Source of the DNA: Candidatus Methanomethylicaceae archaeon GD_Cm_T35_P0_bin.15
GTDB taxonomy: Archaea > Thermoproteota > Methanomethylicia > Methanomethylicales > Methanomethylicaceae
Assembly (NCBI GenBank): GCA_038801785.1
Contig: JAULTD010000002.1
Coordinates: 7,993 to 71,992 of the forward strand
Length of the DNA: 64,000 bases
Direction of reading: 5' to 3'
Under the pieces are notes generated by a model, which worked only from the letters and a program-made list of their open reading frames with translations, had not been told where the DNA came from and searched no databases. The position numbers were made by a program, and so were the translations under genes. Below are positions 1 to 64,000 of the stretch, in pieces. Numbering within the stretch: position 1 is the first letter of the stretch; each line of letters opens with the position of its first letter.

Positions 1-75
1 GGGTACCCCCCATTCCTTTTAGAAATCCTTAAAGACGGCGGGCTATTACAGAACCTAAAAAAGAGGTTCAAGTGA
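1..75 (+). CDS. 3' end of an aconitase-family small subunit (LeuD/HacB-like), truncated by the window edge
   Basis: Frame-1 translation GYPPFLLEILKDGGLLQNLKKRFK* parallels the C-terminus of the LeuD-type ORF at 6365..6880 ([23 protein letters not shown]). It sits directly upstream of an IPMDH-family gene. Confidence 0.55.
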   Translation, partial: GYPPFLLEILKDGGLLQNLKKRFK

Positions 76-90
76 TCTGGAGGCACCTTA

Positions 91-1098
91 ATGGCCAAAT
101 CCTTCAAGGTAGCACTGATGAGGGGCGACGGCATCGGCCCCGAGCAGACCGAAGCGATGCTGACGGTCCTCAACGCGCTTGAGGACGCCGCCGGGATAAA
201 GCTGGAGATGCTAGAAGCGGAGGGAGGGGACGAGACCCTCAAGAAGAGGGGCGAGGCCCTGCCGGCGGAGACGATCGAGACCATCAGGGGATCAGACGCC
301 TGCCTCAAGGCGCCGGTAGGCGAGAGCGCGGCGGACGTCATCGTCAAGCTCAGGCAGTTATTCGACCTCTACGCCAACCTGAGACCGATAAAGACGTATC
401 CGGGCCTCAAGGCGCTGAGGCCCGACATAGATATGCTCTTTGTCAGGGAAAATACCGAAGACCTGTACAAGGGCTATGAATTCAGGGTGGGCGACGATAC
501 GGTCGGGCTCAGGGTCATAACCAAGAGGGGCTGCCTGAGGATCGCCGAGTACGCGTTCAAGCAGGCCCTCAAGCGGCGCAGGAAGGTAACAGCGGTCCAC
601 AAGGCCAACGTCCTGAGGATCACCGACGGCCTCTTCAGGGACACCTGCAGGGAGGTAGCGGCAAGGTACCCGGACGTAGCATTTGAGGAGCTATACGTTG
701 ATGCCGCCTCGATGCAGCTGATCAAGAGACCGCACGAGTTCGATGTCATTGTGACGACCAACATGTTCGGCGACATCCTCTCCGACGAGGCGGCCCAGAT
801 CGGCGGCGGGCTTGGCTTGGCTGCTGGCGCAAACGTAGGGGACAGGTACGGCCTCTTCGAGCCGATTCACGGCTCAGTCCCGTCTAAGGCCGGCAAGAAC
901 GTGGTGAACCCTACCTCGATGATCCTCTCGGCGAAACTGATGCTCGACTGGCTCGGCGAGACCAGCGCAGCCAAGATGATAGAGGACGCGGTCATGAAGA
1001 CCCTCGCCGATAAGAAGGTTGTTACATACGACCTCGGCGGCACTGCAAAGACCAGCGAGATGGCTGAAGAGATCGCCAGGAACCTGCGGGGTCCATAG
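91..1098 (+). CDS. beta-decarboxylating dehydrogenase, isocitrate/3-isopropylmalate/homoisocitrate dehydrogenase family (paralog 1)
   Basis: 335 aa. N-terminal GDGIGPE, then LYANLRP, VRENTEDLY and NMFGDILSDEAA, all typical of IPMDH/ICDH/HICDH. The substrate cannot be assigned by eye. Confidence 0.85.
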   Translation: MAKSFKVALMRGDGIGPEQTEAMLTVLNALEDAAGIKLEMLEAEGGDETLKKRGEALPAETIETIRGSDACLKAPVGESAADVIVKLRQLFDLYANLRPIKTYPGLKALRPDIDMLFVRENTEDLYKGYEFRVGDDTVGLRVITKRGCLRIAEYAFKQALKRRRKVTAVHKANVLRITDGLFRDTCREVAARYPDVAFEELYVDAASMQLIKRPHEFDVIVTTNMFGDILSDEAAQIGGGLGLAAGANVGDRYGLFEPIHGSVPSKAGKNVVNPTSMILSAKLMLDWLGETSAAKMIEDAVMKTLADKKVVTYDLGGTAKTSEMAEEIARNLRGP

Positions 1099-1247
1099 CC
1101 ATGACAGGCTGTTGACCCTGCCTGCCAACCGAACGGCTGCTGCCGCTCGTTATGTAGGGGCGCCACCGGGAGTCTCAGTACCCTCCGGTTGCGCACCCAG
1201 CACTGCATGGTGCCCTTGGCCCGAGAGGGCCTGCTGCCGCCAAGATG

Positions 1248-2210
1248 TCACTTCTCGGCCACGTCGATTATTCCGCTGCCTGTTATCCCAAAGACGGCTT
1301 CGCCCTCCGGGTGCATAGGGGAGTCGATTATCCTGGCTATGCGCCTGCTCTCCTTGGACTTCCTCAGCCAGATGCGGTACGTAGAGCCGTGGGCGATGAT
1401 GTTGCCCCCCGCGGGCCTGTTGGGGTTGCCGAAGAAGGTGTCTGGCGTCGACTGGATCTGGTTCGTGACCACCACCGCCATATTGTATATGTCTGCCATC
1501 CGGAGCAGCTGGTGGAGGTGCCGGTTGAGCTTCTGCTGCCTTGGAGCGAGGGCCTCCCTCCCCGGGTACTCGGACCTGAAGTGGGTTATAACCGAATCGA
1601 CTACCATGAGGCGGATATTGCTCTCCGGTATGATGTTCATCGCCTCCTCTGCAAGCAGGACCTGGTGATCCGAGTTGTAGGCTCTTGCGTAGGTGATGTT
1701 GGTCAGGGCGTCGTCTGGGTCAAGGCCCAAGCTGTTGGCGATATCGACGATCCTCTCGGGCCTGAACGTCGACTCTGTATCAATATACATGGCGTTCCCG
1801 CTCAGCCCGCCCTTCTCCGGCGGTAGCTGGACGGTGACACATAACTCATGGCAGATCTGGGTCTTGCCCGACCCGAACTCTCCGATAAGCTCGGTGATTG
1901 CCTGTGTCTCTATCCCCTTGCCCAGGAGGGAGTCGAAGGTCTTCGATCCTGTCGTAATGTGGCCTATGTCCCCCCTCTTCGAGAGAACCTCCTTGGCATT
2001 CGTAAAGCGTATATTCAGCAAGGAACGCGCGTTCCGGCTGACAGCGAGGGCCTTCTCCTCGGTCAGGTCGGCCACGTTGGTGAGAACCCTGACGGGTGTG
2101 ACCGCCAGCGCCTCCACCGAGGTTATCCCGGCATTCCTGAGCTTCTCGGCAGTAGCAGGTCCTATCCCCTCAACCTCCTGCAATTCGTGCCTCGTTGCCC
2201 TTTCTGCCAA
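1248..2210 (-). CDS. radA: DNA repair and recombination protein RadA
   Basis: 320 aa. N-terminal HhH region ([20 protein letters not shown]), Walker [10 protein letters not shown], and Walker B-like LMVVDS. This is the archaeal RadA/Rad51 architecture. Confidence 0.95.
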
Positions 2211-2641
2211 AGATTTTTCTATCCTCCTAAGTTAGAGAGCATCAAGAGCGATTTAACTTATTCGGCGGGGAACCCGCACCATCAACAGGGTTTGCGGTGG
2301 GAGACTGCGATGCCATGTGCCCCATCGCAGCAAGCCAAAAGATAACGCACCGCGATATTTGGAGGGCCGGGTCGGAAACCGTCCAGCCCGAGGGAGCGCA
2401 CGCGGGCGCCCGATGGAGGGCGCGCTCAGGCGTTAAACGAAGCATCTCGGGTTTAGACCGTTCAGGTATAGCGCCGGCAGTGGGACGGTCAGCAAAAGCT
2501 TAAATCAAGCTTGGAAATTATAATGGTTAATTCGGTTGCTCTAGGGGATTGATTCCGGTGACCGCCTACCAAACTTGCGAGTTCTAAGGAAAACAGTGCG
2601 ATCTCAGCCCTTAGAGGCATTCGGAGAACAGGTGAGGCACT

Positions 2642-3700
2642 ATGGATAAAGTCAGAGTGGGTGTTTTAGGTTCTACTGGTTCGGTTGGCCAGAGGTACGT
2701 CAGCATGCTCAAGGACCACCCCTGGTTCGAGATAGCTGCGCTCTCAGCGTCCAGCGCATCGGTCGGGAAGAGGTATCGCGAGGCCGCAAAGTGGGTGCTT
2801 GATCAGGAGATGCCTGACATCGCCGAGCTGCGTGTCGTCCCTGCTAAAGCAGAGGCTTTTAGGGACGCGGGGGTCGAGCTTGTCTTCTCAGCCCTCCCGT
2901 CCGAGGTTGCGAAGGGGGTGGAGAGTGAGATGGCAAGCGCCGGGCTCAATGTGGTCGCTGACACCAGCGCCCACAGGATGGATCCCGATGTGCCGCTGCT
3001 CATCCCGGAGGTGAACAGCAGCCACCTGGAAGCGCTGCGCCTGCAGAAGAAGGGCAAGATGGTGACCGGCCCCAACTGCACCACCATCGGGCTGGCGATA
3101 TCTCTTAAGCCGATCCAGGAGAGGTTCGGCCTCAGGAGGGTTCTCGTCTCCACGATGCAGGCCCTCTCCGGAGCAGGCTTCTTCGGAGTCCCGTCCATGG
3201 CCATCCTCGACAACCTCATCCCCTACATCAGGAATGAGGAGGAGAAGCTGCAGCAGGAACTCCTCAAGATACTGGGCACCTACAGCGGGTCGTTCAGGTT
3301 CGCGGACTTTAAGGTCGGCGCGAGCTGCCACAGGGTCGGTGTGCTGGACGGACACACAGAGGCGGTCTTCGTCGAGACGGTAGAGCCCGCCTCCCCAGAG
3401 GAGGTGGTGGTCTGCATGAGGGAGTTTGAGGGGGAGCCGCAGAGGCTGAAACTGCCCACAGCCCCGTGCCCGCCTATAATCGTGAGGGAGGAGCCCGACC
3501 GGCCCCAGCCAAGGCTTGACCGGCTCTCCGGAGCGCCGGAGAGGGCAAGGGGGATGCCCGCCGTCGTCGGGAGGGTCCGCAGCGAGGGCGCGCTAGACAA
3601 TGGTATAAAATACGTGATGCTGAGCCATAACACCGTAAGGGGGGCGGCAGGCAACGCCATCCTCATAGCGGAGCTTTTAAAAGCAAAGGGCTTCATGTAG
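2642..3700 (+). CDS. asd: aspartate-semialdehyde dehydrogenase
   Basis: 352 aa. GSTGSVGQRY NAD-binding N-terminus and an active-site GPNCTTIG context. It lies immediately upstream of aspartate kinase. Confidence 0.9.
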   Translation: MDKVRVGVLGSTGSVGQRYVSMLKDHPWFEIAALSASSASVGKRYREAAKWVLDQEMPDIAELRVVPAKAEAFRDAGVELVFSALPSEVAKGVESEMASAGLNVVADTSAHRMDPDVPLLIPEVNSSHLEALRLQKKGKMVTGPNCTTIGLAISLKPIQERFGLRRVLVSTMQALSGAGFFGVPSMAILDNLIPYIRNEEEKLQQELLKILGTYSGSFRFADFKVGASCHRVGVLDGHTEAVFVETVEPASPEEVVVCMREFEGEPQRLKLPTAPCPPIIVREEPDRPQPRLDRLSGAPERARGMPAVVGRVRSEGALDNGIKYVMLSHNTVRGAAGNAILIAELLKAKGFM

Positions 3701-3741
3701 AATGTACCAAAGTGGGGAGGGGCGGCACTCTGAGGCTTGTC

Positions 3742-5124
3742 ATGAAGTTTGGCGGCGTACTGATGGAGAACGCGGATCAGATAAGCTGCTCTGCCGCGCT
3801 AGTGGCTGAGCAGGTCAAGAAGAACGATGAGATCGTGGTCGTAGTCTCTGCCATGTCTGGCGTCACCGACGATCTGCTGGAGATGGGCGAGAGCGCCAAG
3901 GTCGGTAACATGGAGCACGTCAGGGAGACCCTCTCGAAGCTGGAGAGGAGGCACCTGAGCACCGCCGGAAAGCTTTGCGACGGGAAGACACTGGGCGAGG
4001 CTACTGTGAGGATCAAGAACCTGATAGAGACGCTAAGCCAGTGCCTGACAGGGGTCTTCCTTCTCAGGGAGCTGACCCCGAGGTCCAGAGACCTGATACT
4101 CTCCTTCGGGGAGAGGCTCTCGGCACCGCTTATGAGCTACGCCCTGGTCGCAAGGGGGGTGAAGGCTGCCCCGTTCACAGGCGGCGATGTCGGGATAATA
4201 ACTGATAGCAACTATGGGAACGCCAAGCCCCTGCTCAACATTACTGAGGTCACGGCGAAGGAGAGGGTGCTCCCCATACTTAAGGGCGGGGTCGTGCCTG
4301 TTGTAACTGGCTTCATAGGCCAGGACGAGAACGGCGTCATAACTACCTTGGGGAGGGGAGGGTCCGATTATACCGCCACGATCCTGGCCTCGGCGCTGGA
4401 CGCAGACGAGGTCTGGATCTGGAAGGATGTCGACGGGATAATGACCGCAGACCCCAAGATAGTTAAGAGCGCCAAGACAATACCCGTCCTCTCGTACGCT
4501 GAGGTGATGGAGATGGCATACTTCGGCGCCAAGGTCCTCCACTCGCTCACAGTCACCCCCGTTCAGGAGAGGATGATCCCCATACGCATAAGGAGCGCCT
4601 ACACCTCGGGCCCGGGAACGCTCATAACAGTGAAGGGCGGCGACGGGAACATCGTCAAGGCTGTCACCTCGATAAAGGACCTGTGCATAATTACTACAGG
4701 CGGCGCCGGGATGATCGGGATACCCGGCATGGCTGCGAGGATATTCTCGGCTCTGGCCGCAAAGGACATCAATGTTATAATGATCTCACAGAGCTCGTCA
4801 CAGGCCAACATATCGATGGTGGTTAAGAGTTCGGACCTCGAGAAGGCGCTTAAAGCCCTGAAGCTCGAGTTCAGAAACGGCGACCTCGTAAAAGACATCT
4901 ACACGGTGCAGAAGGTTGCGGTGGTGGCGATAGTCGGGGAAGGGATGCGCGGCACCAAGGGGGTCGCGGCCAAGCTCTTCACAGCCGTCTCTGGGGCCGA
5001 CGCCAATATACTGATGATCTCACAGGGCTCTTCCGAGCTGAACATCTCCCTCGCCGTGCTCGAGCAGGACGTCGACAAGGTGGTAGCGGCGGTACACAAG
5101 GCGTTTGGTCTCGACTGCGCATGA
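3742..5124 (+). CDS. aspartate kinase with C-terminal ACT domains
   Basis: MKFGGVLM start (ATG 3742; the track ORF opens at GTG 3712). GRGGSDYTA motif and two ACT-like repeats (ISQSSSQANISMVV / ISQGSSELNISLAV). Confidence 0.9.
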   Translation: MKFGGVLMENADQISCSAALVAEQVKKNDEIVVVVSAMSGVTDDLLEMGESAKVGNMEHVRETLSKLERRHLSTAGKLCDGKTLGEATVRIKNLIETLSQCLTGVFLLRELTPRSRDLILSFGERLSAPLMSYALVARGVKAAPFTGGDVGIITDSNYGNAKPLLNITEVTAKERVLPILKGGVVPVVTGFIGQDENGVITTLGRGGSDYTATILASALDADEVWIWKDVDGIMTADPKIVKSAKTIPVLSYAEVMEMAYFGAKVLHSLTVTPVQERMIPIRIRSAYTSGPGTLITVKGGDGNIVKAVTSIKDLCIITTGGAGMIGIPGMAARIFSALAAKDINVIMISQSSSQANISMVVKSSDLEKALKALKLEFRNGDLVKDIYTVQKVAVVAIVGEGMRGTKGVAAKLFTAVSGADANILMISQGSSELNISLAVLEQDVDKVVAAVHKAFGLDCA

Positions 5125-5260
5125 TCCGCTCTCTCTTGCAGTAGCGGCAGCCTAGGGAGGACTAGGCCGGAGGCGGCGGAGGGGGCGGAGGCGGGTACCC
5201 CGTCCGTACGTCCCGTCTAACACCCGCGCCAAAAGATGCATCCCCCAACGACTCTTTTCA

Positions 5261-5372
5261 GATAAAAGAGGGCGAAGGGAGAGGAGAAAGAGCGAAAGAA
5301 GAGGGGGAGAGGGGAAAGGAAAAAGAAGTAGGGAGAGAAAGGCGAGGAAGGAGAAACCGGGAAGAGGGCGGG
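5261..5372. repeat. ~110-nt homopurine (plus strand) / homopyrimidine tract in a convergent intergenic region
   Basis: gataaaagagggcgaagggagaggagaaagagcgaaagaagagggggagaggggaaaggaaaaagaag... is almost purine-only. On the minus strand it is a CT tract directly after the stop of the leuB-like gene. Confidence 0.8.
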
Positions 5373-5381
5373 CGCCTCGGA

Positions 5382-6386
5382 TCAGAGCTTTTCTGCAACG
5401 GCCCTCGCAAAGTCCATGGTGCCCGCCGTTCCCCCCAGATCGCGGGTCACGACCTTCCCCTCTTCCAAGACCCTGTCTATGGCGGATTCCATCCTCGCGG
5501 CCGCATCCATCTCTCCTAGGTGCCTGAGCATCATCGCGCCTGAGAGCATAAGGGCTGCCGGGTTGGCATCCCACTTGCCCGCATGCTTGGGCGCGGTACC
5601 GTGGATGGCCTCGAAGAAGGAGTACCTGTCCCCTACGTTTGCGCTGGGAGCGAGCCCCAGGCCTCCCACGACCCCGGCGACCTCGTCGGAGAGGACATCC
5701 CCGAAGAGGTTGGTGGTGACGATCACGTCCAGGTTCTGGGGCTTCATGGCAATTCTCATGGCTGCAGCATCAACGTGCATCTCGTCGAACTGTACGGAGC
5801 TGTAATTCTTTGCCACATCAGCGCAGACTGACCTGAAGAGGCCGTCGGTCTCCTTGAGGACGTTGGCCTTGTGGACCGCTGTTACCTTCTTCCTCCCCTC
5901 CCGCCTTGCCAACTCGAACGCGAACCGAGCTATCCTCTCGGAGCCCCGCCGTGTAATCACCCTTATCGCGAGGGCACTCTCGCCTACGTTGTACTCGATC
6001 CCCGCATAGAGACCCTCCGTATTCTCCCTGACGATCACCAGGTCTACGCCCTTGTGCACCGACGGCACCCCGGGGTGGTTCCTGAAGGGGCGCACGTTCG
6101 CGTAAAGGTCAAGCTTCTGCCGGAGCATGACCGTTGCGCTCCTGAAGGATCCCGGACCGGGCGGGGTCTGGGTAGGAGCTTTCAGGCAGGCGTCCGACTC
6201 CCTGATCGTCTTGACGCTCTCCTCAGGGAGCTGGTTCCCGTACTTCTCCCAGGCGTTGAGCCCGACCGGGACTTTGGTGAACTCCAAGTTGAGCCCGATC
6301 TTATCGAGCACATAGAGCGTGGCCTCGGAGATCTCCGGGCCTATCCCGTCACCGGTTATTACCGCTATCTTGTAGGTTCTTCCCAA
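5382..6386 (-). CDS. leuB: 3-isopropylmalate dehydrogenase-like beta-decarboxylating dehydrogenase (paralog 2)
   Basis: 334 aa. [30 protein letters not shown] and [13 protein letters not shown] start preceded by gaggggagga, overlapping the leuD-like stop by 22 nt. It is the last gene of a leuC-leuD-leuB-like operon, so the symbol is tentative. Confidence 0.8.
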
Positions 6387-6880
6387 ACAAATCCTCCCCT
6401 CTTCTTATAATGTTCTACCAATCCGCCATCTTGAAGTATGGTCATTAGGAACTTCGGCATGGGCTTGAAGCGGAAAGTCTGACCGTCCTTTATGATCTCC
6501 CCCTTCTCAAGCAGGATCTCGATGGTATCGCCGGTGCTCACACTGTCGACCAGCTCCGGGCACTCTATGACCGGGAGGCCGACGTTGAACGAGTTCCTGT
6601 AAAAGATCCGGGCGAACGATTTTGCCACCACCGCACTGACCCCTGCGTGCTTGATCACCACCGGGGCCTGCTCCCTGCTCGACCCGCAGCCAAAGTTATT
6701 CCCCCCGACGATCACATCCCCCTTGGAGACCTTCGAGGAGAAGCCCGGATCCGCCCCCTCCATCGCGTGTCTTGCAAGTTCGTTAAAGTCGATCGTCTTG
6801 AACTTGTACTTTCCGGGGATTATCAGGTCGGTCGAGATGTCGTCCCCGAACTTCCATACCTTTCCCCTTATCCTGTCCAT
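6365..6880 (-). CDS. leuD: 3-isopropylmalate dehydratase / homoaconitase small subunit
   Basis: 171 aa aconitase swivel domain ([34 protein letters not shown]). It follows the large subunit with a 2-nt gap. Confidence 0.85.
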
Positions 6881-6882
6881 TC

Positions 6883-8130
6883 TCAGATCCCCCTAGGTAC
6901 TGTAAGTTTTCCGTTCAGTGCGGTGTAAGCTGCCGTGAGCGAGGATGTGAGGTAGACGTCAGAATCAGCACAGCCCATCCTCCCCTTGAAGTTCCTGTTG
7001 GTCGTGGAGACAACGACCTCCCCCGCGGCGGGGACGCCATGGTGTCCGCCGACGCACGGCCCGCAACCAGGTACGCCGACCGCGCAGCCGGAGGCAAGTA
7101 GCGTCTCTAGTATCCCCTCGCCGATCGCCTTCATGAGAATCTCTCGGGACGCCGGCATGATTATAGTCCTGGACCTCACCCTCTTCCCCCTCATGACTGA
7201 GGCGGCAATCCTCATGTCCTCCAGCCGGCCGTTGGTGCACGAGCCGATAAAGACTTGGTCGACCGCCAGCCCCTCCAGCTCGGAGACGGACCTGACGTTG
7301 TCCACAGTGTGGGGGCATGCGATCATGGGTTCGAGCTTCTCCGCCTCGACCTCCAGCGTGTCGCTGTAGTGGGCATCGCCGTCCCCCGAGAGCTCGATAA
7401 AGGGCTGCCTTGACCTTCCCTCAAGGAACTCGCGCGTCACGCCGTCCGACCCTATCAGGCCGGTCTTGCCCCCCATCTCCACTGCCATGTTGGTCATGGT
7501 CATGCGGCTGTCCATCGACATCTTTCTCACGGTATCCCCTGTGAACTCGACGGCCTTATAGGTGGCCCCGTCTGCCCCAACTTCCCTGATCGCATAGAGG
7601 ATGGCATCTTTCGACATCACGCTTGGCTTGAAGCTGCCCGTGAGGTTGACCCTCAGCGTCTCAGGCACCCTGAACCATAGCTTGCCCGATGCGAAGACCG
7701 CCGCCATGTCCGTCGATCCTATGCCGGTAGCGAATGCCGCAAAGGCCCCGTGGGTGCAGGTATGGGAATCCGCCCCCACCACGACGCCTCCAGGAAAGGT
7801 GTATCCTTTCTCCGGGAGGAGTTGATGACAGATTCCCTCGCCGACATCATAGATCGTCATCCCGTGCCTCTTTGCAAACTCCCGCATCATCTTATGAAGT
7901 GCGGAGCTCCCCTCGTTTGAGCTGGGTGAGATGTGGTCTATGACGAAGACCGCCTTCTCCCTGTCCCAGACCGACTTTGCACCCATCTCCTCAAAGCTCT
8001 TGATCATCAGTGGCGCCGTCCCGTCATGAGCCATGGCTGCATCGATCGGGAGGACCACGATCTCGCCGGGGCTCGGGGCTCGCCCGATCTTCCGGGAGAT
8101 GATCTTCTCAGCAAGTGTTAGTCCCATCAA
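6883..8130 (-). CDS. leuC: 3-isopropylmalate dehydratase / homoaconitase large subunit
   Basis: 415 aa aconitase catalytic domain. Cluster ligands lie in [11 protein letters not shown] and GSCTNGR...GCGPCVG contexts. Confidence 0.9.
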
Positions 8131-8388
8131 CTGCCACCAGACTTCGTCTAATATCGCGGGGATGTGATTTTAAATCTATCGGAGATCGTGTTAGTGGTTC
8201 GGGACAATTACCGAAATCCGGCTCTGGGATGCCGGTAAACGCCCCTTCCCGGCTCGGGGCTGGCGATCTTCACGGGCAAGTCTGCAATTATGCCGATCGG
8301 TTACCTGTTATGAGCCAGCGGCACGGGTGTAAGCATCAGCCCAGGATTGGGCGAACATATAAATCCGTCGGCGACCTTACTTGTATCC

Positions 8389-8796
8389 ATGCAGAAGACC
8401 GGTGTTGAGCGCTTCAGCATCTCGGCCCCGCGCGATCTCATAGACGACTTTGACAGGACAGTCGGAAGGCTCGGCCAGGACCGCTCGAAGGCAATACAGC
8501 AGGCCATGCGGCTCTTTCTCTCGGAGTACAGGTGGGTAGAGGAGGCGGGCCTCTGCGCTGGGGCGGTCGTGATCATCTACAACCACGAAGTCCACGAGGC
8601 TGAGGAGGAGCTCACAGACCTCCAGCACCACTTCCGCGAGGTCATAAACTCGGCGCTCCACCTCCACATAGATGACAACAACTGCCTAGAGATCATAGCT
8701 GTCAAGGGGGCCATCCCGGGGGTCAGGAACCTCATCGAGAAGCTCTCTGTCTGCAAAGGGGTCAGGCAGATCAAGCATACTGTGGTCGGGATTTAA
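8389..8796 (+). CDS. nikR: nickel-responsive regulator NikR (ribbon-helix-helix plus ACT-like metal-binding domain)
   Basis: VERFSISAPRDLIDDFD RHH N-terminus. C-terminal YNHEVHE...QHHF...HLHIDDNNCLEI contains the His/Cys nickel-site pattern. ATG 8389 is preferred over TTG 8347. Confidence 0.8.
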   Translation: MQKTGVERFSISAPRDLIDDFDRTVGRLGQDRSKAIQQAMRLFLSEYRWVEEAGLCAGAVVIIYNHEVHEAEEELTDLQHHFREVINSALHLHIDDNNCLEIIAVKGAIPGVRNLIEKLSVCKGVRQIKHTVVGI

Positions 8797-8873
8797 TCCG
8801 GCGGCAGGGACGGGTAGAATAAAAATATCCGGGAGCTTGACATGAGGGTAGGCCACGGCAAGCTCGCCTTATA

Positions 8874-9080
8874 TCATGTTCTCGAAGTATACGACCATAC
8901 GACCACTAGTATGACCGTCACTACCGCGCCGATAAGACCCGCAACGACCCACTCGGCTGACACCAGCATCGGCAGGACTTCTCTGATCCATGGCTCAAGG
9001 TTCCTGAACAGGTAGAACGCTGCCACGCCGATAAAGTAGCCGATGACAGCAAAGGCAATCAAAATCCCAGCTCTTCCCAT
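8874..9080 (-). CDS. small hypothetical membrane protein (2 predicted TM helices)
   Basis: 68 aa with two hydrophobic stretches (ILIAFAVIGYFIGVAAFYLF and VVAGLIGAVVTVILVVVW). No recognisable family. Confidence 0.4.
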   Translation of the reverse strand: MGRAGILIAFAVIGYFIGVAAFYLFRNLEPWIREVLPMLVSAEWVVAGLIGAVVTVILVVVWSYTSRT

Positions 9081-9300
9081 AGGATCTCCTCAGATGAAAC
9101 TCCTCCCCCCTCACTGGATATAAAGATTGCTAAGCGTCTTTTTCAGGGATAAAATCCTGCAATATCTGCCTGTCAACAACTTGCCCTTCATTGCACTGCG
9201 GTAGCCTCGCCTTCAGACGCATCCCCGCTAACGACAGAGGACTCTCCGAATAAGTTAAATGATGTAAAACCCAATTATCCTTACGGATCAAGGTGTTCCC

Positions 9301-10503
9301 ATGTTTGACGTCGAATCTATCAGGAAGGATTTCGTTCCGCTGAGAGAAGGCCGGATCTATTTGGACTCGACGGCAACGAGCCTCACCCCCGAGCCTGTCA
9401 TTAACAAGATGACTGAGTATTATCACGATTACCGCGCAAACGTGGGAAGGGGGATATATTCCTCAACCAAGAGGGCGACCGAGGAGTTCGAGAAGGCCCG
9501 CGCCGAGGTGGCAAGGATGGTGAACTGCAAGCCATCTGAACTGGTCTTCGTCAAGAGTTCCACCGAGGGGCTCAACCTAGTGGCCCGCGGGATAGGCCTC
9601 GGGAAGGGGGATCGCGTGGTTACCACGATCGTGGAGCACCACTCGAACTACGTCATCTGGCTGAGGGCCCGCGACAAGGCAGGGGCGGAGCTCAAGGTCG
9701 TCAGATCCGATAGGGACGGGATCTTCGATCTCTCGGACTTTGAGGAGGCCATAAACGACAGGACCAAGATCGTCTCGGTGACGCACGTCTCGAACGTACT
9801 CGGGGTCAGGCTCCCAATCAAGGAGATCGGTGAGATCGCCCATGCCCATGGTGCGCTCTTCGCAGTCGATGGTGCCCAGTCTGTTCCCCACATGCCAGTC
9901 GACATCAAGAAGCTCGGCTGCGACTTTTTAGCGTTCTCCGGGCACAAGATGTGCGGACCAACCGGGATCGGCGCCCTATACGTAAGGGAGGATCTGCAGG
10001 AGGCGGTCGAGCCGCTATCCGTCGGCGGAGGGGCGATCGAGGATGTCGGCATCGACTCTTACAGGCTCAGAAAAGGCCCGTCCAAGTATGAAGCCGGGAC
10101 CCCCCCCATCGCAGAGGCGATAGGCATGGGGGCAGCCGCCTCTTACCTGATGAGGATAGGTATGGACAACATCCTCTCGCACGAGGAGAGGCTGACAGAG
10201 CTCATGCTTCAGGGGCTGGCAGAGGTCCCCGGCCTGATGCTGTATGGGCCGCAGGACCCCCGCCTAAGAACCGGCATATTCTCGTTCAATGTAAGCAGCA
10301 TCCACCCGCATGATGTCGCCATGGCGCTGGACGTCACTGCCGGCATAATGGTGAGATCCGGCCACCACTGTGCCCTTCCGCTGCTGAGGGATCTCCTCAA
10401 CATCGCGGACGGCACTGTAAGGGCATCGGTGTACCTATACAACAACAAGGGCGACGTGCACGCCTTTCTGGAAGCACTCGGAGAGATAGCCCGCTCCATG
10501 TGA
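9301..10503 (+). CDS. cysteine desulfurase (class V aminotransferase, SufS/CsdA-like)
   Basis: 400 aa. HHSNYV, PLP-lysine context SGHKMCGPTGIGALY, and catalytic-loop RSGHHCA. Confidence 0.9.
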   Translation: MFDVESIRKDFVPLREGRIYLDSTATSLTPEPVINKMTEYYHDYRANVGRGIYSSTKRATEEFEKARAEVARMVNCKPSELVFVKSSTEGLNLVARGIGLGKGDRVVTTIVEHHSNYVIWLRARDKAGAELKVVRSDRDGIFDLSDFEEAINDRTKIVSVTHVSNVLGVRLPIKEIGEIAHAHGALFAVDGAQSVPHMPVDIKKLGCDFLAFSGHKMCGPTGIGALYVREDLQEAVEPLSVGGGAIEDVGIDSYRLRKGPSKYEAGTPPIAEAIGMGAAASYLMRIGMDNILSHEERLTELMLQGLAEVPGLMLYGPQDPRLRTGIFSFNVSSIHPHDVAMALDVTAGIMVRSGHHCALPLLRDLLNIADGTVRASVYLYNNKGDVHAFLEALGEIARSM

Positions 10504-10517
10504 GGTGATCCACGCAG

Positions 10518-11018
10518 ATGGCGACCTTCTATGAAAATTATGCAAAGTTCCCCAAGACCGACTGCGGCTACTGCGGCAACCCCTCATGCGTGACCCTCCT
10601 GAGGAGGTACTCGTCAGGAGACCAGCCGATCACAGACTGCGTCTACTTCAAGTCGGGGCTCTGCAACGAGGGGGACTTCACTAGGACCCCCTTGGTTCGG
10701 CCGCAGTCCCTCAAGCGCGAGATCAGCTACGTGAACCCGTGCGCCAGCGATGCCGATCGGGTAGCCGTCGAGGTCCACCTCTCGGAAGACACCAAGTACG
10801 GCTACTTTGACATGATTACTGCGAACAAACTCTTCGGCGCCGCGATCCCGGGGCTGAAGATATCCCCTGCGCTCGGCATCGCCCGGTACGAGATCGAGGG
10901 CAAGGGCATCATGGGGTTCTCGGACGGCCGGCTGATCATAAGGAGGGCATCCAGCCGTGAGGATGCCTTCTGGCTGCTGAGCAGGTTCGTCCGGTCTCTC
11001 TGGGCAGCGGTTAACTGA
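10518..11018 (+). CDS. protein with N-terminal RnfB/CFeSP-type 'FeS' cluster-binding motif; remainder uncharacterised
   Basis: FPKTDCGYCGNPSCVTLLRRYSSGDQPITDC matches the pattern I recall for the putative Fe-S cluster domain (lPktnCgeCGyptC...dC). The C-terminal 110 aa are unassigned. Confidence 0.55.
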   Translation: MATFYENYAKFPKTDCGYCGNPSCVTLLRRYSSGDQPITDCVYFKSGLCNEGDFTRTPLVRPQSLKREISYVNPCASDADRVAVEVHLSEDTKYGYFDMITANKLFGAAIPGLKISPALGIARYEIEGKGIMGFSDGRLIIRRASSREDAFWLLSRFVRSLWAAVN

Positions 11019-11059
11019 TCGCATCAGGCCGAATCTGCCCCGAGACCGGATCCCCTGCA

Positions 11060-11551
11060 GTGGAGTGCCTAAGCTGTCCGGAGGGATGCTCCGCCCTGGA
11101 GGTGCCCGACTCGATCATCACGGAGAAGCTCGGCGTCCGTGAATCGGAGGCGTATGCCCCGGAGAAGCTGCCCGAGCCTCCGGGGGAGGCCGACCCCTCC
11201 GAGCTGCTAGGGATCGCCAGGCGGAGCATGCTGGCCATAATGCCTGAAACATCCCCTGCGGTCGCACGCTGGTACCTCAGGGACGCCTCTTTCGCGCTCT
11301 TCATGTCTAGGGCAGCCGAGGGGATCCGCAAGAGCGGATCGGCCGACCTCCTGGACCACTACAGCGCCGTGATGAGGGGCAGGATCGATGCCGGGGCACT
11401 GGAGAGGCTGACCTCGACCCTGGACAACCTCCGGGAGGCCGTCCCTGCGAGGGATGCCGCCAAAGTTCACGCCAGCAGGACAAAGGCCGTCTTCTCGATC
11501 CTCCGCGCGGGGAAGATCGGGTATGGTCTGTCGGACGGCGCCCGGGGTTAG
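11060..11551 (+). CDS. hypothetical protein (N-terminal CxxCxxxC)
   Basis: 163-aa ORF, co-directional and 41 nt after the previous gene. Starts MECLSCPEGC and the rest is helical-looking. No family recognised. Confidence 0.4.
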   Translation: MECLSCPEGCSALEVPDSIITEKLGVRESEAYAPEKLPEPPGEADPSELLGIARRSMLAIMPETSPAVARWYLRDASFALFMSRAAEGIRKSGSADLLDHYSAVMRGRIDAGALERLTSTLDNLREAVPARDAAKVHASRTKAVFSILRAGKIGYGLSDGARG

Positions 11552-11627
11552 ACTGATGCGGCATGGGGACCCGTCTGCCAAGGAAAAATTCCGGTGGTAA
11601 GCCCTGAAACACTACTCCGTCTCGGTC

Positions 11628-12695
11628 GTGGATGCTGGCACCTCCCTCGAGGCTTCGGTGAAGGAGGCCATAGACCTCATAGGTTGGCGCCCCTCGAGGG
11701 GTGAACGTTACCTCCTCAAGCCAAATATGATAGTCGCGAAGACCTCCGAGGAAGGCGTCACTACCGATCCGGGGATAATAGGAGCGCTCATCTCACTCCT
11801 GAAGGGGAACGGGTGCCAGCCGTATGTCGGCGACTCGCCGGGCAACGCCTACCCCGGAAAAGCCAGGTCCGTCTTCGAGAAGACCGGCATGCTCCGAGCA
11901 GTCTCTGAGGCAGGGGGGGAATTCGTCGAGTTCGAAAGCTCTCCCCCCTTGGTGGTCGGCACAGGGGGGAAGATCATCAGGGAGGTAGGGCTCGCAGAGC
12001 CCATCTTCAGGATGGGGCTGATCAACGTCCCGAAGCTCAAGACCCACATCCAGACGGTCATGACCGGGGCCGTAAAGAACCTCTCCTTCGGCTGCATACC
12101 CGGCTCGGGCAAGATCGCCCTTCACATGGAGGGGCGGACGATGGCGCTCATGGCGGAGGCAATGATCGATGTCTACTCCGTCATCCGGCCGCTCGTGACC
12201 CTCAACGTTATGGACGCAATAGTCTGCATGGAGGGGGCAGGCCCGTCGCACGGCAGGCCTGTAAGGGTCGGGAAGGTTCTGGCCAGCAGGGACGCCCTGG
12301 CGCTGGACATGGTCGCCTTCAAGATGGCAGGGGTAGACCCCTTGAAGGTTCCTTATATAAAGGAGGCAGCGGTCCGCTCGATGGGCCCCCGGAGCCCGGA
12401 TGAGATCGAGGTTCTTGGGGACCTCCCCTCACTGAAGTTCAGGCTGCCGCCGGCCTTCCTGGGGAGGTTCCTTCTTCTGGCTTCGCCCTACGCCCCGATC
12501 AAATCCACGGTGTCGATCAGCAGCTCATGCAAAAGGTGCGGCGAATGCGCCCGCGCCTGCCCGGTATCCGTCATCTCCCTCTACCCGTCTCCGCGGATAG
12601 ACTCTGGCAAGTGCCTGAGGTGCTTCGTCTGCTCGGAGGTCTGCGAGTACGGGGCAGTACGGATAAGGAAGGGGTTCGCCTCCGGGTTCATGTGA
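11628..12695 (+). CDS. DUF362-domain protein with C-terminal 2x[4Fe-4S] ferredoxin domain
   Basis: YLLKPNMIV and GAVKNLSFGCIPG resemble DUF362. The C-terminus carries CKRCGECARACP and CLRCFVCSEVCE. GTG start. Confidence 0.7.
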   Translation: MDAGTSLEASVKEAIDLIGWRPSRGERYLLKPNMIVAKTSEEGVTTDPGIIGALISLLKGNGCQPYVGDSPGNAYPGKARSVFEKTGMLRAVSEAGGEFVEFESSPPLVVGTGGKIIREVGLAEPIFRMGLINVPKLKTHIQTVMTGAVKNLSFGCIPGSGKIALHMEGRTMALMAEAMIDVYSVIRPLVTLNVMDAIVCMEGAGPSHGRPVRVGKVLASRDALALDMVAFKMAGVDPLKVPYIKEAAVRSMGPRSPDEIEVLGDLPSLKFRLPPAFLGRFLLLASPYAPIKSTVSISSSCKRCGECARACPVSVISLYPSPRIDSGKCLRCFVCSEVCEYGAVRIRKGFASGFM

Positions 12696-12732
12696 ACTGG
12701 CTGGTCGCCCCTGCCAGCTCGAGGCGCCCCCC

Positions 12733-13635
12733 TCAGACGAGGAACCTTCCGAACGTCCTCTCAACGCTCACCGGGAGCGACCTGCCGTTTTGCGAGACCT
12801 CCTGTATCGCGGGCGGCTTGCTGGCGTACAGCTCGTTGATGGTTGCCAGCCGCTCCTCGAAAGTCTCTTTCTTGTCGTTGACAAGGAATGTGCCGAGTGC
12901 CACCTTGTCCCCTGCCTCGATCTGCGTTATCTCCTGGGCCTTCCTGACAAAGTCGCCCCCGTCCTTTACCACGGGATCCCAGTCCTCGAGCACATACGAG
13001 TTCCTGTTCATCCAGTCCATGTCCATGATGTTATTCCATGTAACGCACGGCTGGAGGACCTCTATGACGCCAGCCCCCTTATGGGCTAACCCTTCCTTCA
13101 TGACAGATTTCAAGTGATCGAGGTTGTAGGCATAGCTCCTTGCCAGAAACGTGTACCCGGCGCTCATCCCGAGCAGTATGGGGTTGACAGGGTCGTTGAC
13201 GTTGGGAAGCGCCAGCGCCTTGGTCTTGACCCCCCTCTTGAGGGTCGGTGACGCCTGCCCCTTGGTCAGCCCATATACCCAGTTGTTGTGGATGATCACG
13301 AGGACGCCGGCGTTCCTCCTCCCCAGTGCTATGAAGTGCCCCATCCCTATGCCCAGGAGGTCCCCGTCCCCGCCGTGGACAATGACCTTCAGCCCCGGGT
13401 TCGAGGCCTTGATCCCAGTTGCAAAAGGTATAGCCCTCCCGTGCAGCGCATGAACCCCCGTCGCCCGGACAAAGTGCGGCATCTTTCCGCTGCAGCCTAT
13501 GCCGGAGACTATCACCAGGCTCCTCCGGTCAATATGCGACTCGCTGAGGGCATACTTCAGGGCTGTCAGGATGCCAAAGTCACCGCAGCCCGGGCACCAG
13601 TCCACCCATACATCGGACCCCCACTCCACCGCCAT
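12733..13635 (-). CDS. 2-oxoacid:ferredoxin oxidoreductase beta subunit (TPP-binding)
   Basis: 300 aa with WCPGCGDFGIL, GIGCSG and GGDGD TPP motifs. Confidence 0.9.
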   Translation of the reverse strand: MAVEWGSDVWVDWCPGCGDFGILTALKYALSESHIDRRSLVIVSGIGCSGKMPHFVRATGVHALHGRAIPFATGIKASNPGLKVIVHGGDGDLLGIGMGHFIALGRRNAGVLVIIHNNWVYGLTKGQASPTLKRGVKTKALALPNVNDPVNPILLGMSAGYTFLARSYAYNLDHLKSVMKEGLAHKGAGVIEVLQPCVTWNNIMDMDWMNRNSYVLEDWDPVVKDGGDFVRKAQEITQIEAGDKVALGTFLVNDKKETFEERLATINELYASKPPAIQEVSQNGRSLPVSVERTFGRFLV

Positions 13636-13636
13636 C

Positions 13637-15511
13637 TCACTCGCCCCCGGTGAGGACTACGCGGCTCTCCCCCTTCAGGATCCTCGTGTATGCTGAGACC
13701 ACCTCATCCTCCGTGATCAGCCTCCCGTTGTATTTCAGGATCCTCTTATCGATCGGCCTCTGGCACTCATGATTGATGCGCTCGGCCAGCTGCCCCAGGT
13801 AGTTGGCCTCCGCGGCTATGACCTCGCCAGCCTGCGAGAGGAAGCTCGAGATATACCCTGCAGGGAAGGGGTCCATCAGCCTCACCTGAAGTACGGAGAC
13901 TCTCCTCCCCCCCTCACCCAGATCCCCGATGGCATCGAGTACGGCGCCTGTGGTGATTCCCCACGTGACGATCAGGTCGTCGTAGTTGTCGGGCCCGAAG
14001 AAGCAGGCCTTGTCCTCCTCGGGCACCTCCTTCAGGATTTTCTCCAGTTTGCGCATCCTCTTGTCGTACATCTTGGTCCTGTTCACGGGGTCCTCGTTGA
14101 TATGACCGAACTCATCGTGCTCGTCTCCGGTGTACCACATGAGCATCTCCCCCAGAAATGCACGGGGGGAGATGCCGTCCGCCGTGAATTGGAACCTCCT
14201 ATATAGCCCGGCCCCGGTCTCCCCCACCCTCCTCCCCCTTAGGATCTCCGAACCGTCAGGGAGGGGAACCGTGGCGGCGGTATTCGCCAGTCCCTTATCC
14301 AGCAGGTGTATCACCGGCAGCTGGTACGTCTCCGCATAGTTGAACGCTTTGATCGCATCCATCATCGCCTCCTCATGATTACCGGAAGCCAGGATCATCC
14401 TAGCGAACTCTCCGTGGCCCGCAAATATTGAGAAAAGGAGGTCTGACTGGCTGTGCCTGGTCGGCAGCCCTGTCGACGGCCCGCCCCTCTGGTAGTATGT
14501 GATCACGATCGGCACCTCGTTGTTGCCCGCCCAGCCGAGGCCCTCCACCATGAGCGAGAACCCCGGGCCGCTGGTGGACGTTGCCGACCTGGCACCTGTA
14601 AGGGCCCCCCCTATGGCCATTCCGACAGCAGAGATCTCGTCCTCAGCCTGGATTACAACGGGTGCCCCTGCCAGGTTGCCTCCGCCGTCCAGAAGCCTGG
14701 TATGCTCCTCAATCGTGAACGATTCATCAGCAGCGGGGGTGATCGGATAATATGTCTGGAACCTGCCCCCGCCCAGTACTTTCCCGATGGCGACAGAGTC
14801 GTTCCCCGAGACGAGGAGCCTCCTCTCCCGTGCCTCGATCCGGACCGGGGCGGCCTTAATGTGGGGCTTGATGATTTCATAGACCAGATCGACAACCTTG
14901 AGGTTGACATCCGCCACGTTCCTCTTCTCACTGAAGAAGGATGCGACGGCTCCGCGGATCGACTCCCTTCCTATTCCGACCAAGGCAAGGATCGATGTGG
15001 TGATGGACGTGTTCATGGTTCTGGCTATGAGCGGGTTCGGGAACTTGAGCAGCTCGGAGATCGACTCGGATATTGGGGCCTCGACTATCTTTATGCCTCT
15101 TCCGGAGAGGTGCCTGCCCAGATCACCTACGGTCTTGCCCACACTGTGCTCCTCTAGATACGCCCTGACCCTCTCCCCCTTGTAGCGATCGATCGAGGGT
15201 GTGGCGGTGAGGGGCTTGCCTGAGAGGAGGGCGTCGTAGACGACGAACCCTCCTTCCATCACCTCATGGAAGTGCGTGACGAGCGTCTCAACGTCGAGCG
15301 CTCCCAGCGCACCTATGGGGTACTTCAGGCTTCTTACGGGCCTGTCCGAGGCCCTGATGTGGGCGTAGCTGTGTTTCCCCTTTATATTCGAATGGTACTC
15401 CCTGTCCACGAAAACCTCCAGGCCCTGCATCGCCAGCGTCTTGACGGCAAGGAGCCCCGCGGTCTCGATCCCTCCTCCTTGGGGACCACCAACTACGAGG
15501 TTGAGATCCAA
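13637..15511 (-). CDS. 2-oxoacid:ferredoxin oxidoreductase alpha subunit (gamma-alpha fusion type)
   Basis: 624 aa. N-terminal GGPQGGGIETAG (gamma-like), then YPITPA and the rest of the alpha domain. 1-nt gap to the beta subunit. Confidence 0.9.
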   Translation of the reverse strand: MDLNLVVGGPQGGGIETAGLLAVKTLAMQGLEVFVDREYHSNIKGKHSYAHIRASDRPVRSLKYPIGALGALDVETLVTHFHEVMEGGFVVYDALLSGKPLTATPSIDRYKGERVRAYLEEHSVGKTVGDLGRHLSGRGIKIVEAPISESISELLKFPNPLIARTMNTSITTSILALVGIGRESIRGAVASFFSEKRNVADVNLKVVDLVYEIIKPHIKAAPVRIEARERRLLVSGNDSVAIGKVLGGGRFQTYYPITPAADESFTIEEHTRLLDGGGNLAGAPVVIQAEDEISAVGMAIGGALTGARSATSTSGPGFSLMVEGLGWAGNNEVPIVITYYQRGGPSTGLPTRHSQSDLLFSIFAGHGEFARMILASGNHEEAMMDAIKAFNYAETYQLPVIHLLDKGLANTAATVPLPDGSEILRGRRVGETGAGLYRRFQFTADGISPRAFLGEMLMWYTGDEHDEFGHINEDPVNRTKMYDKRMRKLEKILKEVPEEDKACFFGPDNYDDLIVTWGITTGAVLDAIGDLGEGGRRVSVLQVRLMDPFPAGYISSFLSQAGEVIAAEANYLGQLAERINHECQRPIDKRILKYNGRLITEDEVVSAYTRILKGESRVVLTGGE

Positions 15512-15513
15512 CG

Positions 15514-15795
15514 TCAGTCACCGGCGCCAGTGTACTCATGGGAGTCATAATCGATGTGGGCTCCGTTGTGGAGGCGGTGCGTGGCATGCTTCGAATCGAG
15601 CTTGTAGACGGTCATCCTGCAGTCGCGGCACCAAGGAAAATTGGCCTCCGGGCCCGCCCTCTCGAAGCGATCTCGGCACTCATGTTTTTCGAGGGTTGCC
15701 GTGCCCTTTGCCCTGCACTCACCGAGATATGTTATAAACACATCGGGCTGCCACCATCTACAATCTTCACAAAGAGGCATTAAACCATCTACCAC
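15514..15795 (-). CDS. small Cys-rich protein (two CxxC pairs), first gene of the OFOR operon
   Basis: 93 aa with CEDC...GEC...HEC...CRDC. Its stop is 2 nt upstream of the OFOR alpha start. It is not a CxxCxxCxxxCP ferredoxin. Confidence 0.5.
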   Translation of the reverse strand: MVDGLMPLCEDCRWWQPDVFITYLGECRAKGTATLEKHECRDRFERAGPEANFPWCRDCRMTVYKLDSKHATHRLHNGAHIDYDSHEYTGAGD

Positions 15796-15932
15796 CCTGA
15801 TTTATGGCTCATGAAGGATTTATCTCTTCTTACAACCCGATTCGGACAGCCCCTGCGGCACCCGCGGCAGCCCGGAAGCCGGTCAATAAGTTTATGCGCC
15901 GAAGGATCAACTACTATGCCGGCGGGCTCAAT

Positions 15933-16247
15933 ATGAATGAGGCTGAAGGAGGCTCATTGGGCATAAAGGACGTCAAAGGCGGCGCCCTCGTTAACGTCTA
16001 TGTGAAACCCTCCTCCCGGGTCGAACGCATGACCTTGGCGGGCGAGGTCTGCATAGAGACCAGGGCGCCTCCGTCGGGGAATAAAGCAAACATCGAGGTC
16101 ATCAGGGTTCTCTCCAAGGCCCTCTGCATTCCCTGCGCATCCATCTCGGTCGTTAGGGGGTCTACCAGCAGAACGAAGGTGCTCCTAGTGAGGGGGATTG
16201 GTGCGGCAGAGGTGGAACAACGTCTAAAGCGCCAAGGAGGTCCCTGA
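15933..16247 (+). CDS. DUF167 (YggU-like) family protein
   Basis: ALVNVYVKPSS...ETRAPPSGNKANIEVIRVLSKAL...ISVVRGSTSRTKVLLV matches the DUF167 pattern. An internal ATG 15933 is preferred; the track ORF opens at 15804. Confidence 0.7.
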   Translation: MNEAEGGSLGIKDVKGGALVNVYVKPSSRVERMTLAGEVCIETRAPPSGNKANIEVIRVLSKALCIPCASISVVRGSTSRTKVLLVRGIGAAEVEQRLKRQGGP

Positions 16248-16339
16248 CCAAGCGTTTAGGAACCTCTCCATCAAAGCATCATTATGAAAATTTATATAAC
16301 GATCAAGCGTCCACAGGTTAGTGGTATCCGACACTGCAG

Positions 16340-17329
16340 GTGTGCACTATGGGGCTGGGGAAGTATGTTCTCCGCAGAGTCATCTACATGATCCCTCTGA
16401 TCCTGGGGATATCGATAATCAGCTTCCTCGTGATGTACGCCGCAGGTGATCCCATACAGATCGCGACTGCTGGCAACCCGGGTATCACTGAGGCTCAGAG
16501 AGAGTTCCTCCGGGAGTACTACGGGCTGCGGGACCCCATCCCTGTCCAGTACGTGAGGTGGCTCAGCCACTTTGTGCAGGGCGATTTCGGCAAGTCGCTC
16601 TACGGCGGCAGGCCTGTCAATGAGGTCATCTCCTCGCTCGCATGGGAGACCATAAAGCTCCAGATAGTCTCGTTGCTGCTGGCATTCGCCATCTCCCTGC
16701 CGCTCGGGGTATACTCTGCCCAGAAGCAGCGCTCCGCGACAGATTACAGCGTAACGAGCCTCGCCATCTTCGGGATATCCCTCCCGGTATTCTTCTTCGG
16801 CATAATCATGATACTGGCATTTTCATTCCATCTCGGCTGGCTCCCCTCGGCAGGGGCACATGGTGCACCGGATCTCTGGCCCGTCTTTGGCATCAAGAAC
16901 GAGGTGCTGGACGAGCTCGCGCACCTGATCCTCCCAGTGGTCGTCCTGACTTTCGCCAACCTGGCCTACAACGTGAGGCTGCTGAGGGCGGGCATGCTGG
17001 AGGTCTTGAGGCAGGATTATATCATGGCGGCAAGGGCGAGCGGCTTCTCCGAGCGCAAGATATTATTCAAGTACGCCCTCAAGAACGCGATCACACCGCT
17101 GCTGACTCTTCTCGGTCTGGCGATAGGGACCTCAATAGCAGGGGCGCCTGCAACTGAGACCGTCTTCAGCTGGCCCGGCCTGGGGAGGGCTTATGTGACC
17201 GCCACCCTCCGCCTAGACTTTCCTCTCATAATGGGCATCACGATGATCGTCACAATAATGATCCTCGCGGCCAACCTGATCGTCGATCTAGTCTACGCGT
17301 GGGTCGATCCTAGGATAAGCATCGATTGA
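16340..17329 (+). CDS. ABC transporter permease (Opp/Dpp/Nik B-type)
   Basis: 329 aa, multi-TM, with the EAA-like loop region YIMAARASGFSERKILFKYALKNA. Confidence 0.9.
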   Translation: MCTMGLGKYVLRRVIYMIPLILGISIISFLVMYAAGDPIQIATAGNPGITEAQREFLREYYGLRDPIPVQYVRWLSHFVQGDFGKSLYGGRPVNEVISSLAWETIKLQIVSLLLAFAISLPLGVYSAQKQRSATDYSVTSLAIFGISLPVFFFGIIMILAFSFHLGWLPSAGAHGAPDLWPVFGIKNEVLDELAHLILPVVVLTFANLAYNVRLLRAGMLEVLRQDYIMAARASGFSERKILFKYALKNAITPLLTLLGLAIGTSIAGAPATETVFSWPGLGRAYVTATLRLDFPLIMGITMIVTIMILAANLIVDLVYAWVDPRISID

Positions 17330-17347
17330 TAGTGCGAGGGCTCTGGT

Positions 17348-18298
17348 ATGAACTCTGACAACCGGAAAACTGCCAACTCCAAGGGAAGGAGCGCCAGCCA
17401 GTGGGGAGTGGCATGGAGGAGGTTCAAGAAGCATAGATCCGGGCTCTTCGGCCTCGGGATGATCGTTGTCCTACTAGCGATAGCGGTCCTCCATAACGTC
17501 ATCGCTCCCTACCCCGCCAGACCTGCCCCGGGCGCGTTCGGCCCCCTCTATGAGGGGGATGCGGCGATGCCGCCCTCTTGGAAACACCCCTTCGGCACCA
17601 CCGTGATGGGTACCGACGTCTTCAGCGAGGTGATCCACGGGTCGGTCTATACCGTCTACGTCGCGGTCTTGGGGACAGCCATCACGATGCTGATTACCGT
17701 CTCCATAGGGATAGTCTCCGGGTATATGGGCAGGTATGTGGACGAGGTTCTGATGAGGATAACCGAGATATTCTTGGTCTTCCCCTCGCTCCTTCTCATA
17801 CTGATCTTCGCCCGGCTGTACCAGCTCAGGAACCCGGAGCCCTTCTGGAACCTCGCAGGGGTGAACATCCCTGCGGGTCTCACCATGACCATCCTGATCG
17901 TCTCGATATTCGGCTGGGCGTCATATGCCAGGGTGATACGTGGCGAAGTCCTGAAGCTGAAGGAGGCAGAGTACATCCAGGCTGCGAAGAGCCTGGGAGC
18001 CAATTCCAGGTGGGTGATGCTGAGGCATGTCTTCCCCAACGTCCTGCCCCAGATTATCGTCTTAGGGACCCTGACCATGGCCACTATCGTTCTGGTCGAA
18101 GCCGTCGTCAGCTTCCTTGGGTTTGGGGATCCCAACACAGTGACGTGGGGCAGACTGATGGACGAGGCTCTCCAGGATCTCAGCACGGTCTGGTGGGCAG
18201 AGGTCTTCCCCGGTCTGGCCGTCTTCCTGACGATCCTCGCATTCAACCTGGTCGGAGATGGCCTGTCCGACGCGTTAAATCCGAGGCTGAGGGAGTGA
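17348..18298 (+). CDS. ABC transporter permease (Opp/Dpp/Nik C-type)
   Basis: 316 aa with YIQAAKSLGANSRWVMLRHVFPN and a multi-TM profile. Confidence 0.9.
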   Translation: MNSDNRKTANSKGRSASQWGVAWRRFKKHRSGLFGLGMIVVLLAIAVLHNVIAPYPARPAPGAFGPLYEGDAAMPPSWKHPFGTTVMGTDVFSEVIHGSVYTVYVAVLGTAITMLITVSIGIVSGYMGRYVDEVLMRITEIFLVFPSLLLILIFARLYQLRNPEPFWNLAGVNIPAGLTMTILIVSIFGWASYARVIRGEVLKLKEAEYIQAAKSLGANSRWVMLRHVFPNVLPQIIVLGTLTMATIVLVEAVVSFLGFGDPNTVTWGRLMDEALQDLSTVWWAEVFPGLAVFLTILAFNLVGDGLSDALNPRLRE

Positions 18299-18300
18299 CA

Positions 18301-19275
18301 ATGGACAACATACTCGAAGTGCAGAAACTCAATACACGCTTCTTTACCGAAGCCGGTGTAGTCAAGGCACTCAACGACGTGTCCTTCTCAGTGGAGCGCG
18401 GCTGCACCCTGGGGCTGGTCGGCGAGAGCGGCAGCGGAAAATCGGTAACCGCGCAGTCCGTACTGAGGATCGTGCCGAGGCCCGGTAAGGTAATCAGCGG
18501 CACCGCGCTCTTCGATGGCGAGGATCTCCTCTCCAAAAAGGAGGAAGAGATGCGCAAGTTCAGGGGGAGAAAGATCTCTCTCATATTCCAGGACCCGACA
18601 AGTTCCCTCAACCCCCTCTTCACGATCGGGAGCCAGCTGGGGGACATCGTCGTCCAGCATGACCGGGTCAAGAAAGATGAGGCCATCGAGCAGGTCATCA
18701 AGACCCTGAAGCTGGTAAAGCTGCCCGATCCCGAGGAAGCGGTCCGGCGCTACCCCCACCAGTTCAGCGGCGGCATGAAGCAGAGGATATGCATAGCAAG
18801 GGCGCTGCTTCTGAACCCCAAGCTCCTCTTCGCAGACGAGCCGACCACGAACCTCGACGTCACCATACAGGCCCAGATAATCGCCCTCCTCAAGGATCTC
18901 CAGAAAGAGATCGGCATGACCCTCGTCATGATAACACACGATATGGGGATAGTGGCCGACATGTGCAAGTGCGTCGTGGTCCTCTATGGCGGGCGCGTCA
19001 TGGAGATCGGCGATATAGAGACGATCTTCGAGAGGCCCCACCCGTATACCGAGGCGCTTCTGAAGGCCGTGCCCCGTCTCGACGAGACGAAGAAGCTCAT
19101 CTCCATCCCGGGGAACATACCCAACCTGATCGACCCGCCGCCAGGCTGCGTCTTCCACCCGAGATGCCAGTACGCAACAGACGCGTGCAAGGAAAGGGTG
19201 CCCGAACTACAAGAGAACGGCAGCTCCCACTTTGTCTCCTGCATCAGATGGCGGGAGCTGCGGGGAGGCGAGTGA
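18301..19275 (+). CDS. ABC transporter ATP-binding protein (OppD/DppD-like)
   Basis: Starts MDNILEVQKL at ATG 18301. The track ORF 17578..19275 is an artefactual N-terminal extension. GESGSGKS, FSGGMKQR, LLFADEPTTNLD and a C-terminal oligopeptide-type extension with Cys residues. Confidence 0.9.
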   Translation: MDNILEVQKLNTRFFTEAGVVKALNDVSFSVERGCTLGLVGESGSGKSVTAQSVLRIVPRPGKVISGTALFDGEDLLSKKEEEMRKFRGRKISLIFQDPTSSLNPLFTIGSQLGDIVVQHDRVKKDEAIEQVIKTLKLVKLPDPEEAVRRYPHQFSGGMKQRICIARALLLNPKLLFADEPTTNLDVTIQAQIIALLKDLQKEIGMTLVMITHDMGIVADMCKCVVVLYGGRVMEIGDIETIFERPHPYTEALLKAVPRLDETKKLISIPGNIPNLIDPPPGCVFHPRCQYATDACKERVPELQENGSSHFVSCIRWRELRGGE

Positions 19276-19277
19276 GG

Positions 19278-20267
19278 ATGGCTCCGCTTCTTGAGGTCAG
19301 GGATCTGGTGAAGTACTACCCCGTCTACTCGAGGGGCATACTGACCAAGAAGGTGGTCGGAAAGGTCCATGCGGTCGACCACGTCAGCCTGACGGTCAAC
19401 GAGAGAGAGATTGTGGGGCTTGTGGGGGAGAGCGGCTGCGGCAAGACGACGACCGGGAAGCTCCTGCTCTACTTGGAAAAGCCCACCTCGGGCGAGATCA
19501 CGTTCGAGGGGAAGAACGTCATCGAGACCCTGTCCAACGGTTCCAGCGGGGAGAAGATGCTTCTTAGACGTTCTATGCAGATGGTCTTCCAGAATCCGTA
19601 TGCCTCGCTCGACCCGAGGATGACGATCTTTGACATAATAAGCGAGCCCTTCAAGATACATCAGCACATCCCCTCGAGCGAATGGAGGGATAAGGTCTAC
19701 GACCTCCTCTCACTGGTGGGCCTCGAGGCGTATCATGCCGAGAGGTATCCCCACGAGTTCAGCGGCGGGCAGAGGCAGAGGATATGCATAGCGAGGGCGC
19801 TGGCAGTCGATCCCAAGTTCATCGTTGCCGACGAGCCTGTATCGTCCCTCGACGTATCTATACGCGCGCAGATCCTGAACCTCATAATGGACCTGCAGCA
19901 GAGGCTGGGCATATCCTACCTCTACATCTCGCACGACCTCAGCTCAGTCAGGCAGATCACCCAGCGGGTTATGGTGATGTACCTCGGGGAGATAGTCGAG
20001 AGCGCCCCCACCGAGCAGCTCTTCGACCACCCCGCCCATCCATACACGAGAGCTCTGATGGCGGCAGTACCCGTTCCGGACCCCAGGAAGAAGGTGGCCG
20101 TGCCGCTCCTCTCCGGCGAGGTGCCAAGCCCTATAAACCCGCCCAAGGGCTGCAGGTTTCACCCTAGGTGCCGCAAGGCCACCTCAAAGTGCTGCGAAGA
20201 GCCGCCCGTTATGGTAAAAGTCGGCACAGACCATTACGTCTCATGCCATTACCTCGACGGATTTTAG
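19278..20267 (+). CDS. ABC transporter ATP-binding protein (OppF/DppF-like)
   Basis: Starts MAPLLEVRDL at ATG 19278. GESGCGKTT, FSGGQRQR and IVADEPVSSLD. Confidence 0.9.
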   Translation: MAPLLEVRDLVKYYPVYSRGILTKKVVGKVHAVDHVSLTVNEREIVGLVGESGCGKTTTGKLLLYLEKPTSGEITFEGKNVIETLSNGSSGEKMLLRRSMQMVFQNPYASLDPRMTIFDIISEPFKIHQHIPSSEWRDKVYDLLSLVGLEAYHAERYPHEFSGGQRQRICIARALAVDPKFIVADEPVSSLDVSIRAQILNLIMDLQQRLGISYLYISHDLSSVRQITQRVMVMYLGEIVESAPTEQLFDHPAHPYTRALMAAVPVPDPRKKVAVPLLSGEVPSPINPPKGCRFHPRCRKATSKCCEEPPVMVKVGTDHYVSCHYLDGF

Positions 20268-20510
20268 CTGCAAACGCGGGCGGTCTCTCGCCGGCACCTC
20301 CCCGCCAGCCAACGGCGCACAAGGCGCCGGCTTGCCCCTCATAAGAGGCGTTTCAAAAAAGGATGTAGTCAGCATTTTCTACCTAAAATTTTGACGGAAA
20401 TACATTTTCAGCCTATGTTTGTAAACTTTCCTATGGTAGAGTTATGACAGCCCTTAAATATTATCTTGTCTCAAGTGATCTCACACTACACAGATTGTGT
20501 ATGGGGTAAA

Positions 20511-22922
20511 ATGTATATGAACAAACAGTTATTTGCTATATCTCTGCTTGTGCTGATGGTTGCCTCTCTCTGCGCAGTCTTTCCAGTGCCTGCCGTTGAA
20601 GCCGCCGACAACCAGCCGTTCTTCAAGATGACCATAGTCGCTCCGGGCGATGCCAATCCCGCGAGACGCAATTGGGGACAGATCATCGCCAACTCGTTCC
20701 AGTCCGCTGGCATCGATGCGCGCGTAGTCTTCCTGGGATGGGGGAGCGTTTACGACAGATGCCTGACCCCTGCCGCCGAGAACATCGGTAAGACTTGGGA
20801 CGAGGGCGGCTTCGACGCCCTCTTGATCGGGTGGACCCCTGGTTCGCCCTCAACCCCCTACCTGGGCTCCTTCCAGATCTACTACAGCAAGAACCTGCCA
20901 CCAAACTCTAACTATTTCCTGTGGAACAACGCTACCAGCGACAGGTACCTTGAGCAGTCCCTGGTCCTGGGGTACACCGATGCAGGCAAGGCGGCATTCG
21001 ACAACTGGCAGCTAGTCCAGTACCAGGACGTCCCTGCCTCACAGATCCACTTCACCTCGGCCGTCTTCTCTGCGGATAATGCCCTGAACTTCCATGACTT
21101 TGAGTGGATCTTCGACAATATCGGCCCTGTCCCGCAATTCGTGACCGGCAGGACAGAGATCACCCTCGCCAGCACCGGCGAACTGCTCTCCCTCAACCCG
21201 CCGCTCTCGAACTCCTGGTACGACACCATCGCGTTTAACCCCGTCTTCGACGGCCTCTACTACCTCGACACCGACTACTCTTACAAGCCCGCGATCGCGG
21301 CTGCTGATCCCGTGGTCTCCAACAACGGCTCGACCTACACCTACACCCTGAAGCAGGGCGTCAAGTTCCATGACGGTGTGGAGCTGACCGCTGACGACAT
21401 CCTCTTCACCTACCTCGCCTACCTCAACCCGCAGTCCGGATCCCAGCAGTCGGCAACCGTTGCAGGCTACACTGGTGACGATGTGACCTTCAAGTGGCTC
21501 AACGGGTCGACTACGAGGCTGGTGATCGATAACGTTGCAGGTGTCGGCATATACCCGGCTACCACTGAGACCGGGACCCGCCAGGGAACTATTGAGGCGG
21601 TAGACACCTACACCGTCAGGATCACTATCCCCGACTTTGGCGATCTCGGCGCGCCCGCGGCTACATTCCACCCCGAGGGTGAGCCGTCCTACATACTTCC
21701 AAAGCATGTCCTTGAGACCGTTCCCTTCAGCGAGTGGCAGAACCACCCGTTCACCAAGGGCACGGGCACCTACACCGCCAACGGCCAGACCTTCTCTGGG
21801 CCCATCGGAACCGGACCGTACGTCTACAAGAGCTACGATGCAACCAGAGCACTTGTAGAGCTCGATAAGTTCAACGACTACTATGACAAGGCAGCCTTGG
21901 AGTCCCAGGGCCTATTCACCGTACAGAAGTACTATGTCAGGTATATTGAAGAGAAGGACGGCGCCATTGCGGCCCTGAAGAACGGCGAGGTCCAGATGCT
22001 GGATCAGAACTACCAGCAGGGGAGGGATTATGTCGCCGGCAACCTTAACTTCGCCACCAACTATGTGCTCGAGGGCTCGGGCATACAGCAGCTCGGCTAC
22101 AACCTGAGGCACCCGGTCTTCGGGACAGGAACCGCCACGCCTGTGGGTCAGGCTGACCCATCAAAGGCGGCTGAGGCTGCCAGGAACGTCAGGATGGCCT
22201 TTGAGTACCTGATCCCGCGGCAGCTCATCGTCGACAACCTCATGAGCGGCCTTGGAGCCCCGGCAGCGGTTCACGTGAACCCAGTCAGCCCGTACTACAA
22301 CAACCAGTGTGTGCCCCGTGAGTACAGCCCCTCCACCGCAAGCCAGTACCTTGCCAAGGCAGGATACGGGACAGGCGCCGCCCCCGCCGGACCGACACCA
22401 TCCGCGACCTACCTGGTCAACCAGTCCATAGTCTTCACCGGCAACTTCTCGATCGATCCAACGATCGAGAGCGGGCATGGCGGTATTGTAGCCCTGCTGG
22501 AGAAGCAGGTCAACAGTACTACTTGGACGCCGGTAGCTATGGGGAACACCATGAGCGGCGGGTACTATGCCATTCCGTACACTCCGACACAGACCGGCGT
22601 TCAGACCTTCAGAGTCTACCTGACAGGCTTTGGTGCAGACGATGCAGCTGCGAGAGGATTCACAACCCCGACCTTCAACTACTTTACTCTGCCGTCCGCA
22701 CTTCAGGTGGTACCGCCTGATACATCTGATCCCGTAACCTACAACATAACTTCCATAAGCAGCGTCCTCGCACCGTTGCAGAGCCAGATAACTACCCTGA
22801 ACAGTCAGCTCAGTGCAGCCAACGCACAACTGAGTAGCACGACGACGCTCATGTACGCCGGCTGGGCAGTTGCCATCATTGCGCTGATAGCCGTCGCGTT
22901 CGTTGCCATGCGCAAGAAGTAA
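20511..22922 (+). CDS. ABC transporter substrate-binding protein (family 5, peptide/nickel type) with signal peptide and C-terminal membrane anchor
   Basis: About 800 aa. N-terminal hydrophobic signal (LFAISLLVLMVASLCAVF), an SBP_bac_5-like core, and a C-terminal TM (YAGWAVAIIALIAVAFVAM-RKK). Preceded by a 240-nt AT-rich gap. Confidence 0.85.
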   Translation: MYMNKQLFAISLLVLMVASLCAVFPVPAVEAADNQPFFKMTIVAPGDANPARRNWGQIIANSFQSAGIDARVVFLGWGSVYDRCLTPAAENIGKTWDEGGFDALLIGWTPGSPSTPYLGSFQIYYSKNLPPNSNYFLWNNATSDRYLEQSLVLGYTDAGKAAFDNWQLVQYQDVPASQIHFTSAVFSADNALNFHDFEWIFDNIGPVPQFVTGRTEITLASTGELLSLNPPLSNSWYDTIAFNPVFDGLYYLDTDYSYKPAIAAADPVVSNNGSTYTYTLKQGVKFHDGVELTADDILFTYLAYLNPQSGSQQSATVAGYTGDDVTFKWLNGSTTRLVIDNVAGVGIYPATTETGTRQGTIEAVDTYTVRITIPDFGDLGAPAATFHPEGEPSYILPKHVLETVPFSEWQNHPFTKGTGTYTANGQTFSGPIGTGPYVYKSYDATRALVELDKFNDYYDKAALESQGLFTVQKYYVRYIEEKDGAIAALKNGEVQMLDQNYQQGRDYVAGNLNFATNYVLEGSGIQQLGYNLRHPVFGTGTATPVGQADPSKAAEAARNVRMAFEYLIPRQLIVDNLMSGLGAPAAVHVNPVSPYYNNQCVPREYSPSTASQYLAKAGYGTGAAPAGPTPSATYLVNQSIVFTGNFSIDPTIESGHGGIVALLEKQVNSTTWTPVAMGNTMSGGYYAIPYTPTQTGVQTFRVYLTGFGADDAAARGFTTPTFNYFTLPSALQVVPPDTSDPVTYNITSISSVLAPLQSQITTLNSQLSAANAQLSSTTTLMYAGWAVAIIALIAVAFVAMRKK

Positions 22923-22960
22923 GGCGTGAGAAACGCCCCCTTCTCTTTTTTTGCCTTTTT
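22923..22960 (+). terminator. hairpin plus oligo-T tracts after the SBP gene
   Basis: ggcgtgagaaacgcc hairpin followed by T7 (22946-22952) and T5 (22956-22960). Archaeal terminators are oligo-T. Confidence 0.55.
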
Positions 22961-23080
22961 ACTATTTGCCAGTTTTCTTAGCTTGTTCTCCTTCGTTCTC
23001 GCCTTGACTTTGTATTTGCCCCACTCAGGAAACTTTCCTTAACCTGCCCTGCATTGGCCCTGCCCAGAATCTGCCCTGAA

Positions 23081-23455
23081 TCAGAGCGTGGCTAGCGCCA
23101 GCAGGATGGACTCGCTCAGTAAGACCAAACCGAGCAAGGCGAATCTTTTTCCTATCCTTACCTGCTCTTTCATCGGGATAGGGGCTTCTCTGGCCCCGGT
23201 CTTTTCTGTATTACCGTCCTTTCCTGCCTTCCTTGATCTCGACCGTCTGTCTATGGCATGGATGGATGCGCTCGAGAGGAGGAACCCAAAGAGCCCTCCC
23301 ATGATGAGCATAAGCGCGCTGGCGAGGAGCAGAGCGGTCATGAACCCTCCAAGCAGTCCCCCTCCCGCAAAGTAGATTACGACCGCCACCAAGAATGCTG
23401 CCGCATTAGATATTACCAAGTCGATTGAGAGGCGTTTAATGATCGCACCAGCCAT
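23081..23455 (-). CDS. hypothetical membrane protein
   Basis: 124 aa with 3-4 hydrophobic helices. No family recognised. Confidence 0.45.
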   Translation of the reverse strand: MAGAIIKRLSIDLVISNAAAFLVAVVIYFAGGGLLGGFMTALLLASALMLIMGGLFGFLLSSASIHAIDRRSRSRKAGKDGNTEKTGAREAPIPMKEQVRIGKRFALLGLVLLSESILLALATL

Positions 23456-23506
23456 AAGGCCACTTCTTGCGATGAGAAGAGGCGTCCTGCAATAAAAACC
23501 TTAATA

Positions 23507-24436
23507 ATGCCAGTGGCTGAACTACCCTCTAACAACCCGGTGATTCGAGTGCCTGCGAAGAAGGACGCGCCGTCGGCAAAGATGAAGATCTTCATACTCT
23601 TCATGCTCGTCATACTCGTCGCCTCTGTCGGGGGGGTCCTCCTCAATCGGCAAGATAACCGGATAGTTGCGCCACCCGCGTCCGACTTCTCAGCCAAAGG
23701 CTGGATGTATCTGGTGCCGGCTGACGTCACCGGCTTCCGCTTCCTCAACCTCACCGAGATATCAAAATACCCGGGCGTCTTCGGTTCGACGTCCCTCCTC
23801 AACCTCACTGACGTCGGCGTGGAGCTGTCCATTGCTGACGCCTCTTTCGGTCTCGACATGGCTACCAAGAACGGCTCTCTAATCAACGTGATAGGACTGA
23901 CGGATTCAAGCGCCCAAAACGTCTCGGCTGCCCTGCAGGCGGGCAACCTCACCACCTCCACCTACAACGGCCTAGGGATATACCGGCTCTCGTCCGCCCC
24001 GGTGGCGGGGAGCGGAGGAGCCTGGGTATGTGTCTACAACAGTGTCCTCATCCTCTGTGAGGGCGAGGACATCGCCCTGGAGGGGGTAAAGAGCGTGATC
24101 GATGCAGGGGAACGCCCGTTCTTCAGCAGCGATGCGCTCAAGGTCGGCTACCTTCTCTCGGTAAACGGGCGGGAGGTTCTTGCGTTCACCTACTATGAGG
24201 CAGGGGGCGACCCTTACAATGTCGACTGGGAGATGAGGGGCGTCTCAAACTCGTCCGGGCTCGCGGTCCGCGACGTCCTCTACTTCCCGTCGAGCAGCGA
24301 TCTGGAAAACAACAAAAACGAGATCACACGATCCCTCTACGCAAGGGCGGACGCGGTCTTCCTCAGCGAGAAATTTATGATCGGTGCGTTCCTGTATCCG
24401 TACTCAGAGATACGGGCGGTACTGATGGGCCTCTGA
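23507..24436 (+). CDS. hypothetical membrane-anchored (extracytoplasmic) protein
   Basis: 309 aa with an N-terminal TM (IFILFMLVILVASVGGVLL) and NxS/T-rich body. The start could be the internal MKIF at 23582. Confidence 0.5.
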   Translation: MPVAELPSNNPVIRVPAKKDAPSAKMKIFILFMLVILVASVGGVLLNRQDNRIVAPPASDFSAKGWMYLVPADVTGFRFLNLTEISKYPGVFGSTSLLNLTDVGVELSIADASFGLDMATKNGSLINVIGLTDSSAQNVSAALQAGNLTTSTYNGLGIYRLSSAPVAGSGGAWVCVYNSVLILCEGEDIALEGVKSVIDAGERPFFSSDALKVGYLLSVNGREVLAFTYYEAGGDPYNVDWEMRGVSNSSGLAVRDVLYFPSSSDLENNKNEITRSLYARADAVFLSEKFMIGAFLYPYSEIRAVLMGL

Positions 24437-24659
24437 GGTGGGGCGGGGCAGGCCTAAATCCCAACTGCCTGCTCTGCACCTCCGGGAATCCGACCTTCCC
24501 AGCGGTGGCGTTGAACCCCTCAGGACGGGCTCTCGGGTCGCTGGTCCGCGTTTTCGCCCTCAAGGACGTTCAACGTTCAGGTAGAGCATATCCTCCTTCG
24601 ATCGCAATACTAATAAATTAAGAGGCCTCTAATCGGAATGCTCACGGTGATGCAGTAAT

Positions 24660-25025
24660 ATGGCTGACCGCCCGCGGCTGGTGCTTTTGATGGTGGCCAT
24701 TCAGGCAGCCTTTGTAGCAATCAACCTGAGCATGCCGTTCCTCACCGGAAGCTTCCTTTCGTATACATACCTCGATTTCCTGATGGCCTACCTGACCGCC
24801 ATAATCGAGCTGATCCTTGTCGTGGGGTTCCTGAGAGGCTCCAAGTGGGCGTGGTTCGCCGGCCTCTTCTACAGCGGCCTCTCAGTGCTGATGTACGCCG
24901 TCTCATACCTCTCCGTCCCCTCGGTGTTCTACATAATCCTGATATTCATGCGTATTGTGGTGATGGCCTCGCTGAGGAGCAGGAACGTCCGAGCCTACTT
25001 TGACATCACCCGGTTCACTCGATGA
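24660..25025 (+). CDS. hypothetical integral membrane protein
   Basis: 121 aa with four hydrophobic segments. Confidence 0.5.
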   Translation: MADRPRLVLLMVAIQAAFVAINLSMPFLTGSFLSYTYLDFLMAYLTAIIELILVVGFLRGSKWAWFAGLFYSGLSVLMYAVSYLSVPSVFYIILIFMRIVVMASLRSRNVRAYFDITRFTR

Positions 25026-25698
25026 GCGGGAATACCTCCTCCCTTATATATGAGAGGAACTCCGCCTCCTGGATCTCGCTGAACGCGGTCACCACCGAGC
25101 TCCTCGTGACGCCTGCTACTATGCCATACCTCTTGGATTTGAAGACTATGTACCAGATGACGCCGTGGCTCAGGTAGTCGTTGTAGAGCGCGGTGTTGGC
25201 CAAGCCCGTACCGTATAGCGAGAGCTTGTCGACATTAGGTATATCGACACCGTCGAAGAAGATCACCTTCGTATCGTCGGGGTTTGCCTCATGGAACGTC
25301 TTCAGCGTCTCCGGGAGGATCTTGGCCTCGACGATACCGCCTGTGGTGATAAAGAGTATCCTGCTCAGCTCATTGGCTATGTTGTTGGCAACCCTCTTCT
25401 TCTCCAGCACAATCAGGAGCGTCCTATCGCCGTTCTTGACGAAGAGGAAAGGCGCCTCAAGGGTCCTGACGACCAGCCTCTCCCCCTCCCTGTGGGCGAC
25501 CGTGAACGGGATGTCCTGCGAGAAGACGCCCTGCAGCGAGTCCGGGGTCAGGGCGAGCCTGTCTATCTCTGTGATGAGGTTGAACTTGTGCTCGTTCTGG
25601 GCATATTCCTCTTCCTTCCTGTACTCTTTCAGTTTTGCCGATATAGTCGGGAGGTCGATCTCCTCCCTGACTTTAAAGACCTTGCCAGCCAAAACCAT
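25015..25698 (-). CDS. hypothetical protein, co-transcribed downstream of topoisomerase IB
   Basis: 227 aa from ATG 25698 (the track opens at TTG 25743). No family recognised. Contains GDRTLLIVLEKK (D-x7-E-x-K), weakly reminiscent of PD-(D/E)xK cores. Confidence 0.55.
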   Translation of the reverse strand: MVLAGKVFKVREEIDLPTISAKLKEYRKEEEYAQNEHKFNLITEIDRLALTPDSLQGVFSQDIPFTVAHREGERLVVRTLEAPFLFVKNGDRTLLIVLEKKRVANNIANELSRILFITTGGIVEAKILPETLKTFHEANPDDTKVIFFDGVDIPNVDKLSLYGTGLANTALYNDYLSHGVIWYIVFKSKRYGIVAGVTRSSVVTAFSEIQEAEFLSYIREEVFPLIE

Positions 25699-25808
25699 CC
25701 TGAACGCCCCACCCCTCTGTTGAGGGCGCTTTAATATAAGCAATGTCCCGCAAGCCCCATTGCACGGATAAGCGCATGGAATAGGACGGGGAGGTAAAAG
25801 GGCCAGGC

Positions 25809-27326
25809 TCAGCTCTCCTTGTCGATCCAGCCGAACCTCCTCTGCAGAGACTTGTTGTAGTAAAGCTTCCAGTCGTAATCGATCCTCCTCCCCCAGTTCG
25901 CGTAGACCCTGGGATCGATATAATTCTTCAGCGAGGTGTTGAGATTATAGTCCCGGGTAGCGGTTATGGCCTTTATCCTCAGTTCGAGCTCCCTGATCCT
26001 ATCCCTCTTGGCGTTCTTCTCCTTCAGGGCCCTGAGCCTCTCCCTCTTCTTCTCGAGCGACTCTTCCCAGTTCTTCGGCATCTTCCTCTTGTGGTTGCAG
26101 ACTATGGCTGCCTGCAGGTTTGCCATTGTGGCATAATACCTCTTGACGTAGGCGGGGTCCTCCGGCTTGACCTTCGCCTTCTCAAGCTCGCCCTTGGCGG
26201 TTATCGAGGCATGATAGGTCCTGAAGACCTTTGCCGAGAGCCCCGGCATCACCTCTGCGAGGTAGGCGTTGACCCTCTGGGACCTGATACCGTTGAAGAG
26301 GGTGCCGTTGCCCTCCTTCACGTACTCCATAAGGTTGTCCACTACCGGCTCCTGTGGCATAATCGTGCAGTTCCACCTGACGCAGTCCTTTCCCAAGAAA
26401 TCGAAATTGACCGATCCGTCCGGTCTGAACTTGATGTGCTCTGCCCTCAGGGTTGTTGCACCGACGGTATCTGCCTCATCGTCCCCCTTCTCATCGCCCA
26501 CCCTCATCTTGAGGTGATCGATCAGATAGCAGACCGTCGCGACCTTCCTCAGTGTGGGGTCCCTTGACCTGAGCCCGTCAAGGATGTGCTTCCTCACCTC
26601 CCTGATCTTCTTCTCCAGCTCCCACGCCTTGTCAAACTTCTCCACATCCCTTACCTGCTTTATGTACGCTGTATCGGAGAGCCAGACATACTTCATCTTG
26701 CCTCTCAGCTTGTCCTTCCACCTCGCGACCCAGAGCGAGGAGGGGTCAAAGAGGACTGCCCCCCACCTACCGCCGTTCGGCGGTTCGGGCACCTTGGCGT
26801 CGGGGGAGAGGTTCAGCGTGATATCTTCTGCCTTGAGGCCGGGTTTCCACACCCCCCTCATGGGGTGCTCCCCCCTGCCCATGAATATCGAGGCCGGTTC
26901 AACCATATAGTTGCTGATCTCCATCGGCATGCCATTGACATAGGCGAAGCCGTACTTCTGCCTGTTCTCCTCTCTGATCCTCTTCCTCTCGGCGGCGAGA
27001 GCCTTCCTCTCCTCCCTGCTCATCCCCTCCCTCTTCGCCCTCTCCGACTCTAGCCACTTCACGATCTGCGAAAAATCGAAATCGTCGGGGCCGACCGCCT
27101 CACTTATCCCCAGCGCCTTGCCGAAGTCGGCGAAGAAGTTCCTCACGAAGACCTTGTCCTTGACGTAATCGGTGCTGAGCTTCCTTGCCCAGGCGACAGC
27201 CATCTCCTCCTGATCCGGGGTCAGCGCCAGCTCCCTTCCCCTGAAGGTGATCCTGAAGCCCAGCGGCTTGTAGACCGGTATCAGCACGCCGTTAGTGATC
27301 AGCTGCCTGACCTCGATCTTTTCCAT
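25809..27326 (-). CDS. eukaryote-type DNA topoisomerase IB
   Basis: 505 aa. IFMGRGEHPMRG, DTVGATTLR, FDFLGKD, KVFRTYHASIT, AIVCNHKR and the C-terminal catalytic-Tyr context LNTSLKNYIDPRVY align motif by motif with eukaryotic Topo I. Confidence 0.92.
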   Translation of the reverse strand: MEKIEVRQLITNGVLIPVYKPLGFRITFRGRELALTPDQEEMAVAWARKLSTDYVKDKVFVRNFFADFGKALGISEAVGPDDFDFSQIVKWLESERAKREGMSREERKALAAERKRIREENRQKYGFAYVNGMPMEISNYMVEPASIFMGRGEHPMRGVWKPGLKAEDITLNLSPDAKVPEPPNGGRWGAVLFDPSSLWVARWKDKLRGKMKYVWLSDTAYIKQVRDVEKFDKAWELEKKIREVRKHILDGLRSRDPTLRKVATVCYLIDHLKMRVGDEKGDDEADTVGATTLRAEHIKFRPDGSVNFDFLGKDCVRWNCTIMPQEPVVDNLMEYVKEGNGTLFNGIRSQRVNAYLAEVMPGLSAKVFRTYHASITAKGELEKAKVKPEDPAYVKRYYATMANLQAAIVCNHKRKMPKNWEESLEKKRERLRALKEKNAKRDRIRELELRIKAITATRDYNLNTSLKNYIDPRVYANWGRRIDYDWKLYYNKSLQRRFGWIDKES

Positions 27327-27431
27327 GGCGATCGCCCTGATAGCTGTTAACGAGTAATGATATTATAGATAAACTTTTTTGAGTTATGGGTGCCGCTCCA
27401 TGAGGGCCTCCAGCTCTGAGCTGGGGCGAAG

Positions 27432-27439
27432 TTTATAAG
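27432..27439 (+). promoter_or_regulatory. TATA-box-like element upstream of the SMC-like operon
   Basis: tttataag lies 40 nt upstream of ATG 27479. The same octamer precedes the AbrB-like ORF (31486) and a near copy precedes the MCP (56512). Confidence 0.4.
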
Positions 27440-27478
27440 GCAGGGTTCCACTCTGGAAAGTTCCAAGGGGCACCATGA

Positions 27479-29239
27479 ATGTCCAAGTTTACCATATCCG
27501 AAGTCATCCTTGAGAACTTCATGTCGTACGAGTATGCCAGGGTGCCCCTTAAACGCGGCCTGAACCTCATATCGGGCCCCAATGGCGCAGGAAAGTCCTC
27601 GATCCTCCTGGCGATATCCGTAGCGACCGGCCAGAGCTACACCGAGCGCTCGAGGAAGCTAGCCGACCTCATCCGCCGGGGTAAGGAGACCGCCCGCGTG
27701 ACCCTCGTCTTGGACAACAGTCCCGACGGAGGGAAGAGGCCTGTTCCCTTCATCAACAGCGACTCGGTGGCCGTCTCCAGGTACCTGAAGAAGGACGGGA
27801 CCTACTGGTTCGAGATCAACAACAGGGAAGCGGGCAAGTTCGACATCAACCGCCTCTTCAAGAGCGTAGGAATGAACCCCGACAACATGCTCGTGATAAT
27901 GCAGCAGAACATGATCGAGGAGTTCGCCATCACCTCGCCCGAGAAGAAGCTGAGGATGGTGGAGGAGGCCGTCGGCTTCTCGCAGTACCGGAAGGCGATC
28001 TACGATGCGGAGGAGAAGCTGAACCGCATACTCGGCGAGGAGGAGGCGACATCCCAGCTCCTCGTCAGCGCCGAGCAGACCCTCGCTTACTGGAAGGATC
28101 TATTCGACAGGTACAACGAGAAGAAGTCCCTCTCGGAGAAGAAGGCATACCTGGAGAGGGAAGCCGCCTGGGCCCAGATCCTGAAGAGCGAGCGGGCGCT
28201 GACAACGATCGAGGAGAGGCTGCGCCTCAAGGCGTCCCAGCTCGAGGACCTCAGGAAGAGGATAGCCGAGGCAGAAAAGTCTGCGGGGGGCCTCTGGGAG
28301 GATTACCTTGCGGAGAAGGAGTTCCTCCGGTCCCTCCTCTCGGACCGCGGCGGCGAGGACCAGATGAGGAAGCTCGGGGTGCTCGACGAGAAGATCGACG
28401 CGACGATCAAGGGCTATGTCGATGCGCGGGTCGAGGCCGCGGTGATGCGCTACCGCACAGAGGGGCTGGAGTCCGACATCAAAGAGTTGCGGTCATCGCT
28501 CAACGAAGCCAAGCAGAATTTGGAGGAGTCCAACAAGCTCAGGGAGAAGGCGGGCGACCGGATCGAGACCAGCAGATCCGCCCCCGAGATCACCGAGGAG
28601 CTGAAGTACGTCAACGCACACCTGCTCTCCCTCGGCGACGTCCCGGATGACGCGCCGTCCATGTATGAGGCCTACCTCAAGACCTACAACGAGCTAAAGG
28701 AGAAGGTGACCGTCGTCGGCGAGAACAGGAAGAGGACGATAGAGGAGCTCGATGAACGGAAGAAGGTCTGGAAGGGCATAATGGAGCGCCTCGTAGAGGA
28801 GATCAACCCGATCTACCGCGACGTCCTGGGGAGGGTCGGAGGCGTCGGATCGATCCGCCTCTCGGGGATGGAGGATCCGGATCGTGCGGGGATAGAGGTC
28901 ACTGTGGGGTTCAGGGGGGTCTCCCCCGTAGTGCTCGATGCCTATGCCCAGAGCGGCGGGGAGAGGGCGGTCTCGACGATGGCGTTCCTACTCTCGCTCC
29001 AGCACCAGCTCAAGTCGCCGGTTAGGGCGGTCGACGAGTTCGACGTGCATATGGATCCATCGAACAGGGAGGCGATGATGAGGATGCTCTTCTCGTTCAT
29101 GAGCGAGAACGCAGACGTCCAGTTCATAATGATCACGCCGAGTCAGCTAAGCGCTGTGGGTAAGTTCGCCAACATCGTCTTCGTCCAGAACGTGCGCGGG
29201 AGATCGGAGGTGGCAAAGGCTGCCATCGCCACGCCCTGA
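27479..29239 (+). CDS. short hinge-less SMC-like ATPase with SMC5/SMC6-like head motifs
   Basis: 586 aa. Walker A GPNGAGKS (33-40), Q-loop VIMQQN, signature QSGGERAVST (490-499), Walker B/D-loop VRAVDEFDVHMD, and QFIMITPSQL. Residues ~165-445 are heptad-rich and charged with a central SDRGGED break. No hinge domain and no CxxC hook. Confidence 0.85.
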   Translation: MSKFTISEVILENFMSYEYARVPLKRGLNLISGPNGAGKSSILLAISVATGQSYTERSRKLADLIRRGKETARVTLVLDNSPDGGKRPVPFINSDSVAVSRYLKKDGTYWFEINNREAGKFDINRLFKSVGMNPDNMLVIMQQNMIEEFAITSPEKKLRMVEEAVGFSQYRKAIYDAEEKLNRILGEEEATSQLLVSAEQTLAYWKDLFDRYNEKKSLSEKKAYLEREAAWAQILKSERALTTIEERLRLKASQLEDLRKRIAEAEKSAGGLWEDYLAEKEFLRSLLSDRGGEDQMRKLGVLDEKIDATIKGYVDARVEAAVMRYRTEGLESDIKELRSSLNEAKQNLEESNKLREKAGDRIETSRSAPEITEELKYVNAHLLSLGDVPDDAPSMYEAYLKTYNELKEKVTVVGENRKRTIEELDERKKVWKGIMERLVEEINPIYRDVLGRVGGVGSIRLSGMEDPDRAGIEVTVGFRGVSPVVLDAYAQSGGERAVSTMAFLLSLQHQLKSPVRAVDEFDVHMDPSNREAMMRMLFSFMSENADVQFIMITPSQLSAVGKFANIVFVQNVRGRSEVAKAAIATP

Positions 29240-29418
29240 AATCACCTTAACCTTTTTATCATTACATCTGCTTCAATATGATTGTTGCAGTTGTCACAGG
29301 GGGATTATCACGACTGCGGGTACACCGTCGGAATGGCATCCTGAAGCCTCCCGGCTCCAGCCTCCTACACGATCGGTCCCCGTCACGCAGCCCCGTCTCA
29401 GGCCGGAGGTGATGCGTA

Positions 29419-30348
29419 TTGCCGCCGCACCAGCATGAACACAACAAGGCCTTTTACGAGGAGCTGGCGAGGATAGTCAACCTCTGCCAGAGCATCAGGA
29501 CTAAGAGCGACGATCCGTTCCTGGTGGACGTCCCCCAGAAACTTGCGATCCTGAAGAAGCTCCTGCCGAAGTGGAAAGCTCTCGATGAGCTCCTCATGGA
29601 TGCCGAGGCGCTGAACGAGCTCTCGCTCATGGTCAAGCTCCAAAGCGACTGGGTCAGGCGGCGCGCAACCGGCCTCTTCATAGATCCGTTTCTGATAGAG
29701 GTCAAGGTCAAGATGCTGAGCAAGGAGCACCTGGCGTCGGCGCTCCTATCCTCCTGGAGGCCTCTGATCGCCTCAGATCAGCTGACACCGCGGCGCCTTG
29801 CGCAGGCGATCGAATACTGGAAGGTCCTCCTCCCCCTCTCGCAGAGGATGGCGGAGGCCGAGCCCGTCCAGGAGACTGAGCAGAAAGTGATGACCGTATC
29901 CGACCTCATCCGCCTAAAGTTCCTCTCCGACAAGGTCTTCAACGAAGAGGTAAGAGGTATCGAGGCCGAGCTGGTCCGCAGCGCCGGAGGGGCCCCTGTC
30001 GACTACTGGAGCTTCGTGATCCGGGATACCTACGACGAGACCGTTATGAGGGCGTATGCCCTCAGTTTCCTCATCTCCAACGGGCACGCCGACCTCATCA
30101 TAAACCCGGTCGAGGAGACCATAGATATAGCCCCTGTCACAGGACCTGCGCTCAAGAAGGCGGGCAAGTCCGTACCGATCTCTATCCCCTACGAGAAATG
30201 GATGGAGATGCGCGGCCGCGGCAAGATCAGCCCGGCCGGAGGGCCTGAGCCGGCTCCGGGAACTGGGGCAGGCGGAGGCTGTCCTCCCGGGGCCGGGTCC
30301 GGTAGGGGCGGGATGGACTCGGAGGAAGGCGAGGGGACGATTACTTAA
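29419..30348 (+). CDS. kleisin-like (ScpA/Nse4-like) protein, tentative
   Basis: 309 aa. TTG start 7 nt after ggaggtga. The N-terminal helical segment DAEALNELSLMVKLQSDWVRRR resembles the ScpA 'LvmaAtLlxiKSrxL' region. The C-terminal ETVMRAYALSFLISNGHADLIINPVEETIDI resembles the ScpA winged helix (vvtFLAlLEL...v.l.Q...f.eI.i). Gly/Pro-rich tail. Confidence 0.5.
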   Translation: MPPHQHEHNKAFYEELARIVNLCQSIRTKSDDPFLVDVPQKLAILKKLLPKWKALDELLMDAEALNELSLMVKLQSDWVRRRATGLFIDPFLIEVKVKMLSKEHLASALLSSWRPLIASDQLTPRRLAQAIEYWKVLLPLSQRMAEAEPVQETEQKVMTVSDLIRLKFLSDKVFNEEVRGIEAELVRSAGGAPVDYWSFVIRDTYDETVMRAYALSFLISNGHADLIINPVEETIDIAPVTGPALKKAGKSVPISIPYEKWMEMRGRGKISPAGGPEPAPGTGAGGGCPPGAGSGRGGMDSEEGEGTIT

Positions 30349-30363
30349 GCGAGGGTGTGACAG

Positions 30364-30975
30364 ATGAGCGAAGATGCATCCCTATCAAGGAAGATAAAGA
30401 AGGCAACCCAGCTCCTGATGTACCAGCACCACAGGGTCCCGGGCGCCAAGGGCTGGGAACTGAGGAGGGTGGTCGGGAAAGACTATATGAGGGTGATAAA
30501 GCTGCTCGAGAGGCGGCTCGAGGACCTTGGCCTCGAGGTGAAGATCGTCTACAAGGACGGAATTGACCTTCCGAACCCTACCGCGGAAGACTTTGAGCAG
30601 GCTACGTTCTACGTCCTGTCCAAATCCCCCCTCCAGATGGGCGAGATCTCGCTCTCCGGGTGGAGGATAGATACCCTGGCTGTCTTGGCGGCGTCGCTGG
30701 CCTATATAATGTCCAAGCAGGGGAAGGCGCCGAGGCGGGACGTCGAGGAACTCCTCATGGAGAAGTTCCCTGACTGGAAGGTCGACTACGACCTGAACCG
30801 CTTCATCAAGCGAGGCTATCTCGACGAGGACGACTCGGGCAACCTCTTTGTAGGATGGAGGACACGGGCAGAGATCGACCGGAAGAAGCTCCTCGAGATA
30901 GTCGCTGGGTCGGTCACAGAGCCCGCCCCAGAGGCTGAGACCGGGCCTGATACAGGCATTGAGACCACGACCTGA
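30364..30975 (+). CDS. tandem winged-helix 'kite'-like protein (ScpB / MAGE-Nse3-like), tentative
   Basis: 203 aa. First WH: KATQLLMYQHHRVPGAKGWELRRVVGKDYMRVIKLLERRLEDLGLEV. Second WH: DTLAVLAASLAYIMSKQGKAPRRDVEELL...RFIKRGYLDEDDSGNLFVGWRTRAEIDRKKLLE. The order and spacing parallel my recollection of the MAGE homology domain. Confidence 0.5.
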   Translation: MSEDASLSRKIKKATQLLMYQHHRVPGAKGWELRRVVGKDYMRVIKLLERRLEDLGLEVKIVYKDGIDLPNPTAEDFEQATFYVLSKSPLQMGEISLSGWRIDTLAVLAASLAYIMSKQGKAPRRDVEELLMEKFPDWKVDYDLNRFIKRGYLDEDDSGNLFVGWRTRAEIDRKKLLEIVAGSVTEPAPEAETGPDTGIETTT

Positions 30976-31157
30976 ATCGGTCGGGCGTGATGAGTTGGCC
31001 GGTTATATCGGTACCCTGGACCCTGGCTGGCCTCATCCCCTGCCCGATAAACCCGACCGAATACTTTTCACTGTCTCGGTCTCCTTCGGAGACGTCCAGA
31101 GGTACGGCCACTGACTCTCTCAGTAGCGCGTCTCAGTTCGAAGGGTCAATAAGCGAG

Positions 31158-31442
31158 TCAGGTCAGTTCCGACAACTTCTTCTCTATCTTCAGGGCAAGC
31201 TCAGTGTATTTGGGATTGAGGGTCTCGATCTCGTAGGTAATCTTGTCCTCCTTCTTCTTGATTGGAACGTTGATCACCGGGTCGAAGCCGAGGAAGTCTG
31301 CCTTCCCCACGCGGAAACCGCCGAACTGCTGCTCGACGATTATGGTGTCGATCTCATGTTTGGGAGGTAGCGCCGACTCGATACGCTTGCGGGCCTCCGT
31401 TCTGAATTGGGCTAAATCCATACTCTCCCCCCAATTTATCAT
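31158..31442 (-). CDS. small hypothetical protein
   Basis: 94-aa ORF, or 87 aa from the internal ATG 31421, which fits the TATA-like tttattag at 31455-31462 better. No family recognised. Confidence 0.45.
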   Translation of the reverse strand: MINWGESMDLAQFRTEARKRIESALPPKHEIDTIIVEQQFGGFRVGKADFLGFDPVINVPIKKKEDKITYEIETLNPKYTELALKIEKKLSELT

Positions 31443-31457
31443 CCGCAGTTATCACTA

Positions 31458-31490
31458 ATAAATGTTATCACCAGTGGTGATAACATTTAT
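31458..31490. promoter_or_regulatory. perfect 15-bp inverted repeat operator overlapping divergent TATA-like boxes
   Basis: ataaatgttatcacc-agt-ggtgataacatttat. A third half-site gttatcac lies at 31448-31455. It sits between the 94-aa ORF (-) and the AbrB-like ORF (+). Confidence 0.6.
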
Positions 31491-31541
31491 AAGCACGCTG
31501 CCCCAAGCATGTACCATTGCTGGTACTGCTGAGGTAAGAGC

Positions 31542-31715
31542 ATGGTCCGGGAAGGGGTTGGCAGCATATTCAGGAGGAAGGACGGAAAGTTCTTCATTTA
31601 CCTCCCCCAGGGGGTGGTTGAAGATACAGCATTCCCGTTCGAGATCCATTCCTCGATGAAGGTGATGGTAAGATTCACCGATGACACGATAGTCATCGGG
31701 CGTCTGGGTAAATAA
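31542..31715 (+). CDS. AbrB/SpoVT/MazE-like small DNA-binding protein (absent from the ORF track, 57 aa)
   Basis: MVREGVGSIFRRKDGKFFIYLPQGVVEDTAFPFEIHSSMKVMVRFTDDTIVIGRLGK*. The pattern G-x-hhh-LP-x-x-h...h-x-V-x-h...hhI is typical of swapped-hairpin AbrB-type domains. gaggt lies 7 nt upstream. Confidence 0.5.
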   Translation: MVREGVGSIFRRKDGKFFIYLPQGVVEDTAFPFEIHSSMKVMVRFTDDTIVIGRLGK

Positions 31716-31911
31716 TCCCCTTCTAATTCTGATGGCATTCCTGCACATGCGATGCAAGCGATCCGGGACGTCAAGGGAGCGGTATGGCATAAGGGACATG
31801 GTGCTTGGATGCGGCGCGGGCGGGGCTAGATTTTTATGGCTTAGCGCCAAGTATTATATTGCCTTGGACGCTGTCTCCGCAGGGGGAACGGGTCGGCCAG
31901 TGCCGAGAACG

Positions 31912-32217
31912 ATGCAGCTACCGGGTTCGAAGCCGAGGAGGTCCTTCTATGAGATCCTCTCCGAGATCCTTATGGCTGCGCGGAGGAGGGGAGGGGCAAA
32001 CAAGACCCTGATAGTGTATAAGGCAAACCTCAACTTCACGAAAGCCGAGGAGTATCTGGGCCTGCTCGAGAGGAACGGATTCCTCGAATCATACCGCTGC
32101 GGGAGGACCATCTACAAGACGACGGATAAGGGCATCGAATTCCTCGCGCGATATAAAAGCCTCACTGACCTCGTCGGGAGCGGGAAGGTATCGTCGAACG
32201 GTCGTGGTTGCCCGTAG
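31912..32217 (+). CDS. winged helix-turn-helix regulator (COG3432/HTH_45-like)
   Basis: RRSFYEILSEILMAARRRGGANKTLIVYKANLNFTKAEEYLGLLERNGFLES...YKTTDKGIEFLARY. An internal ATG 31912 is preferred over the track start 31732. Confidence 0.7.
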   Translation: MQLPGSKPRRSFYEILSEILMAARRRGGANKTLIVYKANLNFTKAEEYLGLLERNGFLESYRCGRTIYKTTDKGIEFLARYKSLTDLVGSGKVSSNGRGCP

Positions 32218-32239
32218 GCTCCCTTTCTGCCTGCCGGGC

Positions 32240-35113
32240 TCAGGTGCCCGGGGGAGCCCTCCTCATCCTGCTCTTCAGGGCGCTCCTCTCCTCTTTCAGG
32301 ATGAGGTCCACTAGGTAGTCCAGGTCCCTGATCTCCGAGGTGATCAGAGTGATCGCCACCGGTCTGGGCAACCCCCTCGCGGCCAGGACGAGCGCGGCCA
32401 TCCCGCCATACCTCCCCACCAGCTCCCCGCTCTCGACTGCCGACTTGTACATCCTCCTGAACTTCTCCGCGACCTTGCCTGTCGCCGCCTTCTCGGCTGC
32501 CATCTGCTCCACTTCCGCCGGGTCATCTGTCAGGAGACCGATCCTCTCCGAGCCGCAGACCGGGCACCTCACCTCTCCCATGAATTTCTTGACCCTCGTG
32601 TTCTCAACGTACCCGAAGCAGTTTGTGCAGACCGCCACGCGCGACTCGTTGAGCAGCCTGGCTTTACCCGATTCGATGAGGAGGCGGCGCATCCTGTCCG
32701 CCGGCACCAGGTCCGTCTTCCAGCTCAGCTCCCTCATGCCTATCATGGAGATGGGTGAGAGCGGCTTGTCGGGATCGGTGACCACCACCCTGTACTTCCC
32801 CTCGCCCATATCCTTGACCACCCTTGCCGTGCCCTCCAAGTCCAGATCCTTGAAGAACACCTCCTTCATCCCCTCCCTGTAAATGACCGATCCCTTGAGC
32901 CCCTCTGCCAGCTGGTTGAGCCCGACGTCCTCAAAGTCTGCCTTCTTCTCCACTACCCCTGCCCTCTTCGCCACGTGGAGGAGCCTCCTCTTGAAGAGTC
33001 CTGTCCTCTCCACCGCGGCTTCGACCATACGCCCCACCTCGCCGGCATCCATCCCCTTCAGTATCTCCGCTATGACGTGGGGGCTTACTTCCGTCTTCAG
33101 GAAGATCCTGTACGCGTCCTGCGATGCGCCGACACCGCTCCCGGTCCTCTGGGCGAGCATGTAGCCGAGGAGCCTGGAGAGGGTCTTGTTTATCTGGAGC
33201 CCGAAGGCGCAGCTGATGATGACGTACCCCTCCCACTCCTCGACCGTCACCGTCCTGTCTGTAGGTACGGGGAATCCCCCCTCCACCTGCTCCCTGACCT
33301 CCCTCAGCGATCTCGCAAGGATCTCCGGTGAGACCCTGTACTCCTTCCGGATCTCCTCCGCCGCCTCTTCGACGGTCTTCCCCCCTGCCAGTATCTCAGC
33401 GCCCATGCCCCTTATGGCGCCGACCTCCTGCGCGATCTCGAAGGGCACCGGTATCTCGTCCCCGACCCAGTCGGGTATGGCCCCAGTAGGGTCGCTCTCC
33501 GCCCTGACATAGACCGAGTCCTTGAAGATGTGGATTATCTTCCAGGGCGATCCCCTGACTATGAACTTCACTCCCGGCTCCCCGTACTCCGCCACGAACG
33601 CCTCGTCGAGGGTGCCTATCGGCTCGTCCTTCTCCTCGTCCACGACGATGAAATGCTTCTCCTCGGGGATCATCGAGAGGTTCTCAAAGTAGTACTGGTA
33701 GAGGCCCTCCGAGGGGCGCGGCCTGAGCACTAGGTCGTTCTCCGGTATGTAGAGGGCAAGCCTCGGCCGCCTGGTGGACATGTACTCCAAGACCTCCACG
33801 ACCTCCTCCTCCTTCAGGTCCGCGAAGGGGTATGTCCTGCGCGAGATCTCCATGATATCGTCCACCGTCCACCTCTCCTCGTCGAGCAGGAGCCCGGCGA
33901 TCTGGTGGATCAGCACGTCCGTCGGCCTCTCCACTATCTCCACCTCCTCGAGCTCCTCCTTCAGCCCCCTCTTTACTATAACCACCGACTCGAGTGCGTC
34001 GTCAGAGTCTATCGTTATCACCTTCCCCTTCGAGGTCCCCCCCACCCAGTGCCCTGCCCTGCCGATCCTCTGCAGGAGCCGCGTGACCTGCCTGGGCGAG
34101 TTGTACTGGACGACTAGGTCGATGCTCCCTATGTCTATCCCGAGCTCCAGCGACGATGTGGAGACAACTCCCCTCAGCTCGCCCTTCTTCAGATCCGTCT
34201 CCACTCCCACCCTAGAGGATTTTGCGAGGCTGCCGTGGTGGATACCTACCGGTATGTCGATGTCCCACACCCTGAACCTGCTGGCGAGGACCTCCGCCTC
34301 CGACCTAGTGTTGGTGAAGATCAGCGTCGATCTGTGGCCGTCTATCAGCTCCCTTATCCTCCTGAGCCTCGCGGCCACCTCAGGGTAGGTGGCTATCCTC
34401 TCCGCGAGCATGGTGTCCTTCTGGCCCGCCTCGGGGAGCTCCACGTCTATGTCCATGCTCTTCGCCACAGAGACCCTGACGATCTCGCACTCCCTGTGAA
34501 CCCCGACTAGGAACTTTGCGACCTCACCCGGGGAGCCTATCGTCGCGGAGAGTCCGATGATCTGCGGCTCCGACTCCGTGATCCTCCTCAGCCTCTCGAG
34601 CGCGAAGGCGAGCTGGCTCCCCCTCTTGTCGTTCGTCAGCTCGTGAACCTCGTCGACCACGACCCACCTCACCTTGGCAAGGTGTCTCTTCATCGTCCTG
34701 CCAGGCAGGATCGCCTGGAGGGTCTCCGGCGTGGTTATCAGTATGTCCGGCGGGGCGAGCGCCTGTCTCCCCCTCTCCTTGACCTCTGTATCCCCGTGCC
34801 TGACCGAGACCTTCAGGTCGAGCTTGTTGCACCACCAAGTCAACCGCTCGAGCAGGTCCCTGTTGAGGGCCCTCAGGGGCGAGATGTAGAGCACCTTTAT
34901 GCCGCCCCTGCCACCCTCCCTCACCAACCTGTCCAGTATCGGGAGAAATGCTGCCTCGGTCTTCCCCGTCCCCGTCGGCGCGATGACCAGGACATTCTTT
35001 CCTCCGAGTATAAGCGGTATGGCGTCCCTCTGTATCTCTGTAAAGACCTTGAACCCTTTCTCCGCTACTATCCGCTGGACCGGTTTGGAGAGCTGCGATA
35101 ATATTCCGCTCAT
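32240..35113 (-). CDS. Lhr-type large superfamily-2 (DEVH) helicase
   Basis: About 957 aa. FTEIQRDAIPLILGGKNVLVIAPTGTGKTEAA, VVVDEVHEL, SAT, HHGSL and QRIGRAGH. The C-terminal region carries a zinc ribbon (CTNC...CPVCG). Confidence 0.9.
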   Translation of the reverse strand: MSGILSQLSKPVQRIVAEKGFKVFTEIQRDAIPLILGGKNVLVIAPTGTGKTEAAFLPILDRLVREGGRGGIKVLYISPLRALNRDLLERLTWWCNKLDLKVSVRHGDTEVKERGRQALAPPDILITTPETLQAILPGRTMKRHLAKVRWVVVDEVHELTNDKRGSQLAFALERLRRITESEPQIIGLSATIGSPGEVAKFLVGVHRECEIVRVSVAKSMDIDVELPEAGQKDTMLAERIATYPEVAARLRRIRELIDGHRSTLIFTNTRSEAEVLASRFRVWDIDIPVGIHHGSLAKSSRVGVETDLKKGELRGVVSTSSLELGIDIGSIDLVVQYNSPRQVTRLLQRIGRAGHWVGGTSKGKVITIDSDDALESVVIVKRGLKEELEEVEIVERPTDVLIHQIAGLLLDEERWTVDDIMEISRRTYPFADLKEEEVVEVLEYMSTRRPRLALYIPENDLVLRPRPSEGLYQYYFENLSMIPEEKHFIVVDEEKDEPIGTLDEAFVAEYGEPGVKFIVRGSPWKIIHIFKDSVYVRAESDPTGAIPDWVGDEIPVPFEIAQEVGAIRGMGAEILAGGKTVEEAAEEIRKEYRVSPEILARSLREVREQVEGGFPVPTDRTVTVEEWEGYVIISCAFGLQINKTLSRLLGYMLAQRTGSGVGASQDAYRIFLKTEVSPHVIAEILKGMDAGEVGRMVEAAVERTGLFKRRLLHVAKRAGVVEKKADFEDVGLNQLAEGLKGSVIYREGMKEVFFKDLDLEGTARVVKDMGEGKYRVVVTDPDKPLSPISMIGMRELSWKTDLVPADRMRRLLIESGKARLLNESRVAVCTNCFGYVENTRVKKFMGEVRCPVCGSERIGLLTDDPAEVEQMAAEKAATGKVAEKFRRMYKSAVESGELVGRYGGMAALVLAARGLPRPVAITLITSEIRDLDYLVDLILKEERSALKSRMRRAPPGT

Positions 35114-35457
35114 AAATGTAATGACGAGTACTTGTCCCCCCATAAATATCCTTTTCCCGTACCATCATAATCGGAAAGATCGACGGGGGACAGCGAGGGA
35201 AGCCAGTCCATATGCTGGCATTCTCGTGTAACGGCCGCTGATCTCGGGTTACGCCGCCCAGACCACCAAAGGGCACGCTGACCCCTTGCGCCCTCGGCTT
35301 CCCCCGGACCATGAATAGGCTCCCCTGCCGGCAGATCGTCGAATACACAAGGTATATCTGTGACTGATCACAGAAAGAAGACTGGGTCAGGTGCCCGGGC
35401 CGCCCAGCGGCTGATGATGAAAGCTGATTGCGGCCGTAGCATCAGGAGGCAAGCTGA

Positions 35458-36153
35458 ATGTCAGAGTCCAAATCCGAGCCAGAGTTAGTTCCACGTGCGC
35501 GGTACATCTTCCTGATGGCAGCCGTCCTTATCGCTGTCATAGGCGGCGGCTCCGCTGTGGGCTTTAGCTCCATAACTGGCACTTTCATGGAGAATGTCCA
35601 TAAACTCCAGAACTATATGGTGGGGAGGGAGGGGATGGAGTTCGACACAGACTCGGGTATAGCCAGGGTGAACCTGGGCATAGACATGAAAGGCCTGTAC
35701 AATGAGACGCACGGGCTGGTCTACTGGTTCATGGATGTCGAGGTTGCCCCGGGATCGACTGTTATCGACCTCATCCAGAACTCGAGCGTTGCGCAGAAAC
35801 GGCAGTACCGCATCTACAGCCTCACCAACTCATCGGAGTGGGTGGCGATCAACGATACTGGTGTGGGGAACTGGTTCTTTGACGTAGAGTACGGCGATAT
35901 TGGCGGCATGCGCTACATCTATGCAATTAACGGCACGGCCTCAGATCCCGGCAACATGAGGAACTGGATGGTGTTCGTCTGGGATCAACAGAACGGGAGA
36001 TTCTCATATCTCTCGATGCCTCCCGACGTCTACAGGCTCTCTGACCTCGAGACTGTCGTGCTGCTCTACGACCAGGTGAATATGCTGCCTGCCGACTGTT
36101 GCTCGGGGTTCGCATCTGAGTATCAGGAGTATGAAGGGGGACAGCCAACCTGA
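35458..36153 (+). CDS. membrane-anchored hypothetical protein, DUF4430-like C-terminal region
   Basis: 231 aa with an N-terminal TM (IFLMAAVLIAVIGGG). MRYIYAINGTASDPGNMRNWMVFVWD...LSDLETVVLLY resembles the DUF4430 pattern of the ORF at 45887. Confidence 0.45.
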   Translation: MSESKSEPELVPRARYIFLMAAVLIAVIGGGSAVGFSSITGTFMENVHKLQNYMVGREGMEFDTDSGIARVNLGIDMKGLYNETHGLVYWFMDVEVAPGSTVIDLIQNSSVAQKRQYRIYSLTNSSEWVAINDTGVGNWFFDVEYGDIGGMRYIYAINGTASDPGNMRNWMVFVWDQQNGRFSYLSMPPDVYRLSDLETVVLLYDQVNMLPADCCSGFASEYQEYEGGQPT

Positions 36154-36273
36154 GCCTCCCCGTCCGGGACACGGAGATAGCCGGACGTTGTCATGTGCAG
36201 GCTGACTGGCTCATCCCAGCGGGGACTGCCTGCACCAGACGCGGCCGTTACTTCAGATCTGCCACCGCTGCCG

Positions 36274-36582
36274 CTACTGGTGGGATATCTCCAGCCTCCG
36301 CCCTTCCAGTATAGCAGTAATCATCTTTACCTTGCCGCTCTCCACAAGGCGCCAGACCGTATTCCGGGAGATGCCCATCGAGAGGGCTGCCTCGCAGTAC
36401 GGGTAGCCTTCGAGTTCCACCAGCCTCAAGGCTTCAAACTCCGCCAAGTCGAGGGAGATTGGCGGACCGTTCCCTTCTGGCTCCGGCACCATTACCTCTG
36501 TTTTCGGCAGAGTGGATATGGCGACTGGCTTGGGGATGCGACCCAGCGCCCCCCTCCTGCACCTGCAGAACCTTTCATGCAT
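36274..36582 (-). CDS. DUF134 (UPF0251) putative DNA-binding protein
   Basis: 102 aa. LDLAEFEALRLVELEGYPYCEAALSMGISRNTVWRLVESGKVKMITAILEG matches the DUF134 sigma-70 region-4-like HTH pattern. Confidence 0.8.
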   Translation of the reverse strand: MHERFCRCRRGALGRIPKPVAISTLPKTEVMVPEPEGNGPPISLDLAEFEALRLVELEGYPYCEAALSMGISRNTVWRLVESGKVKMITAILEGRRLEISHQ

Positions 36583-36587
36583 ATGTG

Positions 36588-36637
36588 GGATATATCACAA
36601 AAGATATAAAACGGTAATTATAGGATATATCACAAAA
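36588..36637. promoter_or_regulatory. two perfect 15-nt direct repeats in the DUF134/DUF5320 divergent promoter region
   Basis: ggatatatcacaaaa occurs at 36588-36602 and at 36623-36637 (35-nt period), with gatataaaa between the copies. Confidence 0.5.
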
Positions 36638-36651
36638 AGGTGAGCAAACTG

Positions 36652-36963
36652 ATGCGGAATATGGGGTACCACGGGAAGCGCGGAGCGGATGAGCCGCCGC
36701 GCGGGATCTGCCGCTGCGGGCATGGACCGAATGCCTACAGATGTTGCTGCCACACGAGATCGGGGCCGAGGCAGGGCCTTTCTGAGGTGAGTTCGGAGTA
36801 TCTCCAGAACCTGAAGGCCGATCTCGAGAAGGAGCTGAGGATGGTTGAGGAGAAACTAGCTGAGATGAACAGGCGGGGTGGGCTGGTCGGCATCAGCAAT
36901 AGCGGGGGCGGTAGTGACAAGGGGGGTGCTGAAAACGGCGGTATCAGTGGCAGTAGTAGTTGA
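36652..36963 (+). CDS. DUF5320-like protein (Cys/Gly-rich N-terminus plus coiled coil)
   Basis: MRNMGYHGKRG...CRCGHGPNAYRCCCH, then LQNLKADLEKELRMVEEKLAEM. ATG 36652 has aaaaaggtga upstream. This gene type typically neighbours DUF134 and NifX-like genes. Confidence 0.55.
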   Translation: MRNMGYHGKRGADEPPRGICRCGHGPNAYRCCCHTRSGPRQGLSEVSSEYLQNLKADLEKELRMVEEKLAEMNRRGGLVGISNSGGGSDKGGAENGGISGSSS

Positions 36964-37420
36964 TGCTGACGGAAGGATAAGCAAGCACTTCGGCAGTGCA
37001 CCATATTATCTTATAGTAGATATTGATATTGAAGATGGCACGGTAAAGCGCCGGAGGAAGGTTCCCAAAGTAGGACACGGACAATGGTACGGGCGCCCCA
37101 ACTATCAATTGGAAGCGGGAGCGGGGCCCACTCCAGTGCCGGGTTCGGGGGCAAATATGGCACAGGTGTCAGATCGCAATGAATGGTGCCGAGGGGGAAG
37201 AGGCGGCGTCCACACGGGGGAGGGCTGGAAGCATGACTTGATGACCAATCCGATAGAAGGCTGTGCGGCCTTGATAGTCGGCGGGATGGGTATTGGCGCA
37301 TATGAGGCCATGATGGCCAAAGGAATAAAGCCCGTGCTTGTAGCCCTCGATGACGTCGAAGAGGCGCTCGCTACCTTCGTGAAGGATAAGCTGGAGAGCC
37401 ATATCGAACTCCTCCACTGA
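36926..37420 (+). CDS. NifX/NifB-C-terminal-type (dinitrogenase FeMo-cofactor-binding family) protein
   Basis: VAVVVDADGRISKHFGSAPYYLIVDI...ALIVGGMGIGAYEAMMAKGIKPV. Contains a ~60-aa insertion. GTG 36926 is likely; the track ORF opens at 36878 and overlaps the previous gene. Confidence 0.65.
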   Translation: MLKTAVSVAVVVDADGRISKHFGSAPYYLIVDIDIEDGTVKRRRKVPKVGHGQWYGRPNYQLEAGAGPTPVPGSGANMAQVSDRNEWCRGGRGGVHTGEGWKHDLMTNPIEGCAALIVGGMGIGAYEAMMAKGIKPVLVALDDVEEALATFVKDKLESHIELLH

Positions 37421-37435
37421 TCTGCATCCCTCGGG

Positions 37436-37460
37436 CTCATTTTTTCTTTTTTGCCCCTTT
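37436..37460 (+). terminator. oligo-T terminator (T6-C-T6)
   Basis: ctcattttttcttttttgcc lies directly after the stop at 37420. Confidence 0.55.
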
Positions 37461-37487
37461 TAACACGGCTTACGTCTGCAGATCGTG

Positions 37488-38063
37488 TCACTGAGCTACC
37501 GTTGCTCTTCTCCTTATTATCACAGAGTTGAGCACCGTGAGGCTAGGGATCAGAATCTCGTTTGTCTGCGTCTCGATGATCGTGTGCATTATCTCGATGC
37601 TCTTCACCTTTCCGGTATTCCCCGCCACTGTCACCTCGTCGTCCACCTTAAAAGGCCTGATTACCATCAGCAGGACCCCCGCCAGGGCATTGCCGAAGAC
37701 GGTCTGGGAAGCCAGGCCTGCCACGATCCCTGTGAAGGATCCCACGATCAGGGCGAACGACGGGTTGAGGCTAAGCACGGAGGTGAGGCTTGAGAGCAGT
37801 ATGACATAGCCGATTACCTTGATAAACGTCCGGACGGTAGTCGCCGTCTGCTTTGAGGCTGCTTTTGAGATCCTGTTGTATGCGATCGTGCTGAACGCCG
37901 AGACGATGATGTAGCCGCCCACCACTACAAAGGCCGCGTAGAAGTACTGGATGTACTCCGGCGTGATGTAGTTGAGCGAGTAGAGATACGACGTGAGGGC
38001 CGCCCCCCCGGCCAGAAAGGCGATCCCGCCGATGAGCTTGAAGCCCGGATATGACCCCTCCAT
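37488..38063 (-). CDS. small mechanosensitive channel (MscS-family) protein
   Basis: 191 aa with three N-terminal TMs, then VIRPFKVDDEVTVAGNTGKVKSIEIMHTIIETQTNEILIPSLTVLNSVI (MscS beta-domain pattern). Confidence 0.7.
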   Translation of the reverse strand: MEGSYPGFKLIGGIAFLAGGAALTSYLYSLNYITPEYIQYFYAAFVVVGGYIIVSAFSTIAYNRISKAASKQTATTVRTFIKVIGYVILLSSLTSVLSLNPSFALIVGSFTGIVAGLASQTVFGNALAGVLLMVIRPFKVDDEVTVAGNTGKVKSIEIMHTIIETQTNEILIPSLTVLNSVIIRRRATVAQ

Positions 38064-38104
38064 AGTCCCTTACCCGCTCACCTTCGTTGATGCGATGGTT
38101 CTGA

Positions 38105-38524
38105 TCAGGCTATGTAGCTCGGGCCCGGGCCAGTCTTGACCTCCCTCGCCGCCTGTGGGGCGATAGTGGGGAGAGGGAGCGGCGGGGGCACGTTGAGGGA
38201 ACGCGAGAGGATTACCCCCTCGACGAACGAGATGTTTGAGATCGACTGGAGTATCTGTGGCGGCAGGACCTTCTTCTCGTCGAAGGATCTCTTTATCTCT
38301 TCGAGCTCACCCTTCTCACCGGAGATCTTCACAGAGCCTTTGATCGTCAGGCTCGCGATCACCGGGTTGTAATTGACCACGAAGATGAATGTAAAGTCAA
38401 GTACATCCGTGTACGTCACCTTGGTTATGCTGATGTTAGTCGTAACCTGGAGGTTTACGGGGCCCTTGTCGAGTTCCAGCAGCTTCTCCCCAGTGATCTG
38501 GGTAAGGCTCACGTTTAGGTTCAT
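38105..38524 (-). CDS. hypothetical protein
   Basis: About 139 aa from MNLNVSLTQI. Beta-rich with a Pro-rich tail. No family recognised. Confidence 0.45.
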   Translation of the reverse strand: MNLNVSLTQITGEKLLELDKGPVNLQVTTNISITKVTYTDVLDFTFIFVVNYNPVIASLTIKGSVKISGEKGELEEIKRSFDEKKVLPPQILQSISNISFVEGVILSRSLNVPPPLPLPTIAPQAAREVKTGPGPSYIA

Positions 38525-38560
38525 ACCGAGGCACCATCCTACCAATTGGGTGACTGCTTT

Positions 38561-39670
38561 TTAAATTGTGCGTCTCCTCCAGCCGTACCTCCCGGTATCG
38601 TAGAAGGGCATGCCTGAAATGGTTGCGCGGCTCCCTCTCCCGCGGATATCGACCAGCACCTCGTCCCCCTCCGATATATCCGCCCTGGCGTAAGCCATGG
38701 CTATGGCCGCCCCGACCGTCGGGGAGTAGGTGCCGCTGGTCACTTCTCCGATCTCTCGGCCGCCCGTCGCCAACTTGAAACCCTTCCTGGGTATGGCCCT
38801 CTCAAGCATCCTTATCCCGATCCGGTGCCGCCCTCCCCTCCCTTTAGCCGCCTCAGAGCCCACCAACTTGAGCAGGGTCTCCCTTCCTATGAATGAATGC
38901 TTCTCGAGGCTGACTGCAAACCCCAGCCCCGCCTCGATCGGGTTGGTCGTCTCGTCCAGCTCGTTGCCGTAGAGCGGCATGCCCGCCTCTATCCTCAGCA
39001 CGTCCCTGGCGCCCAGGCCCACCGGTGCCGCCCCCTCCGCAATGATCCTGCCCCATACCTCCTCTGCCCCAGAGACCTCTTCGAAGATCATCTCAAAGCC
39101 GTCCTCCCCTGTATAGCCCGTCCTTGAGAGGAGCGCCTCCTCGCCGGCTACCTTCCCCTTGGCTGACCTGAACCTCCTGACCTTGGCAAGGTTGACCTCC
39201 GTGACCTTCTGCAGCACGGCCTGTGAGAGGGGCCCCTGGACGGCGATCATTATCGAACTATCCGTAAAGTCCGTTATCTCAGCATCGAAGCTCCCCCTGT
39301 TGGCCCTGAGCCACTCCATGTCCCTCCGCCTGTTCGCTGCGTTCCCTATGAAGATGAAGGAACTCCCGCTCTCCCTGATCATGATAAAATCCTCAATCGT
39401 CCCCCCCTCCTCGTTGCAGAGCATCGAGTACTTCGCCTGCAGGGGGGCTACTAGAGACGCATCCGCGGTGCCGACCTTGTTGAGCAGCCCCTCCGCGTCG
39501 GCTCCACTGACGCGGAGCCTGCACATGTGGCTGACGTCAAATATCCCGACCCCCTCCCTCACCGCCATGACCTCTGGGATTATCCCCTCATACCACAGCG
39601 GCATATCATATCCAGCGAATTCGACGATGTGGCCCTTTGAAGCATGGTATCCGTACAGGGGCGTCCTCAC
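38561..39670 (-). CDS. gcvT: glycine cleavage system aminomethyltransferase T
   Basis: 369 aa with TPLYGYHASKGHIVEFAGYDMPLWY, GIFDVSHM and SRTGYTGEDGFE. Confidence 0.9.
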   Translation of the reverse strand: MRTPLYGYHASKGHIVEFAGYDMPLWYEGIIPEVMAVREGVGIFDVSHMCRLRVSGADAEGLLNKVGTADASLVAPLQAKYSMLCNEEGGTIEDFIMIRESGSSFIFIGNAANRRRDMEWLRANRGSFDAEITDFTDSSIMIAVQGPLSQAVLQKVTEVNLAKVRRFRSAKGKVAGEEALLSRTGYTGEDGFEMIFEEVSGAEEVWGRIIAEGAAPVGLGARDVLRIEAGMPLYGNELDETTNPIEAGLGFAVSLEKHSFIGRETLLKLVGSEAAKGRGGRHRIGIRMLERAIPRKGFKLATGGREIGEVTSGTYSPTVGAAIAMAYARADISEGDEVLVDIRGRGSRATISGMPFYDTGRYGWRRRTI

Positions 39671-39740
39671 CTCCCGCCCGCCTCCTCTCCCGATCTTCTT
39701 TCACATGTACTGTTAGAGATATGCATCGGTAGAATATAAA

Positions 39741-39814
39741 GTGAAAGTGAAAGTGAAAGGGGAACGAAAACGGGAACGGAACGGGAACGGAGCGGGAACG
39801 AGGGAACGGGAAAG
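39741..39814. repeat. microsatellite block: (gtgaaa)x3 followed by ~7 degenerate gggaacg units
   Basis: gtgaaagtgaaagtgaaaggggaacgaaaacgggaacggaacgggaacggagcgggaacgagggaacgggaaag lies between the moeA stop and the gcvT start (both minus strand). Confidence 0.85.
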
Positions 39815-39896
39815 ATTAATGGAAAGGGCTATAGAAGTACCAACAGGCGGTCGGAGGGCAGCGGAAGGGGAGGAGAGCGGCCGTGCCCGGCTCCCG

Positions 39897-41843
39897 TCAT
39901 ATGCTGTACCCCGGGAGTGACTTCAGCGCCTCCCTGAAATCATCCGACCTCAGGTACTCCAAGAATGCCTTCACCGGACGCTTCTCCCTGCTGCGTGGGT
40001 TTATTATGAAATCATACTCCTCTTCCGCGAGCGGGATGAAGTCCAGCCCATAGGCAGCGGCGGCGCTCTTCACACCTACGCCGGCGTCAGCCCTTCCCTG
40101 GCTGACTGCCGCGGCAACCGCCGAATGGGTCTTCGCCTCGAACCTGTACCCGCTGATCCCCCTGGTGAGGTCTCCCAGGCCCACCCCCTCAGCCTCCGCG
40201 ATCTCCCTGAAAAAGTGGTCGATGAGAGCCCTCGTGCCGGATCCCCTGTTCCTGTTCACCATCACGACGCCCTCCCTCAGGAGGTCTGCCATGCCGGTAA
40301 TCCGCTTGGGGTTGCCCTTCCTTACTATGATGCCCTGCAACCTCCTGTATCCCTTGACAAGGCTCTCCGGCGGGAGCCCGGCGTCCTTCACGAAGGTTCG
40401 GTTGTACTGGAGCGTCTCCTCGTCGAGAAGGTGCACCCCCGCGATGTCTGCCTCGCCCCTGGCTATGGCGTTGAGCCCCCCGAGAGATCCCACGTTCGCG
40501 GTCTTCGCCCTTATCCCCCCCCTCTCGAAAGCGATCTTGAGGAGGATGTCGAGGCCGGGGCAGTGGCTTCCCATAACAGTGAGGTCCGGGATCTCCTTCT
40601 CGAAGAGGTTGACCTCCACCACCTCCCCTGCGTCAAGGAATTCCGTCCCCTCACCCACTACAGTATAGCCGTCTGCCCTGGCCAGCGTCGCGATCGCTCC
40701 CGAGCTGGCGAAGATCGGGTATACGCTGGCCTCTCCCCCTTCAGTCCTGAGGACGTGCACCGGCAGGAACCACCTCCTGCCCTTAGCGCTGTTGACCCTC
40801 AGCGAGAGCCTCCCCCTCAGGGTGCTGCCGGTCCTCCGGGGCCTCCTCCCGAGCCTCTCGAGGTAAGGTCTCACTAGCTGGTCAAATATGATCAGCGCCG
40901 AGACCGGGTATCCCGGAAGCCCGAAGACCGGCTTGCCACCGTCCGCCGCCACGACCGTGGGCTTGCCGGGCTTGACGTTCAGCCCGTGGACGAGGATGCC
41001 CGGGTCCATGCTGCCGAGCACTTTATAGACGAGATCCCCCGCACCGGCCGAGGTGCCGCCGGAGACGAGGACTACATCACACTCACGCACCGCCCCCTCG
41101 ATCGCGTCCTTGGTGGACCGGAAGTCGTCCTTGACCCTTCCCAGGCGCCGCGCAACTCCCCCTGCCTCCGCAACGGCCGCCTCCAGTGCGGGCGAGTTCG
41201 CGTCATATATCCTGCCCAGCGAGAGGGCCTCCCCCGCGTCCACCAGCTCATTTCCGGTCGAGATTATCCCCACCAGCGGCCTCCTCACAACCACGACCTC
41301 GCCGATCCCTGCCGCCGCAAGCATCCCGATCTCCCTGGTCCCGAGCAGCACCCCCTCCCGCAGCACCATCTCGCCGATCTGGACATCCGACCCTGTGGAG
41401 GAGACGTTCTCCCCGGGAGTGACGCTCCTGAAGATCATGACGCTCCCGCCGCCTCCCGCCTCCGTATACTCGACCATGACCACCGCGTCAGCCCCCCTCG
41501 GCATGGGGGCCCCGGTGGCTATCTCGGCGCACTCGCCCCTGCCTACCGCGCCCGGCCTCTCCTCGCCGGCACCTATCCTGCCGACAACTTTCAGCCTCAC
41601 CGGGGCCTGATCAGAGGCGCCTTCCAGATCCGCCGATGCTACAGCGTAGCCGTCCATCTCTGCCCTGTCGAAGGGCGGAAGGTCCACTCTCGAGAAGACG
41701 CTCTCTGCGAGCACCCTCCCCTCAGCGCAGTTCAGGCCGATCCTCTCGCAGCCCGTCTCAGCCCTCGCGTTCCTGAGGAGCGCCTCGGAGGCCTCCTCAA
41801 TGGTGAGCAGCCTGTGGAATATCTTCCGGGGCCCTTCAGCCAA
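39897..41843 (-). CDS. moeA: molybdopterin molybdotransferase MoeA fused to a C-terminal periplasmic-binding-protein-like domain
   Basis: 648 aa. MoeA N, MPT-binding (VLVSGGTSAGAGD) and C domains, then a ~220-aa PBP-like domain (VGSLGGLNAIARGEADIAGVHL). Confidence 0.85.
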   Translation of the reverse strand: MAEGPRKIFHRLLTIEEASEALLRNARAETGCERIGLNCAEGRVLAESVFSRVDLPPFDRAEMDGYAVASADLEGASDQAPVRLKVVGRIGAGEERPGAVGRGECAEIATGAPMPRGADAVVMVEYTEAGGGGSVMIFRSVTPGENVSSTGSDVQIGEMVLREGVLLGTREIGMLAAAGIGEVVVVRRPLVGIISTGNELVDAGEALSLGRIYDANSPALEAAVAEAGGVARRLGRVKDDFRSTKDAIEGAVRECDVVLVSGGTSAGAGDLVYKVLGSMDPGILVHGLNVKPGKPTVVAADGGKPVFGLPGYPVSALIIFDQLVRPYLERLGRRPRRTGSTLRGRLSLRVNSAKGRRWFLPVHVLRTEGGEASVYPIFASSGAIATLARADGYTVVGEGTEFLDAGEVVEVNLFEKEIPDLTVMGSHCPGLDILLKIAFERGGIRAKTANVGSLGGLNAIARGEADIAGVHLLDEETLQYNRTFVKDAGLPPESLVKGYRRLQGIIVRKGNPKRITGMADLLREGVVMVNRNRGSGTRALIDHFFREIAEAEGVGLGDLTRGISGYRFEAKTHSAVAAAVSQGRADAGVGVKSAAAAYGLDFIPLAEEEYDFIINPRSREKRPVKAFLEYLRSDDFREALKSLPGYSI

Positions 41844-43260
41844 ACCTCTTGCCTCCTAGCATCTCGACGTCCACCTCTTCCCCCTCCTCGACCCCCTCGA
41901 GGTCTTCCCGTATGACCACGACGCCGTCAGCCCTAGTTATCGACGAGAGGAGCCCAGAGCCGGTAAGGGCTATCGGTACAGCGAACAGCCTCCCATCCCT
42001 CCTCTCTAGGGTAACCCTGAGGAAGTGCCTAATGCCGGGAGCGGTTGGGACCCTCCTGCTCATAACCGCCCTCACCCTCTCACGCTTGGATGGCTCGATG
42101 CCCAGCCATCTGCAGAGGAGCGGCTGGACAAGGTTCTCGTATCCGATCAGCGCCGAGACCGGATATCCGGGAAGGAGGAATACCGGTTTGCCGCCCGAGA
42201 CGGCAAAACCTGCCGGCTTGCCGGGCTTCGCCGCTATTCCATGGAAAATTATGCCGGGCGAACCCGCAGAGCCCAGCGCCTCAGGGACGAGGTCCCTGCC
42301 GCCTATAGATGTGCCTCCTATGGTTATTACTGCGTCCGACTGGCCCCTGAGCTGCAGGATCTTCGAAGCGATCTCATAGAGGTCGTCTGCTACGATCCCG
42401 CCGTCGATGACTGTACACCCCAGCTCCCTGACGAGCCCTGAGACCATCGGTCTGGTGGAATCGATCAGCCGCCCGCCCCTTCCAGTCCCAGCTGGTGCGG
42501 CCGCTCTCGTGCCCGCATCAGCCTCGGTATCAGCGTCCGCACCAGTATCGGCATCAGCACCCGCGTCCACGTCTAGGAGTTCCGCCCCGGTCGAGAAGAT
42601 CCCGACCGTGGGCCTCCTCCTGACCACCACATCCCTCCGGCCTATCGATGCAAGCACTCCGATGTGCCACGGCCTGAGGAGGGTGCCCCTCCCCAGTACG
42701 ACCTCGCCTGCACGTATGTCCTCTCCCTTCAGGGAGATGTTGGCCAGCTTCGGGACCGGTCTGCAGACATAGAGCGTGGAGCCGACGAGGTCCGTGTCCT
42801 CTGCCATCACCACCGAGTCGAAGCTGGGCGGGACCGGGGCGCCTGTATATATCCTGAGCGCCCCCCTCCCCTCCGCTGCCTTCCGCCTTTGCCCCGATCC
42901 TCCAGCCTCCCAAGAACCGCCCGCCTCGACGGTCCCCACGACTGTGAAGACAGCCGGGCTGGACCGGCTCGATCCGTAGGTCTCCTCAGATCTCACGGCA
43001 TAGCCGTCCACTGCAGACCTGTCAAAGGGAGGTACATCCACCGCGGAGATGACGTCCTCATCGAGGACCCGCCCCCACGCTTCCTTCACCGGGGCCCTCT
43101 CCGAGCCGATGCTCTCGCCGGAGTGGCTCATGATAAGCCTAAGGGCTTCATCTATACCCGTCAGCCTGCTGAATCCCTTCATCCGCCTCAAGCCCATCCC
43201 CGACCACGAGGATACTTTACCCCGTATGGGCATTATGAAGTTTTGTTCTGTGCCATCCAT
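41836..43260 (-). CDS. moeA: molybdopterin molybdotransferase MoeA (paralog 2) with low-complexity insertion
   Basis: 474 aa; the start may be the internal MKGFSRL at 43182. MoeA motifs (PPFDRSAVDGYAV, ITIGGTSIGGRD). Insert DAGADADTGADADTEADAG. 8-nt overlap with the downstream moeA. Confidence 0.85.
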   Translation of the reverse strand: MDGTEQNFIMPIRGKVSSWSGMGLRRMKGFSRLTGIDEALRLIMSHSGESIGSERAPVKEAWGRVLDEDVISAVDVPPFDRSAVDGYAVRSEETYGSSRSSPAVFTVVGTVEAGGSWEAGGSGQRRKAAEGRGALRIYTGAPVPPSFDSVVMAEDTDLVGSTLYVCRPVPKLANISLKGEDIRAGEVVLGRGTLLRPWHIGVLASIGRRDVVVRRRPTVGIFSTGAELLDVDAGADADTGADADTEADAGTRAAAPAGTGRGGRLIDSTRPMVSGLVRELGCTVIDGGIVADDLYEIASKILQLRGQSDAVITIGGTSIGGRDLVPEALGSAGSPGIIFHGIAAKPGKPAGFAVSGGKPVFLLPGYPVSALIGYENLVQPLLCRWLGIEPSKRERVRAVMSRRVPTAPGIRHFLRVTLERRDGRLFAVPIALTGSGLLSSITRADGVVVIREDLEGVEEGEEVDVEMLGGKRFG

Positions 43261-43274
43261 GCTGCCAATCTAGG

Positions 43275-44606
43275 CTACTGCTGTGCCTTCGTCAGAGTAA
43301 CGCCGCCTATTATCATGGCAGGGAGGAAGACCGGCGTCCTCACCTCCCACCACTTGACCCAGCCCCTCTCCCTGCAGACGGCCTTCACCGACTGGAACAT
43401 CCTGAGGAGGTTGTCGCTTATCCTCACCCCCCTCAGCGGCCCCCTTATCTCCCCGCCCTCGACCAGGAAGACACCGTCCCTACAGATGGTCGAAAAGTCC
43501 CCCGTCCTGTAGTTCTGGAAGCGGGTGTACCAGTTGCTCACCACGTAGACGCCGCTCCCCAGCTCTTCCAGCGCTTCGTCGAAGGGGAGGGATCCGCCCT
43601 CTACCACCAGGCTCCAGGGGGACGGCGCTACCCACCCGGCGTTTCCCGTGGTCTCTGTCTTGAACCTGCGGGCCGTCGAGGAGTTGTGGAGGTATGTCTC
43701 CAGTACCCCCCTGCTGAAGAGGCGGTTCCTCCGGGTGGGCGTTCCCTCGTCATCGAACGACCTGGCGGAGAGCGACCTCTCGTCGGAACCGTCATCATAA
43801 ACGGTGACGAGGTCTGAGAGCACCTTCGTACCCAGCCTGTCTGCGAGGCAGGAGGTCCCCGCCTCCACCGAGAATGCCGAGCAGCTACCGCCGAGCCTCT
43901 CGATCAGGTTTGCACAGACTATGGGGCCCAGGAGGACGTCTCGCCTCCCCTCGAGCCAAGGTATCGGGTCTCCTGCCCCTGCCCTCACGATCCTCCCCGC
44001 CTCCGAGCCCGCCTCTTCCGCCCTGACATCCGAGATGCGGGTTCCGCAACTCAGCCCCTGACCCGACGCATCGCCCCTGAAAGCCCGGACGTTGAGCTCG
44101 AACGACGATCGTTCGTCATACCCTTCGGATCCGCTGCTGCTGAGGAGCGCATAGCGCCTCACACCTACGGTGAATATGCCCGCGGCCCTCTCTGCCCCCT
44201 CCCTCAGCGCCGCGTCGATCGCCTCTTCCGCCCCTCGGGCAGCAGCGTCCCCGTCAGTAGTCCCTTCCAGGAGGGTTCTGTCGGCGTACCTGACGGCGGG
44301 CAGCGGGGGCGCCACCTCGCTCTCCCTCACGAAGGCCGCCTCCTTCGCCATCCGGTCGGCCGTCCTAGTTATGGATCCTTCCGACAGATCCTCAAAGCTG
44401 CTGATGATCCTTCTGCCGGCGAACTTTGCAAGGGCGCTGGCGTCAGTCACGCTCCAGCTCTGCACCACCGTGACCTGGTTGTTGCTGAACCTCACCATGA
44501 GGATGTCCATGTTCGCCGGGAGGACTATCACCTCCTCGGCCCCCCTCCTCTCAAGCTCCTTCAGGATCCTCCCGCCGAACTCGAAGAGCCCGTCCTTCAT
44601 GCTCAT
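43275..44606 (-). CDS. TldD/PmbA family metallopeptidase-like protein
   Basis: 443 aa. C-terminal TGNAGW...VSNWYTRFQN...GDFSTICRDGVFLVEGGEI is typical of PmbA/TldD. Confidence 0.8.
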   Translation of the reverse strand: MSMKDGLFEFGGRILKELERRGAEEVIVLPANMDILMVRFSNNQVTVVQSWSVTDASALAKFAGRRIISSFEDLSEGSITRTADRMAKEAAFVRESEVAPPLPAVRYADRTLLEGTTDGDAAARGAEEAIDAALREGAERAAGIFTVGVRRYALLSSSGSEGYDERSSFELNVRAFRGDASGQGLSCGTRISDVRAEEAGSEAGRIVRAGAGDPIPWLEGRRDVLLGPIVCANLIERLGGSCSAFSVEAGTSCLADRLGTKVLSDLVTVYDDGSDERSLSARSFDDEGTPTRRNRLFSRGVLETYLHNSSTARRFKTETTGNAGWVAPSPWSLVVEGGSLPFDEALEELGSGVYVVSNWYTRFQNYRTGDFSTICRDGVFLVEGGEIRGPLRGVRISDNLLRMFQSVKAVCRERGWVKWWEVRTPVFLPAMIIGGVTLTKAQQ

Positions 44607-44772
44607 AAAAAGCGCTCTCCCGCTGGGTCGCTGTTATATTATAGCTTCGGCGGGCGATTATTTTAACCTGTCCGGCGGGAGTCTGCCCCCTCCCTTCCCG
44701 GCTGCACTGCAACAATAAATATGCTCTCGCAATCCTTATACTGTATACGCCAGCAGAGGTAGAGCGGTAAGC

Positions 44773-45780
44773 ATGAGAGTCACAGTCTCCGCCCCCGGCA
44801 AGATAACGCTCTTGGGCGAACACGCCGTCGTCTACGGCGAGCCCGCCATCGTAAGCGCCATCGACCGCCGCATCTATATCGCCGTCGAGTCCAGAACCGA
44901 TAAGTCGATAAGGATATCCGCGCCCGACCTGCAGGTGCCCGGCATGACGCTCACCATGACCGGCAGGGATCTGATCGTTGAGACCGACCGAGTACGGGCA
45001 CAGGGGGCGGTGAGCTACATCCGCAGGGCCATCGACGTAGCCTCCGAGTTCGCCGCGAAGAGGCAGGGTGTGGACGTATATGTAAGCTCCCAGATGCCCG
45101 TCGGCGCCGGCCTCGGAACGTCCGCGGCCGTCTCGATCGGCGTGATCGCCGCCTACCTGCGCATGGCGGGGCAGGAGGTGGAGACGAAGGATCTGGCAAA
45201 GCTGGGGCACTCAACCGAGGCGGGAGTACAGGGCGCTGCCAGCCCGATGGACACCACCATATCGGCGTACGGTGGAACTATCTATCTAAAGCCCTCTGGC
45301 CGGGGGCAGGATCCCATCGTCGAGCCCCTGAGCCCGCCGGTCGAGCTCCCCTATGTCTTGGGGTACACCGAGAGGGAGTCGAACACCGGGGACCTGGTGG
45401 CAAGGGTGAGGCGGCTGAAAGAATCATACCCCGACGTGGTGGACCCGATCATCAAGGCCATCGGGCGGGCGGTGGAGGGATCGAGGAAGGCTATAGCGGG
45501 AGGCGACCTGAACACTCTCGGCTCACTCATGAACATCAACCAGGGGCTGCTGGCGTCTCTGGGCGTCTCGACCAAGAGGCTGAGCGATATGATCTACTCC
45601 GCGAGGAGCGCCGGTGCGCTGGGCGCAAAGCTGACCGGGGCAGGCGGCGGGGGGTGCATGATCGCGCTCTGCCCCGGAAAGGCGGCGGAGGTGACTACTG
45701 CCATAGGCATCACCGGGGGGAGGGCGTTCCAGACCTCGCTCTCGGCCGAGGGCCTCCGATACGAGTCGGTCGAGCCCTAG
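44773..45780 (+). CDS. mvk: mevalonate kinase
   Basis: 335 aa with APGKITLLGEHAVVYG, PVGAGLGTSAAV and KLTGAGGGGCMIAL (GHMP kinase motifs). Confidence 0.9.
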   Translation: MRVTVSAPGKITLLGEHAVVYGEPAIVSAIDRRIYIAVESRTDKSIRISAPDLQVPGMTLTMTGRDLIVETDRVRAQGAVSYIRRAIDVASEFAAKRQGVDVYVSSQMPVGAGLGTSAAVSIGVIAAYLRMAGQEVETKDLAKLGHSTEAGVQGAASPMDTTISAYGGTIYLKPSGRGQDPIVEPLSPPVELPYVLGYTERESNTGDLVARVRRLKESYPDVVDPIIKAIGRAVEGSRKAIAGGDLNTLGSLMNINQGLLASLGVSTKRLSDMIYSARSAGALGAKLTGAGGGGCMIALCPGKAAEVTTAIGITGGRAFQTSLSAEGLRYESVEP

Positions 45781-45886
45781 TGCTGTACCTCTGCCACCGC
45801 CTCTCCTGACTCCCCTCCCCTTTCCCTCCGGCGCCCCCAAGTCGGCCGTGCCAAGGTGAGCGGCTAACGGTAACTCTTATATATGG

Positions 45887-46378
45887 ATGGATAATCTATC
45901 CAGACTTATGAGATCAAGCGTTTGGACCGCAGTAGCCCTTGTATTCCTGGTATGGGCGGTGGGGGCGACGGTCGGGCTTGCCCAGTTCTACCAGACCTCA
46001 CAGAACCAGGCCGTAACCATAAACAACCTCCAGTCCGTGGTGAACGAACTCCAAGGGGTTGTCGGAAACATCTCGATCAGGACAACAATCGGAGTAGATT
46101 ACGGCAACGGTACCATCACCTGGTACAACAATACATACGCTCCGATAGGCTCCACCCTGTTGAACCAGACTATGCGGTTGGCCAGCGTAACCTACGACGT
46201 CTACCCGTTCGGCATCTGGGTCAACGGCATCAACGGCGTCAGGGAGAACGCATCCGCCGGGCAGTACTGGATGATCTACTCATGGTCATCCGGGAACTGG
46301 ATCGAGCTGACGGTGGGTGCCGCTGATTATACCCTCTCGAACGGTGAGATCGTCAAGTGGGCACTAACAAAATTCTGA
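45887..46378 (+). CDS. DUF4430-domain protein with N-terminal membrane anchor
   Basis: 163 aa. FGIWVNGINGVRENASAGQYWMIYSW...LSNGEIVKWAL matches the DUF4430 pattern. T6 terminator at 46396-46401. Confidence 0.65.
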   Translation: MDNLSRLMRSSVWTAVALVFLVWAVGATVGLAQFYQTSQNQAVTINNLQSVVNELQGVVGNISIRTTIGVDYGNGTITWYNNTYAPIGSTLLNQTMRLASVTYDVYPFGIWVNGINGVRENASAGQYWMIYSWSSGNWIELTVGAADYTLSNGEIVKWALTKF

Positions 46379-46588
46379 CCTTTCGTCACCCCCTCTTTTT
46401 TCAGGCGTCTGGCTCAGAGAGATGACGGGCTTACCGACAAGCGGTGCGCTTAAAAAGTTAACCTTCAATGGGGCCCTTCCCCCTCTCACCTCTGCCTGAA
46501 AAAGCTAAAGATTGTAAAAAAATCATTCTTACCGATCCGCAGCCGCTCAGGCCTCTCGGACCGCTAAAGCCGGGCTCTCTCGTCCTGC

Positions 46589-46726
46589 TTACATGCGCCT
46601 TGGCGGCCTTCTCTTGGCCAGGCACTCCCTGCAGTAGACGGGCCTGTTGGGGTCCGGTACGAAGGGAACTTCGCACTCTTTCTGGCAATCAGAGCAGATT
46701 GCCTTGTGCATTTCACGAGCTGCCAT
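46589..46726 (-). CDS. small CxxC-x17-CxxC zinc-ribbon protein (absent from the ORF track, 45 aa)
   Basis: MAAREMHKAICSDCQKECEVPFVPDPNRPVYCRECLAKRRPPRRM*. aaggaggt lies 10 nt upstream of ATG 46726. The C-x2-C-x17-C-x2-C spacing with VPF.P...RPVYC is a recurrent small zinc-ribbon family. Confidence 0.6.
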   Translation of the reverse strand: MAAREMHKAICSDCQKECEVPFVPDPNRPVYCRECLAKRRPPRRM

Positions 46727-46908
46727 TGGATTTCTAACCTCCTTATTTTACTTGGTTGCAAGGATCAGGGCTCTGTCAAGCTCATGGATTCCTGCGGGGA
46801 AAGAATTGACTCGGCTCCCCTATTAAACCTAACTATTACAGTTTCCATGCCAAAGAAGAGCAAGCCTTTTAAGATGGCGGGATACTCCATCCATATAGGG
46901 GCGCTAAA

Positions 46909-47487
46909 ATGAAGGCTGTGCTTCCAAGGACCAAAATGATAAGTTATACCGCCATCATGATCGCCCTGGCTATCTCACTCAGGATCCTGAAGCACGCGCT
47001 TGTCGGTCCCTTCCAGTTCGTCAACTTCCCGGGGGTCTTCACCATCCTGGCAGGCGTCACCTTTGGTCCGGTTACGGGGATGGTGGTCGGATTTGCATCA
47101 TACCTGCTCTCCGATATGATGATCGGACTGCCGGGCCTCTGGACAGCGGTCAACGCCCCGCTCATGGCGGTGGTGGGCGCCGTCAGCGGCCTAATATGGG
47201 GGTGGCGCAACAAGCTCCACATATCCAAGATCGGGCTGGGGATAAGCACATACGTAATGATGTTTGCCTTCGATGTTCTGGCCTCCTGGATCCTTTGGGC
47301 CCTCATAGGGTACGACTGGGTGACCGCCCTCGTCGTCAGCATGATCGGGCTCTTCATCCCGGCGGGCGGCGGATTTCTTTTCGCGGTAGGTCCGATAACA
47401 GAGGCAGTGACCGCCATCCTGGTGGTGACGCTGGTGTTCGCCCTCGCCCGCGGCACGCAAGGGCTGCTTCACCAGCGGCCGTCATGA
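46909..47487 (+). CDS. integral membrane protein (ECF-transporter S-component-like)
   Basis: 192 aa with 5-6 TMs. Its position near the DUF4430 gene is suggestive only. Confidence 0.5.
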   Translation: MKAVLPRTKMISYTAIMIALAISLRILKHALVGPFQFVNFPGVFTILAGVTFGPVTGMVVGFASYLLSDMMIGLPGLWTAVNAPLMAVVGAVSGLIWGWRNKLHISKIGLGISTYVMMFAFDVLASWILWALIGYDWVTALVVSMIGLFIPAGGGFLFAVGPITEAVTAILVVTLVFALARGTQGLLHQRPS

Positions 47488-47611
47488 GAGCGGGAGTTGC
47501 AGAAGAACGGCCGAGGACCGGGTGAGCCGTTGGACGGACGGGCCGGCCGCCTGCTTAATAAGCTTATTATCCACCTCCTCTTCTAGTCTTGTGGAACATG
47601 AGGTCTGTCTT

Positions 47612-48685
47612 ATGGTCACCACGGAAGAGGTCCTGGAAGTCCTGCGCAGGGTCATGGACCCCGAGCTGGGGCTGGATATAGTTACCCTCCAGATGGTAAA
47701 GGAGGTCAAGTTAGAGGGTGAGAAGGTCCGCGTGACGATCGCGCTTACTTCGAAGACGTGCCCCCTCGCCGAGAAGATACGGAAGGACGCCGAGGACGAG
47801 CTGATCAAGGAAGGGATCAACGCTACCGTTGAGCTGACAGTGATGAGCGGGGAGGAGATGGCTCAGATGATGGAGGCCTTGGCCTCACGGGGCGGAGAGC
47901 CGGGCGCGCAGCCGGTCCGGGCCCCCACGGTGCCCCCTCCCGGGAGGCTGCCGAAGATGAAGATCAAGGAGATAATCGCTGTCCTCTCCGGCAAGGGCGG
48001 CGTCGGCAAGTCCTCTGTGGCGGCGATGCTCGCTGCCGAGCTGGTGAGGAGGGGGAAGAAAGTGGGGCTGCTCGACGCAGATATAACGGGGCCGAGTATC
48101 CCGAAGATGTTCGGCCTCACCGAGGCACCGTTTGTCCTCGAGGGGAAGATCCTGCCAGTGCCGTCAAAGACCGGCATAAGGGTGATGTCAATGAACCTGA
48201 TCGCCGGTAAGGAAGAGGCCCCCATCGTCTGGAGAGGCCCCCTCGTGAGCAGCGCCATAAGGCAGTTCTACATCGATGTCGACTGGGGCGAGCTCGACTA
48301 CCTTGTGCTGGACCTGCCGCCGGGGACCAGCGACGCACAGCTGACGGTGATGCAGCTGATCCCGGTGGATGGCATCGTCGTGATAACCTCCCCGCAGGAG
48401 CTTGCCGGTATGATCGTCTCCAAGGCAGTGAACATGGCGACTATGATGAACACGCCGGTTCTGGGCATCATTGAGAACATGAGCTACGTGAAGTGCCCGA
48501 CCGACGGCACCATAATCAATGTCTTCGGGGAACCCAAGGGGAAGAAGTTCGCGGAGAACATCAACGCCAAGTTCCTGGGCTCGCTCCCGCTGGACCCCGA
48601 GATATCAAAAGCGGCGGATACCGGGAAGATCGAGGACTACCAGAGCCCTGAATTCAAGGCAGTGGTTGACCGGCTACTGGAGTAG
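47612..48685 (+). CDS. Mrp/NBP35/ApbC-type iron-sulfur cluster carrier ATPase with N-terminal DUF59 (MIP18) domain
   Basis: MVTTEEVLEVLRRVMDPELGLDIVTL (DUF59), deviant Walker A SGKGGVGKSS, and a C-terminal CP context. An internal ATG 47612 is preferred. Confidence 0.9.
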   Translation: MVTTEEVLEVLRRVMDPELGLDIVTLQMVKEVKLEGEKVRVTIALTSKTCPLAEKIRKDAEDELIKEGINATVELTVMSGEEMAQMMEALASRGGEPGAQPVRAPTVPPPGRLPKMKIKEIIAVLSGKGGVGKSSVAAMLAAELVRRGKKVGLLDADITGPSIPKMFGLTEAPFVLEGKILPVPSKTGIRVMSMNLIAGKEEAPIVWRGPLVSSAIRQFYIDVDWGELDYLVLDLPPGTSDAQLTVMQLIPVDGIVVITSPQELAGMIVSKAVNMATMMNTPVLGIIENMSYVKCPTDGTIINVFGEPKGKKFAENINAKFLGSLPLDPEISKAADTGKIEDYQSPEFKAVVDRLLE

Positions 48686-48702
48686 GAGGCGGCCGCGCCC
48701 AG

Positions 48703-48832
48703 CTCTCGCCCTCTCTTCTCTTCTCTTCTCTCCTCTCCTCTCCTCTCCTCTCCTCTCCTCTCCTCTTTCTTCTTCGCTCTTCTCTTGCCTCTCCCCTACC
48801 CAGCCCTATCCTCTCTTCCCTTTCCTTCTCTG
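48703..48832. repeat. ~130-nt homopyrimidine (plus strand) tract with (tctcc)n core in a convergent intergenic region
   Basis: ctctcttctcttctcttctctcctctcctctcctctcctctcctctcctctttcttcttcgctcttctcttgcctctcccc... fills essentially the whole gap between 48685 (+ stop) and 48835 (- stop). Confidence 0.85.
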
Positions 48833-48834
48833 AC

Positions 48835-49602
48835 CTATCCCCTGCTGGCTGAGCCGGGTCTAAAACCCGTGCCTGTCCCGACGCTCGAAAATTTGGCGGA
48901 CTCCTTATTGTAGCAGACCGGGCACTTCCTGAAATAGAACGGGACGTAGAACTTGCCCTCCGCAGCGTGTACGGGGCACTCGAACTCCTTCATCTTCCCC
49001 CCTAGATTATGCCACCGTATCTCGACCCTGCCGTTGCTGATCTCGAGGGTCCAGTAGCAGCCAAGGAGGGGGGACGATCCGTGGGTCCCGTCGCGGTAGA
49101 GGAAGGCGAGGTTGAGGTAGTTGCCGTTGCGCTGCCCGGCGTGGGTGTGGCCCTCCACGTGTATAAGGGCGTCAGAGGCGACCCCTTTATCATAGTGGGT
49201 CATATACACCGCGCCGCTGGCGAGGTCCTTCCGCGAGGTCACCTTCAGGCCGCCTATGTCTACGGAGGGCGCCATCTCGAGCATAAAGCCGTTGCTGAGC
49301 GATTGGAGTATCTCCATCAGCGCCCTGTTGCGGTCCTTCGCCTCCTGCTCAGGGAGCGACTCGTCCCCGAAGAGGGGATAGTCCCGGTTCCCCAGCGTAA
49401 AGAGGTACTTTATACCGAAGGACTCGAGGGACGAGAGTACCGCCTTGAACTGTTTCACCATGGCGTTGAAGGAGCTGGCGAAGAATGCATTGGTCAGGTC
49501 CCCCGGGATGATCATGAGGTCATAGTCCTCGCTGATATTGCCCTTGAGGGCCCGGAGCGCTCCCAAGTTGCCGTGGATATCACTGAAAGCAAGGATCTTC
49601 AA
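48835..49602 (-). CDS. calcineurin-like metallophosphoesterase with C-terminal zinc-ribbon
   Basis: 255 aa with ILAFSDIHGN, PGDLTN, GNRD and GHTHAG. The C-terminus carries CPVH...CPVC. Confidence 0.8.
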   Translation of the reverse strand: MKILAFSDIHGNLGALRALKGNISEDYDLMIIPGDLTNAFFASSFNAMVKQFKAVLSSLESFGIKYLFTLGNRDYPLFGDESLPEQEAKDRNRALMEILQSLSNGFMLEMAPSVDIGGLKVTSRKDLASGAVYMTHYDKGVASDALIHVEGHTHAGQRNGNYLNLAFLYRDGTHGSSPLLGCYWTLEISNGRVEIRWHNLGGKMKEFECPVHAAEGKFYVPFYFRKCPVCYNKESAKFSSVGTGTGFRPGSASRG

Positions 49603-49859
49603 CTGGTAAACCGCCCCTTCGCCAGAGCCACTGCAACGAGCAGAAGCGTGGATGATAATTGCGCAGAGGTGGGATATTAAGTTAAGTTAAGCTGGCTGCA
49701 ACTCCCCGGGGCCGGAACGCGGGATGCGCTGCAGTGGCGTCTGACTGGCGCGCAACACCTGCCTCGCCCGCCCTGGCGGCCTTGCCCATGCCTCCTAACA
49801 AAGTTTTAATCGGGGCGGCTGGAAGGTACTATGAATACCGACGTGGGTAGTGGGAGACG

Positions 49860-52583
49860 TTGGATCAAGAAGACGCCTGGCATACCCTGAAGAGCGAGGA
49901 GGCGCTCCTGAAGCTGGCGACAAGCGAGGAGGGCCTGACGACAGCCGAGGCAGAGAGGAGGCTCCAGACGTACGGGGCAAACGAGCTGGAGGAAGAGAGG
50001 GGACCATCAAGACTGGCCCTCATCGCGCACCAGCTGAAGAGCCCCCTCATCGCGGTGCTCGTTACGGCCGCGCTGATATCTTTCTCCATCGGGGAATACA
50101 TCGACATGTCTGTCATCGTCGTCATCATAGTCTTCAATACCATCATAGGATTCTTCCAGGAGTACAAGGCAGAGTCCGCCCTCCAAGCCCTGAAGACCAT
50201 GACGGCGCCGGAAGCGGGCGTGATCAGGGACGGGCTCGAGACGCGCGTCAAGACCAGGGAGATCGTGCCGGGCGACGTAATAACCCTGAACGCCGGCGAC
50301 AAGGTCCCCGCCGACGCCCGCATCTTCGAGGCACTGAACCTCGAGATGGACGAGTCGATGCTGACCGGCGAATCGACACCCGTAAAGAAGACTGCCATGC
50401 CCCTAGGAGGAGATCTGCAGATAGCCGACAGGGTGAATATGGTCTTCTCAGGGACAATAGTCACGCGCGGAAGGGCAAAGGCCGTCGTCGTCCTGACCGG
50501 AATGAGGACCGAGATAGGCAAGATAGCCAAGCTGATAAAGGAGACCGGGAAGGCCGAGACCCCGATCCAGAGGCAGACAACTGATCTGAGCAAGAAGCTC
50601 GGACTGTTCGCGCTGCTGGCAAGCGGCATTATCCTGGTGATCAGCCTCCTTCGTGGCTTTGAGTTCATCGAGGCGTTCCTCTTCGTCCTGGCGGCGGCCG
50701 TCTCAGCCATACCTGAGGGGCTGCCCGTGGTGATCACGATAACCCTGGCGATCGGCGTGAACCGTATGGCGAGGCGGAACGCCATAATCAGGCGCCTGCA
50801 GGCGGTCGATACGCTGGGCTCTGCCACGGCGATCTGCACGGACAAGACGGGTACGCTGACGACCAACCAGATGACCGTCCAGAAGATCTTCACGGACGGG
50901 CGAACTATCCGGGTCACTGGCGCAGGCTACGCCCCCGAGGGGCGCTTCGAGGAGGACGGCCGTCCTGTGGATCCGGCAGAAGATGGGCAGCTCGGCCTAC
51001 TGCTCAGGATAGCCGCCCTCTGCAACGATGCGAGCCTGAAGCAGCACAAGCTCGACGGAGGGAGCCGGTGGGGGATCCAAGGCGACCCGACGGAGGGTGC
51101 CTTGGTCGTCGCCGCGGCAAAGGCAGGGCTCGAGAAAGACCGGCTGGAGGAGACGTATCCCCGTGTGGACGAGATCCCGTTTGACTCGAAAGACCGGTAC
51201 ATGGCCACCTTCCACACCTTCCACAAGGCCGGAGAGGGGAGGCTGGGCGTCTACGTCAAAGGCGCGCCCGAGAACATACTGGAAAAATGCTCCAGAGTCC
51301 TTGAGGGGGGCAGGGCGGAGCAGCTGACCCCGAAGAAGAAGGAGGAGATCATGAGGGCCAGCACCCAGATGGCACGCGAAGCGCTGAGGGTTCTGGCCCT
51401 TGCCTATGATCTGATAGACGAGGGGAGGCTCGGGGAGGTCAAGGCGGGCCTCCAGGCCGGCAGCTCCCACCTGATATTCGCGGGCCTCGTCGGGATGATT
51501 GACCCGCCCAGGGCCGAAGCCAAGCCCGCTGTCGATCTCTGCAAGAAGGCGGGGATCCGGGTGATCATGGCCACCGGGGATCACATGCTCACCGCGGAGG
51601 CGATAGCGAAGGAGATCGGCATCCTCGAGGAGGGACCCGGGGTCCTCGAGGGCGTCGACATCGACCGAATGTCCGACAGCGAGCTGGATGCCGCGGTAAG
51701 CAAGACTTCTGTCTTCGCCCGCGTCTCCCCCGAGCACAAGCACCGCATCGTCGAGTCCCTGAAGCGCAACGGCCACGTAGTTGCCATGACAGGCGACGGA
51801 GTCAATGATGCCCCCGCCCTGAAGGCGGCTGCTATAGGCATCTCCATGGGCATCACGGGTACCGATGTGACGAAAGAGACTGCCGACATGGTCCTGACCG
51901 ACGACAACTTTGCGAGCATCGTCAGCGCGGTCGAGGAGGGGCGCGTGGTCTTTGAGAACATCAGGAAGGTCGTCAAATACCTCATCTCGACCAACACGGG
52001 AGAGATCGTCACGATACTCTCCGCCCTCGTCCTCCTGCCGGGCGCGCCCCTCATATTCACCCCTGTCCAGATCCTCTGGGTTAACTTGGTTACCGACGGC
52101 CTACTCGACAAGTTCATAGCGATGGAGCCGAAGGAGAAGGGCATCATGGATCAGCCCCCGCGGAAGCCCGGCGAGAGGATAATCAACCGGGACATGGTCC
52201 TGAACATTCTCTACGTGAGCATCTTCATGGCCGTCGGAACACTCTGGCTCTTCACGACCGAGTGGAACAACGGGGACCTCCGGAGGGCCCAGACCATGGC
52301 CTTCACCGTTATCGCGATGTTCCAGGTCTTCAACTCGCTGAACTGCAGGTCGAGGACGGCCTCCATCTTCAGGCTCGGCCTGGCTACCAATAAATACCTT
52401 CTGGCGGGCATTACCGCCTCCGTCTCGCTTCAGGTGCTGGCGACATTCCTTCCTCCCCTACAGATTGCGCTGGGTACAGTCCAGCTCTCGATCTGGGACT
52501 GGGCGACGATATTCCTCCTCTCCAGCACGGTCCTGATAGCCGATGAGATAAGGAAGCTGGTCATGGGCCGAAAGAGGAAGTGA
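49860..52583 (+). CDS. cation-transporting P-type ATPase (P2, Ca2+-ATPase-like)
   Basis: 907 aa with TGES, ICTDKTGTLT, MATGDH and TGDGVNDAPAL, plus 10-TM topology. TTG start; a stop at 49848 excludes anything upstream. Confidence 0.92.
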   Translation: MDQEDAWHTLKSEEALLKLATSEEGLTTAEAERRLQTYGANELEEERGPSRLALIAHQLKSPLIAVLVTAALISFSIGEYIDMSVIVVIIVFNTIIGFFQEYKAESALQALKTMTAPEAGVIRDGLETRVKTREIVPGDVITLNAGDKVPADARIFEALNLEMDESMLTGESTPVKKTAMPLGGDLQIADRVNMVFSGTIVTRGRAKAVVVLTGMRTEIGKIAKLIKETGKAETPIQRQTTDLSKKLGLFALLASGIILVISLLRGFEFIEAFLFVLAAAVSAIPEGLPVVITITLAIGVNRMARRNAIIRRLQAVDTLGSATAICTDKTGTLTTNQMTVQKIFTDGRTIRVTGAGYAPEGRFEEDGRPVDPAEDGQLGLLLRIAALCNDASLKQHKLDGGSRWGIQGDPTEGALVVAAAKAGLEKDRLEETYPRVDEIPFDSKDRYMATFHTFHKAGEGRLGVYVKGAPENILEKCSRVLEGGRAEQLTPKKKEEIMRASTQMAREALRVLALAYDLIDEGRLGEVKAGLQAGSSHLIFAGLVGMIDPPRAEAKPAVDLCKKAGIRVIMATGDHMLTAEAIAKEIGILEEGPGVLEGVDIDRMSDSELDAAVSKTSVFARVSPEHKHRIVESLKRNGHVVAMTGDGVNDAPALKAAAIGISMGITGTDVTKETADMVLTDDNFASIVSAVEEGRVVFENIRKVVKYLISTNTGEIVTILSALVLLPGAPLIFTPVQILWVNLVTDGLLDKFIAMEPKEKGIMDQPPRKPGERIINRDMVLNILYVSIFMAVGTLWLFTTEWNNGDLRRAQTMAFTVIAMFQVFNSLNCRSRTASIFRLGLATNKYLLAGITASVSLQVLATFLPPLQIALGTVQLSIWDWATIFLLSSTVLIADEIRKLVMGRKRK

Positions 52584-52738
52584 ACGCCGAGGACTTGCGC
52601 TGGCAGTCTTGCCAGAGGTCAATGCGGCTGATCATCCGTTTCCCTACCCGGCGTTCTCCCCGGCCATCGCCTATTATGTTTGCCCCCGCCTGCTTCTTTC
52701 TGGGAGGCATACGGCTGGAACGTTATAGCACCAGCATC

Positions 52739-54769
52739 TTACAGGAAATATGACAGGAGCCGAGACGCCAGACCGCCAACCGCTATCGCCGCCATAATAT
52801 TTGCCAGCGAGATCGTCGCAGCCGCTCTCCATCCGAACTCCCTCCCGAGGATCGCTACTGTGGAGAGGCACGGCAGATAGAGCATCGAGACCAGCGCCAG
52901 GGTGACCAGCTGCACAGGCGAGAAGTACAGCGCCAAGTTGGTCGTACCGAAGATGGCCACGGCGCCCAAGAGCACAAACTCTTTGCGTACAGTGCCGAGG
53001 ATGAGCAATATCCCAACGGCTGCTGGCAGACCGAGCCACTGGACAGTCAACGGCGACAACGCATCGCTCAGGGGCGTCAATGCGTCTAGGGCATACAGGG
53101 CCTGGACCGCGGCACTGCCGACTATGTAGATCGGAAAGACTAGGTAGATCAGCGATTTGGTACGGGCCCACGTCTGCCTGACTATCACCTCGAGTGAGGG
53201 CACCCTGAAGCTGGGCATCTCCATTATCAAGCCCGTGGACCTGCCCGGAACCACTTTCATCGCCACGCGGCCCATCAGGAAGATCAAAGCCACGTCCACC
53301 ACGTACAGGGCAAGCGCCCACTGGATGCCCAGAAACGCGCCGACCAGCCCTAAAATGACTAGCGTCCTCGCGGCGCACGGGGCAAAAGTTATGGCAAAGG
53401 CGGCCAGGAGCCGTTCACGCCTCGTCTCCATGATCTTGCACGAGTGGACCGCAGGGACGCTGCAGCCATAGCCGAGGATCAGCGGAATTAAGGCTTTACC
53501 GTGCAGGCCGATCCTGTGCATAGCGCTATCCATCATAAACGCTACCCTCGTAAGCAGCCCCGAATCCTCGATCGCCGCCAACAACAGGTAGAACGGGATT
53601 ATGTATGGTATGACCAGTGTGAGCCCCGCCACCAGCCCGCCAAGTATGCCGCTCCACAATGCGCCTGGAACCGATCCGCCGATTGCTGGCCCGAGCGGCA
53701 CAACGGCGCTGAACGCTTGTGAGATGGCCTCCGAGAGCAGGTTGCCGACAATAAACGTCCACAGCAGCAGGCCTGCTACTATGCCCGCAGAAGTAACGTA
53801 CCCGAGGACCCTGTGGGTCGTCAGCGAGTCGAGCCGCTCAATGAAACTCTTCTCGACAGCCTTCTGCCGCAGCGCACGTCTGGCAATCGAGCTTGCCAAC
53901 GAGTACCGCTCGGAGGCGATGACCGAGAAGCAGGGCTCCTGGCAACTGTCTGCCAGATCCTGCGCAAAGATCCCGGCCATGCTGGCAACTTTCTGGGACC
54001 TTGAGGCCACCAGCTTGGTGATCTCTGCGTCCCCCTCGAGAAGTTTTATGGCGACCCAGCGAGGGGGGTATCCGAGTCCGGGCTGCTCCGACTCGATCAG
54101 CCCCGCCAGCTCCCCGACGGCCCTCTCGACCTCTGCCCTATACCTGATCTCTCTCCGCGGCGGCCTGCCGAAGGCAACTTGGACGGCAGTCTTTACCAGC
54201 TCGTAAACGCCCTCCCCGCGGGTAGCGACAGTAAGCACAACCGGCACACCGAGGGCCTCCTCAAGCTCCTTCCTGTCTATAGTTATACCCCTCTTCTTTG
54301 CCTCGTCCACCCGGTTCAGGCATACAACCAGCGGGACATCCATCTCGATAAGCTGGATTGTGAAGAAGAGGTTGCGCTCGAGGATGGACGCGTCGAGGAC
54401 ATTGATGACCACATCGGGTCTCTCGAGGGCGATATAGTCGCGCGAGACGATCTCTTCCATGGAGAATGTGGAGAACGAGTAGATGCCGGGCAGATCGATG
54501 ACCGTGACCTCGTAATCCTCAAAGAGCAGCGTGCCCTCTGCCCGGTCAACAGTCTTGCCGGGCCAGTTGCCGATGATCTGGTTCGAGCTGGTGAGCTGGT
54601 TAAAGATCACGCTCTTGCCGACGTTTGCGTTTCCAGCCAAAGCGATCGTCAAATGCCTGCCCTTTTTCTCCTCCTTCTCTTCTTTCTTCTCCTTCTCCTT
54701 CTCCTTCTCCTCGTCTCTATCCTCCGCTTCACTGTCGTGCCGTTTTTCCAAAGATATGCTGGGCTTCAT
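52739..54769 (-). CDS. feoB: ferrous iron transporter FeoB with Glu/Lys-rich N-terminal extension
   Basis: 676 aa. G-domain GNANVGKS and DLPG, plus a polytopic membrane domain. The first ~35 aa (EDRDEEKEKEKEKKEEKEEKKG) are encoded by a CT/GA low-complexity tract (54655-54725). Confidence 0.92.
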   Translation of the reverse strand: MKPSISLEKRHDSEAEDRDEEKEKEKEKKEEKEEKKGRHLTIALAGNANVGKSVIFNQLTSSNQIIGNWPGKTVDRAEGTLLFEDYEVTVIDLPGIYSFSTFSMEEIVSRDYIALERPDVVINVLDASILERNLFFTIQLIEMDVPLVVCLNRVDEAKKRGITIDRKELEEALGVPVVLTVATRGEGVYELVKTAVQVAFGRPPRREIRYRAEVERAVGELAGLIESEQPGLGYPPRWVAIKLLEGDAEITKLVASRSQKVASMAGIFAQDLADSCQEPCFSVIASERYSLASSIARRALRQKAVEKSFIERLDSLTTHRVLGYVTSAGIVAGLLLWTFIVGNLLSEAISQAFSAVVPLGPAIGGSVPGALWSGILGGLVAGLTLVIPYIIPFYLLLAAIEDSGLLTRVAFMMDSAMHRIGLHGKALIPLILGYGCSVPAVHSCKIMETRRERLLAAFAITFAPCAARTLVILGLVGAFLGIQWALALYVVDVALIFLMGRVAMKVVPGRSTGLIMEMPSFRVPSLEVIVRQTWARTKSLIYLVFPIYIVGSAAVQALYALDALTPLSDALSPLTVQWLGLPAAVGILLILGTVRKEFVLLGAVAIFGTTNLALYFSPVQLVTLALVSMLYLPCLSTVAILGREFGWRAAATISLANIMAAIAVGGLASRLLSYFL

Positions 54770-54792
54770 TCTATGTCATCCTCCCGCCCTCG

Positions 54793-55560
54793 CTAGTCTC
54801 CGTTTCCATTCCTACGCCTGCTCTCGCCCCCGCCTTCGCCCCTGTCCCGGCACCCAGCATCGATGAAGACTTTGGAGGCGATGCCCCTGCCGATCGCCAG
54901 TCTCGAGCCCCTGACCAGGATCTCAAGGGGGCCCCCGAACGGCGCAGCCTTGACGAGGGTGACCTCCGTGCCCGGCGTGAGCCCCATGTCGAGTAGCCGC
55001 TGGAGCAGGTTATGGCCGCCCCTGATGAAGAAGACCTTGCCCGATTGCCCCTCTCCCAGATCGATCAGTGCGGTGAGGCTCTCCTTGCGCCTGCCAACCT
55101 CCTCTAGGCCTTGGCTGTGGAGCTGCACGCACTCTGCACAGCTTCCGACCCTCAGGTCGCACGGCGGTATTGCCTTTCCGTCGTCCGGGCACCTGTCCGG
55201 GTGTCTGAGGAGCCGGCAGAGCGACTCCTCCGCGTCGTCCGAGAGTACATGCTCCATCTCGCAGGCTTGGCTGTGGACCTTCTCCTTGTCAATCTTCAGC
55301 AGGTCTGACAGGAAACGTTCGAGCAGGCGGTGCTTCCTAACAGTCCTCTCGGCGATCTCCCTCCCGGCACCGGTTAAGGTAGTGCCATGGTAGGGCGAAT
55401 ACTGTATATACTCCCTCTCCGCCAATTTCTTGAGCATCTCCGTAACGCTGGCTGGCGCCACGCTCAGGTTTCTGGAGATGTCTGTGGTGCTGACCGGGGC
55501 TCCGTCCTTGGAGAGGTTATAGACCGTCTTGAGGTAATCTTCAACGCTCTTTCTGGGCAT
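54793..55560 (-). CDS. DtxR/IdeR/MntR-family metal-dependent regulator with C-terminal FeoA/SH3-like domain
   Basis: VEDYLKTVYNL...ISRNLSVAPASVTEMLKKLAEREYI (wHTH), a dimerisation/metal domain with a Cys-rich insert (CRLLRHPDRCPDDGKAIPPCDLRVGSCAEC), and FeoA-like GQSGKVFFIRGG...LLDMGLTPGTEV. ATG 55560. Confidence 0.85.
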   Translation of the reverse strand: MPRKSVEDYLKTVYNLSKDGAPVSTTDISRNLSVAPASVTEMLKKLAEREYIQYSPYHGTTLTGAGREIAERTVRKHRLLERFLSDLLKIDKEKVHSQACEMEHVLSDDAEESLCRLLRHPDRCPDDGKAIPPCDLRVGSCAECVQLHSQGLEEVGRRKESLTALIDLGEGQSGKVFFIRGGHNLLQRLLDMGLTPGTEVTLVKAAPFGGPLEILVRGSRLAIGRGIASKVFIDAGCRDRGEGGGESRRRNGNGD

Positions 55561-55574
55561 TATCCCCACCGCTT

Positions 55575-55626
55575 TTAGGTACGCCTAATAAAGCGGGCTC
55601 TAATAAATATTTAGGTTTACCTAAAT
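55575..55626. promoter_or_regulatory. two DtxR/IdeR-box-like palindromes upstream of the dtxR-feoB operon
   Basis: ttaggtacgcctaa (55575-55588) and atttaggtttacctaaat (55609-55626), compared with the DtxR consensus TTAGGTTAGCCTAACCTAA as I recall it. They lie 15-65 nt upstream of ATG 55560. Confidence 0.5.
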
Positions 55627-55822
55627 AACCTGCCGGCAAAAAAGACCTGCGCCGCAGATGCGGCCCGGCAGCATGGCGGGTTCGGCCTGCCGCGGCCACG
55701 AGCGCAACCGCGACCCCCTGCCGTTACCCCCGCTGGCACCATTCAATAAGGCCCGCCCTCATGCCCGATCCCCCGCAGCAGGGCTGGTGCGACGCCTATG
55801 CATCGCCCTAATGGCAGGGTGA

Positions 55823-56170
55823 TCACCTGATGGCGCCCTCCCGGTCCTCCGGGCAGCAGGCTATGCCTGCCTCGGTGCGCCAGATCTGACCCTTGATCCT
55901 CTCCCAGCCGGCATGGGGCTGGGCGGCGGCCACCGTCTCGGCGAGCTCCTTCAGCATCAACTCTGCCCCGTCGCCGAATATCCTTGCGAGGGCATCGCTG
56001 AAGCGCTCTGGGTCCCGCAGCACCTGCTCGCCGCCTATGTGATATACGATGGTCTTTGCGATATCCTCGCCGAAGAGCACCTCCAGCCAGAGGCCGATGG
56101 TCTCCGCCAGCCTCTCCTTCGGCTCGATGCGCCCCGCTCGGCTGAGGAACTCCTCTCTCGCCTTCGCCAT
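55823..56170 (-). CDS. small conserved hypothetical protein, paralog A (see 59819..60181)
   Basis: 115 aa from MAKAREEFLSRAGRIEPKERLA. About 45% identical by eye over ~85 aa to the ORF at 59819. The track ORF is over-extended to 56398. Confidence 0.5.
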   Translation of the reverse strand: MAKAREEFLSRAGRIEPKERLAETIGLWLEVLFGEDIAKTIVYHIGGEQVLRDPERFSDALARIFGDGAELMLKELAETVAAAQPHAGWERIKGQIWRTEAGIACCPEDREGAIR

Positions 56171-56511
56171 CAACACGACCACACCGATCCACCAACCCTT
56201 ACGCGCCGAAAATTTATAAACCGGACAGGGTTCGGCGACACCTCCTCGCCGGTGCCGGAGGCCGCTCCCCCCCGGTCGCCCCCTTTGGCCCTCCCCGCAC
56301 CCTGCACGAAGCAATGCGCCTGCCCATGGACAGCCGCGTCCCATGGCCGGACCTGCCGGCACCCCCATGCCATCCCACTCGCCTCCTCGCGGGTTCATAC
56401 GCCTACGACCGGCCCCTCGGCCGATGCTTATTGGTAGGGGAGTAACCCGGGGGCGTCACGGGGCCCTGGTCAGGTCCCAGACCGCTGACAGGTCGCCTGC
56501 CCGACTCTCCG

Positions 56512-56519
56512 TTATAAAG
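56512..56519 (+). promoter_or_regulatory. TATA-box-like element upstream of the MCP gene
   Basis: ttataaag lies 36 nt upstream of ATG 56555. Confidence 0.4.
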
Positions 56520-56554
56520 TGTACTACACTATCACCCTGCAAAGAGGCATTCCT

Positions 56555-58672
56555 ATGAACCTCGGAATCCGGACCAAGATACTTATCATATGTGCTATTG
56601 TTGCCGTTGCGCCCCTCTCCGTAGGCATACTCTACTCATCACAACTCTACTCGGAGAACCTGAAGCAGCAGATCTTCCAAGGCACGGAGGCGGTAGCAGC
56701 GGCCTGTACCAGAACGTTCTTCTCGGAACTGCAGACTGCGGGAGGACTCGTGCAGCAGGCGTCAGCCATTTTGGACCACCTGCCACAGGAGGACTGGCGG
56801 ATCTCCCTCAGCGACCTCAAAGGCGCCTCCACCCGGATAATCGCGCTGGGCGTGGTCGACTCTTCCGGAAGGGTCCTCGCGGTGAGCGAGCCGGAGAGGT
56901 GGGCCTCCTCCTACATCGGGGTCGGGGCAGACCTGTCCGGGAAGGAATGGTTCAGGGAAGCGTCAGGCGGGAAATCCTACCCCTGTTCTGAGGGGAGCGG
57001 AGATACCGTCTACTACAGCAGGCCTGCGCTGGACTCTTCACTCTCGCGGCAGGAGGTGCCTGTGGTTCAGCTCTTCGCGGAGGAGTTCAGGGGCGTGGAC
57101 GGGGCAGACTACCTCCTCTTCATGGTCTATGACTGGTTCTATTCGCTCAACACCGCGGGACTCGCCCCGCAGGAGATGGTCTATGGTACCATCGGAGCGG
57201 TCGTCGGCGAATACGATAACTCGGGCCTTTACATATGGGCCGACACCAATCTGGTGGGCAGGATCGGGACCATCCTCGGCACATCTAGCCTCGGCGACGG
57301 GTGGCTGCTCTACACCGCCATAAAGGATGAGCGGGCCCCATCGTTGGACCGGGTAGAGGTCCGGACGGCAGAGTACTCCCTGAACGGGCAGCCCAGGGTC
57401 GTCACCGCCGCGGCTGCACCTTCGTGGTACCCCTATGCAATGATCTTCATAGGCTACCTGACCAACCCCGAGGCGGCGTACGCCTTCATAGACGGTGTCA
57501 GGAACCAGGTGGTCCTCATAGCCTCTGTCGTAGCGATCGCGGGTGTCGTCTCAGGTCTCTTCACCACGAGGGGGATGACGAGGAGGATCACAAAGCTGGC
57601 CGAGGCCGCGGCACGGGTGAGCTCCGGGGACCTCACAGTTACCTTCGGCAGCCGCGGTACCGGAGGGGGAGACGGAAGCGGGAAGGGCGACGAGATCGAC
57701 CGCCTCTCCGGCGCATTCAGCGTGATGGTCAGCAACCTCAGGGGGGTGATAAGCAAAGTCTCTGCCAGCTCCGACAGGGCGTCTGACTTTGCAGAGTCGC
57801 TCGGGTCGTCCTCGGAGGAACTCTCCTCCTCAGCCAACCAAGTCTCCCAGTCGGTGCAGCAGATCAGCACCGGCATACAGGATCAGGCCAAGACCGTCAA
57901 CGAGATCGCGGTGGAGGCCAGGACGACGCTGGGCACCATGGACGCGATCGGGAACGCCACACTCTCGCTCGACGCAGACGCTTCCCAGGCAGGGGAGCAC
58001 GCCGGCGAAGCCAAGGGCGCGGGGGAGGCAGGCATGGCGAAGCTGGATGCCATACAATCGGCAGCGAAGAGGGCGACCGAACTTTCGGCCAGCCTGAACG
58101 AAAAGTCGAAGCAGATCATCAGTATCGTCAGCACAATAAGAGAGATGGCTGACCAGACCTCGCTCTTGGCACTGAACGCTGCGATAGAGGCCGCCAGGGC
58201 GGGCGAGGCCGGGAAGGGCTTTGCGGTCGTTGCCGACGAGGTGCGCAAACTCGCAGAGGAGTCTCGGAAGAGCGCGGACCAGGTCTCGGTACTCGTCAAC
58301 AACATCACAGCAAGCACGAAAGCCGCCGCAGACGCTATGGGCGAGGTCGAGGCGAATGTCGAGTCGGGCGGTACCACCATCCGGGAGGCCCTCTCGAAGC
58401 TGGACTCGATATCCGACGCCATCTCGGGCATAGCCGGCAGGGTGCGCAGTCTGAAGGATTCGATCGAGACCGGCACCGCCGCCGTGAAGAAGATCGAAGA
58501 GGGCATCAGCGGGCTAGCGAGCGTCTCCGAGGAGTCTGCGGCATCGTCCGAGGAGATAACGAGCGCGGTCGAGGAGCAGACCGCTGCCATCGAGAAGCTC
58601 TCCGGAATGGCCCAGGAGCTCGTCAAGACCGCGGCGGAACTGAAGGAGGAGGTGAAGCGGTTCAACGTCTGA
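56555..58672 (+). CDS. methyl-accepting chemotaxis protein (two TMs, extracellular sensor domain, HAMP, MA domain)
   Basis: HAMP ([18 protein letters not shown]...[14 protein letters not shown]) and the highly conserved signalling hairpin ([38 protein letters not shown]). Confidence 0.9.
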
Positions 58673-58694
58673 GAGGGATGCTGCGCTGGTTCAT

Positions 58695-58737
58695 CGGCTG
58701 GCGCCAGGCCGCAGGCTGGCGCGGCCCCGATTTTTTT
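58695..58737 (+). terminator. GC-rich palindrome plus T7 tract after the MCP gene
   Basis: ctggcgccag palindrome, then ccccgattttttt (T7 at 58731-58737). Confidence 0.5.
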
Positions 58738-58945
58738 CTCCCGACCGCCTCTGCCCCCTTTGATGCGGCTCAGTGAAAGGTGAAACTTGGTGCCATAGGG
58801 GGCACCGTCCTCCCCCTCAAGCGACCTCCTGCTGCGACGTATACATGAATCTGCTATACGCAAGTGCATTAGATCCTTCTTCCCTAGCGCCCCCCTTCGG
58901 CATTACATCCTGCTGGCCTAACTGCGGACAGGGCGGGTTCCCGAT

Positions 58946-58980
58946 CCCTTATCCTTTACCCTTTACCCCTTATCCTTTAC
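58946..58980. repeat. pyrimidine-rich short tandem repeat
   Basis: cccttatcctttac (58946-58959), cctttac, then cccttatcctttac (58967-58980). Confidence 0.8.
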
Positions 58981-59019
58981 AGTGCACACTGTCGATCCAA
59001 GATGCCCTCCGAAAACCGA

Positions 59020-59355
59020 TTATTCATGAGGCTCCTTGATCAACTTCTGAATGGCCCTAAGATGGGCTACCAGTTCCCAGCCCTTCTCCGTCAGCTCGAT
59101 GGTCTGCTTGAATGGGAAGACCTTTTCCTCGGTGATTTTTATGAGGCCTGCCCTCACAAAACCCTTCTCGTAGAGTATGTAGGTTGCCCACCTCACCGAT
59201 CCCCCCTTGCTCAGCAGTTCAGACTTGAGCGCCACCCCACCGCGTTTCTCCAATTCGAGCAGTATCTTCGCCGGACCAGGACTCAGGAATGAGTCAAGTT
59301 GCATGGACCCACCTATTCTCCCACCCTTACGCTTTGCGTGTAAGCGCTCAGACAT
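59020..59355 (-). CDS. winged-helix DNA-binding protein (family unassigned)
   Basis: 111 aa. ILLELEKRGGVALKSELLSKGGSVRWATYILYEKGFVRAGLIKI...IELTEKGWELVAHL has a wHTH-like pattern. Confidence 0.55.
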   Translation of the reverse strand: MSERLHAKRKGGRIGGSMQLDSFLSPGPAKILLELEKRGGVALKSELLSKGGSVRWATYILYEKGFVRAGLIKITEEKVFPFKQTIELTEKGWELVAHLRAIQKLIKEPHE

Positions 59356-59370
59356 AAAGATATCTCCGCC

Positions 59371-59391
59371 TTCTTACTAAGATAGTAAGAA
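59371..59391. promoter_or_regulatory. perfect 9-bp inverted repeat operator upstream of the wHTH gene
   Basis: ttcttacta-aga-tagtaagaa lies 16 nt upstream of ATG 59355, between it and an atatat TATA-like element (~59400). Confidence 0.55.
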
Positions 59392-59818
59392 CGTAAACTA
59401 TATATCTCCTCGCTTAATAAAGTATTGGCGCTGATGTGCAGGTTGATGCAAACTTGGCCTCTCTATTCTGTTCTTATGGTGACATCGGTCTCGACCTTTC
59501 CCGCATTGGGGATAGCCGCCCGGAGTATCTGTCTCCCTCCTTCACGGATAATGCCGAGCGCTTTTTTAAAACTTGCCGCCCGCCGATACGTCCGCGGCCA
59601 AGGGACCCGGTGTCCCCTGTAGGAGCGCGAGGAGAGGGCAGGAGATCGGGACTGACCGGGATCAGGAGGCGGGCAGGCGCGGGGGGAAGGTGCATGGTCA
59701 CCAGAGCAGATCCAAGCGGACGGGGAGTTCAGGTTTGGGCATAACCACACATAACGAACGGGCACACCGCTTGTCTGGCCGACAGTCTTTTACACACTGA
59801 CTGGTGTGGATCAGATTG

Positions 59819-60181
59819 ATGGAGAGAGCAAAGGGGAAGTTCGTCAGCCGAGCGGGGCATATCAAGACGAAAGAGGACTTGGCCCACCTGCTGTATGTCT
59901 GCCTGCTGAAGGTCTTCGGGAGGAACATCACGGAGGTCATCCTCTTCCATATCGGTGGCGCGCGCACCTTGGAGGATCCGGAACTTTTCAGTGAAGGGAT
60001 AATCCGGATATTCGGTGAAGGTGCGGTGATAATCCTCGATCAGCTCGGGGAGGCGATGGAGGATTTGAACCAGTCCGGCTGGGAGCCGGGGCATGAGCTG
60101 AGGAGACGCGCGGGCGGGCCTGCATCTGCGGGCGCGCGGCGAGGAAGGGGGCTGGGGACGAGGTCACTGGCTGCACAGTGA
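59819..60181 (+). CDS. small conserved hypothetical protein, paralog B (see 55823..56170)
   Basis: 120 aa from MERAKGKFVSRAGHIKTKEDLA. Shares F.SRAG.I..KE.LA, FG..I......HIGG......DPE.FS......IFG.GA with paralog A. Confidence 0.5.
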   Translation: MERAKGKFVSRAGHIKTKEDLAHLLYVCLLKVFGRNITEVILFHIGGARTLEDPELFSEGIIRIFGEGAVIILDQLGEAMEDLNQSGWEPGHELRRRAGGPASAGARRGRGLGTRSLAAQ

Positions 60182-60243
60182 GGCTATCGCCGGCGGGGCC
60201 GATGGTGTGTAACCTCCAGCGCTCCGAGGACACCTGAGACATC

Positions 60244-61545
60244 TTAGTGCTCTGCCCGGACGTACTGCCTGAGCAGCTTTATCGCGCAGTACTCGCCGCA
60301 CATCGTGCATGTGTGAGCCCCCGAAGCCGGCTCCCCCGGCAGCTTTTCTCTCCTCATCCTCCGGGCCTTCTCGGGATCGAGGGCCAGACTGAACTGCCTG
60401 TCCCAGTCGAGCTCCGCGCGTGCCTTTGACATCCGGAGATCCCACTCTGCCGCCTCCGCCCGCCTCGTCAGGTCGGCGGCGTGCGCGGCGATCCTGGTGA
60501 CGGTGACCCCCTCCTTGACGTCCGCCGCGCCCGGGAGGGCTATATGCTCCGCCGGCGTCACGTAGCAGAGAAAGTCTGCGCCCGCCGCCGCGGCGGCAGC
60601 ACCGCCGATCGCGCCGACGATGTGGTCGTAGCCGGGCGCCACGTCTGTCACGATCGGCCCGAGGACGTAGAAGGGCGCGTTCCCGCAGATGCTCTTCTCG
60701 AGCCTGACGTTCGCCGCTATCTGGTCCAGCGGGACGTGCCCGGGGCCCTCGACCATCGACTGCACATCAGCGTCCCTCGCACGCTCGACCAGCTCGCCCA
60801 GCACTAAAAGCTCATGGACCTGCGGCCTGTCCGTGGCGTCGTGTATGCAACCGGGCCGCAGGCCGTCTCCCAGGCTCAGCGTGGCGTCGTACTCCCTTGC
60901 GACCTCCAGAAGGTAGTCAAAGTTCTCGTAGAGCGGGTTCTCCTTCCCGTGGTGTTTGATCCATGCCGCCAGGAAAGTGCCGCCGCGGCTGACGATCCCG
61001 AGTAGCCGGTTCTGGCGGATGAGCCGATCGACGCTCTCCCTAGTCACGCCGCAGTGGACTGTGATGAAGTCGACCCCGTCCTTAAGGTGCCTCTCGATCG
61101 CACCAAAGATGTCGTCCTCCGTCATGTGGATTATGGCGCCACTCCTCCTCTTGGCATCGATGGCCGCCTGATATAGCGGAACGGTCCCGAAGGCCACCGG
61201 GGCCGCCTGTAAGAGCCTCCGGCGGATCCCGTCAAGGTCCCCACCCGTACTGAGATCCATGACCGTGTCCGCCCCTGCCCCAACGGCCGCCTCCACCTTC
61301 AGGACCTCCGCCTCCGCGTCGCAGATATCTGTCGAGGTGCCGACGTTGGCGTTTACCTTGACCCGCAGCCCCTCGCCTATACCCAAGGGTTTTATGCACT
61401 CTCTCCTCGCGGTGTTCTTTGGGATCACTATGCTGCCGCAAGCCACCCGGCGCATGACCAATTCGGGAGGGAGGCCCTCTGTCCCCGCAACATATCTCAC
61501 TTCCTCCGTCAGGACCCCCCTCCGGGCCGAAGCTAGCTGTGTCAC
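60244..61545 (-). CDS. thiC: phosphomethylpyrimidine synthase ThiC
   Basis: 433 aa with ANVGTS, MDLSTGG, HCGV and VEGPGHVP, plus the C-terminal cluster motif [12 protein letters not shown] start. Confidence 0.95.
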
Positions 61546-61659
61546 AGCTCTCCCCCTGCCTCTACGCCTTCGCTGCCCCGTGTGCAGCCGATGGCCGCAG
61601 GTCTGGCCTGCGACAGGCGCTCTTCTGAGGCTGCGACGGACTGCCAGACGAAAAATCCA

Positions 61660-61765
61660 CCCATCTCTCTCCCTCCGCCAGCATTATCTGGATCAGGTAC
61701 AAAGGGTCGACGGTGAACAACCGTCCTCTCAGCCGGGTCGCTGCCCAGCTCCCCTTCCTCCGTGA
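61660..61765 (-). promoter_or_regulatory. TPP (THI-box) riboswitch in the thiC leader
   Basis: Minus strand reads GGGGAGCUGGGCAGCGACCCGGCUGAGAGGACGGUUGUUCACCGUCGACCCUUUGUACCUGAUCCAGAUAAUGCUGGCGGAGGGAGAG. It matches the GGGGxGC, CUGAGA, ACCC and ACCUGAUCyrGAUAAUGCyrGCG...AGGGA consensus blocks. GGAUUUUUCG follows directly. Confidence 0.85.
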
Positions 61766-61873
61766 GAAATGGGCGTGGTTCTTTTTAAAACCTTTTGGTC
61801 GGCGGGGGCTGTCTGTGGCAGGTCGGCAGCCCCGGCGGGAGCAAGCCCCACCGCCCGGCATTCCCGGGCAAGG

Positions 61874-62695
61874 CTACGCCTTACCCTCGACGGGCGGAGT
61901 TCTTCCGCCGCTCTTCCACACCCTCACCACTCCCATACCCGTGGTCCTCCCGCCGCCAACGTTGCTGTACTCTGCAAAGGTGAGGAGCGCGTCCGTGAGC
62001 TTGGAGTACTTCTCCTCCCTGCTCCTGATCGCGTAGCAGGCGCTTCCGGTAAAGCCTACCTTTGCCTTTACGCCCCGGACTGAGAGGGAAACGGTCCTCA
62101 GGTCGTACGCCGTGATGCCGATGCTCTTCCCCACCCACTCACGGTACCCCTCATAGTCCTCATCGCTGACTTCGGCAAAGGCCTTCCAGACCCTGAGGAG
62201 GTTCATCATCACCCTCTGCGGCTCAGGGAGGAGGCTGAAGAACGCCGCCCCCCTTTGGGAGAAGTAAGTGGGCGTGATGAACTCCATCGTGAACCGATCG
62301 ATCGCCGCAGCCTCGTCAAGGATGCTCGCATAGCTCTTGGAATCGATGAACAGCTCGCTGAAGCGGAGCTCGTTGTCCCTGATCAGCGCACTGTCGCCCA
62401 AGGAGAGGCGGCTGGCAAAGTCCTGCTCGAGGCCGTCCTCCAGTACCCTGACATCGAGCGTGCAGGGGCAGGAGGAATCCACTATATACCCGTCCTCCGT
62501 CCTGTACTTCTTGCGGAAGTGCAGCCTGTCCACGGTGTACGGCTTCAGGACGTTGAGCTCATGGAGGTCCTGCGCCATCGAAGGGGAACTCTTCCTGATG
62601 ATGTGCAGGAGAAGACCCCTCGCGATATGCCCGGTGAACCTTGGGAGCGGGAAATCCCTCTCGGAGATCATGCTGATCGTAATCCGTGCGGGCAT
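61874..62695 (-). CDS. cas6: CRISPR-associated endoribonuclease Cas6
   Basis: 273 aa. Duplicated ferredoxin-like/RAMP-style layout and the C-terminal glycine-rich loop NVGGGRTTGMGVV (G-x-G-x5-G-x-G type) characteristic of Cas6. Confidence 0.7.
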   Translation of the reverse strand: MPARITISMISERDFPLPRFTGHIARGLLLHIIRKSSPSMAQDLHELNVLKPYTVDRLHFRKKYRTEDGYIVDSSCPCTLDVRVLEDGLEQDFASRLSLGDSALIRDNELRFSELFIDSKSYASILDEAAAIDRFTMEFITPTYFSQRGAAFFSLLPEPQRVMMNLLRVWKAFAEVSDEDYEGYREWVGKSIGITAYDLRTVSLSVRGVKAKVGFTGSACYAIRSREEKYSKLTDALLTFAEYSNVGGGRTTGMGVVRVWKSGGRTPPVEGKA

Positions 62696-62787
62696 GGTAT
62701 CACCTCGTGCACAGGCGCCTTATTACCCTTTAAGCGGATAAAAGGATAAAATAGCCTGCCAGTGAAAGGGGTATCCGTGTTCCGGAA

Positions 62788-63072
62788 ATGATGACCCTCG
62801 TAATATACGACATATCCGACGACTCGATGCGGACCAAGCTCTCCGGATACCTGAAGCAGTACGGCCTCACCCGGGTGCAGTACAGCGGGTACAAGGGCGA
62901 TCTCGACGCCAATGACCGCCACGTCCTGGTACAGGAGGCTGGGAAGTTCCTCTCAGAGGACCGGGACTCGATATACGTGATCCCTGTCTGCACCTCCTGC
63001 ACGAGGACGGTCTCGATAATCTCCAAGACAAAGGGAGAGTTCAGGGACGACCAGAAGGTAAAGATAGTATAG
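62788..63072 (+). CDS. cas2: CRISPR-associated protein Cas2
   Basis: 94 aa. LVIYDISDDSMRTKLSGYLKQYGLTRVQYSGYKGDL...DSIYVIPVC fits the Cas2 beta1-alpha1-beta2 pattern (hhhYDIs...R.kh.k.L..yG..rVQ.S). Confidence 0.7.
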   Translation: MMTLVIYDISDDSMRTKLSGYLKQYGLTRVQYSGYKGDLDANDRHVLVQEAGKFLSEDRDSIYVIPVCTSCTRTVSIISKTKGEFRDDQKVKIV

Positions 63073-63258
63073 TATAAGCGCCGTGAGAGCGCGGCGGCAC
63101 GCCGCCCATCCCGGGGGCTCGGGGACGGCAGCAGGACTCAAAAGCGTTATAGACATAAAGCGTTTCTATTACCACTGTGACCGAAGATGGCCCACCTCCC
63201 CAGCGGGGTAGACCAGGAAGCGCTCCTGCGGCTCTTGCCCGCTCTCGAGTGGAGGATA

Positions 63259-63288
63259 GGAACTGGAACTGGAACTGGAACTGGAACT
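63259..63288. repeat. perfect hexanucleotide microsatellite (ggaact)x5
   Basis: ggaactggaactggaactggaactggaact lies in the ~560-nt apparently non-coding stretch after cas2. Confidence 0.9.
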
Positions 63289-63639
63289 GCCGCTCACAAC
63301 TGGGCCGCTCCTGCCCATTGCCCAGCCGCCTCTGCCGTGCCGGCGCTGCCCGCCGCCCATGCAGATGTATTCTTATACCTTCTCTCTCCCTGTCTGTCTT
63401 CTGCCCTCTCCCCGGCAACCATCCCGATAACGGTTGCGGCCCCTTCGGGGGGGCGGTGGAGGGTGAGCTCTGGCAAAACGCGGTGTCCATAAATGCCATA
63501 TAAAAAAAGTACGCATCGGCTCCTGTCCTGCCCTGACCGCAAGGCTGGCCCTGCCTACGTCATCCTGCTCTTCCTAATCCTCTCCCCTCCCCTCGAGGGG
63601 TTGCCGATCTGCCCCCAGCCAGCAGTTACCGGCACCACC

Positions 63640-64000
63640 GTGGCAAGCTACACCGTTGCGATAACCTTGGACGACGCAGAGCAGCACGAGCTGGAGGTGA
63701 GGGCGGTGATCCCTGTGAGCGGGACGACCGACCTCACCGTGACCTCCCCGGACGCCGGCTACGGCTCCTCCTGGATCAGCGTGGAGGCATGCTACGACAG
63801 CGCCGGGAAGGACGTCCGAATCGAGCAGCTGAACAATAGGACCTGGCGGGTGAGCCCCTCCTCGGCCGGCGACGTGATAGTCGAGTACCGGGCGCGGACC
63901 GACATCCCGAGTTCCATGGCGGCAGGCACCTACCTGACCTACCTCTCCGGAAGCTGCGGTCTGCTCTACGGTGGCGCGGTCTTCCTCCGCCCGTCCTCGG
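63640..64000 (+). CDS. 5' part of an ORF running off the window (hypothetical; possibly peptidase N-terminal beta-domain)
   Basis: The frame is open from 63493 to the window end; candidate starts are TTG 63601 and GTG 63640. Translation is VASYTVAITLDDAEQHELEVRAVIPVSGTTDLTVTSPDAGYGSSWISVEA... with coding-like composition. The family guess (M61-type N-domain) is weak. Confidence 0.35.
   Translation, partial: MASYTVAITLDDAEQHELEVRAVIPVSGTTDLTVTSPDAGYGSSWISVEACYDSAGKDVRIEQLNNRTWRVSPSSAGDVIVEYRARTDIPSSMAAGTYLTYLSGSCGLLYGGAVFLRPSS

Follow-up and report, generated by a model that had tools for sequence, protein, structure and literature searches.

An unannotated archaeal protein family with a predicted RdgC-like fold accompanies SMC5/6-like operons and adjoins a topoisomerase IB gene in Methanomethylicaceae

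Archaeal SMC5/6-like complexes have recently been recognised as the likely ancestors of the eukaryotic SMC5/6 complex, and to our knowledge nothing is known of the way in which they work. Their operons encode an SMC protein, an Nse4-like kleisin and an Nse1/3-like kite subunit and occur in TACK and Asgard archaea, with the Verstraetearchaeota listed among the carriers (van Hooff et al., bioRxiv 10.1101/2024.01.07.573240; Yoshinaga and Inagaki, PMC8665677). Neither paper mentions a conserved fourth neighbour, RdgC or a topoisomerase. Wadjet JetABCD and MukBEF with Topo IV offer a second comparison, each placing an SMC-family ATPase, a kleisin and a kite subunit beside another DNA-acting protein, as does the locus described here.

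Two further systems bear on this locus. RdgC, known from Proteobacteria and phages, is a ring-shaped dimer that binds double-stranded DNA through a hole of ~30 Å and modulates RecA (PMC1885664). Archaeal Lhr helicases target fork structures and are linked to the nuclease MPE (PMC7437997), and Lhr-MPE repair operons have been described as two-gene units that combine an Lhr-Core helicase with a calcineurin-like Mn-phosphoesterase in bacteria and archaea (Ejaz and Shuman; PMC7826289, PMC7437997, PMC8301817).

The SMC5/6-like operon and its surroundings

The window, a stretch of 64,000 nucleotides from a Methanomethylicaceae genome, contains the following features:

25015..25698, minus strand: p227, 227 aa, member of an archaeal family that lacks annotation and is predicted to fold like RdgC (ORF, homologue set, AF2/Foldseek)
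25699..25808, minus strand: spacer between Topo IB and p227, 110 nt, with a putative TATA-like box and a GGTG-type ribosome-binding stretch (sequence)
25809..27326, minus strand: eukaryote-type DNA topoisomerase IB (Topo IB), 505 aa (PF02919, PF01028, PF14370; PDB 6z01)
27327..27478, no strand: divergent spacer, 152 nt, with AT-rich putative TATA-like boxes in both directions (sequence, position)
27479..29239, plus strand: 586-aa SMC5/6-like ATPase whose coiled coil is short (SMC_N 3.1e-32; PDB Smc5/Smc6)
29419..30348, plus strand: predicted Nse4-like kleisin, 309-aa ORF, with a Gly/Pro-rich C-terminal tail (AF2 and Foldseek)
30364..30975, plus strand: kite-type subunit, 203 aa (directly after the kleisin; literature)
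32240..35143, minus strand: SF2 helicase of the Lhr type, 967 aa; convergent with the SMC5/6-like operon, facing its end (Pfam DEAD, Helicase_C, WH_Lhr, DEAD_assoc)

An initial annotation had reported the Topo IB gene, the 227-aa ORF, the 110-nt gap and the 152-nt spacer, and ORF and sequence checks reproduced each of them in place.

The ATPase finds its best matches among PDB sequences in yeast Smc5 (2.7e-28) and Smc6 (5e-25), with prokaryotic Smc behind, and its head is closest to Smc5/6 rather than to JetC or MukB. It belongs to the archaeal SMC5/6-related clade of PMC8665677 and bioRxiv 10.1101/2024.01.07.573240. The kleisin, whose true start probably lies further downstream than 29419, has homologues of 252-286 aa. 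Its AF2 model, of moderate confidence (pLDDT 71.7), has long helices at the N-terminus and a winged helix at the C-terminus, with disorder between them; Foldseek ranks 7qcd_F of the yeast Smc5/6 holocomplex first (E 5.9e-5) and the C-terminal winged helix of Smc-head-bound ScpA next (TMt 0.79), and the predicted structure is that of an Nse4-like kleisin. The 203-aa protein has no Pfam or PDB sequence match, and in 33 of 41 relatives, as well as in the loci of named MAGs, its gene comes directly after that of the kleisin; it is an Nse1/3-like kite according to the literature (bioRxiv 10.1101/2024.01.07.573240). Judged by its Smc5/Smc6 and kleisin matches, the operon at 27479-30975 is of the same kind as the published archaeal SMC5/6-related complexes, which comprise three subunits in those papers, whereas p227 is an addition here.

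Conservation and predicted fold of p227

The protein p227 represents a compact, undescribed family of ~227 aa, with 708 homologues that are nearly all 223-237 aa long, none of them bearing a Pfam domain. Profile scans of Pfam, NCBIfam and PADLOC (the last at E up to 0.1) returned no family match, a search of PDB sequences with the p227 profile gave only noise at E above 0.5, and the family goes unmentioned in the searchable literature. A published survey of archaeal gene neighbourhoods used TIGR profiles and was therefore blind to an unannotated family of this kind. Identity across phyla is 52-79%, exceeding the conservation of the SMC subunits. The ATG start is backed by an N-terminus, MVxAGKxF, that is conserved in 35 homologues of constant length; this favours ATG over a TTG-initiated version of 242 aa (to 25743), which is unsupported. 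Although the protein is acidic overall (pI 5.4), the basic residues K6, K101, K144 and K158 are conserved and are compatible with predicted DNA binding. No conserved acidic catalytic residue (Asp or Glu) occurs among 35 close and 56 diverse homologues.

The AF2 monomer model of p227 (pLDDT 86.5, pTM 0.82) finds its best PDB matches by Foldseek in the RdgC proteins of E. coli and P. aeruginosa (2owl_A: E 1.2e-4, prob 1.0, TMq 0.60; 2owy_A: E 2.4e-4). In the viral structure library BFVD, six phage proteins annotated as RdgC or recombination-associated are matched at TMq 0.52-0.59, while the strongest matches there (E down to 7e-7) bear names other than RdgC. Across the PDB and viral libraries the whole chain aligns with RdgC at TM 0.55-0.63 normalised to p227, and the modelled chain has the monomer fold of RdgC. 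Sequence comparisons gave no such relationship: PF04381 (RdgC) matched none of 35 p227 members in hmmscan at E up to 10, and hhalign returned a probability of 0.05% against E. coli RdgC and of 0.15% for the p227 profile against an alignment of 9 RdgC sequences, an alignment that is shallow because the top 120 RdgC relatives listed all exceed 85% identity. An RdgC-like mechanism therefore rests on the monomer model and its TM of ~0.6.

On the strength of this model, p227 is predicted to have an RdgC-like fold and to be a non-enzymatic protein that binds double-stranded DNA. Like RdgC (PDB 2OWL, 2OWY; PF04381) it appears to be small and non-catalytic and to consist of α/β repeats, and a recombination and fork-repair setting is common to both. 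By analogy, a p227 dimer probably encircles or clamps DNA through the conserved K6, K101, K144 and K158. The two also differ: p227 is archaeal, its gene is linked to those of the SMC5/6-like complex, Lhr and MPE, and at 227 aa compared to ~300 aa it must lack part of the J-shaped monomer of RdgC; moreover, the ring dimer is known for RdgC but only predicted by analogy for p227. If the model is correct, p227 carries a fold type so far noted in Proteobacteria, in phages and once in haloarchaea into a widespread archaeal family.

The model does not agree with the nuclease character that the initial annotation had weakly read into a D-x7-E-x-K string resembling PD-(D/E)xK enzymes. This string, GDRTLLIVLEKK, covers residues 90-101, of which only K101 is conserved; Asp at position 91 is kept by 20 of the 35 close homologues and by 5 of the 56 diverse ones, and Glu at position 99 by 30 and 10 of them, respectively. 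No PDDEXK Pfam match occurs in 35 members, and no restriction-endonuclease-like α-β-β-β-α-β core is found among the Foldseek matches. The variable D91 and E99, together with an RdgC-like rather than a nuclease fold, rule out a PD-(D/E)xK identity. Nor does p227 correspond to JetD, the Toprim nuclease of Wadjet, since there is no PADLOC match at E up to 0.1 and the predicted fold is not Toprim.

Genomic linkage and possible roles of p227

Among 301 genomes of Thermoproteota, p227 and the SMC5/6-like gene are both present in 140, p227 alone in 6, the SMC5/6-like gene alone in 12 and neither in 143, and the two are concordant in 26 of the 30 families listed. Genomes within families are not independent, and the Fisher p-value for this pair therefore overstates the case. 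A second phylum, sampled with 52 genomes, has p227 in 43 and the SMC-like gene in 44 (43 with both, none with p227 only, 1 with the SMC-like gene only), and the same 8 genomes lack both. In two phyla p227 co-occurs almost perfectly with the operon of SMC5/6-like ATPase, kleisin and kite, and this co-occurrence, like the divergent synteny, supports the view that the 227-aa gene forms a set with the SMC-like operon.

The gene for p227 is usually transcribed divergently from the SMC5/6-like operon across a spacer of ~90 nt. In the second phylum the two are direct divergent neighbours in 36 of 43 genomes, with a median gap of ~88 nt, and in named MAGs of several phyla the SMC operon lies upstream and divergent of p227 at 51 of 59 informative loci, 15 of which have Topo IB in between, all from organisms whose names begin with Methanomethylic. 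The association is not obligate. Within Thermoproteota p227 and the SMC5/6-like gene are directly adjacent in 34 of 136 genomes and within 5 kb in 25 more, and in about half of the genomes they are unlinked.

Other lineages encode p227 in operons between the Lhr helicase and the MPE nuclease. These archaeal loci, found in Nitrososphaerales and elsewhere, differ from the described two-gene units by having p227 wedged between the helicase and the phosphoesterase. Of 69 loci, 17 have MPE directly downstream of p227, and 26 of 80 have it at a distance of no more than 3 kb.

The reading towards which we lean is that p227, a DNA-binding protein with no catalytic role, assists SMC5/6-like and Lhr/MPE replication-coupled repair as an accessory factor, within a conserved neighbourhood into which Topo IB was inserted in one family. 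The neighbourhood, one of archaeal chromosome maintenance and repair, would have gained the Topo IB gene in Methanomethylicaceae, and p227 may recruit, position or restrain the SMC5/6-like complex and the fork-processing enzymes Lhr and MPE at stalled forks or recombination intermediates. That p227 tracks both SMC5/6-like and Lhr-MPE operons points to the control of replication forks or recombination as the job of the complex, and p227 offers a small, concrete and soluble handle for the biochemistry of SMC5/6-like complexes.

A closer bond is conceivable though doubtful. In it, p227 would either load the archaeal SMC5/6-like complex or be its fourth, integral subunit; as a DNA ring with the RdgC fold it would catch or mark duplex DNA at stalled forks and deliver this DNA to the SMC ring, and it would also connect the complex with the Lhr helicase and the MPE nuclease. 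If this is true, RdgC-type clamps and SMC complexes are ancient partners, and the archaeal ancestor of SMC5/6 gains a defined module for substrate selection.

It is unlikely that p227 serves primarily as an adaptor of Lhr/MPE fork processing or as a regulator of RadA, in the way that RdgC restrains RecA (PMC1885664), with the SMC5/6-like genes connected merely through a shared repair regulon. The tight gaps of 5-40 nt in the Lhr-p227-MPE operons speak for such a role, as do the presence of Lhr in the p227/SMC neighbourhood at 35 of 80 loci in several phyla, where it is convergent on the SMC operon, the precedent of RdgC itself and a distant p227 homologue located beside NucS in a genus without any SMC5/6-like gene. 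However, Lhr is nearly universal in archaea whereas p227 is distributed patchily, in step with the SMC5/6-like genes, the commonest arrangement is the direct divergent pairing with the SMC gene, and MPE is unlinked in the genome of the window. 

A role as transcription regulator of the divergent SMC5/6-like operon, based on TBP-like α/β repeats, is quite improbable. The divergent layout with its spacer of ~90 nt in most lineages fits a regulator, and local Foldseek similarity to TBP cores is seen, but the TM-score of p227 against TBP is only 0.25. Further, p227 is more conserved than its presumed targets, is kept in the many genomes where it is unlinked from the operon, is internal to Lhr-p227-MPE operons in others, and is separated from the SMC promoter by Topo IB in the window.

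Topoisomerase IB within one family

The Topo IB call of the initial annotation is confirmed by three Pfam domains (Topoisom_I_N, PF02919, 1.9e-56; Topoisom_I core, PF01028, 8.2e-68; Topo_C_assoc, PF14370, 2.3e-14) and by an end-to-end alignment of residues 5-504 with 'DNA topoisomerase I' of PDB 6z01 (E 1.9e-145), in which the active-site motifs are identical or conservative. All catalytic residues are present, namely R294 (TLRAEH), K313 (LGKDCV), R369 (KVFRTY), H412 (CNHKR) and the nucleophile Y469 in SLKNYIDPR (residues 465-473). We take these to be the equivalents of human R488, K532, R590, H632 and Y723. The sequence is that of a complete, eukaryote-type and probably active enzyme, sharing its three domains and catalytic residues with Topo IB of Thaumarchaeota and Caldiarchaeum (PMC4824112; 6z01), from which it differs in its Methanomethylicaceae host, the protein itself being ordinary. 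A review (PMC11894792) contains no text match for Topo IB terms. The occurrence outside Thaumarchaeota, which had seemed noteworthy, is commonplace: Topo IB is found in 119 of the 301 Thermoproteota genomes, in 19 of the 23 Methanomethylicaceae genomes of that sample and in many other families of the phylum, and the present gene adds only one more carrier lineage.

Very improbable, and as a general system largely refuted, is the proposal of a single functional island of five genes that joins Topo IB, a PD-(D/E)xK-like p227 and the SMC-like operon after the manner of MukB-Topo IV or JetABC-JetD; the linkage of p227 to the operon stands, but the membership of Topo IB does not, and the p227 fold, its variable Asp and Glu and the PADLOC result also speak against the island. 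In its favour, every checkable genome of 8 genera of the family has Topo IB placed between the p227 gene and the SMC-like operon, with a Topo IB-p227 gap of only ~37 nt in some genera. Eukaryotic SMC5/6 is, moreover, tied to DNA supercoiling. Nevertheless, this position is confined to a family at the level of Methanomethylicaceae, where 21 of 24 genomes carry Topo IB in synteny; the class has 8 other families, all without Topo IB, and in nine genomes that lack it p227 is directly divergent from the SMC-like gene. The synteny survey that the initial annotation had proposed found Topo IB adjoining these partners within Methanomethylicaceae and never outside in the sampled genomes, where the closest cases lie 14-51 kb away, and other lineages have FtsZ, Lhr or metabolic genes at the same spot.

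Across the 301 Thermoproteota genomes the distribution of Topo IB is independent of p227 and the SMC-like operon; 61 carry both Topo IB and p227, 85 p227 only, 58 Topo IB only and 97 neither, giving an odds ratio of 1.2. One family has Topo IB without p227 and SMC5/6-like genes in 45 of 45 genomes, and another has p227 and SMC5/6-like genes without Topo IB in 18 of 18. The link to a topoisomerase seen in MukBEF-Topo IV is not conserved here. In Methanomethylicaceae, Topo IB would be at most a co-regulated neighbour, and its synteny in 8 genera makes a lineage-specific functional tie possible.

The spacers carry candidate promoter elements. The p227 gene has a putative TATA-like box of its own, cttatattaaag at 25740-25729, ~37 nt ahead of its ATG; in relatives that contain Topo IB, a similar AT-rich box occurs 35-45 nt upstream of the p227 start. 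In the 152-nt divergent spacer, putative boxes at ~27360-27373 and 27431-27439 may serve Topo IB and the SMC-like gene, respectively, as judged from position only. The Thorarchaeota homologue, the only named Asgard member, has 25% identity and no close relatives were found for it; it resides inside a tight, virus-like string of genes that includes DUF5131, away from any SMC gene. A gene placed divergently beside an operon is, in addition, the arrangement classically seen for transcription regulators.

Gene layout and the SMC5/6-like operon

The initial annotation had tentatively grouped a 227-aa ORF (p227), a eukaryote-type topoisomerase IB (Topo IB) and an SMC-like operon as a plausible five-gene functional island. 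On re-reading of the sequence its coordinates, the 110-nt gap between Topo IB and p227 and the 152-nt spacer were all found to be correct, and the five ORFs span 25015-30975 of the window.

Features of the p227 region
24660-25025, + strand: membrane protein, 121 aa
25015-25698, - strand: p227, 227-aa ORF
25809-27326, - strand: Topo IB, 505-aa ORF, three Pfam domains
152-nt divergent spacer between Topo IB and the SMC-like operon: strand switch
27479-29239, + strand: SMC5/6-like ATPase, 586-aa ORF
29419-30348, + strand: kleisin, 309-aa ORF
30364-30975, + strand: putative kite, third ORF of the SMC-like operon, 203 aa
32240-35143, - strand: Lhr helicase, 967 aa

The start of p227, ATG 25698, was set by the N-terminus MVxAGKxF common to its constant-length homologues. 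The spacer upstream bears a GGTG stretch and a TATA-like box (25740-25729) approximately 37 nt before the ATG, and because similar boxes recur at the same distance in relatives containing Topo IB, p227 probably has its own promoter. Transcripts of Topo IB may nevertheless extend into p227, above all in genera with a gap of about 37 nt. The gene of the 121-aa membrane protein converges on p227, with an 11-nt overlap at the p227 stop codon, and this convergent gene recurs in 14 related loci.

SMC5/6-related operons comprised of an SMC protein, an Nse4-like kleisin and an Nse1/3-like kite are known in TACK archaea, and the carriers listed include Verstraetearchaeota (PMC8665677; bioRxiv 10.1101/2024.01.07.573240). 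In the window, the best matches of the 586-aa ATPase among solved structures are yeast Smc5 and Smc6. The model of the 309-aa protein is that of a kleisin: it most closely resembles the kleisin of the yeast Smc5/6 holocomplex, and next the C-terminal winged helix of ScpA bound to the Smc head. Homologues of this kleisin are 252-286 aa long; its true start is probably downstream of the listed TTG. At its C-terminus the protein has a Gly/Pro-rich low-complexity tail, which relatives lack. Whereas the published operons have three subunits, p227 appears here as an added conserved neighbour; neither source mentions a further conserved neighbour, RdgC or a topoisomerase.

Distribution of p227, the SMC-like operon and Topo IB

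The p227 family forms only 161 clusters among 1.84 billion representative proteins, almost all of 215-240 aa. Its named relatives and the fetched loci are Methanomethylicaceae or Verstraetearchaeota MAGs, and a pattern search found a relative in 377 of 185,579 species genomes; titles among the best 80 loci from these 377 genomes include Methanomethylicota, Bathyarchaeia, Nitrososphaerales, Hydrothermarchaeota, Hadarchaeales, Culexmicrobium, Thermoplasmata, Methanosarcinales, Methanophagales and others. In a sample of 301 Thermoproteota genomes, each at least 85% complete, p227 and the SMC-like gene are both present in 140, p227 only in 6, the SMC-like gene only in 12 and neither in 143, a distribution for which the Fisher p-value is descriptive only, since genomes within one family are not independent; counted by family, the two genes agree in presence or absence in 26 of the 30 families listed. 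A second phylum (52 genomes, each at least 80% complete) has p227 in 43 and the SMC-like gene in 44, with the same 8 lacking both, and the SMC gene of the one discordant genome lies at a contig edge.

Linkage varies between these samples. The two genes are direct divergent neighbours in 36/43 genomes of the second phylum (median gap 88 nt), and among the 59 of the best 80 loci that extend 2.6 kb or more upstream of p227, the SMC-like/kleisin/kite operon is upstream and divergent in 51, with a gap below 300 nt in 25 of the 51. In Thermoproteota, p227 is adjacent to the SMC-like gene in 34 of 136 and within 5 kb in 25 more, the remainder being unlinked or on different contigs. This co-occurrence without linkage argues for a functional tie beyond mere synteny.

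The identification of Topo IB holds: the three Pfam domains that make up eukaryote-type topoisomerase I are all present, residues 5-504 of the protein align with its best solved match, the archaeal enzyme 6z01 (E 1.9e-145), and R294, K313, R369, H412 and Y469 are in the expected motifs. Long Topo IB was described in Thaumarchaeota (PMC4824112), and its presence elsewhere had been considered noteworthy, but it occurs in 119 of the 301 Thermoproteota genomes, including 19/23 of the window's family, Methanomethylicaceae, and is an ordinary family trait. Within the class it is restricted to this family (21/24 genomes; genus g9 lacks it) and absent from all 8 other families.

Topo IB and p227 are together in 61 of the 301 genomes, with p227 only in 85, Topo IB only in 58 and neither in 97 (odds ratio 1.2). 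Topo IB is present in 45/45 genomes of one family (f10) in which p227 and the SMC-like gene are both absent, and another (f23) has these two in 18/18 genomes and no Topo IB. Where Topo IB is lacking, p227 is directly divergent from the SMC-like gene (e.g. genomes G008, G015, G025, G026, G034, G036 and G040). Topo IB lies between p227 and the SMC operon in 15 of the 51 divergent loci, all Methanomethylic- taxa; the synteny survey suggested earlier places it beside p227 in Methanomethylicaceae only, with none within 10 kb of p227 in other families, among the matches listed. Its position is conserved in 8 genera of the family, where the region is syntenic as a whole, with Lhr on one side and the 121-aa membrane protein on the other. 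The same spot elsewhere holds FtsZ in two genomes of family f19 (L105:620-1726 in G281; L108:1031-2104 in G165), an intein-bearing Lhr helicase in Nitrososphaerales, and an enolase-family enzyme with a glycoside-hydrolase-like protein in genome G103; Topo IB is thus one lineage-specific insert among several, a family-specific lodger beside a conserved pair of p227 and the SMC-like operon. The proposed functional island stands for p227 and the SMC5/6-like trio, with Lhr and an MPE-type calcineurin-like phosphoesterase as frequent further members, and loses Topo IB.

The predicted fold of p227

No match to p227 was found in Pfam, NCBIfam or PADLOC. Its confident AlphaFold model (35 homologues; pLDDT 86.5, pTM 0.82) consists of two alpha/beta halves whose strands are long and curved, and the only PDB matches with TM >0.5 are RdgC of E. 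coli and P. aeruginosa (E 1.2e-4 to 2.4e-4, TMq 0.54-0.60), followed by TBP cores at a TM of only 0.25. Matches at the top of a viral structure library search (E down to 7e-7, TMq 0.55-0.63) include phage proteins annotated as RdgC or 'recombination-associated', six of them at TMq 0.52-0.59; the strongest matches are otherwise named. As sequence and profile comparisons, with a shallow RdgC alignment, gave no relationship to RdgC, the modelled p227 is termed RdgC-like in fold, apparently outside PF04381.

A 56-member alignment reaching 19% identity leaves only G163 and G179 near-invariant, and the best-kept polar positions (K6, K101, K144, K158) are all basic. The D-x7-E-x-K string had been read as weakly PD-(D/E)xK-like; its D and E are not kept, nor are the acidic residues of the FFDxVDIPN motif, a pattern that speaks against a nuclease of any kind and favours a binding or scaffolding role. 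The structural modelling proposed with that reading likewise returned an RdgC-like fold and not a nuclease.

RdgC forms a ring-shaped dimer whose central hole is used to bind dsDNA, and it keeps RecA in check (PMC1885664). In E. coli K-12 (L017, 409108-415753), rdgC lies approximately 2.6 kb from sbcC, encoding an SMC-like Rad50-family ATPase, an echo of the RdgC-like/SMC-like pairing that may be coincidence. The sole p227 relative labelled Asgard (Thorarchaeota; L104:1953-2666) sits within a string of short, overlapping, co-directional genes, including DUF5131. The string resembles a virus or provirus, which recalls the RdgC proteins carried by phages.

Lhr, MPE and NucS as neighbours

The window's Lhr gene and the SMC5/6-like operon run towards each other, separated by two small genes. 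An Lhr gene is near p227 in 35 of the best 80 loci, across several phyla, usually running towards the operon's kite end. MPE directly follows p227 in 17/69 loci and is within 3 kb in 26 of the best 80; the Nitrososphaerales order is SMC operon, Lhr, p227, MPE, and in the window's genome the MPE homologue is located elsewhere. The Lhr-MPE pairing has been published (PMC7826289, PMC7437997, PMC8301817), as has a fork-directed role of archaeal Lhr (PMC7437997), with the gene between Lhr and MPE unmentioned. From its modelled fold and gene context, p227 is most likely a non-catalytic, RdgC-like factor, predicted to bind dsDNA as a putative dimer, that would take part in replication-coupled repair through putative contacts with the SMC5/6-like complex and with Lhr/MPE.

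In one genus whose complete genomes (1.6-1.8 Mb) lack the SMC5/6-like gene, there is a distant p227 homologue (26-29% identity; L098:6224-8322; L099-L102) beside NucS in 5/5, with a Cas4-like PD-(D/E)xK nuclease between them in 3/5. In Nitrososphaerales, the Lhr paralogue encoded immediately upstream of p227 (1376 aa; L078:3759-7886, + strand; L084, L087, L090, L095, L097) contains an intein with a LAGLIDADG homing-endonuclease domain inside its helicase core.

Follow-up and report, generated by a model that had tools for sequence, protein, structure and literature searches.

A probable SMC5/6-related complex with a compact, apparently hingeless ATPase in an archaeon of the Methanomethylicia

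Results

Three genes at 27479-30975 of the window, as we call the 64,000-nucleotide stretch of DNA analysed here, probably encode a chromosomal SMC complex belonging to the "SMC5/6-related" class of archaea. The genome is one of the Methanomethylicia (Verstraetearchaeota, TACK), and the short-armed, apparently hingeless architecture of the SMC is a real feature of the whole family. The operon class itself is already published. Yoshinaga & Inagaki defined the "SMC5/6-related aSMC" in 2021 (10.1101/2021.05.15.444277), and van Hooff et al. described TACK and Asgard operons that combine an SMC5/6-related SMC with an Nse4-related kleisin and an Nse1/3-related kite, and treated what these operons mean for how eukaryotic SMC5/6 arose (10.1101/2024.01.07.573240). 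The original prediction of an undescribed archaeal SMC complex therefore fails for the class. The compact architecture, however, is left undiscussed: the text of neither paper mentions the length or hinge of the archaeal SMC, and both handle the archaeal complexes as generic hinge-dimerised SMC rings (10.1101/2021.05.15.444277; 10.1101/2024.01.07.573240).

All three ORFs lie on the + strand, at exactly the coordinates and sizes given for them beforehand. The SMC-family ABC ATPase gene (27479-29239, ATG start, 586 aa) is followed by the gene for an Nse4-type kleisin (ORF2; 29419-30348, TTG start, 309 aa) and, after a gap of 15 nt, by that for a putative kite with two winged-helix domains (ORF3; 30364-30975, ATG start, 203 aa). 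An archaeal promoter may lie at 27432-27438 (+ strand), where a TATA-box-like TTTATAA was read from the sequence ~44 nt 5' of the start codon of the SMC gene. The operon is less tightly packed here than in relatives, with a spacer of 179 nt between the SMC and kleisin genes (29240-29418, + strand) that is found in this genome only, as compared with ~14 nt elsewhere. A T-run and a TATA-like stretch stand right after the SMC stop codon, and an in-frame TGA (29410-29412) occupies a place where relatives have a Trp codon. The spacer matches nothing in Rfam, its folding z-score is -1.2, and it may split the operon into two transcripts in this genome. The three-gene arrangement is not an artefact, since the same genes with the same spacing were independently assembled in JGI metagenome 3300001095 and 73 of 80 related loci share the arrangement.

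The motifs originally quoted for the ATPase are all found in the 586-aa protein: Walker A, GPNGAGKS (27575-27598, residues 33-40); the Q-loop, IMQQNM; QSGGERAVST (residues 491-500), which contains the ABC signature SGGER (28952-28966, residues 492-496); the Walker B motif and D-loop, VRAVDEFDVHMD (29021-29056, residues 515-526), with an intact catalytic Glu and an SMC6-like pattern; and QFIMITP (29120-29140, residues 548-554), which has "TP" at the H-loop position, like SMC5 and SMC6 (all + strand). A contrast between SMC5/6 and canonical SMC heads, proposed originally, was upheld by alignment. The D-loop and H-loop regions read DEFDVHMD and QFIMITP in the window ATPase, DEFDVFMD and QFILLTP or QYILLTP in SMC6, DEINQGMD and QYFLITP in SMC5, and DEVDAHLD and QFIVIS or QFIVIT in canonical SMC; the DEFDVHMD and Q[FY]xxITP motifs of the window protein are common to SMC6 and SMC5.

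Database searches agree with this affinity. The ATPase matches Pfam SMC_N (3e-32), and a phmmer search of the PDB returned Smc5 (2.7e-28), Smc6 (5e-25) and then Pyrococcus Smc (3.6e-24). A head-only family profile scored Smc5 at 182 bits, Pyrococcus Smc at 151, Smc6 at 139, SMC1-4 at no more than 120 and Rad50 at no more than 59, so that SMC5/6 leads canonical archaeal Smc by a modest ~30 bits and Smc6 falls slightly under the Pyrococcus protein. When 1.84 billion representatives were searched without filters, insect SMC6 and Arcella SMC5 came up first among the matches outside the family. Among 41 long representatives in a head tree, 21 carry the SMC5 motif pattern, nine the SMC6 pattern and three the canonical one; the clade assignment rests partly on published phylogenies, because this neighbour-joining tree is midpoint-rooted and holds no Rad50, RecN or MukB outgroups. 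Judged by sequence comparison, the ATPase is an SMC whose head stands nearest eukaryotic SMC5/6 outside its own archaeal family.

The 309-aa product of ORF2 comprises an N-terminal helical domain, a flexible middle and a C-terminal winged helix, and ends in a Gly/Pro-rich tail of 40 aa found in this genome only. It is a kleisin, as had been proposed, although Nse4-like rather than of the ScpA-like flavour first suggested. The sole PDB match of the family profile is human EID3/NSE4B (E 5.2e-6), Pfam Nse4_C is matched by all 29 family members, and Foldseek ranks yeast Nse4 first, ahead of the ScpA C-terminal winged helix, RAD21 and Brn1. The predicted model is mediocre overall (pLDDT 67.5) and reaches pLDDT 86-94 over residues 170-240. 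The C-terminal winged helix (29995-30207, + strand; residues 193-263, Pfam Nse4_C) is predicted to bind the SMC cap.

For the 203-aa product of ORF3, an AF2 model (mean pLDDT 77) best matches chain C of the Nse1-Nse3-Nse4 complex 7dg2 (Foldseek E 1.1e-5, TM 0.53), with MAGE-G1, yeast Nse3 and MAGE-A4 among the other top matches and JetB and MukE further down the ranking. By sequence, the kite has no significant match to Nse3/MAGE; Pfam MAGE reached no better than E 0.06 in the three of 47 family members that it matched, and SMC_Nse1 matched one (0.0012). At this moderate model confidence, ORF3 would be a tandem winged-helix kite of the Nse3/MAGE/Nse1 type, in line with the two MAGE/Nse3-like winged helices originally proposed.

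These partners also bear on whether the locus could instead be a fast-evolving, shortened canonical archaeal Smc-ScpA(-ScpB) condensin whose likeness to SMC5/6 is convergent or a long-branch effect. The top NCBIfam model for the ATPase is indeed SMC_prok_A (4.9e-52), the head-only search places Pyrococcus Smc below Smc5 and above Smc6, and the kleisin winged helix superposes well on that of ScpA (4i99_C; target-normalised TM-score 0.78). The SMC_prok_A score of 177 bits, however, lies far under the cut-off of 729, no ScpA or ScpB Pfam match was found in the 29 kleisins or the 47 kites, the 50 best structural matches to the kite include no ScpB, and the diagnostic D-loop and H-loop motifs side with SMC5/6. 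Moreover, in published trees the split between the two archaeal SMC paralogues is strongly supported, and both operons are found in many TACK genomes. We therefore consider a modified condensin very unlikely and an SMC5/6-related complex the better reading.

The three genes are syntenic in related genomes: the 73 loci keep the genes for SMC, kleisin and kite in the same order and on the same strand, the kleisin-kite pair is present in 80 of 80, and in five there is no SMC gene within 5 kb upstream of the pair. Relatives of the kite are encoded in at least 581 species-level genomes, and in hundreds of TACK genomes the three have been inherited as a set. This constancy speaks against a Rad50-, ASRP/ClsN- or RecN-type repair or compaction ATPase standing beside two unrelated small genes. 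Such an ATPase is brought to mind by the size and short coiled coil, which resemble RecN, ASRP and LmuB, by weak NCBIfam matches to Rad50 (2e-18), ASRP (3e-16), arcadin-4 and RecF/RecN, and by a hook-like CxxC motif in some long orphan relatives (P0310, P0315). Yet the scores are far under the cut-offs (59 versus 300 for ASRP, 66 versus 700 for Rad50), Rad50 heads score low against the family profile, the ATPase has no cysteine, no Mre11 gene adjoins it, and the downstream genes are a true kleisin and kite; we rejected this extremely unlikely reading. A Rad50-type placement, missing kleisin and kite folds or a lack of synteny, named in advance as counting against the complex, were thus all contradicted by the data.

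The neighbourhood of the operon is likewise stable. A eukaryotic-type topoisomerase IB (25809-27326, - strand; Pfam Topoisom_I 8e-68, Topoisom_I_N 2e-56) diverges from the SMC gene; it is present in 13 related loci and is conserved next to the operon in Methanomethylicales only. Also divergent and upstream is a conserved protein of ~227 aa and no known family (25015-25743, - strand; likely start Met16), which matched nothing in Pfam or the PDB, has a mean column identity of 56% and occurs near the operon in 25 of 81 loci, the window counted, from several archaeal classes. Convergent with the operon is an Lhr-type SF2 DNA helicase (32240-35143, - strand; Pfam DEAD, Helicase_C, WH_Lhr and DEAD_assoc), found near it in 21 loci, the window counted, from Methanomethylicia, Bathyarchaeia and Nitrososphaeria. 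An Lhr helicase also lies near the long-form operon of locus L082. A search of IMG/VR returned no relative of the complex genes. Taken together, the stable Lhr, topoisomerase IB and 227-aa neighbours and the absence from IMG/VR suggest a housekeeping rather than a mobile operon.

This context weighs on the possibility of an SMC-like defence system against phages or plasmids, either Lamassu (LmuB with accessory proteins) or Wadjet/MksBEF-like. PADLOC models do match the ATPase (mad3 6.9e-33; LmuB 2.2e-22, full length), JetB and MukE appear as lower-ranked matches to the kite fold, LmuB likewise has ~650 aa and short coiled coils, and extrachromosomal DNA is also a target of restriction by eukaryotic SMC5/6 (PMC10586767). 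On the other hand, no LmuA-like effector (nuclease, protease or similar) or JetD-like effector is present in the window and none recurs in the 80 loci, ORF2 and ORF3 have no significant PADLOC match, and the partners are Nse4- and Nse3-like. The ATPase differs from a typical LmuB in its intact Walker B Glu and, being cysteine-free, would carry no zinc hook. Given also the vertical conservation and breadth described above, the defence reading is highly improbable and largely refuted, and we retain that of a chromosomal complex.

The compact form noted originally proved to be family-wide. Predicted antiparallel coiled-coil arms (27989-28753, + strand) run outward over residues ~171-289 and return over ~297-425, in a region of heptad periodicity with 40-43% charged residues and scarce Pro/Gly; breaks of Pro/Gly at residues 359-393 of the returning arm look joint-like. 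At the apex stands Gly291-Gly292 (28349-28354, + strand), the site at which longer relatives carry an insert of 390-540 aa, comprising the distal arm and hinge or a CxxC motif; in the alignment, P0310, P0315, P0348, SMC5, SMC6 and canonical SMC each show one clean insertion after residue 289. The 586-aa protein has no Pfam SMC_hinge match. Judged by length, composition and alignment, the arms appear to be ~120 residues each and to end in a simple Gly-Gly turn, with neither hinge nor zinc hook. The short form dominates the close family, nearly all close relatives having 550-685 aa. Homologous kleisin and kite genes accompany the SMC in two longer relatives, of which one carries a Pfam SMC hinge and the other has a globular insert at its apex. 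The CxxC-bearing P0310 and P0315 are orphans.

A truncated or mis-assembled gene, such as a decaying pseudogene, could in principle look similar: the short SMC corresponds to the long form with ~400-500 residues removed at a single point, and the 179-nt spacer and in-frame TGA 5' of the kleisin start are odd. The short form nevertheless occurs with all its ATPase motifs intact across dozens of clusters at 50% identity and in the 73 loci, from different classes, and an identical SMC protein is present in two assemblies. Heads are 45-75% conserved across short forms while the apex varies freely in length and sequence. This family-wide conservation led us to reject gene decay or mis-assembly, which is barely credible, in favour of a functional variant.

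Discussion

By analogy with solved structures of Smc5/6, Smc-ScpAB and MukBEF, two copies of the ATPase would engage through their heads on ATP, and a single kleisin would bridge them by binding one SMC at the neck through its N-terminal helices and the other at the cap through its C-terminal winged helix. With a kite homodimer seated on the kleisin, the assembly would form an ATP-gated clamp around DNA atop the heads. Arms of ~120 residues would measure roughly 17 nm and, because they are so short and end in a Gly-Gly turn, a large hinge-closed SMC lumen is probably absent; a hingeless ATPase would have to dimerise through heads, kleisin and kite, or by arm zipping. A local, DNA-structure-dependent role in genome maintenance (replication, repair or topology) is more likely than long-range loop extrusion, and the Lhr neighbours, with topoisomerase IB in Methanomethylicales, hint at genome maintenance as well.

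The complex resembles eukaryotic SMC5/6 in its head motifs (SGGER, DEFDV.MD and Q[FY]xxxTP replacing the H-loop His), its Nse4-type kleisin with an Nse4_C winged helix, its MAGE/Nse3-type tandem winged-helix kite and, probably, the geometry of the DNA clamp on engaged heads. It differs in having a single SMC gene, implying a homodimer instead of the Smc5/Smc6 heterodimer, and one RING-less kite instead of Nse1 (RING) and Nse3; the archaeal locus holds no Nse2, Nse5 or Nse6, and its apparently hingeless arms have about one-third of the residue length. With Smc-ScpAB it shares the SMC-kleisin-kite architecture, the operon and, as predicted, an SMC homodimer, a kite dimer and a cap-binding kleisin winged helix, whereas its ATPase falls below the SMC_prok_A equivalog cut-off, appears to lack the SMC hinge and has other head motifs, and its kleisin and kite lie outside the ScpA/ScpB families.

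RecN and Lamassu LmuB offer a further comparison, as both are proteins of ~550-650 aa whose short antiparallel coiled coil lacks a canonical SMC hinge, and they demonstrate that local action on DNA is possible for a short-armed SMC-like ATPase. Their head families differ from that of the window ATPase, the partners of which are a genuine kleisin and kite. RecN has neither. LmuB usually carries a zinc hook and an E-to-Q change in Walker B, and acts with an effector (PMC10586767).

The closest counterpart is the published archaeal SMC5/6-related complex, which has the same subunit families, gene order and TACK taxa, and an SMC inferred to homodimerise, as here (10.1101/2021.05.15.444277; 10.1101/2024.01.07.573240); the 586-aa length, ~120-residue arms and apparent lack of a hinge set the window SMC apart from those descriptions. 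Van Hooff et al. scored neither a canonical SMC or kleisin nor a ScpB-like kite in any of the Methanomethylicia genomes that they surveyed (10.1101/2024.01.07.573240), and the present complex may be the sole SMC complex of the lineage. Supplementary Table 3 of that work records an Nse1/3-related kite for Methanomethylicales, whose SMC and kleisin went unscored in the down-sampled set, and for genomes that are also represented among our loci, such as Bathyarchaeota RBG_16_48_13 (L023) (10.1101/2024.01.07.573240).

Identity of the operon and its ATPase

The operon at 27479-30975 on the plus strand encodes an SMC-family ATPase of 586 aa (27479-29239), a 309-aa kleisin with a TTG start (ORF2, 29419-30348) and a 203-aa kite protein (ORF3, 30364-30975), all three exactly where the original prediction had placed them. 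The ATPase motifs that it had quoted, GPNGAGKS (residues 33-40), the Q-loop, QSGGERAVST, VRAVDEFDVHMD and QFIMITP, were all found, and the Walker B Glu is intact. The window has a G+C content of ~59%, the best-matching relatives of its proteins carry the annotation Methanomethylicaceae or Verstraetearchaeota (TACK lineage), and identical genes with the same spacing occur in a second assembly (JGI metagenome 3300001095). This second assembly and the conservation of the short SMC among its relatives led us to reject the possibility that it is a pseudogene, an artefact or a product of mis-assembly.

Pfam assigns the ATPase to SMC_N (3e-32). Its top NCBIfam model is SMC_prok_A (176.9 bits, cut-off 729.4), and SMC_prok_B scores 155.3 against 567.35. 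Although the top rank of SMC_prok_A would suit a divergent canonical Smc-ScpAB, that assignment is contradicted by the scores below the HMM cut-offs, by the families of the two partners and by the motifs described below. Scores were far weaker for Rad50 (65.7 against 700), ASRP (59.3 against 300) and arcadin-4 (43.4 against 860), as they were for the RecF and RecN models; the ATPase is therefore not placed in the Rad50/SbcC/RecF families, a placement that would speak against the original prediction. We likewise reject a Rad50, ASRP (ClsN, Sph) or RecN type on the cut-offs, the head scores and the lack of cysteine, as Rad50, ASRP and arcadin-4 carry an apex CxxC zinc hook whereas the window ATPase contains no cysteine, and thus no such hook.

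When the ATPase was searched against PDB sequences, yeast and human Smc5 ranked first and Smc6 next, with Pyrococcus and Bacillus Smc behind. Because the cryo-EM entries are full length and the prokaryotic Smc entries are head constructs, the search was repeated using a head-only profile built from 14 family members (A4), which scored Smc5 at 182 bits, human SMC5 at 168, Pyrococcus Smc at 151, Smc6 at ~139, SMC1-4 at no more than 120 and Rad50 at no more than 59. When 1.84 billion representative proteins were searched by phmmer with no filter, the archaeal family came first and then eukaryotic SMC6 and SMC5, beginning with SMC6 of an insect (1.2e-35) and SMC5 of Arcella. Among the 41 long representatives from the top 150 that could be placed in the head-domain tree, 21 have the SMC5 motif pattern, nine the SMC6 pattern and three the canonical one.

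The alignment also bears out the SMC5/6-type D-loop and H-loop motifs that the original prediction had ascribed to eukaryotic proteins. The window ATPase reads DEFDVHMD in the D-loop region and QFIMITP in the H-loop region, where SMC6 has DEFDVFMD and QFILLTP or QYILLTP, SMC5 has DEINQGMD and QYFLITP, and canonical SMC has DEVDAHLD and QFIVIS or QFIVIT. On sequence criteria, the head thus appears to group with eukaryotic SMC5/6 and not with canonical Smc or SMC1-4, consistently across methods and by a modest margin. Since our neighbour-joining tree has no outgroups, clade membership rests partly on published phylogenies.

Kleisin and kite subunits

Identification of ORF2 and ORF3 required family profiles and predicted structures, as single-sequence searches against Pfam, NCBIfam, PADLOC and PDB yielded nothing significant beyond a weak Nse4_C match for ORF2 (E 0.011). 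A profile of 29 kleisin family sequences (A1) has exactly one PDB match, human EID3/NSE4B in an SMC5/6 cryo-EM structure (9lwi, E 5.2e-6), aligned over the C-terminal winged helix. All 29 members match Pfam Nse4_C (best 7.6e-8), whereas ScpA is matched neither by the window proteins nor by any of the 29. The AlphaFold2 model of ORF2 is mediocre overall (pLDDT 67.5) with a confident C-terminal winged helix. For this model Foldseek lists yeast Nse4 first (7qcd_F, 7tve_G), followed by the ScpA C-terminal winged helix (TM 0.78, target-normalised), RAD21, Brn1 and Scc1-C. Given the NSE4B/EID3 match, the Nse4_C matches and the Foldseek ranking, we conclude that ORF2 is a kleisin, as predicted, but Nse4-like and not ScpA-like as the prediction had described it.

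For ORF3 no library gave a significant sequence match, and the kite family profile has no match among PDB sequences. Across 47 kite family members, Pfam MAGE is faintly detected in three (E 0.06 or weaker) and SMC_Nse1 in one (0.0012), while ScpB matches none of them and no window protein. The AlphaFold2 model built on the 47-sequence alignment (pLDDT 77) consists of two winged-helix units only, and its top Foldseek match in PDB is the Xenopus Nse1-Nse3-Nse4 complex (7dg2_C, E 1.1e-5, TM 0.53), with MAGE-G1/NSE3, yeast Nse3, MAGE-A4 and Nse1 among the further top matches. Nse3, MAGE and Nse1 structures occupy ranks 1-4, 6, 7, 10, 13 and 23, JetB and MukE appear at ranks 26-42, and ScpB is absent from the top 50. 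The predicted fold thus upholds the proposed Nse3/MAGE-like tandem winged helix and supports a kite related to Nse1/3 rather than to ScpB, with weak evidence at the sequence level.

Some features of the kleisin are peculiar to this genome. Its N-terminus is shortened, and a 40-residue, Gly/Pro-rich and partly acidic C-terminal tail (30223-30345) is missing from all 28 aligned relatives. The spacer between the SMC and kleisin genes (29240-29418) measures 179 nt, compared with ~14 nt in relatives, and includes an in-frame TGA (29410-29412) in place of the Trp codon that relatives have within an N-terminal "RRW" segment; the equivalent "MPQ" is the start in some relatives too. The spacer has no repeat within the window, no similarity in related loci and no Rfam family, and its folding is not unusual (z = -1.2).

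A short SMC without a recognisable hinge

Only ~255 residues separate the two halves of the ATPase head. This stretch is 40-43% charged, poor in Pro and Gly, and has heptad periodicity; Gly291-Gly292 divides it into coiled-coil-like segments of ~119 and ~129 residues, and residues 359-393 contain Pro/Gly breaks reminiscent of an SMC joint. Pfam SMC_hinge has no match in the ATPase. When it is aligned with long relatives, SMC5, SMC6 or canonical SMC, a single clean gap of 390-540 residues falls after residue 289, and across ~70 short family members the apex is free to vary in both sequence and length and lacks any conserved globular element. Nearly all close relatives are 550-685 aa long, and the subunit trio with a short SMC (~600 aa) is far commoner among them than forms with a longer SMC. 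Judged from its sequence, the ATPase is probably that of a short, hingeless variant of a known complex, in which the hinge is missing and the arms are shortened by two thirds.

Longer relatives fall into three types. P0348, a relative of 982 aa, has a globular insert at the apex position, and downstream of its gene lie clear homologues of both the kleisin and the kite (hhalign probability 99% each, E 5e-18 and 5e-20); the insert has no significant PDB sequence match and no Pfam hinge match, and is hinge-like by position only. P0378 (835 aa) is the sole relative with a Pfam-confirmed SMC_hinge, and distant kleisin and kite homologues follow its gene (74% and 94% probability). The third type, P0310 and P0315 (~1,040 aa), carries CDKCG, a CxxC motif like that of the Rad50 hook, in an apex insert of ~450 aa. 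P0310 (2105-5248 of related locus L081), P0315 and P0317 are Bathyarchaeota proteins of ~1,040 aa whose heads are 45% identical to that of the window SMC, and no kleisin or kite gene lies near P0310. P0310 and P0315 would thus combine an SMC5/6-type head with a hook-type arm.

Conserved synteny and genomic neighbours

When each GTDB species is represented by one genome, a kite relative is encoded in at least 581 genomes. The kleisin and kite genes are adjacent in all 80 of the best loci, and in 73 of these the full SMC-kleisin-kite set occurs in the same order on one strand, showing conserved synteny. Contig ends interrupt two of the seven exceptions; the other five (L015, L016, L036 on the complete chromosome CP070828.1, L040 and L055) have kleisin and kite genes with no SMC homologue within 5 kb upstream, and their SMC may be encoded elsewhere or lost. 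The loci come from Methanomethylicia, Bathyarchaeia and Nitrososphaeria/Thaumarchaeota; Hadarchaeales, too, have annotated SMC homologues, and the viral contigs of IMG/VR yielded no relative.

Three neighbouring genes recur at these loci. A conserved protein of ~227 aa, with a likely start at Met16 (~25698), is encoded divergently upstream of the SMC operon (25015-25743, minus strand). With the window included, it occurs at 25 of 81 loci, spread over Methanomethylicia, Bathyarchaeia and Nitrososphaeria, with a mean column identity of 56% across classes; neither Pfam nor PDB matches it, not even when a 19-sequence profile is used, and it could be a partner of the complex or merely part of a conserved synteny. 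Between this gene and the SMC gene, and divergent from the latter, lies a eukaryotic-type topoisomerase IB (25809-27326, minus strand), an arrangement shared by 13 related loci, all Methanomethylicales. Convergent with the kite gene and directly after it is an Lhr-type SF2 helicase with DEAD, Helicase_C, WH_Lhr and DEAD_assoc domains (32240-35143, minus strand); with the window included, 21 loci of three archaeal classes have it in this immediate position, and at related locus L082 an Lhr gene lies two genes downstream of a long-form operon. These neighbours are housekeeping or DNA-metabolism genes and not the content of a defence island.

PADLOC matches to the ATPase might suggest a defence system of the Lamassu or Wadjet kind, but these matches reflect a generic ATPase only, and ORF2 and ORF3 have none. 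Lamassu (LmuABC) pairs LmuB with an LmuA effector and is sporadically distributed in defence islands, whereas the window has no effector, none recurs at related loci, and the operon shows stable synteny and vertical inheritance, with relatives in at least 581 species and none in viral contigs. Wadjet/MukBEF (JetABCD) consists of a JetC/MukB SMC, JetA/MukF, JetB/MukE and, in Wadjet, the JetD nuclease; the window ATPase matches JetC only at E 6e-8, and no JetD-like gene is present or recurrent at related loci. As the intact Walker B Glu and the Nse4- and Nse3-like partners also speak against defence, we reject this explanation.

Relation to known SMC complexes

The window operon is a member of the published family of archaeal SMC5/6-related complexes, which it resembles in its SMC5/6-grouping head, its adjoining Nse4-related kleisin, its Nse1/3-related kite beside the kleisin, its SMC-kleisin-kite order and its place among TACK/Asgard hosts. 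Yoshinaga & Inagaki 2021 (10.1101/2021.05.15.444277) described 80 "SMC5/6-related aSMC" homologues, mostly from TACK archaea, that group with SMC5/6 with high support, and a follow-up (PMC9389158) gave 100%/0.99 support for this sub-clade. van Hooff et al. (10.1101/2024.01.07.573240) then reported TACK and Asgard operons of an SMC5/6-related SMC, an Nse4-related kleisin and an Nse1/3-like kite, the latter two adjacent in 31 of 31 cases, and built on them a scenario for the origin of eukaryotic SMC5/6. Supplementary Table 3 of that study scores the Nse1/3-related kite in Methanomethylicales genomes, and canonical SMC, kleisin and ScpB-like kite in none of the ten listed Methanomethylicia genomes. 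Since these papers had already published both the complex and its evolutionary significance, the claim of an undescribed complex falls; the original prediction was biologically right but not novel, and the locus adds a member, not a discovery, to the archaeal counterpart of SMC5/6-Nse4-Nse3. The texts of Yoshinaga & Inagaki 2021 and van Hooff et al. contain no discussion of archaeal SMC length or hinge. The hingeless mini-architecture, which is widespread among close relatives, thus goes beyond what these texts cover; it is the part worth keeping, meriting modest follow-up.

The proposed separation from canonical Smc-ScpAB and from MukBEF/Wadjet holds on HMM cut-offs, partner families and fold ranks. 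Canonical Smc exceeds the SMC_prok_A or SMC_prok_B cut-off, has an SMC_hinge and is accompanied by an ScpA kleisin and an ScpB kite, whereas the window ATPase falls under both cut-offs with no hinge match, and neither its partners nor their families match ScpA or ScpB in Pfam. The operon also differs from eukaryotic SMC5/6, in which a Smc5/Smc6 paralogue heterodimer has long arms joined by a hinge; the window and each related locus have a single SMC gene, and the ~255 inter-head residues of the window ATPase, in which SMC_hinge is not matched, would leave room for short arms only. Eukaryotic SMC5/6 further contains a kite heterodimer of Nse1 (with a RING domain) and Nse3, the SUMO ligase Nse2 and the loader Nse5/Nse6, whereas the window has one 203-aa kite gene with no RING, and no genes for Nse2, Nse5 or Nse6 recur in the 80 archaeal loci.

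Possible mode of action

Our data establish what the subunits are, that the motifs of the ATPase are intact, with the Walker B Glu among them, and that the three genes are inherited together. By analogy with solved structures of Smc5/6, Smc-ScpAB and MukBEF, an SMC homodimer would be bridged from neck to cap by one kleisin carrying a kite dimer, and the three subunits would jointly clamp DNA on ATP-engaged heads. If there is no hinge, the large compartment of the SMC would be missing or left open; we therefore favour local action, as a DNA clamp or structure sensor, over long-range loop extrusion, and judge this step to be about as likely as not. The linkage to Lhr and topoisomerase IB points to a role in replication, repair or topology, and the complex may be the only SMC complex of Methanomethylicia if the published survey is right about the absence of Smc-ScpAB.

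Taken jointly, these elements would make the hingeless short SMC2-kleisin-kite2 assembly a functional minimal machine with no hinge-bounded ring, a purely ATP-gated head/kleisin/kite DNA clamp and the sole SMC complex of Methanomethylicia, acting with Lhr (and, in this order, topoisomerase IB) at stalled forks or on supercoiled DNA. We regard this full combination as tentative and less likely than not; if true, it would reveal SMC5/6 activities that are independent of a hinge or long arms. To our knowledge, the models now used to explain how SMC complexes act (segment capture, loop extrusion and hinge gating) all rely on long arms and a hinge. A natural SMC that has kleisin and kite partners and neither long arms nor a hinge would offer a clean test of the head-kleisin-kite module alone, and its small size, ~1,100 residues per half-complex, makes it attractive as a minimal target for structures of SMC5/6-type DNA clamping. 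The conserved Lhr, topoisomerase IB and 227-aa neighbours provide concrete partner hypotheses.

Other features of the window

No tRNA genes were found in the 64-kb window. The only Rfam family detected in it is RF00059, a TPP riboswitch aptamer at 61670-61755 on the minus strand, which scores 57.9 bits, over the gathering score.

What the first reader, a model, noticed from the sequence alone, without database searches (positions are those of the whole stretch)
27479..29239. SMC-like ATPase lacks a hinge and a zinc hook and has a roughly one-third-length coiled coil
Head halves occupy about residues 1-165 and 445-586. The ~280 residues between them are charged and heptad-like, with a single central break (LLSDRGGEDQMRKLG, residues ~286-300, nt ~28335-28380). 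There is no globular hinge (canonical SMC hinges are ~150 aa) and no CxxC hook as in Rad50. That predicts an antiparallel arm of only ~130-140 residues and an unknown dimerisation mode at the apex. The architecture differs from canonical SMC, MukB and Rad50, and it raises the question of how, or whether, DNA is entrapped or loop-extruded.
Basis: seen in the sequence. Interest (0 to 1): 0.6.

Follow-up and report, generated by a model that had tools for sequence, protein, structure and literature searches.

The report
Hinge-less mini-SMC of archaeal SMC5/6-like complex
This archaeal gene encodes a half-size relative of the eukaryotic Smc5/Smc6 chromosome-maintenance ATPases whose short arm ends in a bare hairpin, without the usual hinge or zinc hook, so it offers a natural test of whether such complexes need a dimerisation domain at the arm tip.

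Summary
The ORF at 27479-29239 is intact and encodes 586 aa. It has SMC head halves at residues 1-167 and 452-586, contains no cysteine, and has no hinge. AlphaFold2 (pLDDT 83.6) gives an all-helical arm: a 121-residue ascending helix (about 18 nm), a 4-residue turn at 289-292, and a descending strand broken by a joint-like discontinuity at 353-391.

It is neither a fragment nor an orphan. It belongs to the published "SMC5/6-related archaeal SMC" clade. It sits in a conserved operon with an Nse4-like kleisin (29419-30348) and an Nse1/Nse3-like kite (30364-30975). Homologues occur in 174 of 396 high-quality Thermoproteota genomes, and every listed open frame is 762 aa or shorter. None of the 62 genomes of its class has a Pfam SMC hinge.

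All length variation in the family maps to the tip. Basal relatives keep a hinge. A Bathyarchaeia paralogue has full-length arms and a central CxxC.

The papers and supplements I could search describe the clade and the operon but do not mention hinge loss.

How the protein dimerises is inferred, not shown. My leading model is head, kleisin and kite bridging. Tip-to-tip contact as in RecN is the main rival.

The parts
27479..29239 (+). Short SMC subunit (586 aa, P0001) of an SMC5/6-related complex
   Evidence: ORF. Pfam SMC_N 112 bits. Best PDB sequence matches are yeast Smc5 (2.7e-28) and Smc6. AF2 model.
27479..27979 (+). N-terminal head half (residues 1-167), including Walker A GPNGAGKS (residues 33-40, nt 27575-27598) and the Q-loop Q143
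   Evidence: Invariant columns G33-S40 and Q143 in the 76-sequence alignment. DSSP of the model.
27980..28342 (+). Ascending arm helix (residues 168-288, 121 aa), with a heptad register shift at 209-222
   Evidence: AF2 gives a continuous helix with pLDDT 88-95. Heptad analysis.
28343..28354 (+). Apex turn (residues 289-292, DRGG): a bare hairpin with no hinge and no hook
   Evidence: AF2 turn. This is the only site of length variation in the family, with up to 79 inserted columns in relatives. It is the least conserved stretch of the protein apart from the last six C-terminal residues.
28355..28534 (+). Descending distal arm helix (residues 293-352)
   Evidence: AF2. Conserved 3-4 hydrophobic spacing from 296 to 348.
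28535..28651 (+). Joint-like discontinuity (residues 353-391) with family-invariant R361 and T364 and nearly invariant R366
   Evidence: AF2 helix breaks at 353-367 and 386-391. Invariant and nearly invariant columns. The best fold match is 5xei, an Smc head plus coiled coil plus joint construct (E 7.5e-25).
28652..28831 (+). Descending neck helix (residues 392-451)
   Evidence: AF2. Heptad pattern.
28832..29239 (+). C-terminal head half (residues 452-586): signature QSGGER (491-496), Walker B and D-loop VDEFDVHMD (518-526), and ITP554 in place of the H-loop histidine
   Evidence: Invariant columns. The same DEFDVxMD and (I/L)TP motifs occur in Smc5- and Smc6-type sequences.
29419..30348 (+). 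Nse4-like kleisin (309 aa, with a lineage-specific Gly/Pro-rich C-terminal tail)
   Evidence: The family profile's only PDB match is EID3/NSE4B of human SMC5/6 (E 3.1e-6). All 24 members match Pfam Nse4_C (best 7.6e-8). It lies directly after the SMC gene in 18 of 20 loci.
30364..30975 (+). Nse1/Nse3 (MAGE)-like kite, tandem winged helix (203 aa)
   Evidence: AF2 pLDDT 78. Top fold matches are Nse3 in 7dg2_C (E 1.7e-5, TM 0.51) and MAGE-G1/NSE1 (5hvq, 5wy5), followed by JetB, MukE and ScpB. Present in the operon in 17 of 20 loci.
25015..25698 (-). Conserved 227-aa protein of unknown fold; a candidate additional partner or regulator (association only)
   Evidence: Neighbour of the SMC gene within about 3 kb, mostly divergently transcribed, in 9 of 20 loci. 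Its distribution across families nearly mirrors that of the SMC (171 against 178 of 401 genomes). No Pfam or PDB match.
32240..35143 (-). Lhr-type DNA helicase, a recurrent neighbour of the operon (context only)
   Evidence: Pfam DEAD, DEAD_assoc and WH_Lhr. It lies convergently next to the kite in 9 of 20 loci from several families.

Best explanation
The gene encodes the SMC subunit of an archaeal SMC5/6-related SMC-kleisin-kite complex in a naturally minimised form. It comprises the ATPase head, neck, joint and about 60 further residues of antiparallel coiled coil, closed by a 4-residue hairpin. It has neither a hinge nor a zinc hook. This much is shown.

The rest is inferred. Two copies are held together at the head end by three things: ATP-driven head engagement; the Nse4-like kleisin bridging the neck of one SMC and the cap of the other; and a kite dimer on the kleisin. 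The two 18-nm arms lie side by side or splay, and are not covalently or domain-locked at the tip. The complex would then act as an ATP-gated DNA clamp or tether on top of the engaged heads and within the kleisin compartment. Its likely role is DNA repair or replication-associated chromosome maintenance, not long-range ring-type loop extrusion.

In Methanomethylicia it appears to be the only SMC-kleisin complex. The bare tip most likely arose by loss of an ancestral hinge.
For: Identity:
- The best PDB sequence hits are Smc5 and Smc6 heads.
- The protein shares the DEFDVxMD and ITP motifs with Smc5- and Smc6-type sequences.
- The published clade includes Verstraetearchaeota and other TACK lineages (PMC8665677).
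- TACK and Asgard operons of SMC, Nse4-like kleisin and Nse1/3-like kite are described in bioRxiv 10.1101/2024.01.07.573240.

Partners:
- Kleisin.
- Kite.
- Operon conserved in 18 of 20 loci.

Architecture:
- AF2 model.
- Best fold match is an Smc head-coiled coil-joint construct.
- 0 Cys in the protein and no CxxC in 76 relatives.
- All catalytic motifs are invariant.

Distribution:
- Present in 42 of 62 class genomes and 174 of 396 high-quality phylum genomes. All listed open frames are 762 aa or shorter.
- No Pfam hinge in 0 of 62 class genomes, while the control search scored 10 of 14 reference genomes.
- No ScpA and no canonical SMC in the window's own genome.

No conserved tip:
- The apex region is the most variable stretch of the protein apart from the last six C-terminal residues, and it is the only indel site.

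Hinge ancestral:
- Hinge-bearing P0172 and P0202, and the eukaryotic Smc5/6-type sequences, branch outside the main short clade.

Repair context:
- An Lhr helicase is adjacent in 9 of 20 loci.
Against: - No oligomeric state was computed or measured. Only monomer predictions were available, so head-end-only dimerisation is an inference from the absence of a conserved tip.
- A weakly conserved tip can still dimerise, as coiled-coil contacts tolerate sequence drift.
- A hydrophobic patch wider than an a/d stripe (L272, W273, Y276, L277) lies three helical turns below the tip in Methanomethylicia. It could be an arm-arm or partner contact.
- A Bathyarchaeia paralogue carries a CxxC exactly at the tip position. 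This suggests that tips of two molecules can meet.
- The conserved neighbour orf227 could be an unrecognised tip or arm partner.
- The window's own genome is only 75% complete.
- Pfam's hinge model missed the divergent hinge of P0172, so Pfam-based absence of a hinge is not absolute.
- Tree support for hinge loss on the stem is moderate (SH-aLRT 84, quick search).
Confidence: 0.65

Rival explanations
1. Same protein and same complex, but the two hairpin tips associate directly. This could be as an antiparallel or four-helix contact like the coiled-coil dimerisation of bacterial RecN. The result would be a small closed SMC-kleisin ring, or an end-to-end tether, that can still entrap or bridge DNA.
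For: - RecN-type proteins show that a hinge-less, hook-less coiled-coil tip can dimerise (established knowledge; not tested here).
- A paralogue in the same clade placed a CxxC exactly at the tip. That position is useful only if tips meet.
- A conserved hydrophobic patch at 272-277 lies near the tip in close relatives.
- Canonical SMC function is thought to need a closed arm compartment.
Against: - Tip sequence and length are the least conserved features of the family. Insertions of 0-79 columns occur there, and no residue in 288-295 is conserved.
- The hydrophobic patch is not conserved outside Methanomethylicia.
- The hook paralogue stands alone, away from the kleisin-kite operon, so it may work differently.
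Confidence: 0.25
2. The arm tip or joint is closed or regulated by an additional subunit. The candidate is the conserved 227-aa protein encoded next to the operon, mostly divergently (25015-25698, minus strand). The precedent is the LmuB tip contacting LmuA and LmuC in Lamassu.
For: - It neighbours the SMC gene within about 3 kb in 9 of 20 loci.
- Its family-level distribution almost matches that of the SMC across 401 genomes.
- The Lamassu precedent is described in PMC12663957.
Against: - The evidence is association only. There is no fold, no family match and no interaction data.
- The shared distribution could reflect shared ancestry of lineages.
- Several genomes have one gene without the other (for example f18: 26 of 32 against 14 of 32).
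Confidence: 0.07
3. It is a member of another SMC-like family (Rad50/SbcC, ASRP/ClsN/Sph, arcadin-4, RecN) or the ATPase of a defence system (Lamassu LmuB, Wadjet JetC).
For: - Its size (586 aa) resembles ASRP, RecN and short LmuB.
- It gives weak matches to ASRP (59 bits), Rad50 (66 bits), RecN (24 bits) and PADLOC LmuB (78 bits).
Against: - All these scores lie far below the curated cut-offs (300, 700 and 408 bits). SMC models score higher (177 bits) and Smc5/6 heads are the best PDB matches.
- It has no CxxC.
- Its partners are an Nse4-like kleisin and an Nse1/3-like kite, and neither has a PADLOC match.
- It is carried almost universally within lineages, unlike patchily distributed defence islands.
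Confidence: 0.02
4. The short length is an artefact: a gene fragment, a frameshift or a misassembly of a full-length SMC.
For: None beyond the unusual length.
Against: - The reading frame is intact, with both head halves and all motifs.
- Dozens of independent assemblies encode 572-605-aa orthologues without internal stops.
- The nearest 50%-identity cluster representatives are mostly 548-685 aa.
Confidence: 0.01

Closest known systems
SMC5/6-related archaeal SMC ('SMC5/6-related aSMC', Yoshinaga & Inagaki 2021, PMC8665677; SMC5/6-related operons of TACK and Asgard archaea, van Hooff et al., bioRxiv 10.1101/2024.01.07.573240)
   Same: Same clade, including Verstraetearchaeota (now Methanomethylicia). 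Same operon of SMC, Nse4-like kleisin and Nse1/3-like kite. Heads are closest to Smc5/Smc6.
   Different: Nothing differs in membership. However, the main texts, and the held supplements of the preprint, do not mention that these proteins are half-length and lack a hinge. Word searches for 'hinge', 'shorter' and 'truncated' found only generic SMC descriptions. The preprint's general scheme draws SMCs as hinge dimers.
Eukaryotic Smc5/Smc6 with Nse4 and Nse1/Nse3
   Same: Best sequence and structure matches for the head, the kleisin and the kite. Shares the DEFDVxMD and (I/L)TP motifs.
   Different: The eukaryotic proteins are about 1,100 aa, with about 50-nm arms, an elbow and a hinge. They form heterodimers and also have Nse2, Nse5 and Nse6. 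This protein is 586 aa, has no hinge, and is presumably a homodimer.
Engineered Smc head-coiled coil-joint constructs (Pyrococcus yayanosii Smc, PDB 5xei)
   Same: Best fold match (E 7.5e-25, TMq 0.57): head, neck and joint.
   Different: 5xei is an artificial truncation of a full-length hinge-bearing Smc. Here the truncated layout is the native gene, with about 60 more arm residues beyond the joint.
Bacterial RecN
   Same: Works like it in layout: about 550-600 aa, an SMC-type head, and a short antiparallel coiled coil with neither hinge nor zinc hook (from established knowledge).
   Different: Not a member: TIGR00634 scores 24 bits against a cut-off of 408. RecN has no kleisin or kite partners and is bacterial.
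Short Lamassu LmuB (PMC12663957)
   Same: An SMC-like ATPase of about 600 aa with an arm of about 20 nm or less. Its tip contacts partner proteins and is not a hinge.
   Different: LmuB derives from SbcC/Rad50 and belongs to a defence system with a nuclease effector. Here the heads are SMC5/6-type and the partners are a kleisin and a kite with no PADLOC match.
ASRP family (coalescin ClsN, Sph1/2; PMC9389158) and Rad50
   Same: Archaeal SMC-superfamily proteins of similar size (ASRP about 600 aa).
   Different: These carry a zinc hook (CxxC) and form separate clades. This protein has no cysteine and scores 59 bits against the ASRP cut-off of 300. The same genome separately encodes two Rad50/ASRP-like CxxC proteins.

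Membership tests
SMC5/6-related archaeal SMC clade | ATPase head closer to Smc5/Smc6 than to canonical SMC | tested here: met
   The top PDB sequence hits are Smc5 (2.7e-28) and Smc6 (5e-25), ahead of prokaryotic Smc. It shares the DEFDVxMD and ITP motifs, which the canonical group lacks. The head tree is unrooted with moderate support. Published trees place the Verstraetearchaeota sequences in this clade.
SMC5/6-related archaeal SMC clade | Operon with an Nse4-like kleisin | tested here: met
   The family profile matches only EID3/NSE4B in PDB (3.1e-6). All 24 members match Pfam Nse4_C. Adjacent in 18 of 20 loci.
SMC5/6-related archaeal SMC clade | Operon with an Nse1/3-like kite | tested here: met
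   The top fold matches of the AF2 model are Nse3, MAGE-G1 and NSE1. Sequence-level support is weak: 2 of 46 members match MAGE and 1 of 46 matches SMC_Nse1.
SMC5/6-related archaeal SMC clade | TACK/Asgard distribution | tested here: met
   Homologues are named Methanomethylicia, Nitrososphaerales, Bathyarchaeia and Hadarchaeales. Present in 174 of 396 high-quality Thermoproteota genomes.
Canonical SMC (Smc-ScpAB type, TIGR02169) | Complete ABC-type head motifs (Walker A, Q-loop, signature, Walker B, D-loop) | tested here: met
   Invariant columns G33-S40, Q143, Q491-R496 and D519-D522.
Canonical SMC (Smc-ScpAB type, TIGR02169) | Hinge dimerisation domain (PF06470) | tested here: not met
   No Pfam hinge match. 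The AF2 middle region is entirely helical with a 4-residue turn.
Canonical SMC (Smc-ScpAB type, TIGR02169) | Antiparallel coiled-coil arm of about 47-50 nm | tested here: not met
   The ascending helix is 121 residues, about 18 nm.
Canonical SMC (Smc-ScpAB type, TIGR02169) | Score above the curated model cut-off | tested here: not met
   TIGR02169 scores 177 bits against a cut-off of 729.
Rad50/SbcC | Zinc hook (CxxC) at the coiled-coil apex | tested here: not met
   0 Cys in the protein and no CxxC in 76 relatives.
Rad50/SbcC | Curated model score; Mre11/SbcD nuclease partner | tested here: not met
   The best Rad50 model scores 66 bits against a cut-off of 700. The neighbours are a kleisin and a kite, not a nuclease. 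Mre11 was not searched genome-wide.
ASRP (ClsN/Sph) | NF045487 score and zinc hook | tested here: not met
   59 bits against a cut-off of 300. No CxxC.
RecN | TIGR00634 score | tested here: not met
   24 bits against a cut-off of 408. The resemblance is in layout only.
Lamassu (LmuB) | LmuB-type ATPase with LmuA effector and LmuC partners | tested here: not met
   The PADLOC LmuB match of 78 bits is a generic head match. The three neighbouring proteins have no PADLOC match.

The most novel reading that the evidence does not exclude
A whole, widespread lineage of true SMC-kleisin-kite complexes, sister to eukaryotic Smc5/6 and the only SMC complex in Methanomethylicia, has dispensed with any dedicated dimerisation domain at the arm tip. 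SMC-type genome maintenance would then not require a hinge-closed arm compartment. Within the same clade the tip has three states: hinge, bare hairpin and CxxC hook. That would cross the accepted split between hinge-type and CxxC-type SMC proteins.
Probability: 0.4. Interest if true: 0.75.

Novelty: new variant of a known kind. Interest (0 to 1): 0.6.

Why it matters
Current models of SMC action (ring entrapment, segment capture, loop extrusion) assume two long arms joined at a hinge. The field sorts SMC-superfamily proteins into hinge types and CxxC types (PMC12663957).

This natural SMC-kleisin-kite complex has 18-nm arms, no hinge and no hook, yet is conserved across much of Thermoproteota. 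It is closely related to the ancestor of eukaryotic Smc5/6. That makes two questions directly testable:
- What the hinge and the long arms are actually needed for.
- What the minimal functional SMC module is.

It also bears on what the pre-eukaryotic Smc5/6 ancestor looked like. The protein is small, thermophile-derived and naturally cysteine-free, so it suits structural work and engineered cysteine cross-linking.

The caveat is that the family and its operon are already published. What is new is the architecture and its variability, not the existence of the genes.

Tried and rejected
1. Fragment or misassembly. Rejected on the lengths of orthologues and the intact motifs.
2. Divergent globular hinge in the middle. 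Rejected by AF2 and DSSP, and by the absence of a Pfam match.
3. Rad50, ASRP, arcadin-4, RecN or RecF membership. All scores lie far below the curated cut-offs.
4. Defence system. PADLOC gives only generic head matches and nothing for the partners.
5. Canonical SMC, ScpA or hinge elsewhere in the genome or class. None was found. Caveats are the 75% completeness of the own genome and the limited sensitivity of the Pfam hinge model.
6. Proving that the CxxC paralogue arose from inside the short clade. The ML tree places it there (SH-aLRT 92), but the AU test does not reject the alternative (p = 0.41). I therefore claim only that it is a close paralogue.
7. Identifying the conserved 227-aa neighbour.
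8. Sequence-level identification of the kite. Support was weak and the PDB profile search gave nothing. Only the fold comparison succeeded.
9. Dimer modelling. It was not possible because the structure tool predicts single chains only.
10. Looking up contigs for the hook, hinge and other relatives found only by the representative search. I used a genome-collection scan with the hook protein P0134 instead.
Full report
**Observation**

The ORF at 27479-29239 (+) is open and encodes 586 aa. Pfam SMC_N matches in the split manner typical of SMC proteins, across residues 6-555 (112 bits). The protein contains no cysteine, and none of 76 aligned family members has a CxxC.

AlphaFold2 with that alignment gives a confident model (mean pLDDT 83.6):
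- N-terminal head half: residues 1-167.
- One continuous helix: 168-288.
- Helix: 293-352.
- A discontinuity at 353-391: a short helix flanked by loops, with Pro369, Pro389 and Pro393.
- Helix: 392-451.
- C-terminal head half: 452-586.

Nothing globular lies between the head halves. Heptad analysis shows hydrophobic residues at 75-88% of a/d positions against 15-35% elsewhere. The register changes at 209-222 and at the apex. In close relatives the conserved hydrophobic positions keep a 3-4 spacing up to residue 287 and resume at 296.

The arm is thus about 121 residues ascending, or about 18 nm. That is roughly 0.4 of the ~47-nm arm of canonical Smc (figure from the abstract of PMC5344682, listed). 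The arm also contains a joint-like break. The best structural match in PDB is 5xei, an engineered Pyrococcus yayanosii Smc head-coiled coil-joint construct (E 7.5e-25, TMq 0.57).

**Not an artefact**

More than 3,800 homologues were found. The closest are 572-605 aa at 60-78% identity, from Methanomethylicia (Verstraetearchaeota). The next are 607-683 aa from Nitrososphaerales, Bathyarchaeia and Hadarchaeales.

Further counts:
- In the window's class, 42 of 62 genomes encode it without internal stops.
- In the phylum, 174 of 396 high-quality genomes do. Every listed open frame is 762 aa or shorter.
- An exhaustive HMMER search of 1.8 billion cluster representatives found that the nearest full-length relatives are almost all 548-685 aa.

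**What it is**

The best PDB sequence matches are yeast Smc5 (2.7e-28) and Smc6 (5e-25), ahead of prokaryotic Smc heads. The protein shares a Walker B/D-loop of the DEFDVxMD type, and ITP in place of the H-loop histidine, with Smc5- and Smc6-type sequences. The canonical-SMC group in my sample lacks both. Curated models for canonical SMC, Rad50, ASRP, arcadin-4, RecN and RecF all score far below their cut-offs.

The next gene downstream (29419-30348) is an Nse4-like kleisin. A profile of 24 homologues has a single PDB match, EID3/NSE4B of human SMC5/6 (3.1e-6). All 24 homologues match Pfam Nse4_C (best 7.6e-8).

The gene after that (30364-30975) is a kite. Its AF2 model (pLDDT 78) best matches Nse3 in the Nse1-Nse3-Nse4 complex (7dg2_C, E 1.7e-5, TM 0.51) and MAGE-G1/NSE1. 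JetB, MukE and ScpB follow.

In 20 loci drawn from many Thermoproteota families, the SMC-kleisin-kite order is kept in 18.

This is the "SMC5/6-related archaeal SMC" of Yoshinaga & Inagaki (PMC8665677). It is also the SMC5/6-related operon of TACK and Asgard archaea described by van Hooff et al. (bioRxiv 10.1101/2024.01.07.573240). Two earlier notes of this scan reached the same reading for the operon and the kite. I re-tested both independently.

**Sole SMC complex in this lineage**

The window's own genome is 75% complete. It has no Pfam SMC hinge, no ScpA and no canonical-length SMC. Its other SMC-superfamily genes are two Rad50/ASRP-like proteins of 687 and 678 aa with a central CxxC.

None of the 62 genomes of the class has a Pfam hinge match, including the 35 high-quality ones. 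The same search scored 10 of 14 control genomes. One caveat applies: the Pfam hinge model misses some divergent hinges, as the next section shows.

**Variability of the tip**

Within the family, every length difference maps to one site, immediately after residue 289. Relatives insert up to 79 alignment columns there. The apex region is also the least conserved stretch of the protein apart from the last six C-terminal residues.

The distance from Walker A to the signature motif ranges from 429 to 563 residues among the short representatives, against 459 here. That implies arms of roughly 105-175 residues.

Three Bathyarchaeota representatives of 1,016-1,047 aa have heads 44-46% identical to the query. 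They carry a C-D-K-C-G motif at the exact midpoint, so they have a full-length arm with a zinc-hook-like tip. One such gene (L048) stands alone among housekeeping genes. Its genome also holds a short SMC-kleisin operon and a 1,217-aa canonical SMC. The CxxC form is therefore a paralogue.

Two more distant relatives keep a hinge:
- P0202 (835 aa, Asgard) matches Pfam SMC_hinge.
- P0172 (982 aa) has a middle region that matches the P0202 hinge (1.2e-9), although Pfam missed it.

In a head-only tree (94 sequences, quick IQ-TREE search):
- The CxxC forms are monophyletic (99).
- They sit among the short Bathyarchaeia forms (92).
- P0172 is sister to the main short clade (84).
- The eukaryotic Smc5- and Smc6-type groups lie outside.

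An AU test does not reject placing the CxxC forms outside the short clade (p = 0.41). The order of events is therefore only suggested. The most parsimonious reading is an ancestral hinge, one loss on the stem of the main TACK clade, and a later tip elaboration in one Bathyarchaeia paralogue.

**Mechanism**

Shown:
- A catalytically complete SMC head (invariant motifs).
- Kleisin and kite partners.
- A short arm with a joint.
- A tip without a domain.

Inferred:
- The complex is a homodimer. It is held at the head end by ATP engagement, by the kleisin bridging the neck of one SMC and the cap of the other, and by a kite dimer.
- The arms are not locked at the tip.
- It acts as an ATP-gated DNA clamp or tether.

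An Lhr-type repair helicase lies next to the operon in 9 of 20 loci. This, together with the kinship to Smc5/6, points to repair or replication-associated maintenance.

The main rival is tip-to-tip dimerisation as in RecN. It cannot be excluded, for two reasons. A CxxC evolved at this very position in a paralogue. A hydrophobic patch wider than an a/d stripe (L272, W273, Y276, L277) lies near the tip in Methanomethylicia, though it is not conserved more widely.

A third possibility is an extra partner. A 227-aa protein (25015-25698, minus strand) neighbours the SMC gene within about 3 kb, mostly divergently, in 9 of 20 loci. Its family-by-family distribution almost matches that of the SMC: 171 against 178 of 401 genomes. 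It has no Pfam or PDB match.

A defence role is unlikely. The partner proteins have no PADLOC match, and the genes are carried almost universally within lineages.

**Novelty**

The clade and the operon are published. What I could not find in those papers is any statement that these proteins are half-length and hinge-less, or that the clade contains hinge, hairpin and CxxC tips. I searched the main texts, the held supplements of the preprint and the ASRP paper, and ran three further literature searches. No supplements of PMC8665677 were held, so its supplements went unsearched.

A 2025 paper still divides SMC-superfamily proteins into hinge and CxxC types (PMC12663957). I therefore rate the finding as a new variant of a known kind. 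It is of moderate-to-good interest, and its mechanism is open.

Noticed in passing
window 25015-25698 (-): A conserved 227-aa protein with no Pfam or PDB match. It neighbours the short-SMC gene within about 3 kb, mostly divergently, in 9 of 20 loci across Thermoproteota. Its family-level distribution nearly mirrors that of the SMC (171 against 178 of 401 genomes). It may be an extra subunit or a regulator.
   Followed up: partly
L048:1657-4860 (Bathyarchaeota MAG JAOZHB010000112); also P0134, P0139, P0141: Paralogues of the short SMC, 1,016-1,076 aa long, with full-length arms and a central C-D-K-C-G (zinc-hook-like) motif at the tip. The L048 gene stands alone, away from the kleisin and kite. 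Its genome also has a short SMC-kleisin operon and a 1,217-aa canonical SMC. A CxxC tip on an SMC5/6-type head does not appear in the papers I searched.
   Followed up: partly
window 32240-35143 (-): An Lhr-type helicase lies convergently next to the kite gene in 9 of 20 loci from several families. In this window one Sso10a-family gene separates the two. This suggests a link to DNA repair.
   Followed up: partly
window 25809-27326 (-): A eukaryote-type topoisomerase IB lies between the 227-aa gene and the SMC gene. Among the 20 loci examined it occupies that position only in the two from the window's own family (L028, L046). Elsewhere the 227-aa gene abuts the SMC gene directly.
   Followed up: partly
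window 30226-30345 (+): The kleisin of this genome ends in a Gly/Pro-rich tail of about 40 residues (GGPEPAPGTGAGGG...) that is absent from all 23 aligned relatives. Its reading frame also starts at TTG, 180 bp after the SMC stop, whereas in relatives the two genes abut or overlap. This could be a lineage-specific extension or a local sequence change.
   Followed up: no
window 28559-28576 (+), SMC residues 361-366: R361 and T364 are invariant and R366 is nearly invariant in a loop of the joint, across all 76 family members. This is the most conserved feature of the arm. It could be a DNA-contact or partner-contact site.
   Followed up: no
L058:616-2679 and L059:657-2693 (own genome, contigs C6 and C5): Two paralogous Rad50/ASRP-like proteins (687 and 678 aa) with a central CxxC. 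Both score below the curated Rad50 and ASRP cut-offs, and both lie near contig starts.
   Followed up: partly
P0200 and P0205 (628 and 633 aa, metagenomic): Two short, hinge-less proteins group with the hinge-bearing Asgard protein P0202 and not with the main short clade (SH-aLRT 86). This hints at a second, independent hinge loss. Their taxonomy was not checked.
   Followed up: no
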